Below are positions 1-32,422 of a stretch of DNA of 32,422 nt, in pieces. Source of the DNA: a virus; the IMG/VR virus record IMGVR_UViG_2925639251_000002. One strand, 5' to 3'. Within the stretch, counting starts at the first letter, position 1. Each line of letters starts with the position of its first letter. The notes under the pieces were generated by a model, which was given only the letters and a program-made list of their open reading frames with translations, was not told the origin of the DNA and searched no databases. Both the position numbers and the translations under genes were made by a program.

Positions 1-173
1 AAAACAAGCGTCAACAGGAAGTAACGGTTCATCAGTTCAAGCAGGCACAAAAGGATATTCAGCATCTTAGCGGGGATAGGAAACGATACAAACAGGCATT
101 AGAGAAGATCATTACCAATCTCAATTTTGCAATAACAGTTGCCCAAAATGAATTGGAGGGAGATGGAGAATGA
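1..173 (+). CDS. 3' end of a phage hypothetical protein (partial; ...NKRQQEVTVHQFKQAQKDIQHLSGDRKRYKQALEKIITNLNFAITVAQNELEGDGE)
   Basis: Open frame from base 3 to TGA at 171-173, with an ATGA overlap into the next gene. Not in the ORF track. Confidence 0.75.
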   Translation, partial: NKRQQEVTVHQFKQAQKDIQHLSGDRKRYKQALEKIITNLNFAITVAQNELEGDGE

Positions 174-430
174 TACCTTTACAGGTTGAGCTTCAGCGGG
201 CAGTCAAAGCCACAAAAGACGAAGCGATGACCATTTATGAGGCGGCGCAGTATTTAAAGGTTGAGGTTGAGGCAGTACCTATGTTGGTGGCTCAAGCAGA
301 GGATTTGAAGATGATTGGGAATGAAGTAATTATTGCAAAGCGTGATAAAACAAATAGCTGGCTTATATTGTTGATTGTTATAGGTGCTTTTTTTGTTATA
401 TCTATATTGCCTTATTGGATTACCGGATAA
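170..430 (+). CDS. Small phage protein with a C-terminal transmembrane helix
   Basis: GGAGG RBS, ATGA coupling, hydrophobic C-terminus WLILLIVIGAFFVISILPYW. Confidence 0.8.
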   Translation: MIPLQVELQRAVKATKDEAMTIYEAAQYLKVEVEAVPMLVAQAEDLKMIGNEVIIAKRDKTNSWLILLIVIGAFFVISILPYWITG

Positions 431-538
431 ATTCAAGGATACCCATGATAATTGAGTTTTCATTTGATTAATTATTAAAATTTTAGAAGAATAAGGTATA
501 ATGTGATTATTAAGTCCTGGAGTAAAAGGAGTTTTATT

Positions 539-1681
539 TTGGATAGCGTAAAATTTACCTTATTTGATGTAGATCGATTTTGGACAGGTTTTAATGATTA
601 CAAAAAGTTCAAAGTAGACAATAAAGAACATGATTTTTTTCAACTGTTTCGCAATGAAATTCCCGCGTCTATCGGAAAAGCCTTAAAAGAAAGACAATTC
701 AAAAATCTAGACCATATCAGCATAAAAGCCTCTACAGGTACAGGTAGGATTTCAGATTCATTTTGGATTGCTTTTCTTGATGATCGTTTAACAACTAAAG
801 GGAATAGAGTATCAACACAAGTAGGGATTTATATTGTTATTTTGTTTTCAGAAGACGGCCAAAACTTTTATTTGAGCATTGCCACAGGTACTGAAAAATT
901 CAGTCTATCAAAAATTAGAGAACAAGCTAAACAAGGTAGAGAATTTTTTGCAAAACAAATTCAATCGAATGATGAGTTATTAGGTTTTAATACAAATGAA
1001 TTTTATTTGGGTAAATCTGAGAGACCGAAAAAATATGCTGCCAGTGCTCTTATAAATAAGAGATATAATTTATTTACATTTGATGAAAATCAATTACTTA
1101 ATGATTTAGTTGCGTTAAATAATCTATTTTATGATTATGTTTATGAGTTCTATTTAACAGAAGTTGAAGCTCTAATTGGTGATTCAAAATCAACAAAAAA
1201 GACGCTGCCTAGAAGAGTGATTAACGTAGATAAATATAAACAACTCCGTCTAGAAAGAGAAATAGAAAATGAAATCACTGGAAAAACTGCAGAAGAGTTT
1301 GTCTATAATTATGAAAAGGAGTATTTAAAAACGTTAGGAAAAAGTGATTTGGCTCAGTTGGTTGACTGGGTATCTAGTAGAGAAGATGGACATGGTTATG
1401 ATATTAAATCATATTTTCCTGATGGCACAGAGAAGTTTATCGAGGTTAAAGGAACCAAATTCAAAAATAAGTATCGTACTTTTTATTTATCCGAACGAGA
1501 AAGACTTGTTGCTGAGGAAAAGGGTAACGAATATGTTTTAACATTAGTTGAGAACGTGGGTAATCCTAGGCTTATAAAAATTATAAAAGAGGTTAGGGAC
1601 CCGATTCATAAAATGTGTTTAAAGCCGCTAAATTATAGTTGTAAACTGAAACCAGAGGGATGTCAAGACAATGACGAATGA
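539..1681 (+). CDS. DUF3578 (McrB N-terminal/MrcB-like) domain fused to a DUF3883 PD-(D/E)xK nuclease; putative modification-dependent (type IV-like) restriction nuclease
   Basis: N-terminal motif STGTGRISDSFWIAFLD...GIYIVILFSEDGQNFYLSIATG; C-terminal GKTAEEFV...GHGYDIKS...FIEVKGT...FYLSERE. Start moved from 503 to TTG 539, which follows AGGAG at 527-531; TATAAT at 497-502. Confidence 0.8.
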   Translation: MDSVKFTLFDVDRFWTGFNDYKKFKVDNKEHDFFQLFRNEIPASIGKALKERQFKNLDHISIKASTGTGRISDSFWIAFLDDRLTTKGNRVSTQVGIYIVILFSEDGQNFYLSIATGTEKFSLSKIREQAKQGREFFAKQIQSNDELLGFNTNEFYLGKSERPKKYAASALINKRYNLFTFDENQLLNDLVALNNLFYDYVYEFYLTEVEALIGDSKSTKKTLPRRVINVDKYKQLRLEREIENEITGKTAEEFVYNYEKEYLKTLGKSDLAQLVDWVSSREDGHGYDIKSYFPDGTEKFIEVKGTKFKNKYRTFYLSERERLVAEEKGNEYVLTLVENVGNPRLIKIIKEVRDPIHKMCLKPLNYSCKLKPEGCQDNDE

Positions 1682-2354
1682 AATATTAAAAGATCTTAAA
1701 TCAATATTGATTACATTCTTAAAATTTCTATGTGTTTTAGCAGTACTTACGATTATAGCATTTATTTCTTGGCATTTGAGAGCATATGAAGTTATTTATT
1801 ACATAATTGTAATAGGTGCTTACCTAGCTATTTGGTTTGTAATATATTGTTTTTTAATAAGGCCGCAAAGAGTAAAAAGAGATAATTTGTACCTTTGGTT
1901 AGATCAACCGAATTTCACAGACAAAGAGTTTATTGATGATTTATCGGATGTTCCTGTAAAGGACTTGTTAGAAAATCTAGAGACAATTTATAAAAAATTA
2001 TTGATTTATGCAAAATTTGATATAATTAAACTAAAATTATTAAAGGCATATTTCAAGACCAAAAACTCAGAAAATAATATCGAGGTGTTTTTTCGCTCGT
2101 TAGTAGCTATAATTTCAGGGCCTCTGTTATTATTTGTAATAAACAATAGACAATTATTTGTATTTCTAAAGCCAAAAGACTTCGCTGAGATTAACCCAAC
2201 GTTTCTTACCGCGGCAAATATTTTAACTATAGCCTTATTTTTCTTAAGTGTTCTTTTGTTTTTGATATCTGATTCAGTAACAAATAAAAAAAGAAACCTT
2301 ATAATTGAGGAAATACTTGACGTATGTATTAGCGAATGTAGTACAAAAAAATAA
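1671..2354 (+). CDS. Hypothetical membrane protein with about 4 TM helices, translationally coupled to the nuclease
   Basis: 11-bp overlap with the upstream gene; two N-terminal and two C-terminal hydrophobic segments. Confidence 0.8.
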   Translation: MTNEILKDLKSILITFLKFLCVLAVLTIIAFISWHLRAYEVIYYIIVIGAYLAIWFVIYCFLIRPQRVKRDNLYLWLDQPNFTDKEFIDDLSDVPVKDLLENLETIYKKLLIYAKFDIIKLKLLKAYFKTKNSENNIEVFFRSLVAIISGPLLLFVINNRQLFVFLKPKDFAEINPTFLTAANILTIALFFLSVLLFLISDSVTNKKRNLIIEEILDVCISECSTKK

Positions 2355-2373
2355 GTCCAAGACGGAAAGCCTG

Positions 2374-2422
2374 CGGACACTGAACTTACAGCATTGCGCT
2401 GTTTGTTCAGTGTCCGTTTTTT
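2374..2422 (+). terminator. Intrinsic terminator with a long stem
   Basis: CGGACACTGAAC (2374-2385) and GTTCAGTGTCCG (2405-2416) form a perfect 12-bp stem, with an inner ACAGC/GCTGT stem, followed by TTTTTT. Confidence 0.85.
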
Positions 2423-2441
2423 ATTTGAACGGAGGGAAGGC

Positions 2442-2548
2442 ATGAAGAAGAGGAAGAAAAAGCCCATTGAAAACGCGTATGAGTGTTCTGAACGTAAGAT
2501 AGGAAAACGTTGAAAAGAGACAAAGGCGAGGCTTTAAGACGTAAATAA
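2442..2548 (+). pseudogene. Small basic phage ORF, apparently frameshifted (MKKRKKKPIENAYECSER.../...DRKTLKRDKGEALRRK)
   Basis: GGAGGG RBS and ATG at 2442; the frame stops at 2513. A second frame continues with basic sequence to TAA 2548, just before the ArpU RBS. Confidence 0.5.
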
Positions 2549-2563
2549 ACGGGAGGTAAAAAT

Positions 2564-3013
2564 ATGAATCAATTAACATTAAACATTCCTCAGATTGACG
2601 AAGAAGCGACTAAATCAAAAGCAGAGAAGCTGCTTGATCAATACCGGTTATATCTCTTACAGGTGCCAGATAATTTTTTACCAAAGGTTACACCAACTTA
2701 TAGCATTGTTCCGCCAAGCATCACAAATGAGTTTCATTCTTCAACAGAAGAGGCAGCATTAAAGCGTCTTGAATGGGAGATTCAGCGTGACAAATTCTTA
2801 AAAAGGATTCAAAGGGCTGTTAACCGGCTTTCTCAAAGAGAACGGCAGATCATTGTCATGCTCTATATGCAGCCGGAAGAAATGTATGACTATGAAGTGT
2901 ATGCAGAAATGGGCTTGAGTCAGCGCAGCTATTATCGTGTAAAGGCTAAAGCTCTCTATAGGCTGGCGTTTGCTCTAAGAGAAGAAGTCTACAAGAAAGG
3001 GGCAGCTTCTTAA
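2564..3013 (+). CDS. ArpU-family phage late transcriptional regulator
   Basis: PKVTPTYS..PP...STEEAA motif; C-terminal sigma-4-like HTH (LSQRERQII...MGLSQRSYYRVKAKALYRLAFAL); located upstream of the packaging genes. Confidence 0.92.
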   Translation: MNQLTLNIPQIDEEATKSKAEKLLDQYRLYLLQVPDNFLPKVTPTYSIVPPSITNEFHSSTEEAALKRLEWEIQRDKFLKRIQRAVNRLSQRERQIIVMLYMQPEEMYDYEVYAEMGLSQRSYYRVKAKALYRLAFALREEVYKKGAAS

Positions 3014-3555
3014 TGAATTTTGTTCAGCCTATACGTGATCCGGAATGTATCTTCTACATCAAAAGATTTTTAAAAGAGCAAAACATGAGGAATTACATGC
3101 TATTCGTGACCGGTATCAATTCAGGGCTCCGCATATCAGATATTCTGCAGCTGAGAGTGAGAGACGCTAAACGGCCATACTTCAATCTCGTAGAGAAGAA
3201 AACGAAAAAGAAAAAAAGAATCGACATGACGCCAGCTCTTCAAAGAGAATTTAAAGCCTATGTCGAAGGGAAAGAGGATCATGAGTTTCTCTTTAAAAGC
3301 CGTGAAGGGATTAACAAGCCAATATCCCGGTCGATGGCATACAAGATTCTCAGGGCGGCTGCTGAATATGTTGGTTTAGATGACATTGGCACGCATACAT
3401 TGAGGAAAACATTTGGCTATCACTTTTACAAACAAACAAAGGACGTTGCCATGCTGCAGGAGATATTTAATCACTCAGACCAACGGACAACCCTGCGGTA
3501 TATCGGAATCAACCAAGACGCCATGAACAACGCTATGAAGAAATTTAAAATATAA
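3013..3555 (+). CDS. Short tyrosine recombinase (catalytic domain only), ArpU-linked
   Basis: GLRISD (catalytic R), HTLRKTFG (HxxR), FNHS...TLRYIG (H, Y); 180 aa with no arm-binding domain. Confidence 0.93.
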   Translation: MNFVQPIRDPECIFYIKRFLKEQNMRNYMLFVTGINSGLRISDILQLRVRDAKRPYFNLVEKKTKKKKRIDMTPALQREFKAYVEGKEDHEFLFKSREGINKPISRSMAYKILRAAAEYVGLDDIGTHTLRKTFGYHFYKQTKDVAMLQEIFNHSDQRTTLRYIGINQDAMNNAMKKFKI

Positions 3556-3557
3556 CC

Positions 3558-3594
3558 AGGCTCATCCAAAACAATAAGGATGGGCCTTTTCTTT
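3558..3594 (+). terminator. Intrinsic terminator after the recombinase
   Basis: AGGCTCATCC / GGATGGGCCT stem followed by TTTCTTT. Confidence 0.8.
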
Positions 3595-3606
3595 GCATTT
3601 TTCGTC

Positions 3607-3722
3607 AATTCCTCAAAAATAACAGGTGTGTAATTCATTTTAGGGATGTTGGTTAAAAACAGAGAGGACAAGGGGTTGGCTCAGTTCGACGAGTTGCACA
3701 GTATAAAACATATGGGTAATTC
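3607..3722. promoter_or_regulatory. Putative recombinase target (res-like) site: two imperfect dyads in inverted orientation
   Basis: AATTCCTCA-N11-TGTGTAATTC (3607-3636) and GAGTTGCACA-N12-TGGGTAATTC (3691-3722), immediately downstream of the recombinase. Confidence 0.5.
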
Positions 3723-3738
3723 GTGGATAATGTGGATA

Positions 3739-3764
3739 TGTTATACTATACAAAAAAAGGGGGA
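3739..3764 (+). promoter_or_regulatory. Extended -10 SigA-type promoter and RBS of the DUF4145 gene
   Basis: TGtTATACT at 3739-3747; AAGGGGGAG before ATG 3773. Confidence 0.5.
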
Positions 3765-3772
3765 GTTATTTT

Positions 3773-4351
3773 ATGGATTTATATGGACAATGGAATGATG
3801 CTGATAAAATGGAACCGCGCAAATATCAATGTGCCCACTGTGATGCAGTAGTTGGTCCGGATACCGGCTATTTTTGTAGCGATATAAACACTATGATGAG
3901 TACGCTGGCGTATATTTATATATGCTCTAATTGCAACAGACCTACTTATTTTGAAATTAATGGTGTTCAAATTCCTTCACCGCGATATGGAAAAAAGGTA
4001 GAACATCTTCCGGAAGAAATTGAAAAAGTTTACACAGAAATAAGAGATTGTATGTCTCATCAATTATATACTGCAGGTGTATTGTTAGCGAGGAAGCTAT
4101 TAATGAATATAGCTGTTGATTCGGGTGCAGCAGAGGGAGAGAAGTTTGTAACCTATGTAAATTTTCTCGATGATGAAGGCGTTATTCCTAAAGACGGTAA
4201 GGATTGGGTTGATGCTATTAGACAAGCGGGTAACATTGCAACTCATAAAATACCATCAATAGATAAAGAATTAGCAGAACGAATTGTAAAATTTTTAGAA
4301 TTTTTATTAAGAATAAAATATGAAATGCCTGGTGAATTGGCAAAAAACTAA
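3773..4351 (+). CDS. DUF4145 (HEPN-like) protein with an N-terminal zinc ribbon; moron
   Basis: CAHC...CSNC; LPEEIEKVYTEIRDC...AGVLLARKLL; IRQAGNIATH (RxxGNxAxH). Confidence 0.85.
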   Translation: MDLYGQWNDADKMEPRKYQCAHCDAVVGPDTGYFCSDINTMMSTLAYIYICSNCNRPTYFEINGVQIPSPRYGKKVEHLPEEIEKVYTEIRDCMSHQLYTAGVLLARKLLMNIAVDSGAAEGEKFVTYVNFLDDEGVIPKDGKDWVDAIRQAGNIATHKIPSIDKELAERIVKFLEFLLRIKYEMPGELAKN

Positions 4352-4409
4352 TTTTGGCATAAACTTGGCAGGATAACGGCACACCATTTTGTTTTTCATA
4401 ATGTAATAT
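4337..4409 (+). promoter_or_regulatory. Putative ArpU-activated late promoter: phased GGCA direct repeats plus a -10 box
   Basis: TTGGCA at 4337, 4354 and 4365 and ACGGCA at 4376 (11-bp period for the last three); TAATAT at 4404-4409; no consensus -35. Confidence 0.6.
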
Positions 4410-4432
4410 GGTAGTAGGTAATAAATCGACAA

Positions 4433-4461
4433 GCGCTTTCCCACTCGGGAGGGCGTTTTTT
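4433..4461 (+). terminator. Intrinsic terminator, copy 1 of a direct repeat
   Basis: GCGCTTTCCC-ACTC-GGGAGGGCGT followed by a T run. Confidence 0.8.
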
Positions 4462-4732
4462 CATTGCAGTTCATTAGACTAAAAAAGATGTACTAAATAT
4501 TCAATTGTGGAGGTAGTGCGGTGTTTAAGGAAAGTAAACTGCCATTTGAAGCGGTTGTGTCTCTTAGGTGTTATGAAGGAGCAAAGGGAGCGTCTTGATA
4601 TGATATTCTGTTCCTGAATTAATTAAATTACTCGTTGAAACTAGATGTAAGCTTGTTCGTAAATAATTCGACAAATTCTGCAAATTATTCCTTTGTCCTT
4701 TTCTTTCACTGATAATAAGGTGGGAGGTGATT

Positions 4733-5197
4733 ATGTTGGAAGATACTAAATTTGTTGCTGTCGAACCTATAACAGAGTATCAAAGTTTATGCGCAAGTGC
4801 TTTCTTAAAAGCCATTTTTAGTGAAGATGTTAAGGAATTTTGGAGTGTTTTAGCTAAAACAGAACAATCTTACATAACAGGTATTTATCAAACAAATAAA
4901 CACTTTGGCGAGGAACAAAACCTTGAAGACTTATTAAAAGATATTCAGGAAGAGATTCAAGAAGAGTTCAAAGAAGTCAAAAATAATTATGGCAAAAGTC
5001 AAAAAGCTCGATATACAAAAGATGGTGATGTACATGTGTATTTCTTAGAAAATATACAGACTTCGGTTTCTGTTATCAGTCCAATACAAACTGAAGTTTT
5101 TACAATTGTTCTTACACCAGAAACTGTATTCTTGAACGGAGATTATAAAGTGATATATAAGTTGAAATTAGCCAATCGTTTAAGTGATGATATTTAA
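4733..5197 (+). CDS. Hypothetical protein (moron), no recognised family
   Basis: GGGAGGTGA RBS favours ATG 4733 over GTG 4727; AT-rich; has its own terminator. Confidence 0.8.
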   Translation: MLEDTKFVAVEPITEYQSLCASAFLKAIFSEDVKEFWSVLAKTEQSYITGIYQTNKHFGEEQNLEDLLKDIQEEIQEEFKEVKNNYGKSQKARYTKDGDVHVYFLENIQTSVSVISPIQTEVFTIVLTPETVFLNGDYKVIYKLKLANRLSDDI

Positions 5198-5220
5198 TAA
5201 AAAAGAATTCATTCCTTGGA

Positions 5221-5247
5221 AAAGCATCCTTTGGGGTGCTTTTTTAT
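5221..5247 (+). terminator. Intrinsic terminator, potentially bidirectional
   Basis: AAAGCATCC-TTTG-GGGTGCTTT followed by further Ts. Confidence 0.85.
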
Positions 5248-5353
5248 TTGGGTAGTTGCATACCACTGAAGGCGAGCAGGTGCACATGTGAACCGGAGGA
5301 AAGGAACGTTTGGGGGAGGGGCAGCCCTTTAAACTAGTCTTAACCCCTTGATT

Positions 5354-5443
5354 TATATTCTCTGTAAACTGCTTCCGGTAAATCTCAGGATAGACTATTG
5401 GCGGTTAACAGCTTGAGTACGGTGGCAGTTTAGAAAGAATATA
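5354..5443 (+). ncRNA. Candidate structured RNA: 90-nt multi-stem hairpin with no U tail
   Basis: Nested pairings TATATTCT/AGAATATA, TAAACTGC/GCAGTTTA, CCG/CGG, CTCAGG/CTTGAG, GACT/GGTT; G-U pairs favour the + strand. Confidence 0.55.
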
Positions 5444-5634
5444 TACAATCATTTTTTAATTCGAACACCGAAAAATCTTTCGACAATTTTTGCAAACAGT
5501 ATCAAATAAATTACTTTTAACCGATAATAATATGTGAAGCCAAGAATGCATTGTCGAAACAAAATTAAATAAAGCGCTTATGTTTAGAGTTTAACTGAAG
5601 TATAAGCGAGACATGGTAGAGCATATATTAAAGA

Positions 5635-7041
5635 GTGGTGAGATTTATGGTTGTTACAGGAGACTATCAGTGTAATGTATGTAAAAGTATTACTCGTATA
5701 AAGGTTCAGCTAGGTTGGCTAGATAAATATCCAGTGAGAATCAGGTGTGGAAATTGCAAAATTTCTATATATGGAAATGTATATTTAGACCAAAAAAACG
5801 CAGGGTATTCTATTAAATTAAAAAATGTCAATCCTCTTGAGCCAGGTGAATTACCTGATTATATAGTGGAAGTTTCAGGTGAGCTTTTAACAGAAAAGAT
5901 ACGTTTATATACTGAATCGAAGAGTGACGTTTTCAGTCCCTTTTTTAAAAATGGTGTTTTTGTTATGGGTGAGAATATAGAACAGTTCAAGCGAAGCACC
6001 CTTTTATTTCTTTATAAAATAGATAATGAATGGCCCATAGTTAAACGGATTAATGAATTATGGTTCAATGATAGCCATGGATATTTGAGAAAAGAACTTC
6101 ATGATGTATTAGATAAAACACCGTTTCCGGCAGATAACGAATTAGAATTGTTAAGAGCTGTCCATTTTTTAAATACTCGGTTTATTGAAACTTTTGCGGG
6201 AGAATATTTTAAGAAAATAACGGATCATATATTTAACGAATTTAAAGATACAAACTCGGCACAATTGTTATTACTTGCACAACATTTTGAGAATACCTTA
6301 GGATCATACGAGAAAAAATTATTCAATATTCTTGATAAATTTGTCCAAAAATTCCATATGTTTATTCCTATTTTTGGATTAGATTTTTATTCAGACATAA
6401 AACATAGAGAGGAATCAATACAACAACTAGGATTGACAACGGTTGATTTTGAAGATATCAAGGATTTTTATACAGACACTTTTGAAGATATAAGTGATGT
6501 TTTAAATTTAGTCATTGCTTACAATAATTTAAAACATCGTGGAAATTTTAAAGAAATGAAAAGTAATGTAATTGATAGTATCCAAGAAATTAAGGATTAT
6601 CAAAAAATGCAAAAAAAAGGGAGGAAGCTAGAATTTATAAATGGTAAAGAAAGCTTTGATAAAATATTTGTCTCAAAAGTTGATAATCGATTACGAAATG
6701 CAATATCACATAGAAGTTACATCTATAATGTTGATACACAGAAGTTGAAATATTACCCTTCAGGTGATGTAAGTAGAGGTACTGCCGAAAGTTTATATTT
6801 AACAGAGTTTATTCAAGAATGTTTTAAATTAATGAGGTCTTGTATAGGATTAGCCGAAATTGTTTATCAAACCCGTAAGTTTAGTTATATAAATAAAGGT
6901 ATTGAGTCTAGACCTTTTAATCATTACTTTCCTTCATCTGAGAAAAAAAGAACTAATACTAAAATAAAAACCAATCAAAATAAAAAGAAAAACAAAAAGA
7001 AACTAGCAAAAAAAAACCGCAAAATAAATAGAAAAAAATAA
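5635..7041 (+). CDS. Zn-ribbon protein with a putative C-terminal HEPN RNase motif and Lys-rich tail; candidate defence effector
   Basis: CNVC...CGNC at the N-terminus; RLRNAISH (RxxxxH); KKKNKKKLAKKNRKINRKK tail; AT-rich. Start codon uncertain. Confidence 0.75.
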   Translation: MVRFMVVTGDYQCNVCKSITRIKVQLGWLDKYPVRIRCGNCKISIYGNVYLDQKNAGYSIKLKNVNPLEPGELPDYIVEVSGELLTEKIRLYTESKSDVFSPFFKNGVFVMGENIEQFKRSTLLFLYKIDNEWPIVKRINELWFNDSHGYLRKELHDVLDKTPFPADNELELLRAVHFLNTRFIETFAGEYFKKITDHIFNEFKDTNSAQLLLLAQHFENTLGSYEKKLFNILDKFVQKFHMFIPIFGLDFYSDIKHREESIQQLGLTTVDFEDIKDFYTDTFEDISDVLNLVIAYNNLKHRGNFKEMKSNVIDSIQEIKDYQKMQKKGRKLEFINGKESFDKIFVSKVDNRLRNAISHRSYIYNVDTQKLKYYPSGDVSRGTAESLYLTEFIQECFKLMRSCIGLAEIVYQTRKFSYINKGIESRPFNHYFPSSEKKRTNTKIKTNQNKKKNKKKLAKKNRKINRKK

Positions 7042-7124
7042 TAGTAATTATATCTTTTTGGTTCGTTTTTACGAAAATGTCTGCCAGTTAAGACTAATGC
7101 ATATGACATTTGAAATTATATTAG

Positions 7125-7153
7125 GCGCTTTCCCAACTGGGAGGGCGCTTTTT
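7125..7153 (+). terminator. Intrinsic terminator, copy 2 of the 4433 hairpin
   Basis: GCGCTTTCCCA-ACT-GGGAGGGCGC-TTTTT. Confidence 0.8.
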
Positions 7154-7159
7154 AATTAG

Positions 7160-7315
7160 GGAATTGAACCAGGTGAAATCAAAAAACGCATCAGAAGTAT
7201 TCAGTAGAGCAAAGCCCAATATAAGAAGGCTGAGCGCCTTCTGATGGAGTATTTCAATTAAAGGCTGCTTATGCATCCGTTAATCGTGCAGACAATTAAA
7301 AAGTTGAACCAATAA
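7160..7315 (+). pseudogene. 5'-truncated remnant of a small phage gene upstream of HNH
   Basis: One frame reads GIEPGEIKKRIRSIQ*SKAQYKKAERLLMEYFN*RLLMHPLIVQTIKKLNQ*; the internal TAG and TAA are each one transition from a Gln codon. Confidence 0.5.
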
Positions 7316-7342
7316 TCAATTGACATTAAAGGAGGATCAGAA

Positions 7343-7708
7343 ATGCCGTCTAAGTCCTTAAGAATATGCGCCGCCCCTGGGTGCCCCAGCCTCACCCGTG
7401 GTCGGTACTGTGATGTACACAAGACCCAGCAACAAGAAGAAACAAAACATTACAACAAACATTCAAGAAACAAAACAATAACAAGTTTTTATAAATCAAC
7501 ACATTGGAAACGAACAAGACAACTTGCTTTGATCAGAGACAATTATCTCTGTCAGCATTGTTTAAAAGATCATTGCTTCACTCCGGCTGACATGGTGCAT
7601 CATATTGTGGAAGTAAAGGAAGATTGGGTGAAAAGATTAGACTTGGACAACCTTGTCAGCCTGTGTAATGCCTGTCACAACAAGGTTCATGGTGGTAAGG
7701 GTAAGTGA
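7343..7708 (+). CDS. Packaging-associated HNH endonuclease (HK97 gp74-like)
   Basis: RDNYLCQHC...VHHIVE...LDNLVSLCNACHNKVH; AAAGGAGG RBS; directly upstream of terS. Confidence 0.92.
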   Translation: MPSKSLRICAAPGCPSLTRGRYCDVHKTQQQEETKHYNKHSRNKTITSFYKSTHWKRTRQLALIRDNYLCQHCLKDHCFTPADMVHHIVEVKEDWVKRLDLDNLVSLCNACHNKVHGGKGK

Positions 7709-7800
7709 CCCTCCCCCCTATCCAAATCTCTGGAAAGGAAACGTTTGGAGAACGGCGCCCCCTCTTCTGCAAACAAACACCGCTTTTCAAAGTTCCGGAA
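7709..7800. other. Probable cos packaging site region
   Basis: HNH-terS intergenic region with a C-rich tract and GGCGCCCCC; GCGCCCC (7755-7761) resembles the phi105 cohesive end GCGCTCC as I recall it. Confidence 0.55.
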
Positions 7801-7935
7801 AAACAAAATACCCTCCCGGCGAAAGTGCCGAGAGGGCTTGGTACGACTGGTTTTGTTGTTAATTCCATCGTATCACGATTGGTGAAAAAAACAAGCAAAA
7901 AATGCAATTTTTTTGATGTGAAATGAGGTGAGAAC

Positions 7936-8451
7936 ATGCCGAGGCCTGCAAAATCCGCGACGCTTCAATTGATACAGGGCAACCCAAATAAAAAGAATAC
8001 GGAAGAGCTGGCCGCCCGGGCTGAGCACGAGAAGAAAATGAAAATGCGATCCGATAATATAAAACCGCCAACGTGGTTGGATAAGGTCGGGAAAAAAGAA
8101 TTCAAACGGGTTGCTGCTCTATTAACAGAAGTTGAAATCATCACGGAAGCGGACATCAGTATGTTGGCTGCCTATTGTAATGCCTATTCGCAGTATGTAT
8201 CAATTTCTAAAATTATTGAAGAAGACGGGATCATGGTCCATACGGAAGGAAAAGACGAAGACGGCAACCCAATAAAGCTTGTTGGTGAAGAGCATCCGTT
8301 ATTAAAGCGGCAAAAGAATTATTTTGATCAAATGAAATCAGCAGCAAATGACTTTGGCCTTACACCGTCTGCTCGTGCAAAACTTGCTATCACCCGTACC
8401 CAGGAAGAGCGGGAAAAGACGGCTGCGGAGAAGGAGTTTAAAAACGTATGA
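7936..8451 (+). CDS. terS: Terminase small subunit, P27 family
   Basis: MPRPAKS..L..GNP, PPTWL, LAAYC.AY, HPLL, FGLTPSARAKL. Confidence 0.95.
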   Translation: MPRPAKSATLQLIQGNPNKKNTEELAARAEHEKKMKMRSDNIKPPTWLDKVGKKEFKRVAALLTEVEIITEADISMLAAYCNAYSQYVSISKIIEEDGIMVHTEGKDEDGNPIKLVGEEHPLLKRQKNYFDQMKSAANDFGLTPSARAKLAITRTQEEREKTAAEKEFKNV

Positions 8452-10157
8452 AGACAATCAAACAATTTCTCATTGATTACTCGCGCGAAGTGATATCGGG
8501 TGAGATTGTGGCGTGTGAAAAACACATTTGGGCCTGTGAGCGTTTTTTAAATGATGTGAGTCGGGAAGGCACAAGGGAGTTTCCTTATGTGTTTGATGAT
8601 GAAAAAGCCCGCCGGTTCCTATACTGGATGACCCAATTTAAACATACGAAAGGCCCTTTGCAGGGTGAAAACATTGTGCCTGAGCCTATTCAAATATTCA
8701 TCTTTGGCAATGTGTACGGATGGGTGCATAAGGATACCGGCTATCGCCGATTTAAAAAAGTCTATTGGCAGGTCGGCCGTAAAAACACCAAAACGCAGAG
8801 CCTGGCTTGTGTCGGTTCCTATGAGGCAATGGCTAACGATGAATATATGTCCGAGGTTTACATTGGCGCCACAAAAACAGAACAAGCAAAAATATGTTGG
8901 AACGAAATTAAGGCACAGATTATGCAAGCTGACCTTTTGAACAAGCCGGAGAAAAAATATCGGATTGCATATGGAAAAATTGAACACCCTAAAACACAGT
9001 CTAAAATTGAGGCGCTTTCTAAAGATGCCGGAAAAACTGGCGATGGTTTTAACCCGCAATGCGGCATTATCGACGAATACCATGCGCATAAAACCTCAGA
9101 AATTTATGATGTCCTGGCTTCCGGTATGGCTGCCCGGGCTCAACCATTGATGTTGATTATTACTACGGCCGGATTTGAATTGAATAATCCTGCTTATCGT
9201 GTTGAATATGATTACGTGTCTCGCATATTGGACCCGAATAAGGTGGAACAAAATGAACAGTATTTTGTGATGATCAATGAGCTTGATAAAGGTGATGACG
9301 TCAAAGATGAAAAGAACTGGATTAAAGCTAACCCGATTGTCGCTGCCAATGAGCATGGATTGAATTATTTGCGCGGAGAGTTGGAGGTCGCGCTTGCCGT
9401 CCCGGAGAAAATGCGAAATTTCATGACAAAGAACATGAATATCTGGGTTAACATGCGGGAGAACGGCTATATGGATATGCAAGCCTGGACAGATTGCGGT
9501 TCTGATAAAATTCCGGATTTGAAAAACCGAGAGTGCTATGTCGGCATTGACTTATCAAAAACGATTGATTTAACGGCAGCATCTTTTATTTTTCCGTTAG
9601 ATAATGGTAGTTTTGCTGTAGAAAGTCACGGATTTATACCGGAGGATACATTCCATGAAAGAATGAAGACAGATAACGTCCCATATGACTTGTGGAAGAA
9701 AAAGGGATGGTTAACGACAACAGATGGTGCCGTTGTTGATTATGACTATATCAGGGCATACATTAAGAAAATGGAGAAAGAAAATGGCTGGCGTATCAAG
9801 GAAATAGGCTATGATCCATATAACGCCACACAGTTTGCTCAGCAAATGGAAGCGGATGGATACACAATGGTTGAAATACGGCAGGGCGTTGCGACGTTGT
9901 CCGAACCAACAAAAGATTTTAGAGCTAAAGTCAAAGCGAAAAAAATCATTCATCCTAAAAATGATCTGTTAACATGGGCGATGGGTAATGCAGTAACAAA
10001 AGTAGACGCCCAGGAGAATATCATGCTTGATAAATCCAAATCAACTCAGCGTATTGATCCGGCAGCAGCTTTAATTAATGCGTATGTGCGCGCTTCTCAG
10101 ATTAATAATGAAGTTGATTTAAATGCTTATATTCAGTCAGCTTCTTTCTCTTTCTAA
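8448..10157 (+). CDS. terL: Terminase large subunit
   Basis: Walker A variant VGRKNTKT, Walker B GIIDEYH, ITTAG, nuclease motifs GIDLS and RIDPAAA. Confidence 0.96.
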   Translation: MKTIKQFLIDYSREVISGEIVACEKHIWACERFLNDVSREGTREFPYVFDDEKARRFLYWMTQFKHTKGPLQGENIVPEPIQIFIFGNVYGWVHKDTGYRRFKKVYWQVGRKNTKTQSLACVGSYEAMANDEYMSEVYIGATKTEQAKICWNEIKAQIMQADLLNKPEKKYRIAYGKIEHPKTQSKIEALSKDAGKTGDGFNPQCGIIDEYHAHKTSEIYDVLASGMAARAQPLMLIITTAGFELNNPAYRVEYDYVSRILDPNKVEQNEQYFVMINELDKGDDVKDEKNWIKANPIVAANEHGLNYLRGELEVALAVPEKMRNFMTKNMNIWVNMRENGYMDMQAWTDCGSDKIPDLKNRECYVGIDLSKTIDLTAASFIFPLDNGSFAVESHGFIPEDTFHERMKTDNVPYDLWKKKGWLTTTDGAVVDYDYIRAYIKKMEKENGWRIKEIGYDPYNATQFAQQMEADGYTMVEIRQGVATLSEPTKDFRAKVKAKKIIHPKNDLLTWAMGNAVTKVDAQENIMLDKSKSTQRIDPAAALINAYVRASQINNEVDLNAYIQSASFSF

Positions 10158-10170
10158 AGGTGGTGTAAGA

Positions 10171-10341
10171 GTGAAGAAAATATTGAAGGGCTTTCTACTC
10201 TTTTTGAATGATTTTCTATTTATCATTGGAGCTGCTTTTGTTCTGACTGCTGCATATCGTTTGAACGCAAACATCGGTCTTATTCTGACGGGTGTCTTTT
10301 TTATGTTTTATGCTGCGCTTTTAAGCAAGAAAAGGGGGTGA
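10171..10341 (+). CDS. Small 2-TM phage membrane protein between terL and portal
   Basis: GTG 10171 follows AAGGTGG; two hydrophobic helices. Confidence 0.75.
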   Translation: MKKILKGFLLFLNDFLFIIGAAFVLTAAYRLNANIGLILTGVFFMFYAALLSKKRG

Positions 10342-10345
10342 TTAA

Positions 10346-11626
10346 TTGTTTTTAGAAGGATTGTTTTCAAAAAGATCAAACGAATCTGCCCCCTGGAACC
10401 TTGCTGATCCACCTGAGTGGATAGTTGATATGTTTGGCGGTTCCAAAACGGCAAGCGGCGAGCGTGTAAGTGAAGCTACTGCACTGGTTCATCCTGATGT
10501 GTTTTCCTGTGTGAATGTCTTATCCGATGATATTGCTAAACTTTCGATTCATACATTCCAGAAGGTTAATGGAAATATCAAAAGTGGGATGCATCATCCC
10601 ATCGCTTCATTACTTTATCTTAAACCGAATCAATATATGACAGCTTTCACTTGGAAGAAGCTCATGATGACTCATGTTTGTACCTGGGGCAATGGATATT
10701 CGTATTTAAAGCCTGATAATAATGGTTTTATTACTGATTTGCTACCGTTAAATCCGGCCCATACTCAACCCTATGTGGACCCGAATACAGGAATTTTGTG
10801 GTATGAAACCATCATTAATTCAAAAAGAGTGGAATTATATGCTGACGAGGTTTTGCATTTCAAAGGTATGACTGAGGACGGGATTAACGGTAAAAGTCCA
10901 ATAGGCGTTATAAGAGAGCAAGTCGGGGCTCAATCAGCTGCTACAAAATTTAACGCAAAGTTGTATAAGAATGATGCGACTCCCAGGGGTATTCTGAAAG
11001 TGCCCACCTTGTTAGAGGAAGGCGCGAAGGACCGAGCAAGGAGAGAATGGGACAGGGTAAATGCAGGGAGAAACATTGCCATTATTGATGCCGGGCTTGA
11101 TTATCAATCAATTTCAATGCCTTTGCAAGAGGCACAATTTGTAGAATCAATGAAATTTAATAAGGCTCAGATTGCTTCCATTTTTAAAGTCCCTTTGCAT
11201 AAGATCAATGAGCTCGATCGGGCGACGTTTAGCAATATCGAACACCAATCTATTGAATATGTAAAAAATACACTTCAGCCGTGGTTAGTATCATTTGAAC
11301 AAGAGTTCATTACTAAGCTGTTTACCGATGATGATATTAAAAAGGGGTACTATACCAAATTTAATGTTAATAGCGAATTACGCGGTGATGCAAAATCAAG
11401 GGCTGAGTATTACGAAATTATGGAACGCATCAGCGGTTTGAATATTAATGAAATCCGAGCATTAGAAGAGAGAAATGCCATAGAAAATGGAGACCGTCAT
11501 CTTGTTTCTCTAAATTACACGTTTTTAGATACGCTTGAGCAATATCAAATGAGTAAAGCAAAATCAGTTAAAGGGGGTGAAAACCAAAGTGAACAAGGAA
11601 GTACGTCATCTGACAACGAAAATTGA
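10346..11626 (+). CDS. HK97-family portal protein
   Basis: VFSCVNVLSDDIAKL, LLYLKPNQYMT, VLHFKG..DGI.GKSP, IASIFKVP, NEIRALE. Confidence 0.95.
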   Translation: MFLEGLFSKRSNESAPWNLADPPEWIVDMFGGSKTASGERVSEATALVHPDVFSCVNVLSDDIAKLSIHTFQKVNGNIKSGMHHPIASLLYLKPNQYMTAFTWKKLMMTHVCTWGNGYSYLKPDNNGFITDLLPLNPAHTQPYVDPNTGILWYETIINSKRVELYADEVLHFKGMTEDGINGKSPIGVIREQVGAQSAATKFNAKLYKNDATPRGILKVPTLLEEGAKDRARREWDRVNAGRNIAIIDAGLDYQSISMPLQEAQFVESMKFNKAQIASIFKVPLHKINELDRATFSNIEHQSIEYVKNTLQPWLVSFEQEFITKLFTDDDIKKGYYTKFNVNSELRGDAKSRAEYYEIMERISGLNINEIRALEERNAIENGDRHLVSLNYTFLDTLEQYQMSKAKSVKGGENQSEQGSTSSDNEN

Positions 11627-12215
11627 GTTGCGTTCTGCCGGTGAAGGCGAAGAGAAAAAGCATTTTATTGAGGGATACGCTTTGAAATTTGAAAAATGGT
11701 CCGAGCCGTTGGGAGGATGGTTTAAAGAAATCATCAGCCGGAATGCCCTGGATTCTACAGACCTTTCTAACGTAGTCGCGCTTTTTAATCATCGTCAGGA
11801 TTATCCCTTAGCGAGAAATACCGTTTCTGAGGGCGTAGGGAGGCTTGAGCTAGAAACAGATGCAATAGGTCTCAAATTCCGTTTTATCCCTACAGACACG
11901 TCGTATGCGAAGGATTTAATGGTGAATGTGAGAAGCGGAGTCGTTAATCAGTGTTCTTTTGCTTTTTCTTTGGATCACAGAAATGGAGAGCCGGATGAGT
12001 GGCAGCATAATGATGAAGAAGGAGTTTATGAACGGCGAATCAATGCTATAGATAGAATCTTTGATATATCGCTGGTCACAACACCTGCATATAGCGATAC
12101 GGAGGCCGTTGTTAGTGAACGAAGCCTGGCTAAAGTGGAGCAGTTAAAAGAAATGCGTGCTGCCCCAATTGAAAAATTAAAAATGGAGCTTGAACTTTTA
12201 GACCTGACAATTTAG
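11589..12215 (+). CDS. HK97-family prohead protease
   Basis: IEGYALKF, LFNH, CSFAF, DISLVTTPAY; GTG 11589 follows GGGGGTGA. Confidence 0.93.
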   Translation: MNKEVRHLTTKIELRSAGEGEEKKHFIEGYALKFEKWSEPLGGWFKEIISRNALDSTDLSNVVALFNHRQDYPLARNTVSEGVGRLELETDAIGLKFRFIPTDTSYAKDLMVNVRSGVVNQCSFAFSLDHRNGEPDEWQHNDEEGVYERRINAIDRIFDISLVTTPAYSDTEAVVSERSLAKVEQLKEMRAAPIEKLKMELELLDLTI

Positions 12216-12226
12216 GTCTATTTTTT
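12199..12226 (+). terminator. Terminator-like hairpin between the protease and capsid genes
   Basis: TAGACCTGA-CAAT-TTAGGTCTA-TTTTTT. Confidence 0.6.
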
Positions 12227-12253
12227 ATGTCCAAATTCAAGGAGGAAATACGA

Positions 12254-13549
12254 ATGACAGTTGCTATGACGAAAAAAGAACGTGAATTGAGACAAAAATT
12301 CACACAGAAAAAACAAGAGGCATCCAATCTTTTAAATGAAGGGAAGTCCGAAGAAGCCCGCAGCATGCTTGATGAAGCCAAGGCGCTACAAAAACAAATC
12401 GAGCTTATGTCAGAAGAGCGTGGCTTGGAACTGCCGGCATTGGGTGAAGAACGAAACTTTGTACCAGAATTCGAACGAAAGCCCGATGAAGAACCCGAAC
12501 AGCGCGATATTTTAACAGCTACAAAAGAGTACCGGGATGCTTGGTTTAAAGTGCTGACCGGACGTAGCCATGACCTTGGCGAAGAAGAAAGAAGCATGAT
12601 GCAGCGTGTCCTAAAAGAAAATCGCTCTTTGTCTGCTGGAAGTGATAAAGACGGCGGATATACTGTTCCGGACGATATTTCAAAAGAGATTTTAAAATCC
12701 ATCAAGGAATTAAACTCTGTTCGGAATCTGGTTCGCGTTGTGCCAAAAACTGCCCCATCAGGGAGTTATACAGTCCGAAAAGGTGTGGCTGGAAAACTCT
12801 ATAATACAGCCGAGAAAGAACAAATTAAAGAACTGAAAAACATGGAATTCGAACAAATCTGGTACAACGTCAAAAAGTTCGCCGGATTTATGCCTGTTTC
12901 TAGCGAGCTATTAAATGATTCATTTGTAAACTTTGTTCGTGAGATCGTGGACTGGCTCTCTGAATCTGCTGTAGTGACAGAAAATGATGAAGTCTTTTAT
13001 GGAAAAGGCGGCGAAACAAATGTTGAGGGGATTATCACTAGTGAAAAATATAAAACCCTTAAAGCGCCTTCTGTAATTACGATTAAATTTCTACGTAAGG
13101 TTAAAAACCAGATTAAACGCGGATATCGTAAAAATGCAAAGTGGGTTATGAATACTGAAGCGTTTGAAACCCTGGCAAACATTGAAGATAAAAACGGCAG
13201 AGGAATCTTAGCTCAAGATCCTAGAGACGAAGACAGCTTCCTTTTGTTCGGACGACCGGTTGAGGTTTATGACGAAATTGTAACTGACGACAAGACACAA
13301 AAGACTCATATTCTTTTCGGTGATTTTGAACGTGCTTATTTCATGTTTGACCGTGAAAAATTTGAAATTAAATCAACTGACGTGGGCGGAGACGCATTCC
13401 TCACTGACCAAACATATTTCCGAGGTATTGAGCGTTTCGACGGGAAAGTTGTTGATCCAGAAGCTGCCGTCATCGTTACTGACCTTGTTGTTGGAGAAGA
13501 GGCACAAGTGGAAACTCCATCGACTGAATCTGCGGACCTAGGTAAATAA
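12254..13549 (+). CDS. HK97-fold major capsid protein
   Basis: N-terminal delta domain, DGGYTVP, SSELLNDS, WVMN, LFGRPV, LFGDF, RFDGKV; AAGGAGG RBS favours ATG 12254. Confidence 0.95.
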   Translation: MTVAMTKKERELRQKFTQKKQEASNLLNEGKSEEARSMLDEAKALQKQIELMSEERGLELPALGEERNFVPEFERKPDEEPEQRDILTATKEYRDAWFKVLTGRSHDLGEEERSMMQRVLKENRSLSAGSDKDGGYTVPDDISKEILKSIKELNSVRNLVRVVPKTAPSGSYTVRKGVAGKLYNTAEKEQIKELKNMEFEQIWYNVKKFAGFMPVSSELLNDSFVNFVREIVDWLSESAVVTENDEVFYGKGGETNVEGIITSEKYKTLKAPSVITIKFLRKVKNQIKRGYRKNAKWVMNTEAFETLANIEDKNGRGILAQDPRDEDSFLLFGRPVEVYDEIVTDDKTQKTHILFGDFERAYFMFDREKFEIKSTDVGGDAFLTDQTYFRGIERFDGKVVDPEAAVIVTDLVVGEEAQVETPSTESADLGK

Positions 13550-13572
13550 AAAAACGAAAGGATTGATTTAAC

Positions 13573-14034
13573 ATGGCAGATTTTCTAAATGAAAGTAATG
13601 GAGCAAAAACATCAGCAAGAGACAATGGATCAGGGGAACCTATTACAGATGTCTCTATCGCGGACAACAGCGAGCAAAATCCTCTCTATGTTAAAGGCCT
13701 TCAAGGTGATCCCGGCCCTCAAGGTCCTAAGGGGGATACCGGTCCGCAGGGACCAAAGGGAGATAAAGGAGACACTGGTCCTCAAGGTCCAAAAGGAGAT
13801 GCTGGCCCACAAGGTGAGCCTGGTCCCCAAGGCCCAAAGGGTGACAAGGGTGATCCAGCTGTTATCGGCGAAAAATCTATTGTACATGAAATGCTGGGAG
13901 AAAAATCAGTCCGCAGCATTAACATTGGAACGGGCAGCGTTATGATGGACCACTTAAATAGTGAAGTGAAAAACGTATTAGATGGGCTTCAAAAACAAAT
14001 TGATGAGCTGAAACCTTCAACTTCTGCCGAATGA
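13573..14034 (+). CDS. Collagen-like virion (head fibre/decoration) protein
   Basis: 18 Gly-X-Y triplets and a C-terminal coiled coil; directly follows the capsid gene. Confidence 0.85.
13696..13857 (+). repeat. Collagen Gly-X-Y coding repeat (GPQGPKGD units)
   Basis: 18 consecutive triplets from GLQ to GDP. Confidence 0.95.
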
Positions 14035-14051
14035 AGGACAGGTGATGTCGA

Positions 14052-14354
14052 ATGACAGAAGAAGAAAAAGTTGAATTAGAGAAGGCAAAAAAGTTCCTCC
14101 GGGTTGATGGTGATCTGGAGGATGATTTGATTTTAGACTTTATTGCATCGGCAAAAGAATACATCACTTCTGCTACGGGGCTTACATTCCCGAATAAATC
14201 AGCCAGGGCAGCAATGTGTGTGAAAGCCTTCGTTACTCATTGGTATGAAAACAGAGAAATTGCTGGCACAACTTCGAACCTGGATGGCGTACTGACTAGT
14301 ATGATAAATCAACTGAAATATACATTGCCGGAGGCTCAGTCTGATGCTGAATGA
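14052..14354 (+). CDS. Head-tail connector (HK97 gp6-like)
   Basis: AKKFLRVD..EDDLI..I.SA.EYI, HWYENR. Confidence 0.92.
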   Translation: MTEEEKVELEKAKKFLRVDGDLEDDLILDFIASAKEYITSATGLTFPNKSARAAMCVKAFVTHWYENREIAGTTSNLDGVLTSMINQLKYTLPEAQSDAE

Positions 14355-14658
14355 TATGAGATACCGGATTCAATTTCAGAAAAAGAAGCCTACTGGCCGC
14401 CTGCCTGTGGATGGAAAGGACAGCTGGCAAACGGTAATTGAATGCTGGGCTAAAGCTGAAGGTTTAAAAGGCCGAGAATATTATGCTGCGGCTGCGATCC
14501 AGAAGGAAAAGACAGTGGAATTTACAATTCGACATCGCGAAGACATAGACGAACATATGCGAATCATCTTTCGTGAAAAAGCTTATGAAATCGAGTCGAT
14601 CTTGCCTAACTATTCTCGCCGGCATTTCATTACAATTAAAGCAAATGTGGTGAGCTGA
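14344..14658 (+). CDS. Head closure / head-tail adaptor
   Basis: MRYRIQFQ, CWAK...GREY, FTIRH, MRIIF...YEIESI. Confidence 0.9.
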   Translation: MLNDMRYRIQFQKKKPTGRLPVDGKDSWQTVIECWAKAEGLKGREYYAAAAIQKEKTVEFTIRHREDIDEHMRIIFREKAYEIESILPNYSRRHFITIKANVVS

Positions 14659-15056
14659 TGAATTTTGAGCTGGAATTAAAGGGTTTTAAAGAACTAGAAT
14701 CTACATTCGCAGACTTAGCCCGTAAGGACGAAAAAATCCATAAAGCAACTGTAAAAGCAGGCGGTGCTGTATTGGCGGAAGTAATCAATGATAATGCTCC
14801 GCGGTCAGCTATTGGGGGGAGGCACCCTCACATAGACGAGGACATTATTGTTGGAAACAGGATAAAGCGAGATGAAGACGGAGAAATATATGCGGTTGTC
14901 GGCCCAACAAAGGACACTAAATTCCGTGTTCACTTGCCGGAGTTTGGGACCATTCATCAGGCAGCAAATCCTTTTATTCGAAACAGTATGATTCAGGCGA
15001 ATGATAAGATGCTTGATGCTATGGAAAAGGTCATAAAGGCGGGGTATAAGCTATGA
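14658..15056 (+). CDS. HK97 gp10-family tail completion protein
   Basis: LKGFKEL, EFGTIHQAANPFIR. Confidence 0.9.
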   Translation: MNFELELKGFKELESTFADLARKDEKIHKATVKAGGAVLAEVINDNAPRSAIGGRHPHIDEDIIVGNRIKRDEDGEIYAVVGPTKDTKFRVHLPEFGTIHQAANPFIRNSMIQANDKMLDAMEKVIKAGYKL

Positions 15057-15445
15057 GTCTTTTAAACCTCATCGAAAGATCAATGCAATTAAAGGACAAG
15101 GTATTTGAAGCGCTGGAAACTAATCCGGCGCTTTTATCGTTGGTAGAGCCTGCAAATATTTATGAGCTGGCTGTGCCAGAAGGAGTAGAAAGTAATCCGC
15201 CTTATATTGTGGTTCAGGAGATAGACTACAGAACAACTAAATGGGCTGATGGGAAGCCGATACAAGACAGCGCTGTTTATCAGATTGATGTGTATCACAA
15301 TAGTTCATGTGATCCTATTTTTGTCCCTATTGTGGACGTAATGGGCAGGATGGACTTTCAGACAACTTTCCCCATCAATGAATTTTTACAAAAAGAACGT
15401 CTTATCCGAAAAGGATATCGGTTCGAAGCGAACATTTTACTATAA
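15053..15445 (+). CDS. Tail terminator/completion protein (DUF3168-like)
   Basis: PPYIV, YQIDVY; positioned before the major tail gene. Confidence 0.8.
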   Translation: MSLLNLIERSMQLKDKVFEALETNPALLSLVEPANIYELAVPEGVESNPPYIVVQEIDYRTTKWADGKPIQDSAVYQIDVYHNSSCDPIFVPIVDVMGRMDFQTTFPINEFLQKERLIRKGYRFEANILL

Positions 15446-15459
15446 TTGGAGGTTTTAAG

Positions 15460-16071
15460 ATGCCTGAATACAGTTCAGTGACAGGTTTGAAGAATGTGAA
15501 ATTTGCGCCTTTAAAAAAGGCGGGTAAATTTTTTGTTCCTACAGAAATTCTTGACTATGAATTTGCAATCAATATGAAAGTTGAAACAGAAACATCCACA
15601 GAAAAACAATATGCGGATGACAAACTTGTCGATCTTGCAGTTTCAACTGGTTCAACTAAATTAGACATTGAAATGCGGGATCTGCCAATGGAGATTCTCT
15701 CTAAATTACTTGGAATTGAACAAGATGAAAACGGATTGTACTTGTTTAAGAAAAATATCATTCCTCCTTGGGTTGCGATGACGTTTCAAGGACCTAAAGC
15801 AAACGGCAAGTCTCGTCATGTGGGCTTGGTAAAAGGGAGATTCTCTTTGCCGGGCGATGAATGGAAAACAAAACAAGATAAAACGGATTTCCAAACGATC
15901 AAACTTTCAGCCGAATTCGTAGATAGAGAGCAGGACGATGTGTTCAAAATCGTTGCGGATGAAGATGGAGAAAAATTCGATATAGATCACTTTTATAAGG
16001 CAGTTTTTGGGGACGCCTATCAAAATAAACAAGACACAGAAGAAAATGTAAGTGCTGATCTTGGGAAATAA
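15460..16071 (+). CDS. Major tail (tube) protein, phi13-like family
   Basis: GLKNVKFA, YADD, LLG, PPWVA, LVKGRF. Confidence 0.92.
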   Translation: MPEYSSVTGLKNVKFAPLKKAGKFFVPTEILDYEFAINMKVETETSTEKQYADDKLVDLAVSTGSTKLDIEMRDLPMEILSKLLGIEQDENGLYLFKKNIIPPWVAMTFQGPKANGKSRHVGLVKGRFSLPGDEWKTKQDKTDFQTIKLSAEFVDREQDDVFKIVADEDGEKFDIDHFYKAVFGDAYQNKQDTEENVSADLGK

Positions 16072-16072
16072 A

Positions 16073-16102
16073 AGGGGGAAGCTGAAAAGCTTCTCTTTAT
16101 TT
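16073..16102 (+). terminator. Hairpin with a GAAA loop after the major tail gene
   Basis: AGGGGGAAGCT-GAAA-AGCTTCTCTTT-ATTT. Confidence 0.65.
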
Positions 16103-16137
16103 AGTTAAAATCTATTTAACCAAAAGGAGGAGTCATT

Positions 16138-16515
16138 ATGGCTCAGAAACATATTTCTATCAAATTGTGGTTTGAAGACGAAAAAAAGTTTAAAACTTTT
16201 ATTGCACCGCGAACAAATACAAAGACACTTCTTGAAGCGCTGAGATTAAATGCTGAAGCGGAAAAAACATCAGATAATCTTGAAAAGAGCATCAAAACAT
16301 TAGAGAAACAAATCCAGTTTATTGTGAAAATATTCAGTGACCAGTTCACTTATGACGAGTTCACCGAAGGGCTACAATCATTTGAAGTGACAAAAGAAGT
16401 CAGCCGAATTCTCTCAGAGGTAGCTGGATACAAAGAAATTGAGGAAGTGGATCAAGATTTTTTGCAGGAGAAGACGGAGATGAATACACCTACGAAAGAG
16501 GAATCGAGCAAATAA
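16138..16515 (+). CDS. Tail assembly chaperone (gpG analogue)
   Basis: Between the major tail and tape measure genes; IVKIFSDQFTYDEF; AAGGAGGAG RBS. Confidence 0.88.
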   Translation: MAQKHISIKLWFEDEKKFKTFIAPRTNTKTLLEALRLNAEAEKTSDNLEKSIKTLEKQIQFIVKIFSDQFTYDEFTEGLQSFEVTKEVSRILSEVAGYKEIEEVDQDFLQEKTEMNTPTKEESSK

Positions 16516-16655
16516 ATGAAATTTATTCCACACTGCTTGAACAAGGATGGAAAATGACTGAAATAGATAACATGGACATTTACCATTACTTAGAGGTTTT
16601 GGCTGAAAAGAATAAACCAAAAATTAAGACAGTAACAATTGATCAAATCTTTTAG
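16458..16655 (+). CDS. -1 frameshift extension of the tail chaperone (gpGT analogue; AGEDGDEYTYERGIEQINEIYSTLLEQGWKMTEIDNMDIYHYLEVL...IDQIF)
   Basis: Slippery T TTT TTG at 16458-16464; the -1 frame is open to TAG 16653-16655 and carries a GWxxxEIDxMD motif. Confidence 0.8.
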   Translation, partial: FFAGEDGDEYTYERGIEQINEIYSTLLEQGWKMTEIDNMDIYHYLEVLAEKNKPKIKTVTIDQIF

Positions 16656-16679
16656 ACAGGTACTCACCTGTCTTTTTTT
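16654..16679 (+). terminator. Terminator-like hairpin before the tape measure gene
   Basis: AGACAGGT-ACTC-ACCTGTCT-TTTTTT. Confidence 0.7.
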
Positions 16680-16714
16680 ATTGAGTTTATGCCAGGAAAG
16701 CGGGGTGTTTACAT

Positions 16715-19700
16715 ATGGCTCAACCAATAGGAAACATGGTTGTCAAAGTAGGTCTTGATGATACAGGTTTTAATCGAGGTATTGAAGGCCTAAAAAGGCA
16801 AATGCGCCTGGCAAACTCAGAAATGAAGGCGGCCGGCAGTATTTATAAGAATACCGGTGACCAAACGAAGCTCCTTCAGTCGCAAATGGAAGGGCTAAAT
16901 AATAAATATAAGATTCAAGGCCGTTTAGTTCAAGAACACCGTCAGAGATATGATGAATTGGCCCGTCAAAAAGGAAAGGACAACCGCGAGACACAAATCC
17001 AAGCTCGGCGCTTAAATGATGCAATAGCTGTTCATCAAAATTTAGGAAGAGAACTGCAGCAAGTCAGCAAAGAATATGAAACCTTGTCAGGAAACACGAG
17101 CCGGGCTGCAAGTGTTTTCTCTGTCTTTAAAAAGGATTCACAAGAAGTATCAAAAGAATTAAAGGCTGTCTATAATTCAGCGACTGAAACAGGGAAGGCG
17201 CTGACAGCTATAGGGGCGGTTGGAGCCCTTGGCATAGGGGCAACTGTTAAGGCTGCAGCCAGCTTTGAAAAGGAAATGAGCCGGGTTGCAGCGTTAGCAA
17301 ATGCAACAGATGACCAAATGGCCGCGCTTACTGAAACTGCCCGCCATCTTGGGGCCGTAACACAATACACAGATGGTCAAGTAGCCGAAGGAATGCAGTA
17401 TTTAGCCATGGCCGGCTATAAAACCAATCAAATCATCGGCGCAATGCCTGGGTTATTGGCAACTGCTGCAGCTGGGCAAACCGATTTAGGTGTTACAGCT
17501 GATATTGTCTCAGACATTTTAACGGAGTTTCATATAAAAGCAGAGGACACTAACCGCGTTGCTGATGTTATGGCTTATACGTTTACCAATTCGAACGCTA
17601 GGCTTGAGGAAATTGGGCAAACCATGAAATATGCGGCTCCCGCAGCAAAAACCGCGGGCGTGAGCATGGAAGAATTGGCCGCGGCAACCGGGATCATGGC
17701 GAACAGCGGGATTAAAGCTGATATGGCCGGAACAGCTTTGCGTTCAACATTAACTCGTTTGGCTGCGCCTCCAAAGCCAGCAGCATCGGCAATCGAAGAG
17801 CTGGGGCTTAAAGTAACGGATTCAACTGGGAAAATGCGTCCGTTAGCGGACATCATAGGGCAAATAAACGAGAAAACCAAAGACTATACGGAGACAGAAC
17901 AAATCAGGATTGCCAAACAGCTTGCCGGACAGCATGCTCTATCAGGATTTATTACCTTAATGCACGCTGGAAAGGATAAACTCCAAGACTTCACAAAAGA
18001 GTTGGAAAACAGCGGCGGCACAGCTGAGAAAATCGCTGATAAGCAAATGGATAACTTAGCCGGTTCATTTGAATACCTAAAGTCGGCCACAAATAATGCT
18101 GTTATTACACTTGGAAATCAATTTATCCCAGTGATACGTGCTACAACAGACGTCATTACAAGTGCTGTGACATGGTTTGATTCCTTGCCTTCTTCAGTGG
18201 CGAGCACAATTGCCATTACAGGTGCAGCGGTCACTGTATTCTCGCTCTTGGGCGGTGCGTTCCTGCTCACATTAGGTTCTATTCCTAAAATGGCTGCAGG
18301 GTGGAATATGCTTCGCACAGCTGGTGCGTATTTAACTGGAAATGTGAACCGTGCTTCTACGAGTTTAACCGTTTATTCTGCTGAGGCGATTGCGGCCGGC
18401 ACAGCTTCAAGAACAGCGGCAGCGGGGATGACTGTCACTTCAACAGCAGCGGCAGCAGCATCCACAAGGATGGATCGATTCCATCAAACCTCTGCACTTG
18501 CCACAACCAGGGTAGGCCGGCTTGAACAAACGACAACCAGAAGCGCAAGAGCGATGAGTGGTCTTAGCGGCGCTTCACGTGTGGCTGGTCTTGGCCTGAG
18601 CTTGTTTGGCGGACCAGTTGGAACGATCGCCGGATTAATCCTTTCTTTTGCTCCTGAACTGCTCAAGTTCGGTTCAGGGATCATCAAAGCTGGTGTAAAT
18701 GCAGTAAAAGGCGCTGGCGGGTTTATGCAGCTTGCGAAAAGTGGATTTGGTCTTTTTAACATTCTAAAAAAAGGTGCCGGGATTGTTGGTCTTTTGCGCG
18801 GTGGACTTAGTTTGCTTGGGGGACCGATCGGAATAGCTGTTACTGGTGTCACCCTTCTAGCTGATGCGGGATTTAAGTATTATGACAACTTGAAAAAAAG
18901 GGTGCTGCCGGCAACTATCGACTTTGGCGATAAGGTGTCTGAATCTACTTCAAAAGCGATTAATGCTTATGAAGATATGAATACCAAAGTCGGTGCCAAG
19001 CTGAATTATTACTATTTAACCAACAAAAAGATCACGAAAAAAATCGCTGATAACATGTCAAGTGAGTATGAAAAGATGGGCCAAACCATTCTTGATGGCT
19101 ATCAAAAGAGCACTGATAAATCTTTGAAAGTGTTAAGTGATTTTTATGCTTCTAATAAAGAAATGTCAGAGAAAGAGAAGACAGAAACATTACAGAATAT
19201 CAAAGACAACAATAAGGACAAGCATAAAGAAATATCCGGGTATACTAAGCGCATCAAAAAGATTTGGGAAAATGCTGCTAAAGATCACCGAGATATTACA
19301 GATGGCGAACGTAAGGAAATAGAACAGATTATAAAGAAAATGAATAGCCATGTTGAATCTGCTCTTACTAAGAGTAAAGAAGAGCAGACAATTATCGCTG
19401 GAAAACTAAAAGACAACAAAACCCAACTTTCTGCAAAAGAAGCAGCTGCCACAGTTAAAAACAGCAAAAAAGCAAAAGACAATGTGGTCAAGAATGCTGA
19501 AAAACAATATAAAGAAGTGGTAAAAAACGCTGATCTAGAGTATTACGTCAAGGGTTCTATCACTAAAAAACAACATGATGATACAGTTAGCTCTGCGAAG
19601 AGCCAAAAAGATCAGGTTGTGAAACAGGCTGAAAAAACTCATAAAGGCGTGGTAAGTGAAGCGAAGCTACAGGCTGCTGGGCATTTAGAAGAAGTAGATT

Positions 19701-21202
19701 GGGAGACAGGGGAAGTGCTCGGGAAATGGGATACTTTTCTCGTTGATCTAGCAGGAGTAGTTAATAAAATTACCGGCGGGATCAATACTGTTCTTGAGTT
19801 CATGCACATTCCTACCATTCCTGAATGGAAGCCTAAAGGGTACAGCCGCAATTCTGAAATGCAGGTAGCGCCAGGCAGGGCCTATGCAAAAGGGACAGAC
19901 TTTCACCCAGGCGGAAGGGCGTTAGTCGGTGAAGAAGGATTTGAGCTTGCTCATACACCAGGCATCGGAACGTATGTGGTTGGAATGGGTGGCCCGCAGG
20001 TTTGGGATTTACCGCGTGGTACATCGGTTCTCCCACATAGTCAGTCAAAAGAAGTTATGGCAACCGGTCTTCCTGGTTATGCAGGCGGTGTCGGCAGCTT
20101 CTTCAAAGACGCCCTTAATGGTTCCAAGAAGCTTGTGAAAGGAGCCATTTCAGCAGGGAAGGGTGTTGTCAATAAAGCGAAAGATGTTGCATCGGGTGCT
20201 ATGGAAATGATCCTGAACGGTCCTGAGAAAATGATTAAGAACTTGTTTAAAGGCTTTATCCCTTTTAAATCAGGCAAAGGTGTGGACTCACTAGGAACTG
20301 GTATCCTCCAAACATTAAAAAATGGAGCTGGTCAGTTTTTAAAAAGCATTCTTCCGGATGCCGGGCTTTTCACAGCAGATGCTTATAAGGGAGCGACAGG
20401 GTCTGCCCAGGTTCAAAAATGGGTAGCGGAAGCTGTTGGCATTGCTGGTGTACCATTCTCATGGGTTCCTGGTTTGATCACCATTGCAATGAAGGAATCT
20501 GGTGGGAATCCCAATGCAATAAACCTTACTGACTCAAATGCAAGAGCTGGTCATCCTTCTCAGGGGTTGATGCAGACAATTCCAAGTACATTCGCATCAA
20601 ATGCGTTTCCTGGGCACAATAACATGTTGAATCCGGTAGATAACATTTTGGCTGCAATCAATTACATCAAAGGTCGCTATGGGGATATATCCAATCACCC
20701 AGGATTGAAATCAATGGCTCGCGGCGGCCCGTATGTGGGATACGCAAAAGGAGGAACTTCACCAGGGCGCGGCGGCTCTAAATGGGCAATTCTAAACGAA
20801 CGGGGCTTTGATGAAACCACGATTACAACAGACCCGACGTATCGGGAACGCAACATCGGTTTATGGGCGCGTGTAGGACGTGAGCTTGGTGTTCTTCCGT
20901 CACTTCAACAAGGGATGATTTCAAAGGCCCTTGTACTGCTTCAAAAAGCTTCAATGGCTAAAGCTGAGGCAGAGCCGCAAACCAATGTGAATGTTGACAT
21001 GAGCCGTGTGGTTGAGAATCAAGAGAAGCAAATCAGCATGATGAGCCAGCAGATAGATGCTCTACAGCAAAACATTCAGCTTTTGCAGCAGCTTGTTTTG
21101 AAAGACAATCACACGTATATAGACGGGACTAGACTGGATCAAACCAGTGCGGACCGATATAACAAAAAACGTTATAGAAACGGGGGTAAGCCTGCATGGT
21201 AA
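16715..21202 (+). CDS. Tail tape measure protein (TP901-family core) with a C-terminal SLT lytic transglycosylase domain
   Basis: FEKEMSRV.A, LAMAGY, AGTALRS; ESGGNPNA...GLMQ...NILAAINY; YAKGT motifs. Confidence 0.95.
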   Translation: MAQPIGNMVVKVGLDDTGFNRGIEGLKRQMRLANSEMKAAGSIYKNTGDQTKLLQSQMEGLNNKYKIQGRLVQEHRQRYDELARQKGKDNRETQIQARRLNDAIAVHQNLGRELQQVSKEYETLSGNTSRAASVFSVFKKDSQEVSKELKAVYNSATETGKALTAIGAVGALGIGATVKAAASFEKEMSRVAALANATDDQMAALTETARHLGAVTQYTDGQVAEGMQYLAMAGYKTNQIIGAMPGLLATAAAGQTDLGVTADIVSDILTEFHIKAEDTNRVADVMAYTFTNSNARLEEIGQTMKYAAPAAKTAGVSMEELAAATGIMANSGIKADMAGTALRSTLTRLAAPPKPAASAIEELGLKVTDSTGKMRPLADIIGQINEKTKDYTETEQIRIAKQLAGQHALSGFITLMHAGKDKLQDFTKELENSGGTAEKIADKQMDNLAGSFEYLKSATNNAVITLGNQFIPVIRATTDVITSAVTWFDSLPSSVASTIAITGAAVTVFSLLGGAFLLTLGSIPKMAAGWNMLRTAGAYLTGNVNRASTSLTVYSAEAIAAGTASRTAAAGMTVTSTAAAAASTRMDRFHQTSALATTRVGRLEQTTTRSARAMSGLSGASRVAGLGLSLFGGPVGTIAGLILSFAPELLKFGSGIIKAGVNAVKGAGGFMQLAKSGFGLFNILKKGAGIVGLLRGGLSLLGGPIGIAVTGVTLLADAGFKYYDNLKKRVLPATIDFGDKVSESTSKAINAYEDMNTKVGAKLNYYYLTNKKITKKIADNMSSEYEKMGQTILDGYQKSTDKSLKVLSDFYASNKEMSEKEKTETLQNIKDNNKDKHKEISGYTKRIKKIWENAAKDHRDITDGERKEIEQIIKKMNSHVESALTKSKEEQTIIAGKLKDNKTQLSAKEAAATVKNSKKAKDNVVKNAEKQYKEVVKNADLEYYVKGSITKKQHDDTVSSAKSQKDQVVKQAEKTHKGVVSEAKLQAAGHLEEVDWETGEVLGKWDTFLVDLAGVVNKITGGINTVLEFMHIPTIPEWKPKGYSRNSEMQVAPGRAYAKGTDFHPGGRALVGEEGFELAHTPGIGTYVVGMGGPQVWDLPRGTSVLPHSQSKEVMATGLPGYAGGVGSFFKDALNGSKKLVKGAISAGKGVVNKAKDVASGAMEMILNGPEKMIKNLFKGFIPFKSGKGVDSLGTGILQTLKNGAGQFLKSILPDAGLFTADAYKGATGSAQVQKWVAEAVGIAGVPFSWVPGLITIAMKESGGNPNAINLTDSNARAGHPSQGLMQTIPSTFASNAFPGHNNMLNPVDNILAAINYIKGRYGDISNHPGLKSMARGGPYVGYAKGGTSPGRGGSKWAILNERGFDETTITTDPTYRERNIGLWARVGRELGVLPSLQQGMISKALVLLQKASMAKAEAEPQTNVNVDMSRVVENQEKQISMMSQQIDALQQNIQLLQQLVLKDNHTYIDGTRLDQTSADRYNKKRYRNGGKPAW

Positions 21203-22004
21203 AACTGTTTATTGATTTCAATAACGGATTAGGGGAGCAAAGCCTTGACAGCTTACTCCCTCAATTTGAAGTATTAAGCTTTCTGCCGGAAGCTCCGAAT
21301 ATTAATCGGGAAACAATTACGATCCCTCGGCGGCACGGTTTGATTTTACCGCAGCATCCACGCGATGTGACTTACAGTGAAAGAAAAATAGATGTTGAGA
21401 TTTATTTGAATGCACTCAAGCATGAGAATTTTTATATGTATCGGCATCAGCTATATGCCCTATTGGTTAAGCCGTTTCCTTATTACATTTCTTCTGATAT
21501 GTGGCCGAATCGCCGTTTCCTTGTCACTTGTGACGGGAATTTCAGTATCCAAAAAGAGAAGGAGAAAACCTACAATGATTTTTCTGTGGAGTTCACCAAT
21601 ATTACAGGGATGGCAGAATCAACTTTTACAACAAAACTTTTGGAATGAACATCCCGCCTAATGATCAGTTGAACTATTCATTTAAGAATCAGAAACGTTT
21701 CTCTGTTTTTAATCCCGGCGATGTGCAGATAAATCCATTGGATCATGATTACAATGTCCTGTTAAATGCTGCAGGTAAAAATGTAAAGTTGATCAATCAT
21801 ACTAATGACGAAAAGCTTACGATTGAACAGGAACTAAAGAAAAGTCAGCAGGTTTCTTTTCTCAAACAATATACAATCATTAATAACACGCCGATTAAAA
21901 CATCTGGCCGGCTGCCGAGTCTTGAAATAGGATGGAATGAGTTTGAAGTTCAGAACACAAGTGACTTCACCATCCAATTCGATACTCGGCTTTATTATTT
22001 GTAA
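21196..22004 (+). pseudogene. Distal tail protein (Dit), split into two ORFs (21196-21648 and 21645-22004)
   Basis: Occupies the Dit position. The N-half has the YSERKIDV and GMAES motifs; the C-half has FNPGDVQINP and SLEIGWNEF. The second frame reads FGMNIP through the junction and has no RBS. Confidence 0.65.
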
Positions 22005-22018
22005 GAGGTGGTGGTTTT

Positions 22019-23722
22019 TTGGCTAAAGAGGATTTCATTAAACAAATAGCCGCCGACGCTCAAAGAGTTTATAAAAACCATCAAATTCTTGCTTCGTTAA
22101 TCATTGCCCAGGGATGTCTTGAGAGTGCATGGGGAACAAGTGAACTTGCAACAAAAGGACACAACCTGTTTGGAATGAAAGGCGAGTATAAGGGACAATA
22201 TGTCACTATGATGACATGGGAAGTCATCAACGGTGAAAATGTTCAGGTTCCGGCAAAGTTTAGAAAATATCCCTCTTGGAAAGAGTCAATTGATGATTTA
22301 GCTAACCTGTATCTCAATGGCGTAAGCTGGGATAAAAATCATTACAGGGCCGTTGTCGGAGAGACGGATTATCAAAAAGCCACAGCTGCCCTCGTAAAAG
22401 CTGGATATGCAACTGATCCAAATTATGCAACAAAGCTCAATAGCATTATTTTCACGTATAAATTAACCAAATACGATACAACTGAGGGGCTGCCCGACAA
22501 TCCGGATGAACCTAGTAATCCTGATCCGATCGTAGACCTGCCGAGCAAAGAGTATGACGGAAAAGATATTACGCTAAATCAGAGCCTTCCTAAAGATGTA
22601 TATTTTCCAAAGCTGCATGTGGCGAGTCAGGACGATTCACAAGCTATTGAAGTCATCGGAGCAGACCCGGACTTATTAGACGATACGACAGGGAAAAAGG
22701 ACATTGAATTTACGATCACAAGGACAGCTGATAATGGCACAGAATACGACTTGCTTGTGAATGACAATATTCTTTATCTTGATGAGAAAAAATTCAATCA
22801 TCAAAAGTATTTCATCACAGATATTGCAATTAACCAGGAAGGAACACTTTCAAAAAAAGTAACAGCAAGCCACGTTTATGTTGTGACACTAAACAACCAC
22901 TATGTAGAAGATACGATCAGCGGGACGTTTACCGTCAGGAAGATGCTTGATTTTGTTTTTAAAGGCACAAAATTAAGGTACATCTTTATGGACAAAGAAA
23001 GTGAGTTCTCTAGCGTTGAACAAGAGAATTTCGGTGACAGATTCGGAAATGATCTGATGGATGAAATTGTGGAAGATTATGGCTTAGAATTAGATGTCGA
23101 TAATTATAAAGTCTACGTGTATAAGAAAATGGGCAAACGAATAAATCATACACTTGATACTCGATATAATATGCCTGGTATCACAATCAAAACCTCTACT
23201 CAAGGGTGCTCCACAAGGGCGAGGGGATTTGGTGCCATTAAAGAAAACAGCAGCACAGACAGCAAAAAAACGGAATATGTTTTTGAGCCAGTTTTGTACA
23301 AGCATCCTGATGAAGATAAATTCCTCATTGATGGCATGCCGAGATGGGCAGAACCATTGAGGGATGAAAAATATAAAAAAGCATCCAGTATGTTGGCGGC
23401 TTTGAAAAAGTATGTAAACCCATATCCACAGACAGAAATAGAAGTGGATTATGAATACATCTACGAGCCGAAGCTTTTAAAGATACAAGAGGATTTCTGG
23501 AAGGGTGACACACTGCATATTTTGGCTGACACATCATATGGCGTAACGTACGAAGATGATGTCCGTCTTTTGGCCATTCAATATAAACCATTAAATCCTT
23601 ACGCAAAACCGACACTGACTTTTGCTAATTTCCGAAAAGATATTCAAGACATACGGATGGAGCAAGAGAAGAGATTGAAAGATCAAAAGCGATATATGCA
23701 AAAACTAAGAATGATGATATGA
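22019..23722 (+). CDS. Tal-like tail protein with an N-terminal GH73 glucosaminidase domain
   Basis: LIIAQGCLESAWG, NLFGMKG, FRKY.SW.ES, GYATDPNYA.KL, followed by a prophage tail endopeptidase-like domain (ENFGD, STRARGFG). Confidence 0.88.
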   Translation: MAKEDFIKQIAADAQRVYKNHQILASLIIAQGCLESAWGTSELATKGHNLFGMKGEYKGQYVTMMTWEVINGENVQVPAKFRKYPSWKESIDDLANLYLNGVSWDKNHYRAVVGETDYQKATAALVKAGYATDPNYATKLNSIIFTYKLTKYDTTEGLPDNPDEPSNPDPIVDLPSKEYDGKDITLNQSLPKDVYFPKLHVASQDDSQAIEVIGADPDLLDDTTGKKDIEFTITRTADNGTEYDLLVNDNILYLDEKKFNHQKYFITDIAINQEGTLSKKVTASHVYVVTLNNHYVEDTISGTFTVRKMLDFVFKGTKLRYIFMDKESEFSSVEQENFGDRFGNDLMDEIVEDYGLELDVDNYKVYVYKKMGKRINHTLDTRYNMPGITIKTSTQGCSTRARGFGAIKENSSTDSKKTEYVFEPVLYKHPDEDKFLIDGMPRWAEPLRDEKYKKASSMLAALKKYVNPYPQTEIEVDYEYIYEPKLLKIQEDFWKGDTLHILADTSYGVTYEDDVRLLAIQYKPLNPYAKPTLTFANFRKDIQDIRMEQEKRLKDQKRYMQKLRMMI

Positions 23723-23745
23723 GCACTCTTACCAGGGTGCTTTTT
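23721..23745 (+). terminator. Terminator-like hairpin
   Basis: GAGCACTCT-TACC-AGGGTGCTT-TTT. Confidence 0.7.
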
Positions 23746-23773
23746 GTGTTGTTCTTGAAAGGAGAGTGATCTC

Positions 23774-25672
23774 ATGGTGATCAGATTAATAAAAGATTAT
23801 AATTCTACAAAAGATTCACTATATCTTGCGCAGCAGCGGGATGACCTGGAAAGCATTGAAAATGGATTAAATGGACTATCCAATTCCATTGCCAATCATA
23901 AATCGGCTGTCACTGCTCATACGTCTTCTCAAGTCGCTCATGGCGGCGGGCTGACAGTTTATGAGGAAATTGAAATAGCGAAAGCTCGACTGCGAAACAT
24001 TATTTTAGAAGCAGATGGGACCAATATAAAAGAAACCTTGGATGCTCGTGTAGACAAAAGAGGGAAAGTCTATCCATCTTTACGTGATCACCTTGTCGCA
24101 AACGAAACTGATTTCGAAAACTTGGATTCAATGATTCAAAAGGAATTGTCTTTTGACTTTACAACCGTTCCGCCGGTTTATCATACAAACTTGAATTTAA
24201 CAGATAAAACGGTGCTTCAGTGTTTTGTCATTGATGAATTAACAGGTGACATCTACGCCACACAGGTTGCCAGCGGTAATCAAGATAAAAGTGAGAGTTT
24301 CACCATTACCCGGATGAATCAAAATGGGGTGATGCTGGACAGCATGACACTCATTCATGGCGGACACGGTACCACAATTGGACTGGAACGAGAAAACGGG
24401 AAAATGTATATCTGGTCCAACTATAATGTTGTCGATTCAAACGGAAACACTGTCGGAAATGATCTTGTGCGTTTCCCTTATACAGCGGGCGCCACATTGA
24501 ACGGTGGCAGCGGAGACATTAAACGCTATAACAAATTCAACGATTATTATACGATTCCTGCCATTGATAGAGAAAACGGCTTGATTGCGTTCCGAATCAG
24601 ATTAAAAGACGATAATAGTCTGGTAGAGCTCAGGAAGTTAAGTGATGTAAAAAACGGCGTAAATAAAGTCTTGGGAAAGGTGATCATTCCGAATGACTTG
24701 TTTTATCTCCAAGGTTTTACAATAGATGGCTACGATTTGTACTGGTACACCGGAGATACAAATAACAAAACATATCCATGTGAAATTACGCAATTTAGTT
24801 TTAAGGATGGAAGCTTGAAAAAGCGTATCTCTTGTAATTTTGGTTATGGGCCAGACGGCAAATACGAAGATGGTTTCCGAGAGCCTGAGTCAATCTTTTT
24901 ATACAAGGACCCGAAGACAGGAAAGAAATCACTCTTCGCAGGTGTGGCGACGGGAGCCGTCGGAAAAAGACTTGCCAAGGTTTACGCCTACCATTCGAAA
25001 GAGAATGCAGCCAAATTCGGAATTGATTTGGCTCAAGGGTATCAAGGATATAAACTCACTCAAAACAATGGCTATTCAAAACGGCTTCCAGACGGCTTAA
25101 AGTCTCTAAAAGAATTTAGGCAGCCCGGTTTTTACTATATGCTTACGACAGAAACAAAGACGCTTTCAGATCATCCGGACAGCGGTAACGCCGGATGGTG
25201 GTTAAACATTGCGCCAGCAGATCGTGCCGGCTCAGTTATTCAAACGTTGACCAGAAACGCAACAGCGCGGCCAATTAAAATTTTGACAAGAGTTGTTACA
25301 AATGACGGGAATGTTGGCGATTGGTCAGAGATTTCATTAAGTGGAAAGCTGCCCTGGGCAGACCTTCCTTTAAAGAATGGCGCAAAGAACCCTGACAGCA
25401 ACTATCGTCTACAATTTGCAGTACAGGGAGGTTTTCTTTTTGTAAGGGGCCGAGTTACCATTCCGCAAAAAGACGGCGTTGATTTTGCAACCTTGCCTGC
25501 CAGTGCCCGCCCTAAAAAGAATACCTATAAAAGCTGCCCTGTAGCCGGAACAACAGGAGATAGAAAGATTGTTTTTCGATCAAATGGAAATATCTCTGCT
25601 CTCGGGCTATTTGCAAAAAGCGCGTCGAACGCAACATACACCTATATTGATGAAATCATCAAGCTGGATTAA
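23774..25672 (+). CDS. Receptor-binding/baseplate protein with a TagC/P68-RBP-like beta-propeller
   Basis: ETLDARVD..G.VY.SL..L shaft; VLQCFVID, GGHGT.IGLE, LQGF, EPES motifs. Confidence 0.8.
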   Translation: MVIRLIKDYNSTKDSLYLAQQRDDLESIENGLNGLSNSIANHKSAVTAHTSSQVAHGGGLTVYEEIEIAKARLRNIILEADGTNIKETLDARVDKRGKVYPSLRDHLVANETDFENLDSMIQKELSFDFTTVPPVYHTNLNLTDKTVLQCFVIDELTGDIYATQVASGNQDKSESFTITRMNQNGVMLDSMTLIHGGHGTTIGLERENGKMYIWSNYNVVDSNGNTVGNDLVRFPYTAGATLNGGSGDIKRYNKFNDYYTIPAIDRENGLIAFRIRLKDDNSLVELRKLSDVKNGVNKVLGKVIIPNDLFYLQGFTIDGYDLYWYTGDTNNKTYPCEITQFSFKDGSLKKRISCNFGYGPDGKYEDGFREPESIFLYKDPKTGKKSLFAGVATGAVGKRLAKVYAYHSKENAAKFGIDLAQGYQGYKLTQNNGYSKRLPDGLKSLKEFRQPGFYYMLTTETKTLSDHPDSGNAGWWLNIAPADRAGSVIQTLTRNATARPIKILTRVVTNDGNVGDWSEISLSGKLPWADLPLKNGAKNPDSNYRLQFAVQGGFLFVRGRVTIPQKDGVDFATLPASARPKKNTYKSCPVAGTTGDRKIVFRSNGNISALGLFAKSASNATYTYIDEIIKLD

Positions 25673-25687
25673 AAAGGGGTGTCTCAT

Positions 25688-25996
25688 ATGGAATATGAAC
25701 AAATGTGGGCTTATCAATATGATGAAAACTATATTTATGATTGCCCGGTTGAAATTCAATACATCGAAGATGATGACGGAAACGTAAAGCGTGTTGTTCC
25801 GGAAAATGCAACCGAGATGTGTCCGGGTGACCTGGTGCAGGCCAAATGGACGGGAACAGAGTGGGTAGAAAGCGCATCGGCTGAATACATTGAGTCTCTT
25901 GAGACAGCTGGTTCAGATGATGAAAGCGACGGGGCAAAGGCGCTGAAAGCTGTTGCCGATATACTTGAAACAATGGTAAGGGGTGATGCGGGATGA
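25688..25996 (+). CDS. Tail fibre assembly chaperone-like protein
   Basis: YQYDENYIY, PENATE..P, KWTGTEWVE; ATG 25688 follows AAGGGGTG. Confidence 0.75.
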   Translation: MEYEQMWAYQYDENYIYDCPVEIQYIEDDDGNVKRVVPENATEMCPGDLVQAKWTGTEWVESASAEYIESLETAGSDDESDGAKALKAVADILETMVRGDAG

Positions 25997-26166
25997 GCAG
26001 CCCTTTTTATAATGCTATCAAGACGTGTTATCTATCAGGGTATTGGGATGGAAAGGAGGAGCTTCTTTCTATGGCTGTCGATCAAGGCAAGATAACAGAA
26101 GAGGAAATGAATGAGATCAAAAGGCTCCGACAGGCTGACAAAGGATCTCCTTCTATAGAAGAGTAA
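25993..26166 (+). CDS. XkdX-family small protein (57 aa; MSSPFYNAIKTCYLSGYW...AVDQGKITEEEMNEIK...)
   Basis: ATGA overlap; GKITxEExxEI motif. Below the ORF-track cut-off. Confidence 0.8.
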   Translation: MSSPFYNAIKTCYLSGYWDGKEELLSMAVDQGKITEEEMNEIKRLRQADKGSPSIEE

Positions 26167-26178
26167 AGGAGGGACACT

Positions 26179-27762
26179 ATGCCGTACAAAGATGAATCAC
26201 TTACTTTTACGATCAATGGCCGGCGCAAAAGCCCGGTACAAACAAACATCCAATATACAACTCAAGACAAAGGAACAGCAAAGCTTGCATTCCAGCTTAT
26301 GAAAGACGGGGTTCCCCTTCCGTTATCCGCGGCAGTGGTGAAGCTCGTCCTTTTAATGTCTGACGGTAGCCGATTTGTCCGAAATATTGAAATCACTGAT
26401 AAATTGAACGGCCGGCTGTCGTATGTTCTATCTGATGAAGAAATCAGACACGTTGGAACCGTTCAGGCAGAGCTTGATGTCTCCTACACAAATCAGCAGG
26501 CCATGTCGATCCATGAGTTTTCATTTGAGATTAAGAAAGCACTTATTGACACTGATATTCTGCCGAGCGTGGAGTACTATATAGATGATTTTGAGTCCTT
26601 AAAAAATAAGATCAACGAGCTTTATAACGAGACCATCCAGACGGTTGAAGAGCTGCGAAAAAAATTTGAGGATTTAGAGAACATTGAAACGAAAGACGGT
26701 GCACAGAAAAAGGCTGATGCTGTTCAGGTTAATTTAGATACCCATATAAATAACAAGTCCAACCCTCATGGTATAACAAAAACTCAGGTAGGCTTGGGGA
26801 ACGTGGACAACGTGCAGCAAGCAACAAAAGCAGAATTCAACACACACAACAACGATTCTACACGCCATATTACGTCCACTGAGCGCTCAAACTGGAATGC
26901 GAAGGAAACGACGACGGGAGCACAAAACAAGGCAGATACAGCCGAAAAAAACGCAAAAACGTATACTGATCAACACATTAATAATATAAGCAATCCCCAT
27001 GGGGTGACAAAAGGTCAAGTCGGGCTTGGGAATGTTACCAATGACAAACAGGCAACCAAAACAGAATTTGATACGCATGTAAAAAATGCGACTGTCCATA
27101 TATCTGCAGCAGAACGTACAAAATGGAACGGTGCTCAGCTTTTCAAAATCACAAATGATGTTGGAGGGGTCTTGGTTTCAATTGCTGATACAGACGATTT
27201 TCTGGACAGAATTGTGAAAGCGGGCAAGACGTTCGGGACATTTTATTCAACAGGAAAGCCGACAAATGCACCTTCCACATTATCGACAAGAGGTTTTTTC
27301 CACTTCACATCCCTTGATAGTAATGGTAACGGCACTTTCGGCTATGTTGTGGCCATGGATTATAAGAATAATATGTATTCAAACTATGTTGACGGCAATT
27401 TAGGCTGGTCAGGTTGGAAGCGACTTCTCACTGAAAATGATACTGACAGTGTGCCCTGGTTAAATGCGACCTACAAAAACGGAGCAAAGACGGGAGAAAG
27501 GCAACTTCAATATAAAAAACAGGCTGGTGCCCTTCATCTTACTGGTCACATCGTAACTGATCGTGAAGTGGTTTGCGCATCTATTCCAAGTAGTTTTGCA
27601 CCGTCAAAGGGTGCAGTAAAAATGGTGGGAGTTAGCGGGACAACAGGAATGGCCAAACTCATTGTTTTCTCATCAGGAGACATTAAGCTCACAGGACTTA
27701 TATCAAATGAAACAAACAGCGTGACTGGATACTACATTGATGAAGTTATCCCATTAAACTAA
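26179..27762 (+). CDS. BppU/DUF2479-family upper baseplate/tail fibre protein
   Basis: TQDKGTAKLAFQLMKDGVPLPL, YYIDDFE, NPHGVTKxQVGLGNV shaft repeats. Confidence 0.88.
   Translation: MPYKDESLTFTINGRRKSPVQTNIQYTTQDKGTAKLAFQLMKDGVPLPLSAAVVKLVLLMSDGSRFVRNIEITDKLNGRLSYVLSDEEIRHVGTVQAELDVSYTNQQAMSIHEFSFEIKKALIDTDILPSVEYYIDDFESLKNKINELYNETIQTVEELRKKFEDLENIETKDGAQKKADAVQVNLDTHINNKSNPHGITKTQVGLGNVDNVQQATKAEFNTHNNDSTRHITSTERSNWNAKETTTGAQNKADTAEKNAKTYTDQHINNISNPHGVTKGQVGLGNVTNDKQATKTEFDTHVKNATVHISAAERTKWNGAQLFKITNDVGGVLVSIADTDDFLDRIVKAGKTFGTFYSTGKPTNAPSTLSTRGFFHFTSLDSNGNGTFGYVVAMDYKNNMYSNYVDGNLGWSGWKRLLTENDTDSVPWLNATYKNGAKTGERQLQYKKQAGALHLTGHIVTDREVVCASIPSSFAPSKGAVKMVGVSGTTGMAKLIVFSSGDIKLTGLISNETNSVTGYYIDEVIPLN
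26737..27130 (+). repeat. Internal tandem fibre-shaft repeat with a 231-nt (77-aa) period
   Basis: HINNKSNPHGITKTQVGLGNVDN...ATKAEFNTH...ERSNWN versus HINNISNPHGVTKGQVGLGNVTN...ATKTEFDTH...ERTKWN. Confidence 0.9.
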
Positions 27763-27775
27763 AGGAGGGAGTATT

Positions 27776-28144
27776 TTGATTCAAATATACCCATACGACT
27801 CAGAAGGGTTTTTCCTTGGTCAGCCGGAGACTCTGAATCCTGATCCTGTGACGGGACAGTATAAAATCCCAGAAAACGCAACAAACATCCCTCCTGTGAA
27901 AGATGGACAAGGTATGTGGCGCCCTTGGTTTGACAGTGAAAAACAGGAGTGGTTTGAAAAAGCAGATCAAAATTATAAAGATAGCTTGAAGAGTCCGGCT
28001 GATCCTCCATCTGCTGTAGATCAACTAAAGGCGCAAAGTGCAGAAACAATGGTGCAGCTGGCCGAAGCTCAGAACTTAATAGAGTCCCAAGCGAAAATGA
28101 TTGCGGACTTGTTTTTGATGCTGGCTGAAGGAGGTGAAGTGTGA
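27776..28144 (+). CDS. Tail fibre assembly chaperone-like protein
   Basis: YPYDSEGFF, IPENATNIPP, PWFD...EWFE, C-terminal coiled coil; AAGGAGGGAG RBS with TTG start. Confidence 0.78.
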   Translation: MIQIYPYDSEGFFLGQPETLNPDPVTGQYKIPENATNIPPVKDGQGMWRPWFDSEKQEWFEKADQNYKDSLKSPADPPSAVDQLKAQSAETMVQLAEAQNLIESQAKMIADLFLMLAEGGEV

Positions 28145-28317
28145 TGGATTGGTTTAAAAATATCAAAACTATTTATGGATGGGGGAGACAGTATTACACA
28201 AACGCTGATGTCGCCCGTTTTGTTGTCTTGAAGAGAATCACAGAAGACCAATATAAACAAATCACCGGCCTGACCTATCCAGCTACAGAGCCGGTTGTCA
28301 TAGATTTAGGAAGTTAG
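28144..28317 (+). CDS. XkdX-family small protein (57 aa; MDWFKNIKTIYGWG...FVVLKRITEDQYKQITGLTYPATEPVVIDLGS)
   Basis: TGATG overlap, GGAGGTG RBS, ITxxQYKxITG motif. Below the ORF-track cut-off. Confidence 0.85.
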   Translation: MDWFKNIKTIYGWGRQYYTNADVARFVVLKRITEDQYKQITGLTYPATEPVVIDLGS

Positions 28318-28336
28318 AATATTTTTTTTGGTTTTG

Positions 28337-28408
28337 GAGTTAAAACACATTTGACACATGAGTCTTAACTCCATACAATGTGTTTATGAGATATATTATT
28401 TCTCATAA
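28337..28408 (+). promoter_or_regulatory. Near-consensus SigA promoter with two overlapping dyads
   Basis: TTGACA (28351)-17 nt-TACAAT (28374); GAGTTAA/TTAACTC flank the -35; TTATGAGA-N9-TCTCATAA lies at the predicted +1. Confidence 0.85.
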
Positions 28409-28431
28409 TTCATTTTATGGAGGTATGAAAA

Positions 28432-28719
28432 ATGGCGACACGAGCAAGGGTTCAAGATTTACATGAAGTGTTGTTAGATGAGTCAAAGTTAGGCGTCGAT
28501 TGGGTGTTGTGTCTTCAGTGGTGCCGGTATATTTTTGATGATGGTACCTTGAGATATGGTTATCGATTCATATGGAGAAAGCCTGATGGTAAGTTGCAAG
28601 CTGCGAGAGGACAAGCTAGAATCCCGAGTTTAGACGCAATGAAGACATTAATGGAAAAAGCCACTGCAGCTGGGTGGGGAGACAAAGTAGATAATTCTCC
28701 AAAACATGATAATAAATAA
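28432..28719 (+). CDS. Hypothetical 95-aa moron protein (GYRFIWRKPDGKLQAARGQARIP)
   Basis: GGAGG RBS, with its own promoter and terminator. Confidence 0.85.
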   Translation: MATRARVQDLHEVLLDESKLGVDWVLCLQWCRYIFDDGTLRYGYRFIWRKPDGKLQAARGQARIPSLDAMKTLMEKATAAGWGDKVDNSPKHDNK

Positions 28720-28724
28720 ATTAC

Positions 28725-28754
28725 AAAAAACAGATCTTATGGGTCTGTTTTTTT
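28725..28754 (+). terminator. Intrinsic terminator of the moron
   Basis: AAAAAACAGATCT-TAT-GGGTCTGTTTTTTT. Confidence 0.85.
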
Positions 28755-28784
28755 ATTTTGCCTCTAAGGAGGTGATAACAAGAA

Positions 28785-29207
28785 ATGGAGGAAACGACTG
28801 TGTTTATTAATTTGGAAACATTAGATTTAGCGAGAGTTTATCTGTTTGGGGGTGTGAAATATCTTGATTTACTGCTTGTTCTCAGCATTCTTGACGTAAT
28901 AACGGGCGTGATCAAGGCATGGAAATTTAAGAAGCTGCGGAGCCGAAGCGCATGGTTTGGTTATGTCCGAAAAATGCTCAGCTTCCTGGTAGTCATCGTG
29001 GCAAATATCGTAGATACAATTTTCAGTCTGAACGGTGTCCTGACATTTGGAACCGTTCTTTTTTATATCGCCAATGAGGGGCTTTCCATTACGGAGAACC
29101 TTGCACAGATCGGCGTTAAGATTCCGGCGGCCATCACTGACAGGCTTCACGTAATTGAAAACGACAACGAACAAACAAAAGAAAAGGATGAACAGGCTGC
29201 TGGATAA
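28785..29207 (+). CDS. Phage holin (toxin secretion/phage lysis holin family)
   Basis: [10 protein letters not shown]...[32 protein letters not shown]. Confidence 0.93.
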
Positions 29208-29221
29208 CCCGGCGGCTTTTT
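29194..29221 (+). terminator. Terminator-like hairpin between holin and endolysin
   Basis: AGGCTGCTGG-ATAAC-CCGGCGGCTT-TTT, with several G-U pairs. Confidence 0.55.
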
Positions 29222-29250
29222 CTATATCAAAAATAAAGGGGAGAATACTT

Positions 29251-30228
29251 ATGACAGTCACAGTGAAAAAGAATCTTGTATCAAAAGCTAAATACGGTTT
29301 GAAATGCCCAAACGCTATGACAGCGGAATACATTACCATCCACAATACAGCAAACGACGCGTCAGCTGCCAATGAGATCAGTTACATGATTGGAAATACC
29401 AGTTCAACAAGTTTCCACTTTGCAGTAGATGACAAGGAGGTGCGGCAGGGTATCCCAATAAATCGCAATGCATGGCACACAGGCGACGGTACAAACGGCA
29501 CCGGGAACCGTAAGTCAATTGGTGTCGAAATTTGTTATAGCGAATCAGGTGGGGCACGATATAAAGCAGCGGAAAAGTTGGCTATTAAGTTTGTTGCTCA
29601 GCTTCTGAAAGAACGCGGATGGGGCATTGATCGTGTGCGTAAGCATCAAGACTGGAACGGCAAGTATTGCCCGCACCGCATTTTGGCAGAGGGAAGATGG
29701 GAACAAGTGAAGGCAGCTATTGCTGCAGAATTAGAACGCATTGGAGGTAAAAAAGCATCTTCTCCGGTGAAAACAGGAACAAAGATCAGCGGGGAGACGT
29801 ACACCGTCAAGAAAGGTGATGCTCTTTCTGTAATAGCACAGAAAACAGGCGTAAGTATGGCAACCCTGCAAAGCTTGAACGGTATTAAGAACCCGAACTT
29901 GATTAAGGTCGGCCAAGTATTAAAGCTTAAAGGCTCAAGCACTTCGAGCCCTAAACCAAGCAGCAAAAAAACGTCATATGCGCTGCCCTCTGGCGTCATT
30001 AAAGTAACAAGCCCTATGCGAAAAGGGAATGACGTAAAGCGGATTCAAAAAGCGCTGGCTGCTCTTTATTTCTACCCAGATAAAGGGGCAAAGAATAACG
30101 GTATTGATGGCGTGTACGGCCCGAAAACAGCCAACGCGGTCAAACGGTTCCAGTCAGTAAGTGGACTGACTGCTGACGGCATTTATGGGCCTAAGACTAA
30201 AGCGAAACTTGAAGAGTTCTTGAAATAA
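29251..30228 (+). CDS. xlyB: Endolysin, N-acetylmuramoyl-L-alanine amidase (Amidase_2 + LysM + PG-binding), XlyB-like
   Basis: [42 protein letters not shown]; YTVKKGD LysM; DGVYGPKT; ATG 29251 follows AAAGGGGAG. Confidence 0.92.
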
Positions 30229-30230
30229 TA

Positions 30231-30263
30231 AAAGAAGCCCTTCTTAAAAGAGGGGCTCCTTTT
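30231..30263. terminator. Bidirectional terminator between the convergent lysin and immunity genes
   Basis: AGCCCTTCT-TAAA-AGAGGGGCT with A-rich and T-rich flanks. Confidence 0.75.
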
Positions 30264-30268
30264 CTAAA

Positions 30269-30568
30269 CTATATTGTTTTAAGGTGTTCTTTAATTTGTT
30301 CAGTGACTTGCTTAAGCCATTCTAATGGAGTTATATCATCTTCAGGAAAGTATATACCATCAGCTGCTTCTTCTATAAATTCATTCTTATCTGCTTCAGA
30401 ATAATTACTATTTACAAACTCAGTTAGTGCTATTAAATCTCTTTCTTTTAGCTTTTGTGATGCTTCATTTAGATATTCATTAAGAGCATCTTCAGGAGAT
30501 TCTATATCTTGGTGGAAATGTCCGCCGAGAAATCTAAATACAGGATCAGAAACTTTAATTTCAATCAT
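30269..30568 (-). CDS. CdiI-type immunity protein for the RNase toxin
   Basis: FLGGHFHQD motif; acidic, 99 aa; directly downstream of the toxin. Confidence 0.85.
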   Translation of the reverse strand: MIEIKVSDPVFRFLGGHFHQDIESPEDALNEYLNEASQKLKERDLIALTEFVNSNYSEADKNEFIEEAADGIYFPEDDITPLEWLKQVTEQIKEHLKTI

Positions 30569-30574
30569 TATATA

Positions 30575-32422
30575 TCACCTCGTTGGGTAGCCTGTTAATA
30601 TAAAGCTACCATCTTCATTTTTCTTTAATACTATTCTAGCATTAGTCATATCTTTAACTTCATTTGAACCTTTACGAACTCCTCTACCTATAACTTCAGT
30701 TCCTCTATAAGGTAACGGTAATGGATCGCCTATATCACTATTTAACCACTCTTCAATTTCCTTTTTATGTTTAGTCAATGTTTCATTAGCGACTCTTTCT
30801 GCAGTTGGCCTATCAGTGAAACTAGAAGAGGCACGTATTTTCTTGTTTATCTGTAGCCTCTTTAATAACTCTTCATCAGTCTTCCCAACGTGTCTTTCAA
30901 TAAGGTGCCCGCCTTTTGCTTCATGAGCAGCTAACCCTCCACCAGGTGCGAGAGGGGTACTATCACCTTGTTTGACATTACCTATACCTATGTTGTTAGA
31001 AGTTTCAGATTTTCTGAGAACACTCTCTTTTTTATCTTCCGCAATACTTTTTAGCAGCGGAGTATTTTTTACATTAATGGTATTCTCAGCATTTTGAAGG
31101 ATCCCTTCTAATGCAGGAGTATACCGGTTAACAGGAGATTTGACAAACTGTTTTACAGATTTTCCGCCTTTTTTAATTGTGCCACCAGCTGCTTTCCCAA
31201 CTTTAGCAAGGTCCTTCGAGCCTGTTGAGACAGAGGACTTTCCACCTTTCAATAACAGAAGACTTCCGCCCAAATAAGTAACATAGTGCAGCCGCGTGTA
31301 TGCATCCCCGTGAATCATTTTTGTATCCCAATTATCCTTCAATGTGTCAACCATACTTTGAAAGGCAGCTTGATAGTCGTATTCCAAAACGGTATCCAGC
31401 ACTTTTTGAGGATCCTTGTTCAAGTTATCAATCGTCCAACCGATATTCCATCCGAATTGAATGGCTCCTTCACCGGTATCCTTGGCAAGATCGTATATAC
31501 CAACAATCGCACCTTTGGCGCCATCACCTATGATTTGCAACACTTCTTTTCCGTTATCCATGAAAGCTTTACGCTGTTCAAGAAATGAAACATATTCAAG
31601 CTGTTCAGGGGTAAGATTCTCATAGCCGACCTTCTTGGCAATTTTTAAGTATTCATCCGGATCCGTCACTCCGTCAGCTAGCTTCTTCTTTAAATCTTTG
31701 ATTTCTCGTTCTTTCGCTTCATCTTTCTTGAACTTCAAATAAGCTTCAGTTTGTTTTTCAATATCGCCTTGTTTCTTATGTATGTCACTTTCACGGTACG
31801 CCTTGGCGTTGTAGTGAATGGGCATAGCGTTTTTGCCTTTGCCTGTGGATTCCTCAAGCTTTTGGAAGTCTTTCTTGATGAATTGCTCATTTGGCTCTGA
31901 CTGGGCATATTCAGAAACAAGTGCTTCGTCCACGCTGTCTATTTTATTGACGGTTTTTTTGCGTTGGTTCTCCGCATCGGCGAGTTCGTCTTTAAAGGTT
32001 GCTGTGGAGAACAAATCAAGCGGAAGAATATCGTCGATATCATGTAAGATATCTTTCATGGCTTTCTTCTGTTCAGACATAATGGACTTTGATTTTGTGT
32101 AGGCGTTAGCCAGCTCGTGTTCTAAGAAGGATTCTTCTATGTATGCATCAGATAAGCTGGCGTCCTCTAGAGTGCCTGAAATGCTTGTCAAGAAAGCAAT
32201 TTTCATATCAAGTAAGTCAATCCAATTGTCAGCTACACCTGCGTGGTCTTGATAAAATGCTTTAATGTTGTCGGCGCCTTTGCCGGAAAACTCACTGTCA
32301 TCTAAATCAGCTACAGCTTTGAAGGCTTTCTTTAGATTGACCATCTGACTTCTTAATTCTTTGTATTCCTTTGCACGTTTATCTGCTTCTGAAAGCAGTG
32401 ATTTGGCTTCAAATACTTTCAT
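30575..32422 (-). CDS. LXG-domain T7SS polymorphic toxin (YeeF/YqcG/YobL-like) with a C-terminal bacterial RNase A-like (CdiA-CT) domain
   Basis: [10 protein letters not shown]...[17 protein letters not shown]-terminus; [20 protein letters not shown]...SSF...ILTGYP toxin. Confidence 0.9.

Follow-up and report, generated by a model that had tools for sequence, protein, structure and literature searches.

Ig/FN3 domains are displayed on both the head and the tail of phages A2 and PSA, and isopeptide tag/catcher pairs carry invariant reactive Asp/Asn or Lys residues on tag and partner. In SPP1, a frameshift fusion (gp17.1*) displays Ig/FN3 domains on the tail tube, as set out in the available part of PMC8718954. 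Decoration proteins are described as binding folded capsid surfaces at symmetry axes, each differently; one of them, SPP1 gp12, is a collagen-like capsid decoration trimer of a Bacillus siphophage with a proposed role in adhesion (PMC7602432, available sections). In the Milano proteins LP1 and LP2, and in the linkers of phage 7-7-1, a short N-terminal strand is reported to anchor Ig-type cargo to the capsid (PMC10491603, PMC12796354, excerpts). In mycobacteriophages, capsid and tail tube are both reported targets of virion glycosylation (Freeman 2023 as cited in PMC11600133).

The DNA analysed here (32,422 nucleotides of IMG/VR record IMGVR_UViG_2925639251_000002, hereafter the window) comes from a phi105-like prophage (Spizizenvirus) in which several proteins end in variants of one short peptide, the tag, and a gene behind the capsid gene carries an N-terminal module, the anchor. 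The features concerned are:

12227..13549, plus strand: HK97-type major capsid protein with acidic linker and tag (PF05065; TIGR01554 match ends at residue 418)
13573..14034, plus strand: predicted decoration protein (PF01391; phrog_10972; alignments A2, A3 and A5; phi105 match)
13582-13662, plus strand: N-terminal anchor module, about residues 4-30, within the predicted decoration protein
15460..16071, plus strand: phi13-family tail tube protein with linker and tag (PF04630; TIGR01603 match ends at residue 185)
28141..28317, plus strand: XkdX-family small protein with C-terminal extension (PF09693, residues 5-46; TIGR01669)

SPP1 gp12 resembles the 13573-14034 protein in that it is a collagen-like trimeric spike of a Bacillus siphophage, collagen triplets (PF01391) being found here as well. 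Its gene, too, lies beside the capsid gene. It binds the hexon centres of one capsid, in an account whose available part makes no mention of a portable linear tag or of tail binding (PMC7602432), whereas here the tag is also on tail tubes; gp12 was absent from the PDB sequence matches of the anchor profile, the one search through which the two were compared. Milano shares the reuse of an anchor, there in two proteins; LP1 and LP2, however, are disulfide-linked to a folded minor capsid protein, according to the excerpts of PMC10491603 and PMC12796354, whereas in the present system it is the receptor side that carries the recurring element, on unrelated folds, and cysteines are absent. In Ig/FN3 display, too, major virion proteins present an accessory domain at their C-terminus, but within the same chain by recoding; here there is a separate gene, and a conserved recoding frame is absent. 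Glycosylation of the mycobacteriophage kind needs phage glycosyltransferases, none of which was found in the window, and the tag is without an invariant acceptor. Compared with isopeptide pairs, the tags have Asp in 62 and Lys in 41 of 66 distinct segments, and the anchor is without an invariant Lys.

The tag and its carriers

The initial annotation had noted that capsid and tail tube both end in SADLGK, and the ORF translations bear this out: ORF 12227-13549 ends in ...EEAQVETPSTESADLGK, with the tag at 13529-13546, and ORF 15460-16071 in ...KQDTEENVSADLGK, with the tag at 16051-16068. The codons (tct gcg gac cta ggt aaa taa, 13529-13549, and agt gct gat ctt ggg aaa taa, 16051-16071) differ synonymously at five of the six tag positions, again as stated. 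The chance of six shared terminal residues between any two of the 38 window proteins is ~3e-5. While the shared tag is real, its exact six-residue identity is incidental, being found in 6 of 68 doubly tagged capsid/tail pairs (see below); the conserved element is [SA]-x-D-[LVIA]-G, followed by 1-6 free residues and carried on a disordered linker (tail tube residues 190-203, the disordered tag region, have pLDDT <50 in AlphaFold2). The set is also wider than the two proteins originally singled out: XkdX (28141-28317), encoded behind a BppU-domain tail-tip gene and that gene's neighbour, ends in PVVIDLGS.

The tag is kept at the protein level on unrelated folds. Its carriers are HK97 capsids, three tail-tube families (phi13-type, SPR/SPbeta and SPP1-like), an SPbeta head protein and XkdX proteins; tagged tail tubes fall into three separate clades, as do tagged capsids in a quick tree, and the tags use each of the four codons for Gly and both for Asp. 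Among the 66 distinct segments, S occupies position -2 in 43, A in 16 and another residue in 7, and Gly or Glu replaces Asp in 4 (e.g. EAIGLGK, TVELGK). Lys is present in only the 41 segments mentioned, so chemistry at this residue was rejected. No invariant Ser/Thr acceptor was found across the segments, linker Ser/Thr being common but unaligned. The tag Gly is followed by 1, 3, 4 or 6 residues; hence the tag need not be terminal, contrary to what had been supposed, and strict C-terminal recognition (PDZ-type or protease) is ruled out by the varying distance from Gly to the free carboxylate. The tag regex, written after anchor-positive loci had been seen, has a background of 89 matches in 1871 ORF ends.

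The anchor gene and its co-occurrence with the tag

The anchor, the N-terminal ~28 residues of the 13573-14034 protein, is homologous to phi105 gp8 and to the SPbeta-type gene that follows the tail tube gene (YouA-like, YouA being the Atlas cluster name for relative P0033). Here it is fused to collagen (18 Gly-X-Y triplets, spanning residues 43-96 or so), accompanied by short repeats and what is probably a coiled coil, and elsewhere to unrelated globular cargos; at least 4 cargo types are joined to it in genomic context and many more among 45 profile matches. Collagen triplets belong to one cargo type only, and collagen was rejected as the tag's binding partner because other phages have unrelated domains in its place. 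An invariant Thr and a near-invariant Thr-Ser stand out in the anchor alignment, from which invariant Lys, Asn and Cys are absent. A single-chain model of residues 1-60 has short beta-strands (pTM 0.33); Foldseek returned no fold match to it in the PDB, the anchor profile matched nothing meaningful among PDB sequences, and an Atlas search with residues 1-44 gave leads <0.9 only. Within the family, 23 of 91 genomes gave an anchor match, every one of them in one genus; the class gave 3/401 (one a weak, spurious-looking match), the order 5/401 and the phylum 1/401. The small gene sits in the head or tail module and is accessory, being missing in sister prophages (L227, L231, L236 and L239); sister phages without it retain complete structural modules.

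In 90 distinct capsid/tail pairs from 227 loci, both proteins were tagged in 68 pairs with an anchor gene and neither in the 11 without one, counts that are not independent, the anchor-negative sisters representing about two to three lineages. The other 11 pairs, with an anchor gene and a separate gp7-like head-fibre gene, have the tag on the tail only; their untagged capsids form one clade in a quick capsid tree. What the tag tracks is the anchor module, the collagen being replaceable. Tail tubes in the set chosen by tail-tube Pfam alone were tagged in 16/16 complete anchor-positive and 0/14 anchor-negative cases, and those of SPbeta type in 26/26 with an anchor and 0/3 without. In the sister prophages lacking the anchor gene, tags are lost or decayed: the capsids of L227 and L231 end in ..PNPGSGENK and ..PNPGPGENK and their tails in ..NVNPGK and ..NVNLGK, and L236 and L239 show the same pattern. 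As the tail gene of L227 and L231 lies 2 kb away, the tail tag was not co-deleted with the anchor gene. The anchor pattern by itself led to L283, where a PF06199 tail tube with the end TIDLGEAE directly precedes the anchor gene; L211, without an anchor gene, ends in SHLG. Distant anchor-like genes lie beside Dit, holin or an untagged large protein in L316, L317, L318 and L319, where no tag was in view and tube and capsid were not identified. Correlative as they are, these comparisons show that tag and anchor gene come and go together.

In phi105, whose capsid is untagged, gp13 ends in VVDVGK and gp8 has the anchor; gp7 has its cargo end in common with gp8 behind a different N-terminus, a relative of which bears a head-fibre Pfam domain. 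The SPR tube ends in SSDLGGTTE, and residues 242-264 of this near-identical protein are not resolved in recombinant tubes according to the available part of PMC11850899, which reports D1 as the part captured by DSR2; recognition of the tag by DSR2 was accordingly rejected. Phi105 gp8/gp13 and the SPbeta/SPR YouA-like and tail tube proteins, annotated as tail fibre or hypothetical, are members of this tag/anchor system. Our literature searches found no published function for either pair and no virion proteomics or virion structure for these proteins; searches that did not use the motif string found no description of the tag.

Proposed docking and alternative readings

We consider it probable, from co-occurrence, that the tag is a portable peptide socket bound by the anchor, displaying one cargo on head and tail. 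Here [SA]-x-D-[LVIA]-G on its flexible C-terminal linker would be the docking peptide and the N-terminal ~28 residues the tag-binding module, the tag probably binding directly by adding a beta-strand to the beta-rich anchor; one cargo protein could thereby decorate capsid, tail tube and possibly a tail-tip part. The anchor protein would be present on the virion, perhaps serving adhesion or dispersal as other decoration proteins do; collagen would trimerise it and, at the standard rise of 0.29 nm per residue, would be about 15 nm long. Tag, stop, RBS and anchor gene may spread as a cassette inserting behind a structural gene (the capsid gene here, the tail tube gene in SPbeta-type and SPP1-like phages), after which about 20 nt could be copied onto further genes. 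Co-occurrence, cargo swapping and correlated loss lend strong support to the original suggestion of a docking tag partnered by the post-capsid gene, the partner being the N-terminal ~28 residues and not the collagen.

Readings in which the shared ends signal recoding at the nucleotide level, by frameshift or readthrough, or survive as neutral traces of copied DNA are largely refuted, and we give them hardly any credence. Frameshift extension of a tail tube is known from SPP1 gp17.1* (PMC8718954, available part), and some capsid and tail tags are close at the DNA level; yet synonymous codons are used freely in tags, all window frames after both stops close quickly, and in 21 of the 68 tag/anchor junctions the anchor gene shares the frame but lies beyond stops, in 40 the frame differs and a stop closes it, and 7 are open, 5 of these by 4 nt only. 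A frameshift or readthrough extension was rejected, as there is no conserved slippery site from which an open shifted frame would run on into a domain. That an enzyme of the phage or its host glycosylates or otherwise modifies the tag is very improbable; cluster O mycobacteriophages, with glycosyltransferases acting on capsid and tail tube, provide the precedent (PMC11600133, excerpt). The linkers are indeed Ser/Thr-rich, but a host enzyme would leave unexplained why the tag goes with a module that is not enzymatic, and family search found no glycosyltransferase among the 38 window ORFs (some ORFs are without family, and the prophage extends beyond the window), nor is one annotated in yong1 1-27629.

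Somewhat less improbable, if still doubtful, is a covalent joining of tag and anchor protein, through an isopeptide bond of the Asp or by transpeptidation following a cut behind Gly: the frequent Asp, the variable residues after Gly and the conserved Thr and Thr-Ser of the anchor would suit it, whereas the four segments with Gly or Glu for Asp, the lack of invariant Lys, Asn and Cys in the anchor and the lack of a visible ligase gene speak against it. The modification or ligation alternative raised in the initial annotation is weakened by the incidence of Lys and of Ser at -2 and by the failure to identify a modifying enzyme in the window. We also judge it unlikely, to a slightly lesser degree, that the anchor protein acts inside the cell as an adaptor or chaperone of assembly, gathering capsid, tube and XkdX, and is not a stable virion decoration. 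Such an adaptor draws on the same co-occurrence counts, and would suit the tagging of XkdX, which is small and encoded next to tail-fibre genes, as well as the distant Bacillales in which anchor-like genes neighbour Dit or holin. The cargos, however, are of kinds typical of surface fibres, namely collagen stalks and globular domains, the cargo end of phi105 gp7 recurs behind an N-terminus with a head-fibre relative, and structural modules are complete in sisters without the anchor gene.

Possible plug-and-socket display, and XkdX

On balance, and by a narrow measure, we favor the broader proposal that Bacillus phages use plug-and-socket display, in which a tag of five residues, attachable to virion proteins of any kind, would recruit a ~28-residue anchor with exchangeable cargos, one small gene re-coating head, tail and tail tip together, possibly covalently. 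If true, a linear tag moving between unrelated folds and phage families (phi105-like, SPbeta-like, SPP1-like) would follow a different logic from that of the decoration proteins described in PMC7602432, and phages could exchange a whole surface coat via one gene. It would also give a function to the unannotated phi105 gp8 and SPbeta/SPR YouA-like genes, suggest that XkdX is a virion or assembly part, and provide phage display in Bacillus subtilis with a minimal peptide pair.

We take XkdX to be chaperone-like, and its tag is not obviously explained by surface display; a search against PDB sequences gave nothing meaningful. Tags were present on 14 of 16 XkdX homologues fetched, and on 15/24 in anchor-positive and 0/5 in anchor-negative prophages. 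Since 9/24 XkdX proteins and 9/15 distinct SPbeta head proteins are untagged despite an anchor in the same phage, the tag is optional on both. Of 28 XkdX proteins in genomes without an anchor match, 2 were tagged, both on 1.2 kb contigs of a 110-contig assembly (G049).

Tagged proteins of the window prophage

By Pfam annotation, the window contains the late region of a phi105-like prophage; its closest phage record is yong1 (Spizizenvirus), whose tail tube is 97% identical. The initial annotation had capsid and tail tube ending in the same six residues with five of six codons different, and both ORF ends bear this out. The chance of a shared end for any pair among the 38 window proteins is about 3e-5. 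The motif, [SA]-x-D-[LVIA]-G near the C-terminus, is referred to here as the tag, and a third window protein also carries it:

12227-13549, major capsid protein, ends SADLGK
15460-16071, tail tube protein, ends SADLGK
28141-28317, XkdX, ends PVVIDLGS

Since the capsid and tube family models stop at residues 418 and 185, respectively, and tube residues 190-203 have pLDDT values below 50 (AlphaFold2), the tags lie on flexible extensions.

A second XkdX-like paralogue of this prophage (25993-26166) has no tag. The distal tail (Dit) gene (21196-22004) is split into ORFs of 150 and 119 aa; in yong1 it is a single gene of 279 aa, with a 98% match between its residues 161-279 and the second ORF. The split reflects either a defective prophage or a sequencing error. 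The cargo genes comprise, after the lysis genes, an interbacterial LXG toxin that carries an RNase A-like domain, together with CdiI-type immunity (30269-32422, minus strand), and an MrcB_N/NOV_C protein at 503-1681 (plus strand) that is possibly defence-related. The 468-aa ORF at 5635-7041 has no family in Pfam or NCBIfam.

Co-occurrence of the tag with an anchor module

In alignments of the gene following the capsid gene (13573-14034 in the window), the first ~28 residues are kept (FLNxxxGxxTSAxDxGxGxPITDV). Behind this anchor, the window protein has collagen and a likely coiled coil. The initial annotation proposed this collagen-like gene as the partner of the tag; the gene does co-occur with the tag, but its constant part is the anchor, and the collagen is swapped elsewhere. 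Unrelated globular domains follow the anchor in loci L027, L183, L192 and L283, and many further cargos occur among 45 anchor-profile matches (32 retrieved, at least one a repeat-driven false positive).

The proposed co-occurrence on both proteins was checked in 227 loci with full-length capsid and phi13-type tube (missing or cut genes left out), which collapse to 90 distinct pairs. Both proteins are tagged in 68 pairs, all with an anchor gene; 11 pairs have neither anchor gene nor tag; and the remaining 11, with an anchor gene and a gene like phi105 gp7 (a head-fibre-like protein), are tagged on the tail only. Background matches to the search pattern amount to 89 of 1871 ORF ends. Because the pattern was drawn up after inspection of anchor-positive loci, a set selected by the tube family PF04630 (91 genomes, 34 matches, 31 regions retrieved; three further G033 copies left out) is the cleaner test. 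All 16 complete tubes from its 17 anchor-positive loci are tagged (that of L246 is cut), as against 0/14 in anchor-negative loci.

L227 and L231, which have no anchor gene, are sister lineages to tagged phages. At the capsid C-terminus they read PNPGSGENK and PNPGPGENK, and the tube genes, at a distance of 2 kb, encode the decayed ends NVNPGK and NVNLGK. The same is seen in another lineage, with L236 and L239. In trees covering 35 and 37 of these 90 pairs (the capsid tree by a quick method), tagged tubes and tagged capsids each fall into three clades, L227, L236 and L239 lie within tagged capsid clades, and gp7-type capsids form a single clade, so independent events are few. Phi105 gp7 shares its cargo end with the anchor protein gp8 and differs at the N-terminus, which fits two routes for one cargo onto the head. 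Near-identical tubes (L021 and L028 versus L167, L174 and L242) are paired with two different head modules: in one the capsid is tagged and gp7 is missing, in the other a gp7-like fibre accompanies a capsid that has no tag. This points to head-module exchange.

The anchor is also found in A9Y and SPbeta-type phages and is concentrated in one genus. A relative comes closest to the Atlas cluster named YouA, XepA being a weaker lead; a single-chain model of the anchor has short beta-strands, and the anchor has no match in PDB. Anchor-like genes in the distant loci L316-L319 adjoin Dit, holin or an untagged large protein; no tag is visible in these short or degenerate loci. In L182 (SPbetaL5, 8990-9606) and L183, the annotated start of the YouA-like gene removes the anchor; the gene apparently begins ~35 codons further upstream, probably with an ATT codon preceded by AAGGAGG.

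Variation of the tag and its occurrence on other folds

Loci retrieved from IMG/VR with the window capsid or tube as query carry SVDVGK, AVDAGK, SVDLGE, STDLGA, ATDLGK, ANDLGD, AIGLGK and SVDIGKGA, and the motif recurs on capsids, and likewise tubes, only 28-32% identical to those of the window. Among 66 distinct 18-nt tag segments (Gly being required by the search pattern), Asp occurs in 62, followed by L, V, I or A, and all four Gly codons are used. Lys follows Gly in only 41, and 1, 3, 4 or 6 residues come after Gly; the tag is thus a protein motif needing neither Lys nor a terminal carboxylate. The last six residues are identical in only 6/68 doubly tagged pairs.

In SPbeta-type phages the anchor gene follows the tube gene, and tubes are tagged in 26/26 distinct cases with an anchor gene and 0/3 without (L211 ends SHLG). 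A YonC-like head-module protein of these phages occurs in 15 distinct sequences, 6 of which have a tagged extension of 22 residues. The SPP1-like phage L283, located by anchor pattern alone, has a tube of another family (PF06199) ending TIDLGEAE, with the anchor gene directly next. As for XkdX, 18 homologues were found and 14 of the 16 retrieved are tagged. A genome test (96 loci, 15 without ORF; two duplicate loci and spurious ORFs discarded on inspection by eye) gave tags in 15/24 cases in anchor-positive prophages, 0/5 in anchor-negative prophages and 2/28 in genomes without an anchor match, both of the latter from G049 contigs of 1.2 kb. A further five tagged XkdX copies, lacking a known link to the anchor, come from anchor-positive genomes. 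The tag is optional on XkdX and the YonC-like protein. The tube seen in the DSR2 structures, that of SPR, is essentially the same as in L183; its residues 242-264 are disordered in recombinant tubes, according to excerpts of PMC11850899.

Proposed docking and its alternatives

Judging from sequence, the tag is probably a docking peptide bound by the anchor, perhaps through an added beta-strand, so that capsid and tube subunits display one cargo. Hundreds of subunits would then offer sockets for a single cargo protein, trimeric if of collagen type; geometry and stoichiometry are conjectural. On balance we lean towards a natural plug-and-socket display system in Bacillus phages. By analogy, the anchor protein would work like a decoration or head-fibre protein, and adhesion may be its role, as for decoration proteins in general (PMC7602432, in part). 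It seems unlikely that it serves instead as an intracellular assembly adaptor, and quite doubtful that the tag becomes covalently linked to it. Enzymatic modification of the tag is improbable, though excerpts of PMC11600133 describe cluster O mycobacteriophages in which capsid and tube are both modified. That the shared ends reflect recoding or a relic is scarcely credible, as recoding is not conserved. Among 68 junctions between tagged and downstream genes, stops separate 21 that share a frame, another 40 are out of frame and closed, and only 7 stay open, in five cases for just 4 nt.

In the excerpts consulted, SPP1 gp12 has a collagen stalk in common with the window anchor protein (PMC7602432), Milano and 7-7-1 linker proteins follow the same anchor-plus-cargo plan (PMC10491603, PMC12796354), and SPP1 gp17.1* carries a domain displayed through frameshifting (PMC8718954). 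A linear tag shifted among unrelated virion proteins is absent from these passages and from those on cluster O and in PMC12917162. No description of the system was found in literature searched by topic rather than motif string; proteomic work on virions of SPbeta or phi105 could exist outside it.

Another kind of shared end occurs in the anchor-less Bacillaceae prophages L232 (G078:C311) and L234 (G060:C4:151500-164500), where capsid and tube end in Thr runs, as does the head-tail connector in L234 and L238. In L238 the capsid terminates in PAETTPTV and the tube in PDATPTV. The tube gene of L232 and L234 is followed by an ORF of 357-364 aa (L234:9501-10595) that matches phrog_4417, of unknown function, and has an Arc-like end; this could be a system for virion glycosylation.
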